DNA from: Callorhinchus milii
Taxonomy: Eukaryota
Direction of reading: 5' to 3'
DNA: 64,000 nt
NCBI RefSeq assembly: GCF_018977255.1
Contig: NW_024704746.1
Coordinates: 36,270,001 to 36,334,000, forward strand
Numbering within the stretch: the first letter of the stretch is position 1; the number at the start of each line of letters is the position of its first letter. The notes under the pieces were generated by a model, which made no database searches, was not told the DNA's origin, and saw only the letters and a program-made list of their open reading frames with translations. The translations under genes were made by a program, and so were the position numbers. This document shows, in pieces, positions 1 to 64,000 of this stretch.

Positions 1-1290
1 AGTGGACATATTATTATGGAAAGTGTTATTTAATACTGTTCCTTTTCAACAGCAAAATCTAATTGTAGTGTGTAAACTTCAGTTATTCAGGCGACGAATG
101 TTTGCACAAAATTGATTGAGCTTTACACTTTCACATTAAAACACTGAGGCAATATATGTAAAGATCTTGGTTTGAACACATTGGTGTCAATTAAACTTTG
201 AACATCAGTTCTGCCTTAATTATATTTTTTTCAGAAACAGATATCACTTTTAATTAGAGACGGGTGTGAATTTGTACTCAGCTGAAAAACTCTTAAGTAA
301 TTTCCTGTTGTTCATTCAGGTTTTTTGACCAACTAAATTTGCCCACCTTCAGAGCGGTCCTGTAATAGAAATCTCTTATCTGAAAAGCTTAAAATCTTTT
401 CCCCTCCTAAAAATATTTGCCATAAAATATAATGATATCCACCCCAAGGAACATGTACCTTGTTACAGCCCTAAAACAAACTTGTTGAATCTCCTGAAAG
501 AAAGTGATGTTTTTTTCTATCTGTGCTATTAGATTCTTGTCGTGATCTTAAAGAGCATATCAATAGCTCCTGGCTACTGAGAAGAGTGCCCCAGCTGGTA
601 CAGAGACTTTGATCTGTTGTTCAATGCCAGGAGGAAAGATATTAATCTCATTGCTCCTTCAGCTGGAAAGGGACCTGCTAGATATGTCATCTTTCAGTAA
701 ATTTCTTCTAATTTGGAAACCGGTTAACGTCAGAGTTCATTGAACTGCTTTGCACCTGTAGCTCTTTTATATTTCTATAAGTTTTATCAGCATAGAGTAC
801 TTTACAATGAACGTTAAAATCTGGCTTAGATGTGAATGTTTTAAATAAAAATGTTGTTGTTGTCGTCATTATATTTTTCATTCAATTTGGAATACTCCAA
901 TGAAGACTCCTCTCCCCTCCCAAAAAAACCCCACCTTATTTTCTAAATTTTCACTTATCCAGTGTCCCTTGAGTAAAACGTGGAACTTCGGTGTTTCAAA
1001 GTTTTGTTTTTTAATTCACCAATGACTGTGTATGTATTTTGATTGATGTAGCCATTAGGCAAACCCCATCCTTGTTTGGTGTGTTACTGTACTCTTGGAG
1101 ACTGAATCCATGCTTTCTGATTTTAGCGCTGAGTAAGGTCCCAGATCATAGCTCAAAAATAAGTTTTTTTTTGTCAGCCTTCCCTGGAGTATTCCAGTAA
1201 AATGAAGGTCAAGTTAGCAAACAGCTTTTTGTTAAAATTAATGTTTTGAAATGTTTCATTTTAGAGATCAAATGGTCTTCTGAAGAAGTC

Positions 1291-4200
1291 ATGGGTAGCT
1301 GCTGTAGCTGTCCAGATAAAGACACAATCCCAGATGACCATCAAACAAAATTTAAGGTACAATGTTTTTCTGTTTACTAACCTGATGAATGCACCCGAAA
1401 GAATAGAGATTCAAAATATTTTTCTCCCTTCCTGTCAGTTTTTATAAAGACTGATGAAACAACTTTTAGGTTTGCTGTTGAAATTCAGGCAAACTTGCTC
1501 CTGGCTGTTGGTAAAACTACTATAATCTGTGTGGGAATATCATGAGCATAGTGGTAAATAGAAAGAGGGAATCATATCTGAAGTCTGGGTTAAAATAATA
1601 TGAAAATGTAGTTGCCAAGCTACAAAGGGGATTAATCTTTGACCCAAACAGTCAGCAATCTATCTGCACTTGTGACCCAATTGAAATTGGGCAAGCAGCA
1701 ACTGGTGATATCAGTGTCAGTTGCTACAATCTGGCAATTATTGGATCCTTTGTCACTGTTAATTCTGTTTTCCAAAATGGCTTCTGCAGAGCAGATGTGT
1801 AATAGCAATAGTCTGTTTAACTATGTTCAATAGTGTACACACAGTTTCTACGATTAAGGATGGGGCAGAAATCTGGTTAGATCGGGGTGGGGGGGGGGAG
1901 ACCCTCTACAAAGCCAGGCATCAATCGCTTAATCATTGCTCCTAGTGTTTACAGTAGAATGATATTTTAGGTACGTTATCAGTTTCTTTGCATGGCTTCT
2001 GGTTATACACTTTTCTAAATTACTCTTTGAGGGATGTTGAGTAAAATTATAATTTATCAAAATACTGTGTTGCTTTTGAAGTTCCATAAATTTTGCAAAT
2101 GGTGCTTGACTACTGTTTTAGGTGCTTGGACGTTATAGTGGCTACAAAAAGGCAAGCTCTTTCTTAACTAAATACTAATAGTGAATGCATTTATTTTTGC
2201 AGGTAATTAATGTGGATGATGATGGTAATGAGCTGGGTTCTGGCATAATGGAACTTACAGATACGGAACTGATTTTACACACGAGAAAGAGAGATGAGGT
2301 AAAATGGCCCTACCTCTGCCTGCGTCGCTATGGTTATGATTCTAACCTTTTCTCTTTTGAAAGTGGTCGGCGATGTCAAACTGGACAAGGTATGTATCTG
2401 ACTTTAAAAACTTGAGAGGTAGAAAAATGCTGCACAAAGTTATGTTTCAGTAGTCAAATTCATAAGATCTTTCTGTTCAGAAATATTGTAGCTTTGTTAA
2501 ACTTTGGTACAACGCGTCCTATTAGTTTCAGTAATTATAAGGTGTATTTTCACTCATAATTTATTATTCACAATCATGGTTCACTTTACATTGTGGTAAA
2601 AATGATCCTTACGTTGGTACAGCGCCTTTTACTTTGGGAGGACGTCTCTAAGCGCTTGACAGGTTGTAGGGTAAAGTGTAGTGACGGTGTGTTTTATGGG
2701 CCAACAAAAGATATCAAGTGGGTATGCACTGCATTGTTCACTATTGCAATACTGCATTTAATTCTTTAGTTTCAAAAATAGGTTTAAATAACTTCCAAGG
2801 TATTTTTATATTTATATCCACAACTGAAGTTATGTTGATACTACATATAATTTGCTTTGAAATGCATTGGTGTAGGAGGTTAAGAAGGATGCTGTCTGTT
2901 ATTATTTCAAAATCTTAGACTTTTAACTTGTAAAAGCATAACATGTAGTGCCATCTGTTTATATAACCATGAGATAGATGCCGGTCTCCAGGGCACAAGT
3001 GAACCCACGTTATAGTGAAACATATTATGACAGTTCTATAACATTTCTTAAAAGATTGATTTAACTATTAAACGATTAACAAGAATGTCAACTCTAACTT
3101 AATGCTTACAATGGAAGAATAAGCCAAAAACTGGGAATGGTGGACGTTACTGATGTCTATCTGACTATGCTTGCAATGGTAAGTCAAGCTCCCTCTGCTG
3201 TTCATTGAAAAGAGGCACAATACTGGGGAAGCAACTGGTGTTGCTGGCTGTCCTCTTGAACTGTGTGTAATCCCTTTGGGGGCTGACCAGAGTTGTTTGT
3301 TTGAATGAACAGCAGTGTTTTCCCCTCCTATATGTCATGTAGTCAGTGTTTTTATTTTCTTTCTGTTGGAAACTTGTCAACTGCTTGTAGCCCAAATAGT
3401 CCCTTCTCTTGTGTGTTGATGGTGAACCACTTTTAAAAGTCTGTAACTTGCAAGAGCAGAAGAATAGCGATATTTGAGTTGTATTCAATTTCTAGAAGGA
3501 AGAAATCTGTTACTGAAGCGTTTATAGGTGATTGACGTAATTACATTTGACATGGACATTTCAGAACCTCTTATGTTGGTGATTACATATATCCATTGCA
3601 TTCTTTAGGGATCTTTGCTTTCAAGTGTGCTCGAGCAGAAGAGATATTCAACCTGTTACAGGATATCATGCAGTGTAACAGTATAAGTGTTGTAGAGGAG
3701 CCAGTTGTGGAAAGACACGACCATCATAATGAGTTGGATGTTCCCAGGACTCCACAGACACCTCCCAGTAAGTATTATTTATGTAGACGTGTTTATGTAG
3801 AAAATGTATTATGCTTCAACAAACTTCTCATTTTGAGGACCAAGTTAGCTGTAGATCCCCCACCTCTCTCCCTCCTCCTCCTCCTCCTCCTCCTCCCGTA
3901 ACTACATCATCCAAAGCTGTGTGCAAAGGCTACAACTGTCTCTGCAAATTGTGTTTTCTTTCATTTAGCTCCAGGTTTGGTTCAACCAATTTTACCAAAT
4001 GGATATCCTAGATACCCATCATTTGGAGATGGATCGTCTCATCCTTCAACAAGACATCCATCTGTCGGCAGTGCACGCCTGCCCTCAGTGGATGAAGAAT
4101 CAACACATCCTCTAATTGTATCAGAGGAACAAGTAAGCAGAGTGCTTCATTTTTTTGGAACAAATTGGGTGGTGTTCTGCAATTTGTGGCCTCCAGTGCA

Positions 4201-5757
4201 TAATTTTATCACAATCAAACATTACTGCATTTAAAATAGCAATATAATAGTGTTTTTTTGTAGCGTTAAAAAAAGAATATTTAGACATATCAGTTATGTT
4301 TAATGTGTAAAGTTTATTTTAGTATTTAAACTTTTAAAAATAAGGTGTGCTTTGCATTGTGTTGAGAATACACTTGAATAACCGAAGCACAAAGAGTGAG
4401 TAAGGGGCATATCTTTTATCAATACGATGTTGGGATTTAAAAACAACGATTCACAACACAATTCGCCAATAATAACTCCATTATGAACTGGCAGTATGCC
4501 ACAGGATCCTGGTTCTGAAACATTGGAAACAACATCAACTTGGATTTATATAGCGCCCTCCATGCCGGACGGTGTGAAATGGATTTCCACAAGTCTGCTG
4601 TGTTGCCAGTTACTGACAGGATTCCTTATCAGTGACTCTGGGCCACTATCAGTGAATCCAACTGTTTTCCACTGTTTTCTTCCACTCTGTTATGTAGAAA
4701 ATAATCTGAATTTACTTTTTCAGATAAACTTTTATTGCATTTCTAGTTCTGCTTATGGTTCTAGTTCACAACTTTAACAAAATGTTTAATCTCTTTACAG
4801 GTCCATACATACGTCAATACTTCTGGTGTGCATGAAGAATTGAAGAATCGATCCAGTGCACAGACATCGATAGAACTCAGACCTTTAAACGGTGATGTCA
4901 ACAAGGCACGAGGGAATCACTGCTGCTCCATGGAAGATCGAAATCCCCAGGTTGTCTTTGAACCTGAAGGAATTAAATTTGTCTTGGGACCAACACCCGT
5001 TCAAAGGCAGTTATTGGAAAGGGAGAGTGAGGAGACCAATGGAAGTGAGCAGCCATGTGCTGGCAACGGCACCAATTGCACTGATTGGGACACTGGCTAC
5101 GACAGTGATGAGCGAAAGGAGGCACCTCCTAATAATAAACTTGTGTATGAAAATTTTAACGGTCTGTCGGTCCCACCTACCATTGGAGGCAGACGAGGTA
5201 GATTAAAATCAAATAGCGTTTCAGACCCTCAGAATATCAACAATTCTGCTCAAAGGAGGACTGCACTCTTAAATTATGAAAACCTGCCTTCTTTGCCTCC
5301 AGTGTGGGAAGTCCGCAAACAAAGCAGAGATGAAGAAGATAGCTTGGGACCAAAGACGCCTTCTCAGAATGGTTATCATACAAATCTTGATCAAATGCAT
5401 AATTATGTCAATACAGAGAATGTTACTGTTCAGCCTAACGTACACAAAGTTGAATTTGTACGGCAACGGGATTGCTCCCCAACTGTTTTTAATTTTGATG
5501 TTAGGCGACCAAGTCTAGAACATAGACAGCTGAACTACATCCAAGTTGACTTGGAAGGTGGTAGTGATTCTGATAACCCACAGACTCCAAAAACGCCAAC
5601 AACTCCACTTCCACAGACTCCGACAAGGCGAACAGATTTATATGCTATGATAGACATAGAAAAGACTGCTGCTATGTCAAACTTGCAGAAAGCACTGCCA
5701 AGAGATGATGGAACAGCAAGAAAAACACGACATAATAGTACTGACCTGCCAATGTGA
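1291..5757 (+). CDS. FRS2: Fibroblast growth factor receptor substrate 2 (FRS2-alpha), 5 coding exons, 510 aa
   Basis: Exons 1291-1356, 2203-2389, 3609-3767, 3969-4132, 4801-5757 sum to 1533 nt with GT-AG junctions in consistent phase. N-terminal myristoylation motif MGSCCSCPDK, IRS-type PTB domain (VINVDDDGNELGSG...RRYGYDSNLFSFESGRRC), Grb2-type YxN sites (YVN, YEN, YEN, YVN), Shp2-type sites NYIQV and LYAMI, C-terminus RKTRHNSTDLPM. Confidence 0.97.
3868..3897 (+). repeat. (CCT)n microsatellite in an FRS2 intron
   Basis: ctccctcctcctcctcctcctcctcctccc read directly. Confidence 0.9.
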
Positions 5758-7415
5758 GCTTAGGAAGCACTATTTTGTTTCAGTTGCACCTTTGTTAAAT
5801 TGATAAATGAAGAGACAAGGATTGATCTCTTTTTCTAAAAACCTAACAGCTGTTATAAACTGAAATAAGGATACGTTATAGGATTATTGTATTTTGAGCC
5901 TTATGTGCTTATTTCCGTTCAAAGGGAATTCATATAGAGCAGGAACTCCATAAGAGCACCCTTTTATTTTATCATTCTGTAGTTAAAATTTAGATTTTAG
6001 GACATGGTCGGTCACTTTTACAGTGCTAATTCCATTCAGTTTAATTGGAGATATCTTCCGCTCTCACTAGAACATTGATATTGATGGCCTTAAGCGCATC
6101 AGCTGAATTTAATTTTATGCTGACTTTTCCAGCATTTCTTATGGATCTTTATTGTATGTATACACTTTGCAGGCAAGTGACCTACCTAACTAAATATAGT
6201 TTCTATAGCGGTACGTATATTTGTTTCATTATCTTTAATTGATACTGGTATCCATTTTGCACTTACACTGAGAATTTACCAAACAAGGTCCAAGTAAAAT
6301 GTGTATTGATAGTTTTCATCAAAGTATGGTAATCAAGTTACCGAAGGTATTATACATATTATCCTGAATGTCACAGTAATTCTGAATGCTAGCATGGCAC
6401 CAAGGTTAAACCCTTGTGTCATTTGGTCACTAGGTTTCTAAATGCTTTCCAGACGAGAGTTGACTTTGTTTTACCAGTTTCATTTAGGGCTTATTTGCTT
6501 ACATTCTTAAAATGAAAGTGCAGTTTTCTAACTAAACCCGTATGTGTACTTTTGATACCATTAGTGACTGGTCCTTTTAAATATATGGTAAGTGTCATGG
6601 TCCAACTCAGTAATTACAAAGTAAACCCATACAAACATTACATTCACCAACTACCATAATATAAAAATTACACTAAGCTTAAAAACCCACATCTACTGTT
6701 TCTTGACTTCTCTTTGTATTGTACAAAACTGTAAAATGCTCTAACTTACATTATAAAGTGATAGTTTTTCTTCCTGCATATAGTGATTGTATAAAAGTAG
6801 TAAAATAGTTTAAAATTATTTTTTACATAGGACACAGAACGGTAGTAAACTCAAAGAGAGGGGACACACCCTTACTTAATTTTGTTGTAAAATTATTTTT
6901 GGATATTTTACCCCCTTTGATGTTTTGACTTGCAAACATTCCATGCATTTGATGTTTTCTTGCATTGCTCTTTGATGTTACAGGGTACAAAGTGTACTCT
7001 TTGCAGAAAATTAGTGTAGAAATTGCCATATTTTTGGCTTGCATTTCAGGTACTGATGTAGTTTGCCAAAATTGTCATTTGAAGGTATACCTGTGTGTTG
7101 TAGGATGTATTAGGTTGTCAAATGTCAAAAGTGCCAATATCATAATACATTTTTTTGTAGCATGGAAATGTTGAGATTTTTACATACATTTTTAATTGAT
7201 GCTACATAGGTACCTGGTTTACAAGAGTCCTCTAGTTTTGAAGTAAAACCAAATTTTTACACAAATCACTGTTTGCGCATTTGGCAGCTGCCAGAGAAGG
7301 CGACACGTTTTATAGCTCTCGACATTCCCTGTGGAATAAGCTGCATCATGAGAAATGAGCAATGTACCTAGCATTGTATAATTAATAATAAACTTTTTTT
7401 GTTTAATAACAAATT
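5758..7415 (+). other. FRS2: FRS2 3' UTR with probable poly(A) signal AATAAA at 7387-7392
   Basis: About 1.6 kb of AT-rich sequence with no recognised repeat after the stop, ending at AATAAA followed by a T/GT-rich tract just before an L2 fragment. Confidence 0.6.
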
Positions 7416-7499
7416 ATGTCTGCAGTCTTATAGAGTGAATAACGTGTTTTCTGTGTAGTGTTTATTTTAAATCTTGTTCTTTGTAGTTCTTCAGGCGCT

Positions 7500-8155
7500 G
7501 ACAGCATCACCATCCACGGTTGGAAACTATCTTGATAAGCCAGTCCGGATCCTTGGAGTCTTGTATGACCCACAACTATCCTTTCTACTCCACATCTGCA
7601 CCATGACCTGCTCTGCCTTTCCCCACCTCCCCAACATAGCTGTACCATTGTCTCACATCACAGGCCGCCGAAACCCTCATACACACTTTCATTACATCGA
7701 GGCTCAACTATGCAAACTTATTGCTTGTCGGCCTCCCCAACTCCGACCTCCACAGGCTGCTGATCATCCAGAACTCTGCGGCCCGTGTCCTCTCCCACAC
7801 TAGGCTCCACAACCCTATCACCCCCATCCTTGCCCAACTCCACTGGCTTCCCATCACACAGAGAATACAGTTAAAGATCCTGGTCCTCACCTTCGCCCCA
7901 CTATTGGCGGGCGGGCCTTCTGCCATTCTGCCCCCACCCTCTGGAACTCCATCCTGCAGTCCCTCCCCCTCGCTTGCCACCTTCAAGATCCATCTCAAGA
8001 CCCTCCTCTTCGACCATGCTTTCGATCTCCCTGCTTCCCCTACCCTTGCGCTCTCCACTCTCCCCGAACTCCAGCTTGGATTCGAAACTCTGTCTGTCCA
8101 GCATCTTTGGACGTCCTCCCAAAGTGAAAGGTGCTATACAAATGCAATTTTGTTG
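7500..8155 (+). mobile_element. L2-clade LINE 3' fragment (degenerate ORF2 end and tail)
   Basis: Translates to L2 ORF2 C-terminal motifs (IQNSAARVL...PITPILAQLHWLPITQRIQLKILVLTF; FKIHLKTLLF). Tail ends gtgaaaggtgctatacaaatgcaattttgttgtt. Confidence 0.85.
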
Positions 8156-9424
8156 TTACCCCAGAGTGCAAAGAAGGCCCGCTTGTAAACTCAACCTTGA
8201 CCAGGCCATGAAGATACATGTCAATTCCGTACATCAGTTTGACTGACAAACCTTTTGTTCTCAACAAGTTTGTGCTGGAGAAAGGAATTAATTTATTTTG
8301 TTGGTTTTATGAGGATCAAACATTGTCAAGTACTTTGCTCTAAATTCCCCAATAATGTCCAACAACTCCAACCTCTGGAAACCACTCCCCACCAATGGTA
8401 GACTGGGTACATGGCAAATCAGGCAATTTCCCGAGTACCCCTATGAATAGCTCCCGATACTTATTATCCCATAAGACCTACTTCAGACATTCCAAGTTTT
8501 TTAAACATGTAGATGTTTTATGCTTCCCCACAACCATGAATTGGTGGTGCCCCCATTTTACCGGACAAACCTGAGCCCTTTTGCTAGTCTGCCACTGCTC
8601 CTTAGTGCTACTAAGAACTTTTCTGAGATTTCCACTTCCCATATTAACTATTCCTACAGGCACAGAGTGAGGCTTATTCAGTGGAAAATGATGTGCTGTA
8701 TTGTACTTTCCAGTAACTGGATTGATGTTTTTCCTCGAGGGTTGAGACTACCCAATTTCTATCATCCTGTCACTCTGCTGGTAGATTTAAATCCTGATCC
8801 CGAAACTGAATGGTCCATGTTGAACTATTATTCCACCAGGTTTTCCCTCGTCTCTCCAACATGTTGCCTCACATTTTGTGAATTTGTTCTGAGAAGCCCC
8901 ACAAGACATTCGTCTTATGTTGGAAGCACTATATAAATGCAGTTGTTGAATAATTGTCGTGGTCAAGCAGAAATGAATAATTAACCATACTCAACTTCAA
9001 CAACGACAACTTGCATTCTCAGAGCGCTTAACAGTGGTGATGGAGCTTAACGCCGAGCCAAGAAGAGAATCGAGGTGAGCATAGGCACAGTCGAAGAATC
9101 TTCAGGTATGATCTGAACATGGGTGTGCAGAGAGATTGAGGCACAGCATTCTATGAGTGCACCAAAGGATTACAGCACCAGACTGCATACATGTGTACAT
9201 AATACATATTCATCTATTTTTCTATAATTTTATCTTGTTAAATTTGTTTCTGCTTCAGTCTTGACCGCAGCATGGGTACAGAAAACAAATTCACCATAAT
9301 GATTTTATGGTGTAGCACAACACAATTTGCATTTAGAGTGTCTTTCACGTATCAAAGCACTCCAAGCTGCTATCTGGCCACCCGAGCCTCGGTTTGGGAG
9401 TTGAAGAGGGTGTGGTGGGCTGTA

Positions 9425-9570
9425 TAATGATAATAATCCTTGCATTTGATATAGTGCTTTATCATGTCTTCGAGACGTCTCAAAGTGCTTCACAGAGTAT
9501 ACTGTAAAGTGAATTGACTACTTTGTGATCGAAACACGGCAGCCAATTGCGCACAGCAGTGTCCATTTGA
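9425..9570 (-). mobile_element. SINE 3' tail fragment
   Basis: Reverse complement of the family tail ...gtgaagcactttgagacgtctcgaagacatgataaagcactatatcaaatgcaaggattattat. Confidence 0.8.
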
Positions 9571-11519
9571 GCAGTGTTTGAATAATAATCACTAATGCAC
9601 AAAGAAAATATTTAAACTGTTGTGCACATGTGCAATATGTTCCTTTGGTCCCAACAGTACTAGCTCTTTGGCCATGGAGACTTTCTAAAGATTGCATTTA
9701 AAATCTGTACCTTTTCAATAAAGTGAAAAGGTAAATTTTGATATTAAAATGCTTTGGGTACTGAAAATGTGTTCATTCACTCCAAGATAAGGTTTATAAG
9801 TAGGCTTGTATTCACAACTGGACAAATGTAAAGCAGACACCAGTCAGAATGTCTTCAAAAGGTATATACATATGTATATTGATTTTCCAACCTTCCTCAA
9901 GTTTAAATCGAATACATTGCCAAGAATTAAAAAAATGGGGAGAATCTCAACCTGGATAAACATTTGGTACTGGGTAATTTTTTTTAATTAAGATGCCTCC
10001 TGAATATAATATGTAAACGTATTTTTGGAAATGAGCTAATCATTTTCAAAGAGTGTCTTTTGGGCAGCTAAGGATATAAAAATATGACCATCATTCCTGT
10101 CCTCGCCTGGATTGACTTAGATCCTCACTCTCACCTACAAATCCTTTCACGCTTTTGCACCTCCCTACCGCTGATCTTTTCTACTTTCAGTATCCTGCTC
10201 GCCCCTCTACTTGGCGAACTTGGACCTCTTGCGCATTCCTTGCCCCTCCACCTTGGAAAGTGCTCCAAGATGTCACTACATGAAGGCCATTATATAAATA
10301 GAAGTTATTGTGTAATATTTCCGCCCCAATGTTACAGTAAGATTGCAATTTGTTTAGCCTACGCCAAAAATGTAATGAAATCACATATTTCTATGGTTGT
10401 TTGCGTTTCACTATTAACAAACCATGAATTCTTGATTTTCAACAAACCTCTGTAAAACTATTCACATTTTGCAAATCTACTTAGGGTTTAGAATCTGACC
10501 TTTTTCTTGCTTTTTTATGACTTAATTTTTTTCATAAAGATTTGGCAAAGTTTACTGCAAGCCATCTATCTAATGTCACCCCACTTTCAATCCATCTCAA
10601 CCAGGTCAGTCATGTATTGCCTGCTGATTAACATCTTCCATTGGGCATGCAAATTTGCCATCCCAGCTGCACTCCTTCCCTTTGATGTGAGAATTGAATG
10701 GCCCTATTTATTCCATTATCCTCTGTTTGGCCCAGCTCCCTCCATTATGCATTGGATCTCCATGTCATATGTTGCAGCTCTTCTCAGAAGGAGCTGCATA
10801 CTGTCTGCTTTCAGATCACACCACAAACTGTCAGTGTTCCCACTGTCACGTGAATGGCCAGTTAGTAACTATGTTTGACATTAATTACTGTGAAGCACTT
10901 TGAGATGTTTTGGTACGTTAAAGTAATATAAAAAATCATTTTCCTTGATTCTGGGATTTAAGTTGTGAATGAAAGTCATTTGGGTACACTGATATCAACG
11001 GAATAGGTACCATAATCCTTTCATTTGATATAGTTTCTATAACTTTGAACGGTTTCAGAATGCAATGCAGGCAATTGCTGCAAAGTGCAATGTCCCACAA
11101 ACAGCTATGTATTGAAAGACCAATTTAACTGAGAATTGTTGGGACAGGACGAAAGCAGAAATTCTTTTCTCTTTTCAAATAATGCTACGGGATCTGACAT
11201 TTACTTGAACAGGCAGAAGCAGCTCAAGACAAATTGCTGCCCTAGGCAAAACTTCAGTGTGCTGCCCCTCAACCTTCTATCCCCGTAGAAGTTTGATAGC
11301 TTTCGCAAGAGAGATTAATTTATCTTTAAAAGTCTACAGGCTTCCGCTGGTGCTAGCACACGGCAGGCATTCGCTGCAGCCACAATTGAGTACTTCTTTA
11401 AAAAAAGGCGCTTAATCTTCCTCTAACCTCATTTAATGAACTCTCATTGAACCTGATTATAGTAGTGATAGAATTGATATGCCCTTTACCACAGTATGTA
11501 TCAAATATTGATTAAGTGA

Positions 11520-11760
11520 TAAACCCATTGGCCTAGGTAGTATTGGTACTGTGCATTATGGAGCTGAGCCATACAGACTAGAAAATCGCTCTCTGGGTCA
11601 AACCTTGTCCTGAATTGGCTGATCGTAGCTAGTGTAGTAATTGCCATATTACAATTGCCTCAGCTCTTCTGGGTTAATATTAGGTAGAATTGTTCCGATT
11701 CCTATTTTCTATTCAATGAGTGACCTTTCTGACAGAAAATGCATATGTACAGAATCAAGT
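11520..11760 (+). mobile_element. LF-SINE-like relic (5' part)
   Basis: ctgagccatacagactag...tgaattggctgatc...tacaattgcctcagctcttctgggtta resembles the LF-SINE 5' consensus as recalled. Confidence 0.55.
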
Positions 11761-12344
11761 TCAAATACTTTATAGGATAATTTGCAGTGGAAAATGCAAC
11801 ATTGAGTGATACAATACAATGTACATTTATATTGCACCTTTCACAGCCGGAGGCCATCTCGCTGTTTAGCCAACTAACTTGAGAGTATAGTATTTAGCTC
11901 GCCCTCACGAAATGTGTCTTTTTCATAATCATCAGGACTCTGGCATGCTTTCTTTATGCATCCTAAAAAAGCACAGATACCATCTGGTGGTTGTGATTGT
12001 CATGGCACTTTGTCTTTCAATCATTTCAGGATCCCTAGAGAAAGTAGTTACCATTAATATACCAAGTGTATACTTTATCAGAGAGAATAATACCGTACCT
12101 AGTATTAGTAGCTAGCAAAGTTTTAACCTGAGGATCGTGAATTTGACCATTTGATTTATACTTCGTATATATTGCAAACTTGACTGCAAGTTGCCATGGT
12201 TTTGATAGTGATTTGCTGCCAAATGTATGCAATATAAATGGGTTGCAGGGAACATAAATTAAGATGGAGCTGTGGTACTGGCACTGTAAAATATAAACTT
12301 GGATAGCCACGAAACTTTGAACAGACTGCTTTTTGTTATTAGTG

Positions 12345-12724
12345 TGTCAGCTTGGCTCAGTTAACATTCTCACCTCCAAGTCAGAAGGTTATGGGTTCAA
12401 GCCCCATGTCCAGATTTGTAACCCATATAGTCTATTGCTGACACTCCAATGCAATATTCGGGTGTGCTGTATTGTTGGGGGTGCCAGCCTTCGGATGAAA
12501 CGTTAAACCAAGGTCCGGTCTGTCTGACCATGTGGATATTAAAGATCTCATGGTATGATTTTAAAAAGGAGTTTTTTGCCCTGGTGTCCTGTCAAACAAT
12601 TTCCCAAATAAAATTGGTCGCTCACTATAGCTGTTCGTGGGACAATGACGTGGCAAATTGACTGCCACGTTTGCCCACAAAAAAGTCATGTGATAAGGTG
12701 CTATACCAAATGCAAGGATTATTA
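12345..12724 (+). mobile_element. Deu-domain (SacSINE1/AmnSINE-like) tRNA-derived SINE
   Basis: tRNA-like head (ttggctcagtt...gggttcaagccc), central ttcggatgaaacgttaaaccaaggtcc, L2-like tail aaatgcaaggattatta. Confidence 0.75.
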
Positions 12725-13109
12725 GAGCTGATTACAAGAGCTGCTCTTTAATAACACTAAAAAATAACATCCAATTTGAGTGTTCTGCATTCATGCCAAG
12801 GTGCTCATGTGCAAAATATGAAAATTCAGTATTTGGTATTTTTTGCAGAACAATTGATATGGAGGAAATAGAATATAACTGGTCTCCTGCTCCAAATCAC
12901 TAAAAATTAATCATTCTTACATTTGACATTAAAAAAAATTGTTGCATTTGATACAGCACCTTTCACATTGGGAATACATCTCAAAGCATTTTACAGGATT
13001 TATTGTAAAGTGTAGCAACTGTATTTTGTAGTCAACCATCATGCCTATATGCCATGCAATTTTCCTGCATTTTGACCTCGCTCCCTTGGCAATCCTGGGA
13101 TCATTCTAC

Positions 13110-13490
13110 TTAGACCTGGGAGGTTAAGGGGAGATTTAATAGAGGTGTTCAAAATCATGAGGGTTTTTGAAGGGAGTAGATGAGAAAATTATTCTATGCG
13201 CAGGTGACTTGGGTGGAAATCAGGGGACACAGGTTCAAGATAATTGGCAAAAGGATCAGACGGGAGATGAGAATTTTTTTTTTTGCACACAGTTGTCAGG
13301 TCTGAAACGCACTGCCTGAAGGCGCGGTGAAAACAGATCCAACACCAACTTTTTAAAAGCGAATTAGACGGGAAAAAAATATGCGAGGATTATGGGGAAA
13401 GGGCAGGGGAGTGGGACTGATTGGGCAGCTCTTCCAAAGAGTCTGCCCAGGCACGACGGGCCGAATGGCCTCCTCCTGTGCTGTAAATAA
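13110..13490 (+). mobile_element. CR1 LINE 3' end
   Basis: aggttaaggggagatttaatagaggtgttcaaaatcatgagggt encodes the CR1 motif RLRGDLIEVFKIM. Ends gggccgaatggcctcctcctgtgctgtaaa, a typical CR1 terminus. Confidence 0.8.
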
Positions 13491-13724
13491 TAAAATAAAT
13501 ATAATCCTTGCATTTGATATGGAGCCTTATCGCGTCTTCGAGGCGACTCGGGACCCTTCACAGAATAACACTGTAAAGCGAATTGACTGTGTAATATTAT
13601 TCAGTGACTGCACTGTGTGCCTCTGTCCATTGAGTCTGTTACTGACGCGCCAACATGTCCTTTGCTTCTTCGTGGAGCAGATCTGCGCGTGCGTAACCTT
13701 GGGCTGAGTTGGAGTACGTCTGAG

Positions 13725-13942
13725 GGTGTGTGTGTGTGTGTGTCCCCAGCGCGGAGCTGCGGGTGTGTGTGTGTCCCCAGCGCGGAGCTGCGGGTGTGTG
13801 CGTGTCCCCAGCGCGGAGCTGCGGGTGTGTGTGTGTGTCCAGCGCGGAGCTGCTCTGTACATGCGTCCCCATGGTGGAGCTCATCTGTAAGTATCTGTCC
13901 CCAACGCGGAGCTGCCTTGACTGTGTGTGTGTGTGTGTGTGC
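13725..13942 (+). repeat. 31-bp minisatellite (ccccagcgcggagctgcgggtgtgtgtgtgt), 4 near-perfect plus 2 degenerate units, with (GT)n
   Basis: Tandem units read directly, immediately upstream of the CCT2 first exon. Confidence 0.9.
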
Positions 13943-14720
13943 GCTCCGCAACAGTCTCTATGGTGATAACATCCGGTTGAAGCGGCTTCATCCGGGCCAG
14001 TGACGGTTGGGGGGGGGCTATTTCCGGTGCTCGGTCTTCTTTCTGCACGAGGCGATTTGAAGCGAGTGATCATGGTGAGGAGTCGACCCCGGGGCCGATA
14101 ACGGTTACCCTCTCCCCCCCCTTCCCCCTCACCCCCACCACCCCGGGTTTTCTACGATTAACGTTCACACTCCCCTCCGGCGGTTCGCGGACCGAGCGCC
14201 GCCGCTTTCGAGCGCGAGCAGCGGCGACTGTGCGGGAGCCGAGCGGACCGGCTCCTGGGCCCGTTACTCGTTCTGTAACGAGCCGCTGGGTGGGGTGGGA
14301 GACCGACCGGCCGGCCGGCCGGCACCGGGGAAGCGAGGGAGCCGTTTTTTTGTGCGGGGAGGAGGGAGAGGAGCCCGTGGCGGTGTCTGGTGGGGGCGTG
14401 AGGAGGGGGGGTTTGGCTTCAATGGAAACTAAAAGCGCGGCCTCCCCTGGTGAGGGAACCCCGTGGATTTTTTTTTAGGTCTACAGGCCTCGCTCTCTCT
14501 CTCCCCCCCCGCCCCAATGCCCCACTCGCGTGCCCTCTCCCGGGGCCCCGGTAGCGCCTCCCGCGCCTGAGGGCGAAACCGGGCCCTCATCGAAGCTTCT
14601 GGTACTTCGGGGGGGAAGGGTGTGACTGCGCATGTGCAGTTGGAGCAGCAGGACAAGGAATGAATGAGCCGCACCTTCAGGGCCTCCAGACAGCGCCTCT
14701 CCCACTCCTGCAGCCAATGC
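13940..14720 (+). promoter_or_regulatory. CCT2: CCT2 CpG-island promoter and first intron
   Basis: CpG-dense. ETS-like cores (catccggt near 13970, tttccggt near 14021), a pyrimidine-rich initiator-like tract near 14036-14045, and NRF1-like tgcgcatgtgca near 14627. Confidence 0.75.
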
Positions 14721-17700
14721 TGCAAATCATCCTTACGTTTCACAGTTTTTTTTTTTGTAGGCGATCGTGGCAGCCGATGTACGCACAGCAATGGGAAACT
14801 TTTTAACATTTCATGAACGGGGAGACGGGGTCCTCGGTTTCACGTCTCGTCCGTCCAAAGCACAGCAACTCCCAACCGTGCAGCGAGCCCTTTGCACCAC
14901 GTTGGGAGTGTCTGCCTGGACTTGAGCTCAAAAGTCCCGATGTGGGGTTTGAACCCGTTACCTTTTAGCTCGGGGCGAGAGTGCTACCAACTGAGCCAGG
15001 CTGACACCTGAACAATATCACCTCTAATATTCACGCTGACTGCTTTTGTTGGCCGTTTGCTAAGTGCAGAATCCACCCTAGGGTTATTCTGCCATCCCAA
15101 TGCTTCCCCTCTTCACTCCCATCACCCATACGCCACAGGGACGTGTCAATGAAACTGATCACTTGTATAAATTTTAACACCCGCTCATTGTTATAGCTTT
15201 AAAAAGCATGATTGTAATTCTTACAATTAGAGTTTAGTTCAAATCTGTCTGGCGTAAAAATGCTTTGTTGGTTTATTTTTAACCATAAATTTCTCCAGAT
15301 AAGTCAATCACATCATGACTGCTTGTGGAACATTGCTGTGTGTAAATTGCCTGCCATGTTTGTGTTTCAAACGCAGTCACTATACCTTATGGTTAATCCT
15401 GTATAGTGCTTTGAGATTGCTTCCTAAAGTGAAGATGCTATAATCAAATGAAGGATGATTATTAATTTAACCAAGAATTTCCAGGGATGTTGGGAGAGGG
15501 AAATCTCTATTCAGACTTGCATGACACCGAACCCACTACCAGCTCCAGGGTATTGATAGCCAATATTTTGCGTGATGAGAATAATTTAAAGGCATGCTGA
15601 GTGAGTGTAAAACATTTTAGATCATTATTTTATGTTTATTTCCAACAGGCTTCCCTTTCACTAGCCCCTGTGAGTATATTCACACCTGGTGCCGATGAAG
15701 AAAAGGCAGAGACAGCTCGTCTGGTAAGATGCTTTAATAATTACTGCAAACAGCAATACACGATTCCCTCTGTTAGAGAATGTAGAATATTCCTGTTCTC
15801 AGTGGGAGCATTTTTGAAGAGACTGATGGCAATTTTTTATTTTTGTATTTTTTGCTTACCAAAGATGATGAGCTAAACAAATTACATACAATTACATAGT
15901 GCTGCAGGCCGTTCAACGTAACCCATGGATTATACTAGCTACCACTCCTCCTAATCCCATCTTCCATACCCTCTCTTCTCCCCATTTATGCATCCTTTTT
16001 TTTGCTTAACATGTTGATGCTTTCTGTTTTTCTACCATAGCATTTAGTAGTGAGCTCCACATTCTCACCACGTTTAAATTCTGAAGCACAACTTATGATA
16101 GTTACAACCTAAAACTAGTAGTTTGCATGTGTTTTAACCAAGAAGCATCTGTTAGCAACAGCTTCAGTTCCAATTCATTGACTTAAAGTTGGGGTTGGTG
16201 TTAACTAGTTACTGTAGAAAGGTGCTGTACTTACAGTTAATCTTCAAAACCAGCATTAGCTGCCCGTATATAGTACTTGTGTATTTGTCTAATTTTCAAA
16301 TTTAACTTATGTAGTTGTGGTATTTAATTTGGATTTTTTGGTTTAAATGTGGGATGGGTATACAGTAAAGTTTTTTTTGTAATTGTCATCAGTTGGTTTT
16401 CAAAAGTAATATGTGATTTCTTTCAGTCTTCCTTTGTCGGTGCTATTGCAGTTGGAGATTTGGTTAAAAGCACATTGGGACCAAAAGGCATGGTAAGTGA
16501 TGAGATTGAGATTTTGTAATATTGGTAATGATTTCTGACGATTCAAACAAAAACTTGCTGCATGTTAAACATTCTATGGTCTTGTTTTTCAAGATTACTG
16601 TCTCACATCAGCATTGGATATTTATAGTAATATTTCTAAGGATATGGTACAGTTGAAATTACATTCATTTAGAGAAGTGAAAACTGGAATTGGCACTGAA
16701 GGTTAAAACTATCTTTGCTTATCTGTTCCAGGACAAAATACTGATGAGTGGAGGGAAAGATAGTTCTGTAACAGTGACCAATGATGGAGCTACAATCCTT
16801 AAATCTATTGGTGTGGATAATCCAGCTGCTAAAGTTTTGGTTGGTGAGTTCAAACAATTCCTCATCTATCAATTTTAATGTTGACAAATGGCTTTTGCAT
16901 ACAATATTCCATAGGATTAGTACACCAAGTAAAAGTTAAATTTCGTGTAATATTTGGGAATGTTTGCAACTTTTACTTATACACAAGTTAGAAAAAACTT
17001 TGTTCATTCTTTCTATCTCTGATGATGGGTGGAAAGAATGAGTGATTTTTCCAACTTGTGTATAAATAAGATTTTTGGGTACTGTCTCTTATTTCTGGAA
17101 ACGTTAAGTAGCTTGTATTTGTCTTAAAAGTACGCTGTTTTGTCCTGTTCACAGACATGTCCAAGGTACAGGATGATGAAGTCGGAGATGGAACTACATC
17201 TGTGACTGTGCTGGCAGCTGAGCTCTTGCGGGTATGTGGTACATTATGATACTTGTAACTGTTGCTTTTTAAAAAGTGCACAGAGGACAAAACATTCTAA
17301 TGATTTTTTTTAAAAAGAAGTAATTTTTATATTTGAGTATTTCCACACCACTCAGTGGAGTGGTTTCTGTTCACATTATCTTTCAATTTATTAAAACAAT
17401 ACTAGGAATTCAATTCTTAAAAAATACTAGTAAATTTTGCATAGTCCGGTTCAAAAGAATTTCAGCACTACACTTAAACCGGAACAAAGCATTGTAGAGT
17501 CTTTATCATCCAACTGTGGCACTTAATCACCTGTTTCATTGAGGATGTGTATAATAATCTCAACTAAATTGCTGATAATGGAGCCAACAACAATGTAATG
17601 ATGTCCATCAATATAGCAACCATGAATGTAGCATTGCTTTGCATTATCACCCAAGATTGGTTTGGTTTGCTGAAGTCAACAATTCTTCCTGCACATAGCG

Positions 17701-20700
17701 GGCATGCACAGCATATTAGAAATGACATCAGCAACAACTGGAAAGTCAGCCATTTTCTGTGCCTCTCATAATACCACCATTGAGGCATTAGACACATTAT
17801 AAGAGGGATTCCCAGTGCTAAACAAAGTGCTTTTTTGTGTAAATCAGCATCTTTGTAAGTCAAAACCCTAATGTGTAGAGTGGTCCTAGCAGGTCAAGCA
17901 GCAGGAAGCTTACCAGACGGTGCTTTCAATGACAAGCTATGCAGTGATGTAAAGCATGGTGATTGATGTGCTTCTGCATGTGTCTTGCCCAGATGACCAA
18001 AAACAATGTAAAACACTTTTGGTGTATTTTTATTATGTACTAATAAAATAACTGTCCGTCTGTGTGTCAATTATCTGACAATTACGTAATAACTGATTGA
18101 CGTAGAGACATGATTTATACCTCATCGGAAAGGTCTTGCATCTGGCAGTGTCATGGGCATATTTCTTTGGGGGGGGGATCTCCTATCATTGATGAACTAT
18201 ATTAAAAAATGCTATATTAAAAAATTAAGCCCCAAAATATGAGGTATGCATCGTATTCTGCAACTACATAGTGACAGAGGAAAGCACTCACCATTCAGAG
18301 AGATGCATCTATATTCTGCAACAAATGTAATGCACTTTTTTGTGGTTGTCATAGGAGCTAGAGTCCGCCCATGTGGGAGAGAGAGAGAGACAGATAGTGA
18401 GAGAGACTGAGAGAGAATATTATATAAAGTGTGACTATTTTGTGTGAGAGAGAGAGGGAGCGAGACGGAGAGGGAAAGAGAGAGAGACAGGAAGACTGAA
18501 GAAAATATATTAAAGGAGTCCTCCCACAGGAGTCCTCCCAGCTGAGTATAACGTCTAAACAAAATGTTTGTGTCAATCTACATTCCATATTGGATCCTTT
18601 GGTTGCAAGCGAAGCTGTAATGCTACAGCTAGTATGTAATAATAATATAATCCTATAATAATAATCCTTGTATTTGATGTAGCGCCTCATCATGTTTTCG
18701 ATATGTTTTAAAGCGCTTCACAGGATACACAGTAAAGTTTAGTGACTGTGTCTGTGTGTTTTGTGAGCCAAACGCAGCAGCCAATTGCGCACAGCAGTGT
18801 CCCACAAACAGTCATGGGTTGAGTGACCAAATTATTATTATTTATCTTTTTTTNATACTTCTCAGGAAGCAGAATCTCTTGTTGCTAGAAAACTTCATCC
18901 TCAGACAATTATTGCAGGCTGGAGAAAGGCAACACAAGCGGCGAGAGATGCTTTGGAAAAAGCTGCAGTGGATCATGGGTTAGATTCTGTTTTTGTTGTT
19001 TTTGTTTCTATGAAAGCAGTTTGAAAAATAAGAAGCGTAAAACTAAACAAGCGATAGTTTTGACAAAAGACTAAAGTACTATAGAATTGTGTACTTTTTA
19101 ACTCCCTCTTTACAGTTGTCAAAAATTGAGAAATGTATACAGTGACCTGGATAAACTAAAAGTAAAAATTGCTGGATATGGTAAGTTTCACCAGCTATGG
19201 ACAGTGTGCATTATCTCAGTTTTGGATGTTAAGATTAAATCTTGCGTAGTATTGAACCATTGTTTTGCCAGTAACTTAAATTGGAAAAAATAGAATTTAA
19301 AAAAACTGATTATTTGAAGCTGTACCTATTTATCTAACTTGGAGGGGGCAGGCTACAATAACAATCTACACATTTAGTTTATGTTCTGAAATCTGGGGAA
19401 AATAAAAATCATCAGGTTTACTGAGAAGAGACATTGATTGTTCATCACTGCACATCATATTTGTGCATGAAATCATGTAGACTGAAAACTGCCTTTTCTG
19501 TTAAGAATCTGATTTTGGCAGTAGTCATTATTTTCATGCTTGTTTTGAAGACTTTGGGGCTTGATTTATAGGTTCTTTGTATTATTTATCATGTTAAATA
19601 TATTCTGACTACATTCTACATTGTGGAGCCTGGGGTTGTGTAGTTGCGTTACATTTACATTTTTTGAAATGTTCTGAAGTAGTTTCCCTCATTTTACTAT
19701 TTTCAGGAATGATGAAGCCAAATTCCGTGAAGACCTGATGAACATTTCCAGGACTACACTTTCATCCAAGTTACTGACTCATCACAAAAATCACTTTGCT
19801 AATCTAGCAGTGGAAGCTGTGATGAGGCTTAAAGGTTCTGGTAACCTTGAAGCTATTCATGTGATCAAGAAACTTGGAGGGAGCTTAATTGATTCCTACC
19901 TGGATGAAGGTGAGATATTTCAGAGTCTTATTGAAGAATGTTGCAATGTCGACTTGCTGGGTACATTTGAATTTTTTTAATCAAATCTGGACAGATGAAT
20001 GATCGTGTTCCTCTGTTCAAATGCTTAATGGTAGTTAATCTAAAAATGAATGTGGTCTTTGGAATGTGGAAATATTGAATATGTATGTAATCATCTTTTC
20101 CATCCCATCCAATATTGGATCTTCCCATTTTTCTTTGAGATCCTCTGAATTTCTTTGGATAAATTCAGTAGATTTGGGCACATACTTTCGCCCACAAAAT
20201 ATACAGTCAATTAATTTTACAGTATTTTCTGTGAAACGCTTTGAGATGTCTCAAAGACATGATAAGGCGTTATATCAAGTGCAAGAATTATTATTATTTA
20301 AGTATAGAAATTCATCTTTTTGTAAAAGTATCGAGCATGTTATTTTGGATAATGTGATACTTTTAATCTACAGAGATAGCTAGTTTATAAAATGTAGGGA
20401 GACAAAGCAATGGAACCAAAATGTTGTTTATTTATGCTACACAGAATGGAACATTTGTACAATCAGTTGTAGGGCCCATCATCCCTATTTTATTGAAGAA
20501 TACAAACACAGGCAAAATCCTAATGACCAAATTTATTGTGGACAATGTAATTAATAAACCTGTATTATTTGCCAGAGCTTTACAGAAATAGTGGAAGTCC
20601 TGTAGCTCAGTGGTTAGAGCACTCGCCTGGGTGAGTGAAGCACCTGGGTTCAATTCCAGGGAGGGCGAAACCTTGGGCAGGTTTCCTTACTCCACACGCC

Positions 20701-23700
20701 TAATAATAATCCCCCCAAAAAGAAACAATAATAAATTGATCATTTTCAATCCACGACTGTTTGTGGGACACTGCTGTGCGCAATTGGCTGCCGTGTTTCA
20801 CCCACAAATATACGGTCAATTCACTTTACAACATATTCTGTGAAGCTCTTTGAGACGTCTAGAAGACGTGAAAAGCGCTATATCAAATGCAAGGATTATT
20901 ATTATGTGGTTTGTCTGTATGGCAGAAGGCATTTTACTTTTTTGAATCTACAGAAAACTGTCAGTATCAAGAATGCTAACTCTGGAACTGCTAGCTTTTA
21001 TTTTTTTTTAAAAAAATGTGTGTAATTCTTTCTAGGTTTTCTTTTGGATAAGAAGATTGGAGTTAATCAGCCAAAGAGAATTGAAAATGCAAAGATTCTG
21101 ATTGCAAACACTGGCATGGACACAGACAAGATTAAGGTGCGGAGATTGCTTCTATTTTATGATGGAGCCCCTGCCACCTTAATGTTTATTAAACTAGATA
21201 TCTGTAACTACTTAAAATGTCTAAAAAAATCTTATCTTTTGCATATTTCGACAGGTATTTGGCTCTCGTGTGAGAGTAGATTCTACAGCAAAGGTTGTAG
21301 AGATCGAATTAGCTGAAAAGGAAAAGATGAAGGAGAAAGTTGAACGTATCCTGAAACATGGAATTAATTGCTTCATCAATAGGTAGTTATATTTTTAAAT
21401 TTTAGGCTTACAGTATTTGAAAAGGCATTCTTGTGAATTGAAGTCTCTTTGACCATGTTGAATACCCTTTTCTTTATTCCAGACAGCTTATTTATAACTA
21501 TCCTGAACAGCTGTTTGGTGCTGCAGGTGTTATGGCTATTGAACATGCTGATTTTGCTGGAATTGAACGACTTTCACTCGTAACAGGTAAGACAAGATAT
21601 GATCTATATCTTAGTTTTTTTACACTCCTTAATTCTCTTTAATTTATTGTTGTCCAAGTGTCTTACATCATTTCTTTCTTTAGAATTCATTTTCCTTATC
21701 CTCCTTGGGAAGGCTACTTCAGCTAATTATTTTAAAACAGCAGTTTGTCTTGATTATTTCGTACTCTGCATTTAGGACCTACTGATTGATTGTTACACTG
21801 GTATCTCATGGACTTCATAAATAAATAAATAAATAATCCTTGCATTTGATATAGCGCTTTTCAAGTCTTCTAGACGTCTCAAAGAGCTTTGCAGAATAGA
21901 CTAAAGTGAATTGACTGTATATTTGTGGGCGAAAGATGTGATGAACATCAGACACTTGAAAATATTGCAACCGATGTATTAGATTTGTTTTAAATTGTTG
22001 ATGATAAAACTCTGTTTAAGAGTATATCACTTCTGTTTCAGTAATAAATTATCTGGATTCTCACACTTAATATTTACATGGATTTGAATCAGTTGCTCTG
22101 GAGTATTTATTTGCCTTAGAGAGCAGAATACAGTAGGTCACCTGCAAAAAACTGGTATGCAGATTAATGTTTACAATGGAGTATACCAAATCTGACTTCC
22201 ATTTTCCTTATTGGTATAGTGTTTAAAGTTCTGTATTTACCTATCAATTCATTTACAGAATTCTAAGTCCTAAATTTAAACCGTGAACTCCAAGGAGAAT
22301 GGACATTTTGTAATGCAGAATTGTATCAAATTACATTTTGAAATTGTGGTGAAAAGTTTGCAAGTCATATGAAAGAAATAAACAGAAAAGCTAGATTTGG
22401 TTAATGTGCTGAACGTAACCTCATTGATTGTGATTTTAATTTCAGGTGGTGAAATTGCTTCTACTTTTGACCACCCTGAGCTGGTTAAGCTAGGAGAATG
22501 TAAAGTTATTGAAGAGGTCATGATTGGTGAGGACAAACTGATCCATTTCTCTGGAGTAGCACTTGGTAAGTAATTCTCGAGCACATCAGCAGATTACTAA
22601 AAACAGGCCAAATATGGCATTACTTTCTGTGAGGAATAAATAAAATTTAGTTCTATTTTTAAACATCATTATTAAGTCTTTTTACATTCAAATTTAATGT
22701 AAAATGTTTTCACAATGCATTGATTAGACCTGGATCTAGTTTTCTTGAGTTTGAGTTATTTGATAGTAGTTGTGCTTCAACTGGTTTTAGCACGACCAAG
22801 TTAGAAAGGAGAACCCCCCATTCTTAATTGCCATCCAGTAATCCTAGGTGGAAATTTCTTGGCAGAGGCTGGGGTTGGGCCTGCTCTCCATAAAGCTTGA
22901 CAAATTCTTATTCTTTAGCTTCGTATATGAAGAATTCCTGCTGAGGCGAGTGAGACATCTTAGGAACTGTAATGTGGCACAGGTCTGCCCACAGGAAAGT
23001 ACGGGTGGAGAAAATTAACTTGGCAATGACTTGCTGTATCTTTCTCTATTCCTATAGGTGAGGCATGCACCATTGTTCTTCGTGGAGCAACTCAACAGAT
23101 TCTTGATGAGGCTGAAAGATCTTTGCATGATGCCCTCTGTGTACTTGCTCAGACAGTGAAAGAAACCAGAACAGTGTTTGGAGGAGGTAAGTTACTAGAA
23201 TGTTGCATGTACTTGTGGAAAGCCACATACTACAAGGTTCTTAGGGTTTCACACTCCACCGGAGTGGGGTAGCCTATTTGGTGACTGGTCTCAGCAGGAG
23301 TACGATCCTATCTAAATTAAGTTTACATATGCATATTTCTGGGAGTTTGTCAATCCCCATGAATTTAAATCTCCATCTTTGGGCTAAGGCTGTTTCCTTT
23401 TGTCTTTTGGGTAAAATCAATTCCAAGAATCTCATTATAAAATTCTAGAAAAAGATTACAAAGGGGATACAGTAGTGGAATTTTGAATTTTTTTGCGTAA
23501 TGCGTGACATGTTTGGAAAGAAGAAAAAGTGCCTCTGACTAAGACTTTTTAATGTTGTATATTAAGAATCACTTTTTGGCTTTTTTAAAAAAAAGCAAGT
23601 TGAATGGATTACAAAAGTAACTGTATAGTGAAAATTGACTTGTTGGAGAACTTAATGCACAACAATGATGTTTGCATGTGTTCTCTTATGCAGGACATTA

Positions 23701-24861
23701 CAAAAAATGCCTTTTCAATTTAAATATTCAATTTAAATATTTTTGTCTAGGTTGCTCAGAGATGTTGATGGCAAAAGCTGTGACTGAACTGGCTGTTAGA
23801 ACTCCAGGCAAGGAGGCATTGGCAATGGAGTCGTTTGCTAAAGCACTAGCAATGGTAGGTTTTATTTGGGACTGTGTGCTATGTCTTTTGTTTCCCCACT
23901 TCTAGCTCAATAGAAATAGCTTTTAGTGGCTATGATTACCAGAATCTGCATTTTGGATGATTTGGAGAAAACATCTATTTGCATTTCTAAAGTTTGTGAC
24001 ACATAAATTATTGTGGTGGTAAATTCATCAAAGAAGCATTTTGATGCAATTTTTTTCTTTCCAGCTGCCTATTATCATAGCTGATAATGCTGGATACGAT
24101 AGTGCAGATTTAGTGGCTCAGTTGCGAGCTGCCCACAGTGAAGGAAAAACAACATATGGATTAGGTGAGTAATCTGCAGAGAATATTAATTTGATATTGA
24201 AATAGTAATTTTGCAGTGTTTTGTTGTACTAACTGAAAGCTGCAAACTTTTTTCGCAGATATGTGCAATGGCACAATTGGAGACATGGTGCAGTTGGGTA
24301 TTACAGAGAGTTTCCAAGTGAAGAGACAGGTTTTGTTGAGTGCATCAGAAGCATCTGAAATGATCCTTCGAGTGGATAACATTATTAAGGCGGCACCAAG
24401 GTGTGTATCAATACAATACAAAAAAAATACATTTATATACTGCCTTTCATGTCGGGAGGAGATCCCAAGGTGCTCGACAGTCCTGGCTTGGCACTTGGTA
24501 TCAGCAACCTAAGTCCGAATTTTTATAGCAACCTGTTACATAAACAGATTTGAACCTTTCTGTTGAAGTTTTGTTGGAATTTGGCATTACACGTTGCAGG
24601 TTTTCAAATGTTTCACACAATTTGCTCATTAATATCCTTTTTCGCTGAAGTGTAGTTGAAGAATCTAATGGTAAAAATTGACTGCATTCTCTTAGTATTG
24701 ATCATACTTTTACCGGTTGTAAATGATGAGGAATTTTGCCCAGCAGGATTATATTTAACAAATGATGTATTTGTACTGCATTATAGAGTATGTGTGTACA
24801 CATCAGTAACATGGGCTGTTTTTATTTCAGGAAACGAGTACCTGACCATCATCCTTGTTAA
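14072..24861 (+). CDS. CCT2: T-complex protein 1 subunit beta (chaperonin CCT-beta), 16 exons, 535 aa
   Basis: Exons 14072-14074 (ATG only), 15649-15723, 16427-16492, 16732-16843, 17155-17231, 18866-18978, 19707-19909, 21036-21136, 21255-21382, 21483-21586, 22446-22565, 23058-23186, 23751-23854, 24065-24164, 24259-24400, 24831-24861 sum to 1608 nt. Motifs [26 protein letters not shown] and C-terminal [12 protein letters not shown]. Confidence 0.97.
14820..15010 (-). mobile_element. Deu-type SINE 5' fragment in CCT2 intron 1
   Basis: Reverse strand reads gtgtcagcctggctcagttggtagcactctcgcccc...gggttcaaacccc, a tRNA-like head. Confidence 0.7.
17540..18000 (-). mobile_element. Possible highly degenerate LINE reverse-transcriptase fragment in CCT2 intron 5
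   Basis: Minus strand has only remnant resemblance to the RT LD..AFD.VW and PV..GVPQG regions. No clean open frame. Confidence 0.3.
18378..18492 (+). repeat. (GA)n-rich microsatellite
   Basis: Interrupted gagagaga tracts read directly. Confidence 0.85.
18640..18845 (-). mobile_element. SINE 3' half, antisense, abutting the CCT2 exon 6 acceptor
   Basis: ataatccttgtatttgatgtagcgcc...gcagccaattgcgcacagcagtgtcccacaaacagtc is the reverse complement of the family body. Confidence 0.8.
20594..20905 (+). mobile_element. Full-length tRNA-derived SINE with L2-like tail
   Basis: Head gtcctgtagctcagtggttagagcactcgc...gggttcaattcc with A and B boxes. Tail gcgctatatcaaatgcaaggattattatta. Near-identical to copies at 39994, 43033 and 53505. 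Confidence 0.9.
22725..23017 (+). mobile_element. LF-SINE-like relic in CCT2 intron 11
   Basis: Colinear blocks gtgcttcaactgg, ccatccagtaatcctaggtggaaa, atgaagaatt...gaggcgag, ggaactgta and ggagaaaatt follow the order of the LF-SINE consensus as recalled. Confidence 0.55.
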
Positions 24862-25082
24862 GCCTACAATGTTGGTGTCCAGAACATGTGGGTTTCATGT
24901 CTACAGTGAGCACTGAGGCAGCACCCAGTGAATAATAGCTGATGCTTTGTATTTATAAAATTGTAGTACTTTTAAGAATCTTGTTTTTTGGGTCTCAATT
25001 TCACTTGATCCATTAGCTTTGTGCAGAATAGTTCAGACCGTAATTGCAAGATGTGATTCAGGCTGTATTCAGGACATGTTAC

Positions 25083-25088
25083 ATTAAA
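25083..25088 (+). terminator. CCT2: Probable CCT2 poly(A) signal ATTAAA
   Basis: About 220 nt after the stop and followed by a T-rich tract. An alternative AATAAA lies near 25484. Confidence 0.45.
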
Positions 25089-26234
25089 GTTTTTTTTTAT
25101 CACAAATGTGCTTTTTTTTATTTATAAAAGAAGAATATTAGAAGAAAAGGGTTTGCAAAGCAGGCTAGCTTTTTCTCATTCAATAGTTTTGGGGTATTAT
25201 GGTGGTTGAAAGCACAGCTGCCAGTGTGAAATGGAGGGGATGTGGGAGGGTGAAAAGTTGAGATTTTGTGAGTGGGTTGGTGACGCCAAACTTGAGTTTT
25301 TAAAGCCTGTTCATTGTAGAAGTGATGCAAGACTGAGATATGCTATAAGAGCCTCCCAAGTTATAGGAGCAGTATTGAAGCCTAGGATTTGGGCTTTTTA
25401 GCCTAAGAGCTGTTGAGGGGGAAAACATGTTTAGCATGAGCAGAATGTAAAAAATCAAGCTTTATAGCCATACTGAATATTGTAATAAAAATGACTCTAG
25501 TTATTTAGCACAATTCAGTACTGCATTACAATACATATTTTAAATTAATAGAATTACATAACTGCAATCCTTCAACATACTGTATAAAAAACTTTTAATT
25601 ATTTAAGTAGGATTGACAGTACCTATTAAGTACATCAACAACTGTTTGCTTACAAATGAACAATCACAGCAACAACACAATTACATTTATAGAGCGCCTT
25701 TCACATCAGGAGGACGTCCCAAAGCGCTGAACTTCACAGTAAATTCCAGTGTAGTGCTGTGAATGCCTTAACGTATTAAAGCGCTTTTATCAAATCCAAA
25801 GATGGTTATTCTTAAACTGCTGGTTTAGGAGCACTCACTGATGGGGAGGAAGCCAGCAGTCTGATCAAAATCGAGCAGTAATCTGCACCAAGTCCGGAGT
25901 GAAAGATGATGAAGTGGCCCTATGTCTTGAATGATGTGAAATGGAATACACAGGAAAGTTCTGGTTTTTTGGACATTTAACAGTTAATTTTATTGCTGTC
26001 AACAGCTACAGTTCATTTTCTCAGCTCAATTTTCGTTTTTCTTCGGCGGATGCTGATTCACGTTGAAATGCAGTCCCAAAGGCATTCCCTGGAGCCTCAC
26101 TTAATGGGGCCATTTTTTGTGAAAGAATCTGGGTGAATATTTGTAGCTTATTTGGTGGTGGTTTGAGGGGAGAGGTGGACCCATTGTATTTGAACTTGAA
26201 GCCAAGAATCGCTCATGGTCTTAGCCTTTAAATA

Positions 26235-26555
26235 AATAGCAAAATGTGGTGACTAGGTGGAAAGCAGCAGCCAATTTGCCACATAAAATGCCAGAAGGTG
26301 AATCCAATTTATTTTGGAGGATTGGTGACCATGACACCGGGAGAAATTCCCTTCTCTTTTCTGTTAGCGACACGGGATCTTTAACATTATCCAGCCCAGG
26401 CAGACAGGATCTAATTTTAACATTTTATCTGATGAGTAGCATTGCCAACAATAATGTTCTCACCCAGCATCACATTGAAGCAGCAGTCTGGATTGCGATT
26501 ACATGAAGTTCAAACTTTTACCCTGAGCGATGAGGGCGTGACTAATTGAGCCAAA
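26235..26555 (-). mobile_element. Degenerate Deu-type SINE
   Basis: gcagccaatttgc...cacgggatctttaac...actaattgagccaa matches the 30443-30870 copy. Confidence 0.6.
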
Positions 26556-27014
26556 TTATCATTCAAATATGAATCAAATTCTGTTTTTAGTGTTATGGTC
26601 TCAACTTTATTTGGTACTTGTGACATGTATTCCAAGTTGCAATAAACTTAAGCATGAAAAAAACACAACTGTTCCCACGGTAATCTTTCGCCCACGAAAT
26701 ATACAGTCAATTTACTTTACAGTGTTCTGTGAAGCGCTTTGATATGTCTCGAAGACGTGATAAGATGAGTTCCTAAGATATCTATCGAAAAATTGGGCGT
26801 TTCTACTGCCATGATCTGCGTCGAGGGCTGATCTCAGTCGAGATAAATCGTATTCCGTTTCCTATTCTCCAACAATTCCTCTTCGCCTGATAATATTTAG
26901 TCCCTTATTTAGTTTAGTTTAAAAAAAATGTTGTTTGAACTGGAAATCTAGCACCAATTACCAACTCCACTGGGGGGTGGCTAAGGATTGCATTTTTTCT
27001 GTGCCTTCTATCCC

Positions 27015-27256
27015 GCCCCCCCCCCAACCGCTTCACGTCCCCCCAACCGCTTCACGCCCCCCCAACCGCTTCACGCCCCCCCAACCGCTTCAGGTCCCCC
27101 CAACCGCTTCAGGTCCCCCCAACCGCTTCAGGTCCCCCCAACCGCTTCAGGTCCCCCCAACCGCTTCACGTCCCCCCCAACCGCTTCACGTCCCCCCCCA
27201 ACCGCTTCACGTCCCCACCCAACCGCTTCACGTCCCCCCAACCGCTTCACGTCCCG
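27015..27256 (+). repeat. 20-21-bp C-rich minisatellite (cccccaaccgcttcacgtc), about 12 copies
   Basis: Tandem units read directly, with acgt/aggt/acgc variants. Confidence 0.93.
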
Positions 27257-28054
27257 CCGCCTTGCCCGCCCCACCGCTGGGGCGGGTGGGCTTTCTGGAA
27301 CTCCCACCCCGCAGTCCCCCCGCCTTGCGCCTCCCATTGCCGCGTTCAAGCCCCTCCTTTGCCCCCGTGCCTGCGGTCGCCCTCCACTCCTCCTCATCCC
27401 AACCGCCGTCTGCGGTGCAAGATCCCCGACTGTCCAGCGCCTTGGGGTGGGGGTGGGGGGGGGGGGGACGTCCTCCCGCCGCGAAGGGCGCCACACAAAC
27501 CGTAATTGCCCGCAGCAATGTCCCACAAACAGCCGAAGTGAATAAAACCAATTTTATGTGGGGAGTCAGTCGTTGGGGCGGGTTCCTCGGTTTATAACGA
27601 GGGCATCAAAAGGGGATTCACAGAGATCACATCCCATTCTCCCACATCCACCGAGAAGGCACGAGGGTAGTGTGTAATCCACTGCCCCCCACACCCCCCC
27701 CTCCGCCGACCCCCTTTTTTTTTTATTTCTAATTGAAATGAAAACCGGCAAAAAGTTAAATCGCCTTCACGTCCTATCCTATCCCGTGAGCGTCCAAACA
27801 ATACACGCGAAGAGGCGTCGAGAGCCGTGTCCCCCCCGAACGAAGGCGATGAAAGGCGCTACGTCGAACGCAAAAGGGCTTCATAACTACTGCCGTTAGA
27901 ACAAAAAAAAACCGCCGTCGATAAGTTGAGAGGGGAGAGGGGGGGGACTGGTCTTCCGACGCCGTACTCCCTCCCGCTGAGCGCTCGCGTCCCCTCTCAA
28001 ACCCCCCCCCCCCCCCACGTCGACTTTTCCAACCGCCGCCTTGACGCCCGGGAT

Positions 28055-28879
28055 TTAAACCTTCTCGGCCGCTTCGACGTCTCGGCTCTCGGGAGGCGGG
28101 GCCCCGGCCCCTCGCCCCCGGCGCGGCGGCGGCGACGTCGACGGCGGCGAGTCGGCTGCCCACCTGCCGACCCTCCTGACCCCCGGGGCCACGCGGGGGG
28201 CGTTGGTGCACGGGTTCCGGTCGTAGACCACCAGCTGCAGCCGGGGCAGCCCGACCAGACTGGGGAAGAGCCGGATCCCGTTCCGGTCCACGTCGATGAG
28301 CTCCAGCGAGTCCATGCGCAGCAGAACGGCGGGGAAGTGGCTGAGGAGGTTCCCGGAGATCCAGAGGCGCTGCAGCTGCCGCAGCTGCACGAGCTGCTCG
28401 GGCAGAGCCGACAGCTGGTTGTCGCCGGCGTGCAGGGCGCTGAGCCGCCGGAGCCGGCACACCACCCGGGGCAGGGCCTCGAACCGGTTGGTCTCGATCC
28501 ACAGGGCCCTCAGGTCGGTCAGGGCGCTCAGCTCGGCCGGCAGGTCGCTCAGCCGGTTGTTGCCCAGGTACAGCACCGACAGGCCCCGGAGCCGGCACAC
28601 GGCCGGCGGCATCTCGCTGAAGGTGTTGAAGTCCAGGGCCAGGGTGTGCAGGCGGCTCAGGCGGCTCAGCTCGGCGGGCAGGCGGCTCAGCCGGTTGTCG
28701 CTCAGGTAGAGCCGGAGCAGCGCCGTGAAGGCGCAGAGCCGCGGCGGCAGCCGCCGGAGCCGTCTGCCGCTCAGGTCCAGCGTGCGGTCGGCCGGCGGGT
28801 CCTGGACGTCGCCCACCAGGTACTCCTGGCACGGCTCGGCCGGGAACAGGGCCACCGCCGAGTCGATCAGGTTACCCAT
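28055..28879 (-). CDS. LRRC10: Leucine-rich repeat-containing protein 10 (cardiac), single coding exon, 274 aa
   Basis: ATG at 28879 (MGNLI...); the ORF-track start at 28936 is a GTG. LRR units (LYLSDNRLSRLP, LALDFN, LYLGNNRL, LWISGN, IDVDRN) and the C-terminal YDRNPC.NAP.V..GVRRVGRWA signature. Syntenic position after CCT2. Confidence 0.93.
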   Translation of the reverse strand: MGNLIDSAVALFPAEPCQEYLVGDVQDPPADRTLDLSGRRLRRLPPRLCAFTALLRLYLSDNRLSRLPAELSRLSRLHTLALDFNTFSEMPPAVCRLRGLSVLYLGNNRLSDLPAELSALTDLRALWIETNRFEALPRVVCRLRRLSALHAGDNQLSALPEQLVQLRQLQRLWISGNLLSHFPAVLLRMDSLELIDVDRNGIRLFPSLVGLPRLQLVVYDRNPCTNAPRVAPGVRRVGRWAADSPPSTSPPPRRGRGAGAPPPESRDVEAAEKV

Positions 28880-28935
28880 TCCGCCCGTCCCCGTGTGTGT
28901 GGAACTCAGCCCCAGAGGCGGTGTGAACCGATACA

Positions 28936-29220
28936 CTGACTGACTACTGACTGATCACTTACTGATTGATCACTGACTGATCACTGACTGACTACTGACT
29001 GATCACTGACTGATCACTTACTGACTGATCACTGACTGACTACTGACTGACTGACTACTGACTGATCACTGACTGACTGATCACTGACTGACTACTGACT
29101 ACTGACTGACTGACTACTGACTGATCACTGACTGACTACTGACTGATCACTGACTGACTGATCACTGACTGACTACTGACTGATCACTGACTGACTGACT
29201 ACTGACTGATCACTGACTGA
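28936..29220. repeat. Compound (ACTG)/(ACT)/(GATC) microsatellite, about 285 bp
   Basis: ctgactgactactgactgatcactgac... read directly. Confidence 0.95.
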
Positions 29221-29249
29221 TGTGCGGAGCCGAACGTGACCCTCAGCCC

Positions 29250-29485
29250 CGAGCACCATATAAAGTTAGTTTTGGTCTCACATTCCCTCCCCTTTTCTCC
29301 CCTCCGCAATTTCAAAGCTTCTATCACTTGCCCAGTCATCACTTGGAGTTGCAATCAAATGTGTGGTACCCATCCGAGTCCTCACCCCCCACACCCCACC
29401 CTCCACCCCCCACATTCCACCCCCACACCCCCAAAAAATAAATAAATACACTTAATAATCCGTCACGTGCTCGTCAAGTGCTTCA
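29250..29485 (-). promoter_or_regulatory. LRRC10: Putative LRRC10 cardiac promoter
   Basis: CArG/TATA-like CCATATAAAG at 29256-29265, MCAT CATTCC at 29281 and 29413, GATA (TGATAG on minus) at 29321, NKX2-5 elements CACTTAA at 29449-29455 and TCAAGTG at 29474-29480. Confidence 0.6.
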
Positions 29486-29569
29486 ATAATGCGCGAAATT
29501 GCCACGGGAATGTTTTCTTTTTTTCACGGGGGGGACCCGTGCACTTCAGCGCAGCCAAACACCACAAGA

Positions 29570-29755
29570 AGAAGTTGGTCGCTTTCGATCCACCGCCGTC
29601 TGCGGGGCGCGGCCGCGGGCAATCGGCCGCCGCCGCCGGGTTTCGCCCACAAATCCACGGTCAATTTCGCTGTACCGTCTATTCTGCGAAGCGCTTTGGG
29701 ACGTGGAGAAGACGCGAGAAGCGCTATGTCAAATGCAAGGATTATTATTATTTAT
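29570..29755 (+). mobile_element. SINE 3' half, strongly GC-shifted
   Basis: Aligns nearly gaplessly to the SINE copies at 20741 and 40131, but most differences are AT-to-GC. Confidence 0.85.
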
Positions 29756-30442
29756 CATTATTTATTCTGTCGCTGTTCTAACGTGGTATTATTTTATTGT
29801 GTAAGTAAGTGTAAGTTTTGTTCCGAACGGCAAGTCAGCAAATTGAATTTGTATTTCCCATTATCTTGTCTGAATACTAAATCAAAAAGCCTTTCTTAGC
29901 ATTAGGTTTTGCTGATACTCCAAGCATTTTTTTTGCCCAAACCTTCTAATGTTATTCTATACATGTTGAATCATTAATTATTAGTATTCTTTTCCCTGAA
30001 AAATCTGAAAATTGGGTTCAGATAGAGTGTCTCTTTTTTTGAAAAAAATCTCAAACCCAATTTAACACACCCTCCCACCCAATCCCTCTTTTCTTCAGAA
30101 ATGCTATGTTTGGTTATATTAACGGCTTCAATGGCTTCCTTGTTAACTTATTCCATGAATCCGTAAAAATGTTGCCCTCTATTTTCCTTACTCTTAAATT
30201 TGTGGGCACTAGTATTCAAACCCTTCTGCCATTGGGAAGTTCAGCTTCTACAATTCAATTGGGGTTTAATTTCTGATATTGACTAACGGGTGAACCCACC
30301 CGGATTATAAAAGGTTATATTGGGGTTCTTGACATTTTAGAACATTGTCAAAGTCCCCCCAAAAAAGCCTGAAATGAATGATGGGTGGTGAAGCTCTGTT
30401 AGGCATCCCTTTTCGCCAAAACCCACCTCTGAATAATAATAA

Positions 30443-30870
30443 TAATAATCCTTGCATTTGATATAGTGCCTTTCACATCATTGAGACGTCTCAAAGCGCA
30501 TCACAGGTTATACTGTAAAGTGGGTTGACTGTGTATTTTGTGGCCATAGCTCAACAGACAGTTGTAGACAGCAATGTCCCACAAACAGTCATGGAGTGAG
30601 TGACCAAATTTTTTTGGCGGTTGTTGGCTAGGACACCAGGAGAAACTCCCTTCTCTTTTCAAATAGTGCCGTTGGATCTTTAACGTCCACCTGAACGTCC
30701 AAACGGGACCTCGGTTTAATGTTTCATCCGAAGGACAGCACCTCCGACAATGCAACAACCCCCCAACACTGCATTTGAGTGTCAGTTTAGACAATGTGGG
30801 GTTTGAATCCACAACCTCCTGACTCAGAGGCGAGAGTGCTACCAAGCGCAAGACTGACACACCAACGCGG
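30443..30870 (-). mobile_element. Full-length Deu-type tRNA-derived SINE
   Basis: Minus strand has head tggtgtcagtcttgcgcttggtagcactctcgcctctgagtcaggaggttgtggattcaaacccc, central cttcggatgaaacattaaaccgagg and tail aaatgcaaggattattatta. Confidence 0.85.
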
Positions 30871-33699
30871 TACAAGGTGATTGGATTTGCCCTTCAGCGT
30901 CCATCTGAAGCTCCAGAGAGTCATATCAGTCCGGCCGAAGGTGACCTTGACCCTTTCAGTGTGGGCAGATTGGCTGGGAACTTGCAACATAGTAAGGAGA
31001 GGGGAAAAAATGTTCTGTTTGTGTGGAGAATTGCATTTTCACTGCTTGCAAATGTGTTTGCTAAATGTTCATATAGGATTCTCCTTTACACTCTTAAACA
31101 TGTTCAATTGAATCATCTTCGTAAACAATTATTTTACATAGAGAATAAGCAAGTTTCTGTAAATTTGATCACAATTTATACTTTTATTACTTGGAATCAT
31201 CATCTGCTCACTTCTGCAGCCTCTGAAAGGCAATAATATGCTTCCGTTGATTAGATGACCAGATCTCCAGACAAGGGCTCTGACAAATGCCTTAAATAGC
31301 AATGATATAACCTCGTCTGGCTTGTACTCTGTCCCTTTGCTATATCTAATCTGCAATGTTTTTTTNACCGCAGCATTTTTTTACACTGCATTTTCTAGGA
31401 ATCAAATTTACTGTGCCAATCTTAAGTCAGAGTAACAAATCGTATCTGGCTGTTCATACAGTATTTTGCTTCCCAATAAAATACAAAAATCTGACTTGTG
31501 TATGAATTTCAAAGGGGCAACGTACTACAGTTGAACTCCGCTACAAATGTGTTTTTTTGTCCTAATGTTTACTTTTAACGTAATTGGGCTATGGCCCCTG
31601 ACATTTTCTTACATAAAAATCCAAACTCCTGACATTACCAAATCTGCTGTCGTACTTCAAATCGCCCTGAAAATCCTGTTGCTGTGCTTGAAAACACAGT
31701 AACAGAATTTGTAGCACAAAAACAATGTGATTTGAAGTGTATCACCATGATCTTACATCTGCTGTAATGGAGCTGACCAGCTTCCTGCGACGGGGTCAGT
31801 GATATCATCAGTCATTCGATTACGATTCAACACGATTCATAAACACTGACCGGCTTTTGATTACGTCCTATTACAAGTCAGGTTGGAATATCATGGACCT
31901 TAAATGTTGCCTATACAGGGATCTGATGTACCTAATGATAATTCTTGCGTTTGATACCATGCCCGCCTGATCATATTAAGACGTCTCAAAGTCCTTCACA
32001 GATTTTTTTTTCAGTTAAGTGTAGTGACTGTATTTGTATACAAATGCAGCAACCAATTTGTGCACATTAGTGTCCCCAAAACAGCTATGATGTGACTTGA
32101 CCAATTTATTTTTTATCTGGAGGACTGTTGTCCAGGACATTGGGATATATCAATGGCAAGCTATGCAATTTTACCTGGTTCAACTCCAGCAATACCAGAA
32201 TGCACACTCTGGGGCTACCAACCTGCGCCTAATACTTTCCAGAATTAGGTAAGCAGGATGCATCACTCCAGGGAGAGAGTGCGCATTCCAACAATCTATC
32301 TCTAGAATTGCAATGTGTAGGTGGGATGCATGGACTTCTCAGTTTGGTTTTGATACTCTTAAGCACGGGATGGGTTTCCGCAGGTGTCAAACACCAGGCT
32401 GATCAATAAAAAGGACATTGCGAGAAGCACTTCTCTTTTTGAAAAGCAGCACAGGATCTGATCTTTAAATAACCTCCTGAACAGGGAGACCTTGCATCTG
32501 AACAAGGAGCTTGTTAAGGTCTTATCCAAATCATGACACTTCCAAAACCTCTGTTTATGCAGTGTTCTTCTTTTGAACCATTGAGGAACATTCAATTAAC
32601 ATCACTGAGGAACTTTCAAAAGAAGATTTTTTAAGGTTAATAAAAATTGGATTGCTATACCTTCTCTGTGATAATTAAAGTAATAATAACCCATTCTGGA
32701 GTTACACATCTTTCTGTGAAATTGTGATTTTTACAGTTCCCATTGAATTGATTGTTACTTTCCTGGTACAAGTCACCCTAATACTGGGAGCCTAGCAGCT
32801 TCAGTCCCAGAAATATAAACAGCATGAGAAACTGACTGATATATTAGTTGCCTGATGACTTCTGTTTAGCAATATTTCCAAGGCTGGAGCCAAATGACGC
32901 AGTGAAGTAAAACCCACCTTGAATTATATATTTTGCTGCTGTTTTTTTNGTTTTAAATTTCCCCTCCCCAGCACTGCAAACAAAGTAAGTTGTTTTGGCA
33001 CATCTCGCCTGGCCTGTCAGTGTATTTATCTCACCCATCACTTTGCACTTCTTGCATTTGGCAGTCAGACAAAAAAAATGTTAGGAGTTTGATCTGTTCA
33101 AAACTTTGCTACCCGCATACTTACCCGGACCAAACTCCATACCACCATCTCATCAGTTCTAGCCAAATGGTTTGAAGCAAGCATTGGAAAGTGGGAAACT
33201 TTTTCATTTAGATAAATTAAATAGTTATGATATGTTCAAATTAATGGCAGACCAAACAAGAAACAATAGCAGTTAAAACAGAAAATATACTGACAGAGAC
33301 AAGAAACAAAAGAAAAAATAAGAAATTGAAAATACGGAAAGGTGAGAATGAGAGCAAGGGTTTTATAACCTTCATTTAGGATTTTTCAATATATATTTTT
33401 AAATATGGTAATATTGCCTGTAAATTCCCCCCAATATCTCAGTGACATTATTATTGTAATATTAAGTAACTCTTCATCAACACATTGCGAGAGGTGAATG
33501 TTAAAAAAATAAATTCACCGATCCAGGAGATATGGAATTTTCTGGAGATGCAAAGAGTTAAAAGTTTGCTTGTAGATTATTGACAAATTGTGTATTAGCT
33601 TTCCATGGATTTTGGCAACTGTTTTAGTCAAAATGTTCCATCAACAAACCTAGGTCAAGATGATCCTTAGCGCTGATCAAACACAGATTGTTGGACACT

Positions 33700-34345
33700 A
33701 TCAGGTATGAGCATCCAATGTTAGGACTGATACACTAGCCTTGCTAGATGGTTCACTAGATTAATACCTGGAACTAAGGGTCTTGATAGCAGGCTGGGTA
33801 AACTGGGGTTATATACCTTGAAGCAGTGGTGGCCAAACTTTTTGGTCGGCCAACAAAGTGAATTTTCTTGATTAAATATTTCTTGATTTACACCATAGAT
33901 CAAGAAATATTCAATCAAGAAAAAACTCAGTGCCTTGGGGCATCCTCCCAACGTGAAAGGCGCTATACAAATGTAAGTTGATGCTGTTGTTGGAAACACA
34001 CTATTGATCGAACATAGACTTACCAAAACTAGTGTGAATGTTTGTTGGGCCACTTCTGGCTCATGGGCCATGATTTGGCCACAAAGGGTCATGATTTGAT
34101 TGTGATATTCAAAATAATGGTAAAATTGACAAACCAGATAGTGGCCAACTCTTCCCTTTGGTAGAGGAACCATTACAAGGTGGCATAGTCTTAAAATCAG
34201 AACCAAGACAGACCTGAGGTCAGGAAGCATTTATTTATATAGAAGGTTGTGGAAGCTGCCAAGGTGGAATCATTAGGGATAGTAGAGGTATTAATTGGGA
34301 TTAAAAGATCTGTCAAGATCTAATAAACTGGTGGTATTTTCTTAA
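33700..34345 (+). mobile_element. Nested degenerate CR1 3' fragment with a hAT-like MITE (about 33823-34085) and an L2/SINE tail
   Basis: CR1-like ataccttga and aggtcaggaagcatt...aatgggctgaaattcctcc. hAT-like end cagtggtggccaaacttttt with opposite end gggccatgatttggccac. Confidence 0.45.
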
Positions 34346-34712
34346 TGGGCTGAAATTCCTCCGATTGCTCATTTCATTCAATCAAATAGCGGTCTGCAAA
34401 ATAGCGGTATCCCGTAAATGTATTCTGTATTTTAAACAAAATATTACAATTACATTTGAGAAATAGAACCATTAATGATCTTCATAATCCTATGTACAAC
34501 AAACTCAAAGACGGTGTAAAATCTTGGATGTGAAATTATATTAGAGAAGAGTACTTTAGAAAGATAACATTACTTGTTAATTTATTTTGCTACTGGAATA
34601 ACTTGCAATGGAGATGTACAAACTTCAGTTCAGATTATCAGCTGTTTCACAATTTAAACTGTAGGCTTTGTGATGCCAAGTGGCGCTGATCTCCTTTGTT
34701 GATTTTAGTGCA

Positions 34713-34741
34713 GGGTCTTGATGACCTGCAGGTTTTATAAA
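34713..34741 (+). promoter_or_regulatory. Nothepsin core promoter: ERE-like palindrome plus TATA box
   Basis: GGGTCTtgaTGACCT at 34713-34727 has one core mismatch to GGTCAnnnTGACC. TATAAA at 34736-34741 starts 83 nt before the ATG. Confidence 0.65.
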
Positions 34742-34818
34742 TTCAACAAATCCCGTTAGTATTAGGGATTTACACTGAGCTGATCACTTGTTCCTACATC
34801 TGTTGAGTCAAAGTAAGA

Positions 34819-42420
<7,602 letters not shown>

Positions 42421-42475
42421 GATAATACAGGACCAAAACGCCAAAAGTGAATGGTTTCTTTTTTAATATGTAATT

Positions 42476-42481
42476 AATAAA
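42476..42481 (+). terminator. Probable nothepsin poly(A) signal AATAAA
   Basis: First AATAAA, 55 nt after the stop codon. Further copies near 42644 and 42750. Confidence 0.5.
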
Positions 42482-43032
42482 ACTGTCCACAATCATTTGA
42501 AGGTATTGTGTAGTGCTACAATGCATTTTTCAATTCATATTTTTGTGCACCGACACCTCCCCCAACATAGAAACATGCAATCGGACAACATGTTATGATC
42601 TACTAACTACTGATGAACTCCAGTATTAATGTTTTTCTGAAAAAATAAAATAACTAATTTGAATCCTCATGTCTTCATAGGCTGCATTCTATAACAAGAC
42701 TAGATTGCTACGTGAGTTATTTGAGAAAAACAAATGTTATTTCAACTGCAATAAAATCCACATCATCTTGATTTGCTTTATACAGTACAATTGTCCTCAA
42801 TCCAACTCGGAGGATGAAAGGCCACTGGCTGTATTAACCATATGGATTCTTCTTCAACTTTGCAAAATTGATTGAAGTTTACAAATGTGAAATGATGACA
42901 GCAGAGTAATTGATAACTGGATATTTTGAAAAAAACAGCTTGATTCTATAACAACAAGATTACATTTGTATAGCACCTTTCACGTCAGGAGTACGTCCCA
43001 AGGCACTGGACAGTGTACAGTATTTCAGATGA

Positions 43033-43340
43033 TAATAATAATAATCCTTGAATTTGATATAACGCTTTTCACGTCGGGAGGACGTCCCAAAGCGCTTCAC
43101 AGAACACACTGTAAAGTGAATTGACTACATTTGTGGGCGAACGCGGCAGCCAATTGCGCACAGCAATGTCCCACAAACAGTCGTGGATTGAAAATGACCA
43201 ATTTATTATTGTTTTTTTGGAGGGATTATTATTAGGCGCGTGGAGTAAGGAAACTTGCCCAAGGTTTTGCCTCCTGCCTGGAATTGAAGTCGGGTCTCTC
43301 ACTTGCAAAGCGAGTGCTCTAACCACTGTGCTACAGGACA
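43033..43340 (-). mobile_element. Full-length young tRNA-derived SINE between nothepsin and BEST3
   Basis: Reverse complement is nearly identical to the 39994 and 53505 copies. Confidence 0.92.
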
Positions 43341-43770
43341 GGACATTATCCATGATAATGGAAAGATGGTAGGGTGGGTATTCCAGATGCTTGATATCGA
43401 ATGAGCTGAAGGACCTTTTTCATCAGAACCTTGTGAGCTTGTGATGTGTGATCCTAGAGTGACTGTTGGACATAAATGTACAAGTGGAACCAATGGGACC
43501 AAAGAAACATTTGAGCCTCTCATCCTGACAAATTCTCCTGGGGACTCGTTACAGAAAGAGTTGAGAACAATGGGATATACAATTTGTAGAACAACTGTTT
43601 GGTTAAGTTCCTTTTAAGATATCAGGTCATCAGTGTTAAGAAACAAATAATAAAGAAAGCTGTGTATTAAAATTGACAACAAAGAACATTCCCAGATTAC
43701 GACTCTTGAAAACAATCGATGTTGAAGTTCTGATGGTGAGTCTGTTTTCAATACTGACATTTTATACAGT

Positions 43771-46700
43771 CTATGGCTTCTCTTTACTTTCCTCTTTGCT
43801 AAACTCCACTATATCTGTTTCTCTTGCATTTATATTGTCCCATTCCTGATACCTACTTTCAACATATTCTGCATGACTTCCAGTACTATTTGGTTTGAAA
43901 CCGTCATCTGCAGTTGCTTTGAATCTCGTAGGTGCATCTGCTTCATGTTCTGATTCACTAGCTGCTGCCCAAAGCCCTGGATCTAACTTTGGTGGTAAAC
44001 ATCGGAGACTGTCATCGCATTCTTCAAAAGCATGTATTGTGTTCTCATTGTTTTTTTGCATCAGAGGCAAAATGCTCCTCTGATCATGGGCACTGTTTGT
44101 TGGAGTACTTTTATCCTTGATTGAATCCATGGTTTCTGATAACCCCAAAAGTTCCTGTGTTTCTGAATCCTCTGCTGGAGTTATGACCACTTTTGGCATT
44201 TGGGGGGAGAGGGAATGGTTGCTGGGCTCCTTGGCCTCAGAGGAGGATGTGAAGCTTGGGGTAGATTCTTGGGTGCTAACCTCAGTAACCAAAGTTAGAT
44301 TACTGGGTCTTATTGACATTTTTATATTACTGTGAGTTGGCTCTTCAATGCCCTCATTATGATGAGGAACTGCTGAATGCAGTCTTGTCCTTCCAGGAAC
44401 ATGCTCTTCAAAATGATGGGGAAATCTGAATTCTCCAGGTATATGGTAGATGCCGGGGATTTCACTGCTCAGCCTGGTGAAGAAATGCCCTGTGGGGGAT
44501 TCCTCAGGATAATCATACGAACTCAGGAAGCGCTTGACTCTCCTGAACACTGACCTCCTCTCCTTGTAATCATTGTAAAAATCATCATCTGCCCTTTGAA
44601 TGTCCAAATTAGAAAGCCTGCAAAATAGATGCAAATGTTGTTAACATGGATGCCTATAATTACATAGAATATAGAGCACAGAAACAGGCCATTCATCCCA
44701 ACTTGTCTATGCCAACGTTTATGCTCCTGGTAATTCTCCTCCTGCCCTTCCTCAAACTAAGCCTATCAACATAAACTTCTATTCCTTTCTCCCTCATGTA
44801 TTTATTTAGCTTCCCCTTAAATGCATCTGTGCTGTTCGCCTCAACTACTCCTTGTGGTAGCAAGTTACACATTCCCACAACGCTCTGGGATAAGAAGTTT
44901 CTTCTGACTTCCCTATTTGATTTATTGATGACTATTTTATATTTATGGCCCCTGATTTTGGTCTCTCCCACAAGTGGAAACATCTTCTCCATGTCTACCC
45001 TATCAAAACCTTTCATAATTTTAAAGATCTCTATGAGGTCACCCCTCACCAAATGTCCAAGCTTGTTCAGCCTCTCCAGATAGGCATAACCTCGCAGTTC
45101 CAGTATCATCCTTTGCAACTTGCTGTTTATGTCAGATCTCCACACACAATCCCCATCCCAAGAAAGTACAGAGAGGAAACTGCAGATACTTGGAATATTT
45201 AATAGTCACTAGCACTTTTAACAAACATCCAATTGACCTACTTTCTGCTGGATCCCTCTTGACCAAGCTGTTTGGAGATTCTGATTTTCATTCAGGTGCA
45301 CAGTGCACCAGGCGGATTGACAGCTTGCACTAATAGGAGACATCATTAGTAAGGACCGACTGAAGCAGCTGCTGTCAGACAGTCATGCCAAGTATTCACT
45401 TTGGATTTCTCAGGGCCGAAGACAGACCAGATGGCCATTACCATTAATGGTTAGTTTCATATTCAGTGGAATATTGAGTGCAGCTATTGTAAAAGTACAA
45501 TCCACAATGGGCCACATAACACATAATTCAATTGCTGAGTTTAGTTTCTTTGCTATTTCACTTTGTAGTTTGGAATAGGTAAATTTTACAAAGATGATGG
45601 AGACAACCAGTTTTATGTAGAACTTATTTTTAAAAAGCCAGATTTTTCTCTTGAACTTGATTTTAAGGAGAGGGTTTTCTTCCCTAATATAATGCTTCTT
45701 ACAGTAGTGGATGTCTTAACAGAGTATTATCATTCTTGTTAACCCTACAATACCTTTGAAGCACTTTGAGACATCTCGAAGACATGATAAGGCTCTATAT
45801 CAAATGCAAGTATTATTACAATACCAAGTGGCTAGTTTTCATTTGTGAGCTCAGACAACGAATGCTGGGATGCTCTTCAAAGTGTGGTGGTCGTGATAAG
45901 GGGGAATCACAGTACAGCCTGATCCTTATCTTACTCATGGGTGTTTTCTACAAGGGTTAAATTGTGTACTGATCAGGAATGGAAATTCTCACTTCTTTCT
46001 GTGCTGTACAATCCATGTAAATTGATGCAGTCACTGGCATTGATATATTCCTTCCACATTCACACTATGATTGTAGTTAGCAAATATTTTGTTTTAAGGA
46101 ATAATACGCATTCAGAAATGCCTATTATTATTTTGAACAAAGCTTCCAATTTCTGCCTTTGTATGATTTCCTCCCGCTATCCCACAAATGCACCAATACT
46201 GATATTTACCCTACATCTGCAGCTGAACCAAGGAAAGATGGTATACAGTAATCAGCAGCGGCTGCAGTGTAGGGTGGACGGAGATCTGAATCATTCCAGT
46301 AAATGTCTTTCTGGACCTTTGGCAAGTTCATGTACATTTCATCAACAGCCATAAGAGAAACCTGAAAATAAATTAGCAGAATAGATGTGGTGGAGAATGA
46401 ACAATGCCAATATTTGCCATAAATGTTAAGAAATAAAACAAACAGAACAATGCAAATAATCACAAAGGAGCTCCAGCTTACTGCTTCTAATCAAATACTT
46501 CATACCATTGCTAAGACAAGTCCTTCAATTATTTCGTTGGGCTGTCTTGGAATGATGGACGGAAAACACCACCTTAGCTGGTAATGTTATAGTGTAGTGA
46601 TGTAGGCATCCGTACATACCTGCAAGTTTCTGTCTATGCACCAATTGATCTCAAAGTCATCATCGTCTTCCCCAAATGGGTTAATAAGCTGTTCCGCAAC

Positions 46701-49700
46701 CTTTATATAAAAGTGAACACCTTGAAATGTAGAGTGATTATCACATCTCGGTATTCAAAATACACAGTCAATTCACTTTACAGTATATTCTGTGAAGTGC
46801 TTTGAGATGTCTTAAACGTGATATATCAAATGCAAGGATTATTATTATTATTCATTAAAATAAATGTAGAATCATACAAGTTCAACTCTAACAATATTTG
46901 GTGCTTGTAGTGTTTTAAAATGATTGTGTTCCACTATTACAAAATGTTTTTGAACAAATGGGTTGTTTCCAAGTTCACAGTGCTAATGCTTTGCATCAGA
47001 AAATACAGAATTGTGGGTTTTAAAAGATATAGTGAATTCTGCCTTAAAAGCTATAATGATTCTTGAATATCAATTCCTCAAAACCCATGGATGAATCTGA
47101 TTTAATCTTGCCTGTAAGATTCAGCAAAAATCCAATCCTATAACTGGCTCTGTCTGTTTTCCATCATATTTTCTATAAATATCTACTATCAGACTTAACA
47201 AAATAATTGTAAGGTGTACTGCAATTACAGGCCTTCAGAAGTTTTTAGGGTACACTGAAAGTCTGACACCTCATCGTGATGTGTTTTGTCTTTGAAGTTT
47301 AAAGGAAAGAGGGATTATATTATAAAATGGAATCCCTTACCTTGAGCCAACCTGCATAGAAGAAGAACTGAAGCAGAGTGAAGACTGGGACGTAAAGGTC
47401 AAGTTCGTGTTCAGGATACCCCTGTGTAGGATCCAAAAACTGCCGCCCAATCAGGCAGGCAAAAAAGAATGTGTATACTGCGAGGGTGACAACCTGATAA
47501 AGTTCAAAGAGTCAATGGAACGAGAAGCAAATATTGCAAGGAAAGCAAAATTGGGGCTTCAGTAAGATGATGAAACCCGGGAAGAGGTAAGGAGCAATAA
47601 CTATACTCACCTGTGTGTAAACCAGGGGAATGCCAACCCAATCATAGCCAAATAAAATGGCACATCGAGAACGGTACCTGTTCATTTCCTTAAACAGAAA
47701 CCATAGCATTATAGAGTAGATTACTTTCAATACATACTAAAGCACAGCCGTAATGCAGTTGACCTGGTGCAATATTACGAAATGTGAAGCAAGTCTTTTT
47801 TAGTGAGGCAAAGCCAACCACTGTGGATCGACTGTGGATGAAGTAATAAGGGATTACAGCTTTTGCAAAGTTATTAATTCGGTTCCTGGTAAATTTCCTG
47901 ACACTATTTTCTTACATTATTATGCAACTTTTGCAGGATATACTTTATAGAAGTTTTATATATTTACTTGGAGCTTTGCATGTGGGCTTAGTTCTAAGAG
48001 AGTCGTGAGATGCGTCTGGCGTGAAGGGCGCTATATAAATGCAAGTTGTTGTTGTTGATTAGAATTCACTGAACTTCTGCCGTGCCAAGTGCTCACAAGC
48101 GAGATGTCCTGGGTTTGATTCCAGGGCGGTGCAAAACCTAAGGCAAGTTTTCTTACTCTACACACCTCTGTTTACTTAACAGTATATAGTCAGTTGGTAG
48201 TCGATTGTCAGATTGCATTCGAGGGTAATAATCCCTCAAGAAAAAATTTGGTCACTCAATCCACGACTGTTTGTGGGACACTGCTGTGCGCAATTGGCTG
48301 CTGCGTTTTGCCCACAAAATACACAGTCAATCAACTTTACAGAATATTCCGTGAAGCGCTTTGAGACATCTCAACGACATGATAAAGCGCTATATCAAAT
48401 GCAAGGATTATTAGAAATTGCTTAGTTACTGTGGACTGCTCCCTCTGGTGGCTTAGCTGAAAACTTGGGCTCCTGAAATATTTTTTGATGCAATGAGTTT
48501 CAAATTCAGTCAATATTGAGGTTCAAACCGACAACTCTGCTTTAGGTGTGCAACACTCCAAAACTAAGACTGCTATTTTGTTTATTATAAAATACTAGTG
48601 GAGTTACTCCATTGCTTTTAAATTGAGTAACATCAATTTACTAATAGGCTTACATTTTACGCCCATTGAAACTAACGGCTATTTACTATATCAGCTTCTG
48701 CATTACAAGTGAGGAACATACTAAAGGCATTCTTTAACAAGATAAATTGACATCAATTTAAAGTACATTGTGCTATAAGGATAACTTTTTAATCTCTGGA
48801 ATATTAGATTCTGTTGAAAATGTTGAATGGCAAATTAGAGTGCGTTATCTTTTACTACATTTGGATTACCAAAGGAGTTCACATATCCAAGCTTTCAGGA
48901 TCACAGGTTCTATTCCCAACTAATTCTGAATACCTATGTGTTTGGACATATCTGTCTTTTTTTTAAAAAAATGAAAATAACTGATCATTTAGAAAATGCT
49001 TTTAAAATAATGCTGCCTATCTCAGGACTGGACCATAACAACAACAACTTGCATTTATATAGCGCCCTCCCATTCATGGCTCTATATAAATGAACAATAA
49101 ACAAGCTTTAATAAAAATTTCAAAGACTTACGTTCATAAGCAGTTGTAGTTCTATACCATCCCGAATCCTACCCTCCTTCCGTGTTTTCGCGGCTAAATT
49201 CCCAAACCAGATGAATGGGACCCAGTATTTAAGGTGTGGCGATTTGAGATTTTCATATATTGTTCGTTCATCTGATGTCATGAACCCTGTGTATGAATTA
49301 TTAAAATTAGCCTGCTCCACCACCGACAATTTTGAGATATTGTTTCTGAATAATATACGTGTTATGGATGGGCACTCATAGCAGCGATTTTCAGAACTGC
49401 TGCTTCACACATGATAATTTTTCTTGTGTGAAAATAATACTATATTAGTCATCAGTCTGAAAATTGCTCTTTTTATTAAAAAAAGTTATATAAATATATT
49501 ACAGTATATTCTGTGAAGCACTTTGAAATGTCTCGAAGATTTGATAAGGTACTATATCAAATGCAAAAATTATTATTAATAACTAAGAAAGTGCTCAATT
49601 AGGAGTGCAATACTGAGTATATGGGATGATGCAAGGCGGCAATGGAGTTATGATTAAATTATAAGTTACTAGCTCCACATTGGATATTATTCACCCTACA

Positions 49701-52700
49701 TGAAATGAACTGAACTGCAAGTTATTGTTGTTTTAAGCAACGAAACGAGAGATTATTCTTCAACTTCTTTTAAATTCAATCAAGCTTCTTAATATCCTTA
49801 ATATCTTAATATATTAATATCTTAATACTGCAGATTCCTTTAATCTCGTTTTTTTTCCCTAATCATTTGGCACTACTACATTTGTCAAGCGCTTTGAGGC
49901 ATTTTTGTGAAAAATGCTTTATAAATGCAAGTTGTTAATTTCGACAGCATCTGGTATTAACATCTGGTGTTACTGCCAATTAATTCATTGCTGAACTGTG
50001 ATCTCACAGTGAATGTTCCCAGTGCTGCTAATATTGGTTGGTATTGATGTATTGCCTCCTCGACAAGTACCTGCTTCCACTACATGGTCCATTGTTGGGA
50101 ATCTCTTGTGGACTGCACGACTGATTGAGCGCAGGATGATCAGGGAAGTCAGGTTGACATAACGCATCAAAGTTCTTCGCAGTAAGCGCCCACGCTCGTC
50201 TTTTCCATGCACCACACTCGAGATCAGAAACATAAGCCTGTCTGGCCATGGGAGATTTCCAAACTGGTTCCACCAGCGATTCACAACCAAGGTTACATAA
50301 AAACCTGCAAATTCAGAGTAAATCATTGAATAGTTTGATAGAGATAGATTTTCTCTATTCTGCTTAGAAAAATTACCCGTTCGATTAAACAATAATAATG
50401 ATAATCCTTGCATTTGATATAGCGCTTTTCACATCTTCTAGATGTCTCAAAGGGCTTCACAGAATAGACTGTAAAGTGAATTGACTATATTTGTGGACGA
50501 AAAACTTCAGCAATCTCCAAGATGGCACAAGATTGTGAATTGAATATTCTTCTTCAATAATTCAACAGTTAACAGTTCAGATCAACAAATCAAATGGAAG
50601 GATGATGATTATTATTATCAGTTCATTTTTGCAAAAGATAGTGTGGAACATAATTCTTTTGTCTTGCTGAACACAGCTTCCCCCAGCACAGATGTATTTA
50701 AAGAGATTGGTTTCAATTTCCAAAGGCAGTTGGAATTCCAGCAATTAACAAAATTAAGTTGTCTCCTGTGAAATCCTGATTTCACTAAAAATAGGCTCAG
50801 TACAAACCCATTATTTTTTTTACAACATTCTCCTGAAGGGTTTGAACAGTGTGAATCTTTAGAGAGGAGCTTTGTAATAAGACTGAGCTATTTAAACATT
50901 CCAGAAATAACACTCAACTTAGCAGATCCAACTAACAATCTGATAATGCGTTACATACTAATGATCATAAGTGATGCAGACATGATATTAGTAATGAAAA
51001 AAGTATGGGTGAATAAGGATTATATATCATATATAATATATAGGGGGACCAGGAAACCACTGTCACTTGAATTATATGTGAAACCTATGACTGATTATGC
51101 TTGGGGCATTGGTAGATAAACATTATTTTCTTTCTTCTGAGGATAAGTCTGATCCAAGGCTGAATTGTTAACAGCAACATGCTATAGCTATAGCTAAACA
51201 ATAATCATTTAAGATTGAATTTGATGATTTTGTTTCTGAAATAAAATTTGCACTATTTCCTAACACTCTCTATAAATTAAGGCTGGTACTAATTTAAGGA
51301 ATTAATAAAAGTAATACCACAACGTTACCTCGCTATATAGCCTGCAGGAGTCCTGTCTGTTTATTAACAACTTGCCAATAGTTTTTCAAAAAGACAGCGG
51401 CTCTTTAAAAAGAAATGCATTGTTTAAAGACATAATTTGTAATATTGCTATGCAATGTACATGTAATATACATATACATATAAGACTGTATTGAACTAGA
51501 AAGCGGGATGTTTCATATAAAGAGTAGCTGTTGTTGTATTTGAGTTGAGTGACATGACTTCTTGAATGCCCACAGCTCACTTTAAGTGGACTGGTGCTAA
51601 GGTTACTTCGTCTTCTGCAATTAGATCTACAGTATTCGCATGCAAGTCAGCTGGGTCATCCCTTGGCAGCCACAGTTGTTTACTTACCAAGCACAAATGT
51701 TACTGGTATTTGTTCAGCATATTTATCACAGTAAAGTGATACTTTTTCAAAGTAACGCTTTTCGTTTTCTGCTAGGATTAATCTGAAATGGATAAAGAAG
51801 AGAATGCATATACTCACTGCCCTGAATAACATTGATACAGGCCAAGGTTAAGCATGACAACTTGATTGTCTGGCATAAATCATCAGTTTGTATGAATGCT
51901 CAGAACAATGATCACTTGTCTATGTACTACAGCAATAAATCTTAGGAGCTTATCTTGTACTTTTAATAGTACAAAACTTTCTCTTCTGTCAAAATTTGGC
52001 CAACTGCTGTGTGAGAATCTGCACAAAGCACGTTTGTTTACTTTTTGAAATTCAGAGTTTTAAAATGTTTTGCCAACTTTTTTCTCCCAATTTTCTTCCA
52101 TCCCCTCTCTTCGCCTTTCTTGAATACGTTTGCTTACTTTTTCCTTCTACCTGGGAGCAGAGTTTTACAAGCACTGGAAATTATTCAATATTTTTCCCAA
52201 GTTGCCATTATTCCTGCGCGAGACCTGACAGTGTCCATGGGACCCTGGGAGGTCAGTGACTGCATAGGTTACTGCACTTGTCCTTCACATGCCCAAACCT
52301 TGTGGGGGGTGGGGGTTGTTTTTCCCTTTACCTCACTAAATTGGAATATATTACCCCAACTGCTTCCCAGGCTGAGATCAGCTTCTCCCAAAGACCAGGC
52401 TTTGAACCTGTGTTTTTCTGTTTGTGTGCTTCAGTCCTGCACAAATCACTACAAGTTGTGGTTACAGTATAATTCCTAGTTTAGAAATGTATTTCACCTC
52501 CTGTACATGGTACATCACAATAAATCTGAACACAAAATAAGGATTACTGTTGAACAGCTTTGTATCGCCTTGAATGCATGATCTACCTACCTGTACACAA
52601 TACTTAAAGCTGCATAAAGACTCACGAATGCAACAAATTCCCTGTATAGCAATTTGTAGATGCTTCCTCTCCACCGCAAGAGGAGCCTGTGAAATCCAAA

Positions 52701-52742
52701 GAAAGTGGCGTTGGCTACTTCGCTGGAATATGTCACAGTCAT
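43771..52742 (-). CDS. BEST3: Bestrophin-3, 9 coding exons, 648 aa
   Basis: Exons 52742-52591, 51782-51688, 50304-50071, 49286-49132, 47688-47611, 47493-47341, 46700-46620, 46361-46210, 44617-43771 sum to 1947 nt. [36 protein letters not shown] start, neck [14 protein letters not shown] motif, Ca2+ clasp [22 protein letters not shown]. Synteny favours BEST3. Confidence 0.95.
44660..45125 (-). mobile_element. CR1 LINE 3' fragment in the last BEST3 intron
   Basis: ORF 44693-45145 reads ERLNKLG...[18 protein letters not shown]...RGHKYKI...[17 protein letters not shown], the CR1 ORF2 C-terminus. Ends gatgaatggcctgtttctgtgct. Confidence 0.9.
45822..45995 (-). mobile_element. LF-SINE-like relic (central and 3' part)
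   Basis: Minus strand ttcctgatcag...ggatcaggctgtactgtgatt...gtctgagctcacaaatgaaaactagccacttgg follows the LF-SINE consensus as recalled. Confidence 0.55.
48075..48412 (+). mobile_element. tRNA-derived SINE, near full length
   Basis: gggtttgattccagggc...aaacctaaggcaagttttcttactc...tatcaaatgcaaggattatta. Confidence 0.85.
52300..52445 (-). mobile_element. LF-SINE-like relic (5' part) in a BEST3 intron
   Basis: Minus strand caggttcaaagcctggtct...agctgatctcagcctgggaagcagttgggg. Confidence 0.55.
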
Positions 52743-53504
52743 GGTCGTCCAGTAGCTGTACCTACCAAAGTAAGATACATGATCAAAACCCAGATTAGAT
52801 CTAATATTACACACATCAAATCCAATATTTCACACACACTGTTACAATGTGTATTTATGCACTTAATTGTAAAATGTAGCATCATTTAAAAGAACATGAA
52901 TCTGGCAAAGTTTAAAAAATTAATTTTAATCTCTAAGGAAACTATTTTTACAATTGCGGATTGTAAAGTCACTTTGGGTAATTACTCGGGGCGGGTGGGG
53001 GAACGGGGACCCTATTCATTTACCACTAAACTGAGAACCTGTTATATTCTGATAAGTGTTGGCCTTTTGTCATCTGTACGAGACACATAGAGCATGCAAA
53101 AATAGGTTAATATATCAGGCTATTCAAAACAGCTTTGAAACTGTGAAGTCTGGATTCACAGTGAGATGAGGTTGGCTCAGTAGTTAATCTGTTCATCACA
53201 CCAGTCGGAAACCAGCAAATCTTTTTGCAGCCTTATGAATGCTTTACTGAATCCTCAAAAGGCTATTCCACAGCAAATTATTAGGGCAGCATCCAGTTTC
53301 ACTATGGTTGATGTGCAATTTTATCCAGACTTTGACGCTGTGTAAGATCTTTTGAGTGATGCGCTCTCTCAAAGCCAACAAGATTTTCCTTTTCAAAGTC
53401 TCAAATAGATTATTCATTCTATAAACAATTACTGTTAAAAAACTATTGCTTAACTGTTGTTAGTCTTTATAAGCACAATAATTACTTAATGTAACTTTAA
53501 ATTA

Positions 53505-53827
53505 GGAGTCCTGTAACTCAGTGGTTAGAGCACTCGCTTTGCAAGTGAGAGACCTGAGTTCAATTCCAGGCAGGGCGAAACCTTAGGCAAGTTTCCTTAC
53601 TCCACACAGAGCCTAATAATAATCCCTCCAAAAACCAAAAACAATAATAAATTGATCATTTTCAATCTACGACTGTTTGTGGGACATTGCTGTGCACAAT
53701 TGGCTGCCGCGTTCGCCCACAAATATACAGTCAATTCACTTTACAGTGTGTTCTGTGAAGCGCTTTGGGACGTCCTCCCGCCGTGAAAAGCGCTATATCA
53801 AATGCAAGGATTATTATTATTATTATT
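53505..53827 (+). mobile_element. Full-length young tRNA-derived SINE
   Basis: ggagtcctgtaactcagtggttagagcactcgctttgcaagtgagagacctgagttcaattcc...(tta)n. Confidence 0.92.
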
Positions 53828-54227
53828 AAAGAAGCTTATGCAATATTATTTCTCAATTTTATGTTGAAGTGAAAAAGTAATATAATAAGCTAATTAAATA
53901 ATAATAATAATTCTGGAATTTGACACATTGTCTCAAAATCCTAGATCTCTTCCACATAATTTGGTATACATTTATTATATGCTTACCTGTGAAATACTGC
54001 ACTGTCATTTATAGCCTTTAATGGTTCTCAGCTTGGTATGTTTTCCCTCTTCGCCACACAACTTGCCTACGACCATTTCAGGTACAGCACATTCCCTGGT
54101 GATTGATAAAACAATTCAAATAGTGTTTAAGATTCACTAGTATAATCGTTTACCACATGTTACAACTCCAATTTGTAAATGCAGAGTTGGGGGTAACACA
54201 TTGCATTATCAGATCAGGTGTCATACT

Positions 54228-54305
54228 GGGGTGAAAAATGTGGTAGTTGATGTGCTACTTATCAGTGGTGATAATTACTGCATCATGCACCTCATTTTTC
54301 ACCCC
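54228..54305. repeat. 78-bp gapless inverted repeat (hairpin)
   Basis: 37-position stem with 29 Watson-Crick pairs, 2 G-T pairs and 6 mismatches, closed by the loop gtgg. Confidence 0.85.
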
Positions 54306-56649
54306 GTAGAGCTTCCTTTGATTCAACTGGGTGATTTTCTGTGGGTGAAAACTTTGCAATGAAGCTGCTGGTTAAGAAGTGTAATTCAGGTCAGAGAGTG
54401 TGGTTGTAATCACCTTAAGTGGGGAAATCTAACACATTTTATGTTGCCTGTCATTCATTGAGAAGTAAATTTAAAAGGCACTCGAACAGTCCATTAGAAG
54501 ATTATTTGGGGAGGACAAGTTTGCAGAGCTATGGAGAGAGAGCGGGGAAGTGGGATGGATTTCGCCTTCCACCATCCTGGCAGTCGCTTGACATGTCGTG
54601 TCCCAAACTATACGCCCTCAAGATTTTTTGATGTCAGTGAGGAACCAGAAGCCTGTCTTAATACAGTCTTAGTATAATATTAAAGCAATCGCCTTAGAAA
54701 TTGAAGTGGGGGAAATTTTTTGGGAATTACTTAAATTCATTCGTCATTTGGAATTAGTTTTTCCGCAGTTTATAAATTTCTTGAGGAATTTTGAGCCTCT
54801 GTAGTCTCACTGGTTCTTTAGTTGTATTAAAATGAAATGGCAATCAGATGTCAGTTCAGCAACACAGGAGCAGCATTACACTTCACTTAATTGTTGCCCG
54901 GCAAAAGTGAATTTGAGCACCTGTATAGCTCCTGGCTGTCAATTTGAGGCACTCTAGTACAGGCACTGATTCAATATGCTACTTGGAATATAACTAGCAC
55001 ATTGAGGTGCTATCTCTTGATGGGCACTGAATGTGGGAAAATGACCCACTCTCCAAACACCTACCTCTGTTTGTTACTGTTTGTTACACAGGTTAATTAC
55101 ACATACATTTAAAATCAAACATTGTCTATTAACATATAGAAACAGTTCAACTGCGTGGATATTAATTAGAATTTGACCAATACTGCATTTACTTCAGGCT
55201 TGAAATAACGTTTCAGAACAAGAAATTGAATTAAACTGCAGTATTCTGTATCCTTCAAGACAGTGTACCCTTCTTAGCACATTAGTGGTTCAAACTACAG
55301 TTTTGGGGAGAAGAAAATCTAGAATAAACAACCAATAAACAGTAAAATAGTAAAGACACTCCTTACCTCAGATAATCTGATAAGATTTGCTTTTAATTTA
55401 AATTGAATGCCTGGATTCACTGTCCTTCAGCCAACATTTGAATAATCTTCTAATTTTAGATTTGGACAGGGCTTGTGCTGGCCAGACAGATACTCTGGTG
55501 AAAGAAGGGGTCAGTCCTGAAGTCAAAGCCAGTAAATCGTTGATTTCATCCATTATATGTGTTAGCTATTGGTTTATATGCAGATATGTTTCATCACAGG
55601 TTTACAGATTGAAAGGACACTCATCAGACCGGTTACAAATTCATGGAAAGTGTTGCCAATCGACTGCACACCCCTCTCTATTCTCAGTCTACTGAGAGAA
55701 ATTTAATGCAGTCCAATAGATCCTAAAGGATATTTTGAGAGTTCTTAGCTCACTTTCCTAGCATCCATGAGCATTTACCGCTCCTTATGATATGTGAACA
55801 AACAATTTGCCATTAGCTAGTGATTGCAATCCTGGTCTCATTGCGCAAAGGCTCAGATAGCAGTAGGTGTTGAGAATATTAACAAGGCAGTTAGATGTAC
55901 TATAGGTTTTTGTGTCAATTGTACCTGAAGATCTTGTCAAATCAAGATGTATTTGAAAACCACAGTGCATCTAGATTCTAGAGGATCGATATGGAATTGA
56001 ACTGAATTAATGTGGCACCTCGAGAGGGACAGTTTCACACCAATACAACTTTACAACAACTGTAATAAAATGCAAATGGAGATGAAGCAAAGTGAACTTC
56101 CTGGATTTTAAATATAATATTTTCAAAGTTTCCAAGAGGTCCAATGGACTGACTGCCCTTAAGAATTATCTTTACAGAATATTATTCAAGTGTTGACCGT
56201 CTTGCTCTTTACAAATCAATGTTGGGTGAGTTTAGGCTGTGCCTCACTGCTCAAAAAAAGGTTTATTAAAGTTCGGCGATTGATGAACAGACAGCTCATG
56301 AAGTTGCCAGGATATTATTAAACAGCTAGTTGTGCACTTGCAGAACTCTCTTTCAGACGCAGGCAATTTTGAAACAGGAAATATAAATTAAATTTCTCAT
56401 GTTTTACTGCCATAACAAATTGAATCCAGCAATCTAAACTGGTCTTTATACTAAAAATGTTACCAGCATTTAAATACTAGTTAGCAATTCTTATAGAGTA
56501 GGGTGAAGCAAGTATTATTACAGAGTGGTGCCAAATGCCAAGTTACTTATAGTAAACCAGGAATAGAAGAGTCAAGCATCTCTTACAGACTTTCAATGAT
56601 ATGTCATATATCGAACCATGGATAGGATGTTTTCTTTTAGATGTAAAGA

Positions 56650-57010
56650 TTAATAATACTTATTGCACGCTATAGCGTATTTTACGTCAGAACATTTCAA
56701 AGCGCTTGATAGGAAGTTTCTTAAAGTGTAGTAACTGTTTTTTTTAAGGCAAAAGAAGCAGCCAATTTGCACACACGAATGCCTCACAAACAGCCAGGAA
56801 GTGAATGACCAATTCTATTCAGATTGCTGGCCAGCACACCAGGAGAAACTTCATTCTCTTTATGAGCAGTGTCAAAGGACCTTTAAAATAGGCCGACATA
56901 ACCTTGATATAGCATCTCATCTGAAGGTTGGCACCTCTGACAATGCAGTACTGTTTCAGAGCTACATTTGCAGTGTTGGCCCAGACAATGAGCTCAAAGT
57001 CCTTTCCCCT
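56650..57010 (-). mobile_element. Degenerate Deu-type SINE
   Basis: gcagccaatttgcacac...caccaggagaaact...ctcatctgaagg...cacctctgacaatgcag is colinear with the 30443-30870 copy. Confidence 0.65.
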
Positions 57011-58754
57011 TAAGAGTGTGTACCTTTGGTTCATGTTTCAGTAGAGTAGATGTGAACTTTAGTCTTCAGCAACACCCTCCATTCTGATTTATAGACAAGG
57101 AAGGAATTTGTAACAGATGCTTCCACAAAGTAAACATTCCCATGCTCAAAGACAGGTGGGAGCAAAATTATGTGTCATAGAAGAGGAATGATAGTACAGT
57201 AATGTAATGGTTGCTGTTAGTGATCTGTTTCGCATTTTTTTAATCCATTTTATTCCCGGCACCAGTTCTACATCCAGGCCCAAAGTAAGTATCATTCTGG
57301 AGTGAGGGAGAACAAGTGAACATTTTATCAGATTTGACAATTAAAAGATTTGTAATGCGATTTAAACATAGTTCTTTCTATATGTTGGATTCATTGGATT
57401 TTCATAACAGCCTACAATCGAAACACATCAGTCAATGATTTCTATCACAAATTGAAAAGTGTTGAAAAGTAAAATTTTAGTGCTTATTCATATGACATGT
57501 TGTGTAATAACACTTATAAGATCACATATTTCTTTGCATTAGAATTTGATTTTGATTAGAGTTTGATTGTCAGAGGCTTAACCAGTTGAGTTAAGTAACT
57601 GAAGTCTCAACAGGTTTCTTAACCTGTGGTTGCAGCGAGCAACAGAAACAAAGTCCCAAAAGGAAAGGGGAAATAAGTGATAACGGCCGACTTCCTTTTC
57701 AAACACTGCCAATGAAAGCTGAGCAAAATAAAACATATCTTATCAATTCACAATCTGTCCTTAATGAGACTTTGTGGTTTTAAAAAAAAAGTCATTTTAG
57801 ATGCTTAAATAAATTAAGAATCAATTCAGAATACAGTCCTGAAAAATTCTGCAACAAGATTATGGTTCGCAGTATATTACACAACATTGTTATCAATCAT
57901 TCAGTCGAGCATTTCTACCTTGTGACCTTGAACACAAGGCATTGGAAGAGGGGTTAAACAAAATAATATTGTTGTTGGTTAAGACTGGAGCAAGAAAAAC
58001 AATTTGAATTTTATTTCATTTAAATATACTTTTCAACTGTGTGCAACTCAGACTTAAAAAGAAAACAGCTTCCAAAATAAATACAGTATTTATATTAATC
58101 AAGATATTTTATGTTGTACAGTTCTGTTAATTTTAAGCATTTGAGGCACCGACCGTCTGGCATATCACTGAATTTCTGTTGTCATAAATAATTATTTATG
58201 CATTTTATCCATGCATTCAGTAATACAGTTATTGTATGTAAACATTCTTCCAGGAAATTATTAACCTTTTCATTGCCTCCAGCTACTGTTTGAGTAAATT
58301 AAATCATAAATTGAGTAAATCAATTAGCATCAATTGTTTCTCTAGGAAATGTTTAAAGTTGGATCCTGCTCAAAGGAGACTCTGTGTTTCCCTTTAGTTG
58401 GGCACTGTCATGTTTTCTCTAGCCAATGATGATGGATTACTTATTTTAATTTGAAACAATATTAATTGTCTGTGGGTTTGTTTCTTGGTTGTATCTACAA
58501 TGCAACTAGAGTATATCACAATTTGTGTCTGGAAGTGAAATCCTTTAGATAGAGGTATATCATATTGGGTCAAAATAAATGACTGCATGAGCAATAATCA
58601 GATCCTGAAAATAATAGCCATATTTATTAAGAATATGAAAAAATATTATCATATTTAAAACAATTGGCATTACTCGTGTACTTTCAGATTTATTTGACCA
58701 GTTTCAAGTATGAAAGCAGAGAATATTAAAGATTAGCATTAGTTTATAGGCATC

Positions 58755-59432
58755 AAGTTCGACCCACAGCTGTCCTTCCTTCCCCACATCTGACCAGGAC
58801 CACCTTCCTCCACCTCTGCCACATTGCCCACCGCCGACTATACCTTTCCCTAGATGCAGCCGAAACCCTCATCCATGCGTTTGTTACCTCCTGACTCGAC
58901 TTTTGAAATGCCCTCTTCACTGGTCTCCCCAGTCCCATCATGCAAAAGATCCAGCTACTCCAAAACTGCGCCGCCCAGATACTTATCCGCACTAAACTCC
59001 GTACCACCATCACACCAGTTCTAGCCAGCCTCCACTGGCTCTCTATCGCTGAATGGATCGTTTTCAAGATCCGCACACTCGTTTTCAAATCCCTTCGTGC
59101 CCTGGCACCTCCCTACCTCTCTGACCTGCTTACCTCCCAACCCACAACCAGCTACGTCCGCTCAACTGGCTCCGGCCATCTACATGTTCTCGTGCCCTCT
59201 GTTCCACCATCCTTGCTTTCAGCCACTATGCCCTGAAACCCTGGAACACTCTTCCTCTATCCCTTCGTCTTGCCCCTTCCTTCCTCATCTTCAGGTCGTG
59301 CCCGAAGACCTTCCTCTTCGATCGTGCCTACGGTCACCTTTTCCCAGCTCGGTGTCCGGCTCTGTCACTGTAAAGAGCTCTGGTACGCGAGCCTGCGTGA
59401 GGGGCGCTATATAAATGCAAGTTGTTGTTGTA
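58755..59432 (+). mobile_element. L2-clade LINE 3' fragment
   Basis: Encodes AETLIHAFVTS and QKIQLLQNCAAQIL...ITPVLASLHWL...FKIRTLVFKSLRALAPPYLSDLL. Tail gcgctatataaatgcaagttgttgttg. Confidence 0.9.
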
Positions 59433-60597
59433 GTACTAAATTATGGTTTATTTTTACAAAGTAAAACTACATTCAAAGGAATATTCACAGACAATTTATA
59501 AATAAAAAAACATTTAAAAGAATGCATCATTTTTTGAGATGAGACAGTGAAATTTGGAAAATGATTAATTGAATTCTGCTACCAAACTGAAGCACAGAAG
59601 TGTACATCTTTCCCACAAGAATTACCACCAATTGTGGAACTACGTTTTCTTACTTAAGAACAAATTTACATCATACATAAAGTTACTCAACACAGCTATG
59701 GATGTTCTTACATAATATAGATATCCATTTATTTTAACCCTATTTGGACTGTGATAACATTGGACAACATTTAAAACCTAAATCTTTGTTTTTACTTTAC
59801 AGGTCAGTTACAAAAATGTCTATTTTTTCAGTTTTCAATCCAATACTCTCTTCTCCCTTAATTCTTCATTGAATGCAAATATGAGGATTCTTCATCTGGA
59901 AGGGCTGCGGACTTCTCCCTGAATACAGTCAATACTGTGCTTAACTTGCAGACAGGAGGTATGTTTGGAGTAGCACTGGGATCCTGTAAATCAAACAAAT
60001 TGTAATTCATTTTCTTACCTCAGTATGTGCTTTAAAACTGGGTCTAGTCTAACGGGATTTAAATCAGCCTAATGCTAAATCTAATTTTTTTGTCCAGCAT
60101 TCTTTAGCTCTTCTGATGAAGCAAAGTGCATACATCAGCTGGTAACTTGACAACGTTTGACATATGGCATGCTTTGAAGCATATACATAGTACAAATATT
60201 GAGGAGATTGAATTCAGTTTTGATCAATACATGCAAAGGTGATTTGATCTTTCTGTATAAATTCTGTTTGACCTGGGGTTATCTGGTTGGGAAGGAAAAA
60301 CACCACACAGTACTGTACTGACCTTTCATTTACTTTTCTCTCATCTTTTATGTTTATTCTTGCTTTACAATATATTCTGAGAAGCGCTTTAACACATCTC
60401 GAAGATGTGATAAGGCACCATATCAAATGCAAGAATTATTACTATTAAATCTCAGCAAATAAAAGGCTAATTCAGCCTGAGTTTGAATGCACGTGTGTAT
60501 ATATAGGTAAATTTATGTACATTGTGTGTACATGTAATGAGTACATTCACATGTATATAGTGTGTATATGCATGTAATGTGTCTACATCCATTTGTA

Positions 60598-60708
60598 GAG
60601 GGTGACCAAAAAGTCGTGATACCATTACAATGTCTAATAAGTCTAATAAATGATGATTTTCATTTCGATAATCGGGTAGCTGAAAAAAAAGACTTTTTGG
60701 TCACCTTG
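60598..60708. mobile_element. Short Tc1/mariner-like MITE
   Basis: Perfect 15-bp terminal inverted repeats ggtgaccaaaaagtc (60601-60615) and gactttttggtcacc (60691-60705) in a TA-rich context. Confidence 0.65.
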
Positions 60709-60864
60709 CATATATGTGTAGAGTATATATATCTGTAGTATGTAATGATTTGGGATGCCCATGTGAAATATAGATAAATAATAATAATCCTTGCATTTGA
60801 TATAGCATTTGTAGTGTGTTTATGTCATGATCTGGATGCACAGTGTATACTTTATACAGTGTAT

Positions 60865-61212
60865 AAGCCAGAGGACCTGCGTTCGATTCCCTGTCAGGGC
60901 GAGACCTTACGCAAGTTTCCTTACTCCACACTCCTCTGTTTTACGCAGCAGTAAGGAGGAACCTGCTTGTTAGTCAATTGGTGGATCACTTTTCCGGGGA
61001 TAATAACCCCTCAAAAATAACTTGGGTCACTCAACCCACGGCTGTTTGTGGCACTCTGCTGTGCGCAATTGGGCCGCCGCGTTTTCGCCCACAAATAACA
61101 AGTCAATTCATTTCGCAGTACAATCTGCGAAGCGCTTTGCGACGGCTCTCGATAGAGGTGAGAAAGCCCGACATCAAATGCAAGGATTATTATCGTTGTT
61201 GTTATTGTTGTC
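60865..61212 (+). mobile_element. tRNA-derived SINE at the edge of the CpG island
   Basis: gttcgattccctgtcagggcgagaccttacgcaagtttccttactccacac...tcaaatgcaaggattattat. Confidence 0.8.
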
Positions 61213-61239
61213 GTTATGGGTATGTGAGGAAATGCGTGT

Positions 61240-62300
61240 GATGGGTCTCGGCGGCACATGCCTGCGCGCACGCGCAGTTGCGGACAGGCCGGGGGAGAGG
61301 GGGGGGGGAGAAAGAGCGGCGCACGCGCAGTGGCCGCGGTGCAGGTGCTGCTGCTGGAAGTTGTGGGGAGTGAGTGAGTGAGTGAGTGAGCGCGAGCGAG
61401 GGAGCGAGGGGCAGGTGGAGAAATGGAGTAAAGTTAAAAGCTCCCGGACTGTGTGTGTGTGTGTATATACAGTACAGGTGAAACTAAAACATACATCTAT
61501 GTAAAGTCGTTGTTTCAGTTCCGCTGTTAGTTTGGTTTGAAGCGGAGGGAGGAGTGAGTGAGTGAGTGTGTGTTTGCGGTGGGGACGGGCCGTCAGGTGA
61601 GTGATGTGATGTCCGTGTTACCTGGAGCGCGCGCGGCTCCCAACCAACCAACCAACCGACTTAACCGCCGCTGGTTCCAAACCGCCGGCGTTCAAATCGC
61701 GGGCGCAGCGCTCGCGCCCCCCCCCCCCCCCCCCGTTTAAAGGGGAAGTGAGTGGGGGGGGGGGGGTGTTAAAGGGGCAGCGGCTTCTCTCAGCCGTGGA
61801 CCATTTCTCTCCAGGGCTAAAACTGCGACCGCTGCCGTGCCGAGGTCACCAGCTCCCCCCGGTCGGCCCTGACGAGACGAGTCCGCCTCCCCGTTCGTTG
61901 TCGTTCCGAATCCCCCCCCCCCCCCCGGCCTTGTGCAGACGGCTCCCGGTTCGGCTCCTGTAGGCCGGAATTAGGCGGCATCCGGCCCCACTGGCGAAGT
62001 AACCGTACGCGTTAAAGCGAAGCAACTCGCGAGCTGCCAGCGTTTGGCTCCTGAGATGTTTGTGAGCAGCTATTTTTTTCCCCCTTCTCCCCCCTCCCCC
62101 CCAAAAAAAAATAATAATATTTTTTTTGACTTATTTTTTAAAAAGATGCACGTTTCACAATAACTCCCCCCCCTCCCCCCCCACCCCGATTTCGGGCATC
62201 GTCTAGAAAATGGATAGAATCGGGGGGTTCGGTAATCCCGAGTGGGTCAGAGGGGCGAGCGAGGGATTTTGGATTTAATCCAATAAGAATGATAGGATTT
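61240..62300 (+). promoter_or_regulatory. CpG-island promoter with a candidate non-coding first exon (donor cag|GTGAGT at 61597), probably RAB3IP by synteny
   Basis: CpG-dense, with NRF1-like tgcgcgca and gcgcacgcgca at 61263-61330. No coding exon lies in the window, so the identity rests only on the conserved BEST3-RAB3IP order. Confidence 0.55.
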
Positions 62301-64000
62301 CGCAAATCTCACTGTGCTTTGTGTTGCTGAAAGAGTTGGTGCGCAACCGACGGTTTCCTTTGCGAAAGGTTGGGATTGCAATCTAAGGTGAGATGGAGGG
62401 GAACTCGCAACTTAGGCAAATGTCTCTCTCTTTTTTTCGGCGCCCGACAACCTCACTTTAGACCCAGCGCTGTAGCAGTAAACCTGCGAAGGTACCAACT
62501 CCACCAGCGCTGCGCCATACCCGTACCGTACATTTATGCTGAATAGTTTTAACGAAAACGTTATTTCATACCACCCTTGATGCCGCTTTTCTGGGCATCA
62601 GCCATCCCGAGTTTGTTTTAAATGACCGGATTTGACAGCAGCATCGTGAGTATTAGCGATCCCTGTGAAAGTGCAGCTTTAATCCTCTGCCCAGTTGTAT
62701 GCTGGTGAAGCTTTGCTCCCCGAGATCCACAAAGGTGCTGACTGACCATCTGCCTGTCTTCCTGAATCTTCTCAATCCATGTCAGCATAAACATCTCCCC
62801 CCCCCCCCCCACCACTCTGCATATATTAATGCAATAATTCCAAGTACATTTCTCTTTCTACTATCAGTTGATATTGTTGGAGTTACTACTTATATTGAGA
62901 TATTATTGCCTGGGACAAGGAGTGTCCAATAAACTTTTGTTTGTTTATTTTTATTTTATTTTTAATTTTATTAGATGAAACCTTAAGTAGTTTAAACCCT
63001 GAAACATGCATGCTCTACCATTTACTGTTTATATATTTTTTAAATATAGTCTCAGTAAACAAAAACTGCTTTTCATCAATGAAACTAGGACTGAAGTTAT
63101 TGATATTATTGTGATGTGAACCTTACAGAATAATATTGCTATGTGATTCAGAGGAAATTCACACAGCTGACATTATTGCCCTGTAATCTTTTATGATTAT
63201 TTTCATATGTGCATCTTTGAAGGTTCTTTTAGAAACAATTTTATTTTCGTTTCCATCGCTTACTCTTCCTTCATCCAGTGGACGAGCGTTGGTCGACATG
63301 AACCAAGAATAGTCTTTTTAAGTTGATGCTTGATGATGCACGCTGACAGATTAAAGAATGGCACATATTCATTGCAAGTTTGAATGATAATCAACAGTTG
63401 GTTACTGGGACATAGCTTTTATAGTTTCAGTATAGACTTTGAAACTAGTTTCATTCAGTTTGGGAACCTTTCATGTCAGTGGTTATAGTGACAAATACTG
63501 ATGGACACTTGCTTTCTGTGTAGTCTAATTGCATAATGAGTGATAAACTGGTTAAAAAGAAATCAGCTGGGGATCATTACAAAGAATTTAAGAGCCTGGT
63601 AAATATATTCGAATCATGATTTCTTGAAGCCTTTATTCATCATCATGGATTTATTATTTGTTATACTTTTCTGGTAATGTTGAGTACTCTGTTTCTGTGC
63701 ACATTCGCTGCTCTTGTTGTTGGAAGGTTCATCATTCTATAAGGGTTCCTGGGCAGTCATTATTTATCAAAATGACTTCAGCTTTCTCTTGAAATAATCC
63801 ATTGTATGATGTAGATTTTGCATTAATTCATCTGGAAAATAAGCATCTGGTATTTGAAAAGCAAATCACCATCTGATCATTAGTAATACACTAGAAATAA
63901 ACCCATTTGTGAGAAAGATATAATAATTTGTGATTAATTATATTTTATAATGTACTCGTTAGGCTTCCACATTTGTTGGATTTTTTAAAATATACTACTG

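Follow-up and report, generated by a model that had tools for sequence, protein, structure and literature searches.

Does the oestrogen receptor (ER) act directly on the nothepsin gene (nots) in Callorhinchus milii, the elephant shark? A sequence-only reading of one 64-kb stretch of this genome suggested that it may. The window, as we call the whole of that stretch, was said to hold three near-consensus oestrogen response elements (EREs) upstream of nothepsin, one of them next to a TATA box. We examine whether the elements are there, whether they are more than chance, and which receptor would read them. We argue that direct ER input through the element nearest the gene is the best account of this promoter.

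The gene and the palindromes upstream of it

The identity of the gene comes first. The nothepsin coding region runs from 34819 to 42420 on the plus strand and has 9 exons: 34819-34874, 36101-36281, 36955-37072, 37487-37605, 38176-38375, 38615-38737, 40359-40503, 42039-42137 and 42256-42420. All of its introns are GT-AG, the frame is open, and it encodes 401 aa with a signal-peptide-like start, an A1 propeptide and the catalytic DTGS and DTGT motifs of an A1 aspartic protease (Pfam). The predicted product is an A1 aspartic protease, intact and of the secreted type. Its sequence is that of P0001, which is named Callorhinchus milii nothepsin, and is 1 residue away from NP_001279618.1, which is listed as elephant-shark nots (CalmilNot) in PMC13389413. 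Within the window the gene is flanked by TCP-1 exons and bestrophin exons. The nots neighbours in other species are cct2, lrrc10 and best3, the cct2/frs2-best3 block (PMC13389413). The downstream gene had been claimed to be nothepsin, and both the identity with P0001 and the matching synteny confirm this. By its identity to a nots-clade sequence and by its synteny, the gene as predicted is the nothepsin orthologue. Two predicted isoforms with alternative N-termini look like annotation variants. The presence of nots in cartilaginous fishes was first reported by PMC13389413, where its role is called largely unknown.

An ERE is taken here as the inverted repeat RGGTCA-nnn-TGACCY with at most one mismatch, and the 13-bp core class is kept apart from the 15-bp class that includes the flanks. 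Site 1 is the proximal imperfect ERE at 34713..34727, which is -106 to -92 from the nothepsin ATG. One of its half-sites is perfect and the other has one mismatch. Site 2 is an imperfect ERE at 33652..33666, -1,167 from the ATG, in single-copy DNA. Site 3, also an imperfect ERE, is at 30939..30953 (-3,880 from the ATG). No strand is assigned to any of these palindromes. The three elements that had been claimed at 34713, 33652 and 30939 are all present. Each of the 3 matches the classical pattern with a single mismatch in the 10-base core, and each has purine/pyrimidine flanks.

A scan of the whole window finds 0 perfect, 4 one-mismatch and 18 two-mismatch 13-bp cores, and sites 1-3 are the sole 15-bp matches with at most one mismatch. 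The fourth one-mismatch core is at 12516-12530. It has poor flanks, lies about 2 kb before a GC-rich region (14-16 kb) and is likely background.

Repeats were considered as a source of the three sites and rejected. The flanks of sites 2 and 3 match themselves alone, in searches that skip very common words, and site 1 is outside the high-depth repeat bins. High-copy repeat fragments are found at 33820-33990, between site 2 and the promoter, and at 35270-35400 in intron 1.

Clustering and the chance of it

Short palindromes turn up anywhere in a large genome. The cluster could be chance or vestigial, and any oestrogen response of chimaera nothepsin would then be indirect or would go through other enhancers. 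We regard this as unlikely. The sequence-only reading gave a chance rate of 1 per 34 kb, and the rate measured in 34 background loci of 10 kb is close to it: 11 one-mismatch 13-bp cores in 339,993 bp, or 1 per 31 kb. The Poisson probability of at least 3 such cores in 5 kb is 6e-4, rising to 3e-3 if the upper 95% limit is taken. Across the 991.5 Mb of the whole genome there are 6,710 sites of the 15-bp class (1 per 148 kb). For this class the probability of at least 3 in 5 kb is 6e-6, and that of finding one no more than 150 bp from a given ATG is 0.001. Dinucleotide shuffling of the upstream 5 kb, repeated 3,000 times, never yields three sites. Over the 64-kb window as a whole the count of 13-bp cores is ordinary, with P(>=3) = 0.34, so the signal is the clustering before nothepsin. 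This clustering exceeds chance and is non-random.

It must be said that the 5-kb span was chosen after the sites had been seen, which weakens the clustering argument and helps the case for chance. The number of genes to choose from also matters. With about 20,000 genes, some 12 would be expected to have three 13-bp-class sites in 5 kb, but the same arithmetic gives about 0.1 gene for the 15-bp class. Nor was nothepsin picked blindly, since its orthologues make it an oestrogen target a priori, and one of its sites abuts the TATA box. Both of these points tell against chance. Genome-wide there is no enrichment. Perfect EREs number 230 versus 289 for a reversed control, and the reversed pattern of the 15-bp class has 7,860 sites. 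Since EREs are unenriched against this control, most such sites in the genome are probably neutral.

The class can also be judged by the loci that carry it. Elasmobranch vitellogenesis is under oestrogen control. The vitellogenin genes of the same genome serve as the positive control. There are four vitellogenin gene starts on C5, minus strand, with ATGs at reverse-complement positions 7794, 8320, 7943 and 8009 of L001-L004. AGGTCA-nnn-TAAC is found at -313 to -356 from the ATG in all 4 promoters. Three of these EREs are in the one-mismatch class; the fourth deviates at two positions. Their half-sites are in the same alignment columns and are invariant, the spacer is variable, and mean identity is 66%. 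In three of the promoters a second, degenerate palindrome is found 21-26 bp upstream; in 2 of these it is a two-mismatch form at a distance of 21-25 bp, and in the third it is a weaker aligned copy. Each vitellogenin start is also preceded by a TATA-like box, at -46 relative to its ATG. Three vitellogenins are cited for the elephant shark (PMC10015161), and vitellogenin domains dominate its liver ESTs (PMC3466250).

The paralogous protease loci give the other side of the comparison. No one-mismatch ERE is found at cathepsin D in 30 kb around exons 2-4 and upstream (exon 1 unlocated), and none is found in 10 kb at the renin locus. Since the vitellogenins have EREs and cathepsin D and renin do not, the class marks expected oestrogen targets, in a sample of 4 and 2. 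That the class is found at vitellogenin promoters and not at related protease loci tells against chance.

The proximal and distal sites

Site 1 had been claimed to lie 8 bp before a TATA box. This is correct, as TATAAAT begins at 34736 (34736..34742, plus strand), 83 bp before the nothepsin ATG. The next TATAWAW upstream on the plus strand is at 33390. A start site is predicted near 34764-34768, and there may be a non-coding exon further upstream of the gene. Other instances of this arrangement can be sought in the genome, where 33 matches combine a looser ERE-like pattern with a TATA box lying 4-20 bp after it. Ten of the 33 were taken for inspection, and among the matches listed none is linked to a known oestrogen target. 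One of these has a FABP-like exon about 4 kb downstream of it. At L041:1875-1904 (C10:19246875-19246904) a perfect ERE is followed by TATAAAA with the 8-bp spacing seen in nothepsin; no downstream gene was identified within 8 kb of it.

Comparison of the promoter across species had been proposed as a check. The comparison made here is with one relative (organism B) and covers the site 1 region alone at the letter level. A contig of organism B is collinear with about 33400-35134, a span that includes the region of site 2. It aligns in two pieces around the repeat at 33820-33990, so the distance from site 2 to the promoter may differ there. Against 34545-34890 it has 37 differences in 325 aligned bases (~12%), plus one 21-bp deletion. 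The 39-bp block at 34708..34746 (no strand), which takes in site 1 and the TATA box with the spacer between them, has 0 differences among the 32 of 37 that are listed. By permutation, P is 0.019 for the 29 bp from the ERE to the TATA box and 0.13 for an unchanged 39-bp run anywhere in the compared stretch. Site 1 is unchanged in the one relative, among the differences listed, but the ERE alone lacks significance (P 0.135), which is a point for chance. A TATA region would be conserved whatever the role of an ERE beside it. The unchanged ERE-TATA block is consistent with constraint, and its support is modest.

Among the differences listed, organism B has a second unchanged run of 28 bp at 34765-34792, which spans the predicted start site and 5' UTR. 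Of 24 listed runs 7 were used, and in the five of these that are not from the relative (X5, X6, X7, X9, putatively RNA, and X13; tissues unspecified) there are 0 spliced contigs over nothepsin exons 1-2, which counts neither for nor against expression or the predicted start. An unspliced contig of 284 bp from run X5 spans the TATA region. Contigs of X5 and X6 extend into introns and may be DNA carry-over.

Two weaker liver-type motifs had been claimed beside site 1. The C/EBP-like motif near 34645 is present as a weak 10-mer on the plus strand at 34644..34653. It is unchanged in organism B among the differences listed, with changes at 34639-34641 and 34654. However, this motif must be called weak because it is common, with 127 in 340 kb. 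The HNF1-like motif near 34576 has to be dropped. The full HNF1 consensus is a 13-bp palindrome, GTTAAT-n-ATTAAC. The match at 34576..34581 on the plus strand is a 6-bp half-site, the window has 40 such half-sites and no full site, and we reject it as an element. A search for HNF4 and RORE motifs returned nothing in the interval between nothepsin and the neighbouring leucine-rich-repeat (LRR) gene.

Even if the sites are real, they need not belong to ER. One can suppose that they are nuclear-receptor elements read mainly by other receptors: site 3 by ERR, LRH-1, SF-1 or COUP-TF, perhaps for the LRR gene, and the proximal sites as AGGTCA half-sites. We consider this improbable for the proximal sites and site 3 taken together, and site 3 is where it draws its evidence. 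The minus strand of site 3 contains TCAAGGTCA at 30942-30950, a perfect ERR/NR5A site. It fits both the ERR consensus TNAAGGTCA (PMC10178695) and the NR5A (SF-1/LRH-1) consensus YCAAGGYCR (PMC3905875). Site 3 is alone in matching either monomeric consensus. Sites 1 and 2 are without the YCA/TNA extension (the 5' extension of site 1 is not of the ERR/NR5A type), and they have two half-sites in inverted-repeat-3 geometry, which argues against half-site reading there. LRH-1 co-binds EREs together with ER (PMC3905875), so an ER circuit could well include a composite element.

Site 3 also has the same 13-bp core as the oxytocin CHRE (PMC5880406; PMC1868778), a composite element linked to ERb, thyroid and retinoic acid signals, SF-1 and COUP-TFI (PMC5880406). 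This identity can be counted in favour of other receptors, as can the rarity of the exact composite form, which only 9 of the 6,710 class sites have, but the form is unenriched against the control, which has 11. The oxytocin element is at about -165 in oxytocin promoters, whereas two divergent genes lie kilobases away on either side of site 3. Convergence is the best reading of the match.

The second of these divergent genes is a single-exon LRR gene at 28055..28879 on the minus strand, with its ATG at 28879. It is putatively LRRC10, which is a heart-expressed gene. The name is given because of synteny with the neighbours listed in PMC13389413. A degenerate short tandem repeat of TCAG-rich units (28940-29230) is directly upstream of its ATG. 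Site 3 is nearer to this ATG (2,060 bp) than to that of nothepsin (3,880 bp), which would suit a receptor acting on the LRR gene, but there is no MEF2 or CArG motif in 28800-34900. We put it at about even odds whether site 3 serves nothepsin, through ER with LRH-1, or the LRR gene, through ERR.

Probable oestrogen control of nothepsin here and its induction elsewhere

Direct ER input to nothepsin through site 1 is the reading we prefer, and we would give it a probability of roughly 0.65. An ER dimer loaded with oestradiol would sit on the imperfect palindrome of site 1, some 40-50 bp above a predicted start near 34765, and site 2 at -1.17 kb would probably assist it. Females making yolk would then switch nothepsin on in the liver alongside the vitellogenins, and the protease may have a role in processing yolk precursors. 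The ERE-bearing promoter of nothepsin is real and is probably functional. The receptors of this animal are suited to the task, as elephant-shark ERa1-3 and ERb react to oestradiol and have retained the CEGCKA P-box (PMC13026664). The non-random clustering, the oestradiol-responsive receptors and the vitellogenin EREs together make a direct circuit likely. That much of the claim by the sequence-only reading stands, but the conservation of site 1 is modest, site 3 is ambiguous and HNF1 is of no help.

Orthologues of the gene are induced by oestrogen in other vertebrates. Zebrafish nots shows an 87-fold induction in E2-treated males (PMC2678157), and brown trout nots is induced over 4,475-fold (PMC4556936). 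In the laying hen the orthologue is 35-fold over pullets (PMC3495648) and its product is present in yolk (PMC3495648, PMC6839265). The induction of chicken nothepsin has been attributed, second-hand, to ERb (PMC6928644). The chicken also offers a last point in favour of chance. We take ENSGALG00000010018 to be the chicken nothepsin orthologue. In a chicken liver ERa ChIP study, ENSGALG00000010018 is E2-induced and is missing from the direct-target table, from which VTG1 and APOV1 are also missing and in which VTG2 is included (PMC8190866). The absence of the orthologue is weak counter-evidence because VTG1 and APOV1 are absent too. About half of the chicken ERa sites are without an ERE (PMC8190866).

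A broader scenario is possible, and we hold it as tentative and rather doubtful. A liver oestrogen regulon, with direct EREs on nothepsin and every vitellogenin gene, would already have existed in the last ancestor that all jawed vertebrates share, and at the ERE-8 bp-TATA core of nothepsin ER would contact the basal machinery directly. If this is true, sharks, skates and bony fishes should have the same ERE-TATA architecture. In teleosts and hens few liver genes respond to oestrogen as strongly as nothepsin. A 30-bp ERE-TATA cassette, together with the cloned receptors and the vitellogenin elements, makes the DNA-level wiring of the yolk programme in the earliest jawed vertebrates directly testable. 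Nothepsin could also serve as a marker of oestrogen exposure for chondrichthyans. A literature search, with most subscription journals outside its scope, found no description of EREs in the promoter of nothepsin or of a chondrichthyan vitellogenin. PMC2933242, PMC10015161 and PMC3466250 are silent on the sites. Since both the element and the class of gene are well known, the result is expected and not surprising.

Several known systems bear comparison. The oestrogen-induced hepatic nothepsin of teleosts and chicken (nots; CTSEAL) is encoded by the orthologue of this gene and shares its syntenic block (PMC13389413). It differs in that induction has been measured there, whereas the elephant-shark gene is known here from its sequence. 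Promoter EREs are known from Xenopus vitellogenin A2, the Xenopus B1/B2 oestrogen-responsive unit and chicken VTG2. Like the sites of nothepsin these are imperfect inverted-repeat-3 palindromes, and each gene has more than a single one. The second palindromes of three elephant-shark vitellogenins resemble the paired unit of Xenopus vitellogenin B1. Vitellogenin EREs precede the TATA box by about 270-310 bp and are paired 21-26 bp apart, whereas site 1 of nothepsin abuts the TATA box and the nothepsin sites are kilobases apart. Angiotensinogen is another gene expressed in the liver. The human gene has, as nothepsin does, a one-mismatch ERE directly beside its TATA box (PMC1868778). The order of the two is different, since the ERE comes after the TATA box in angiotensinogen and precedes it by 8 bp in nothepsin.
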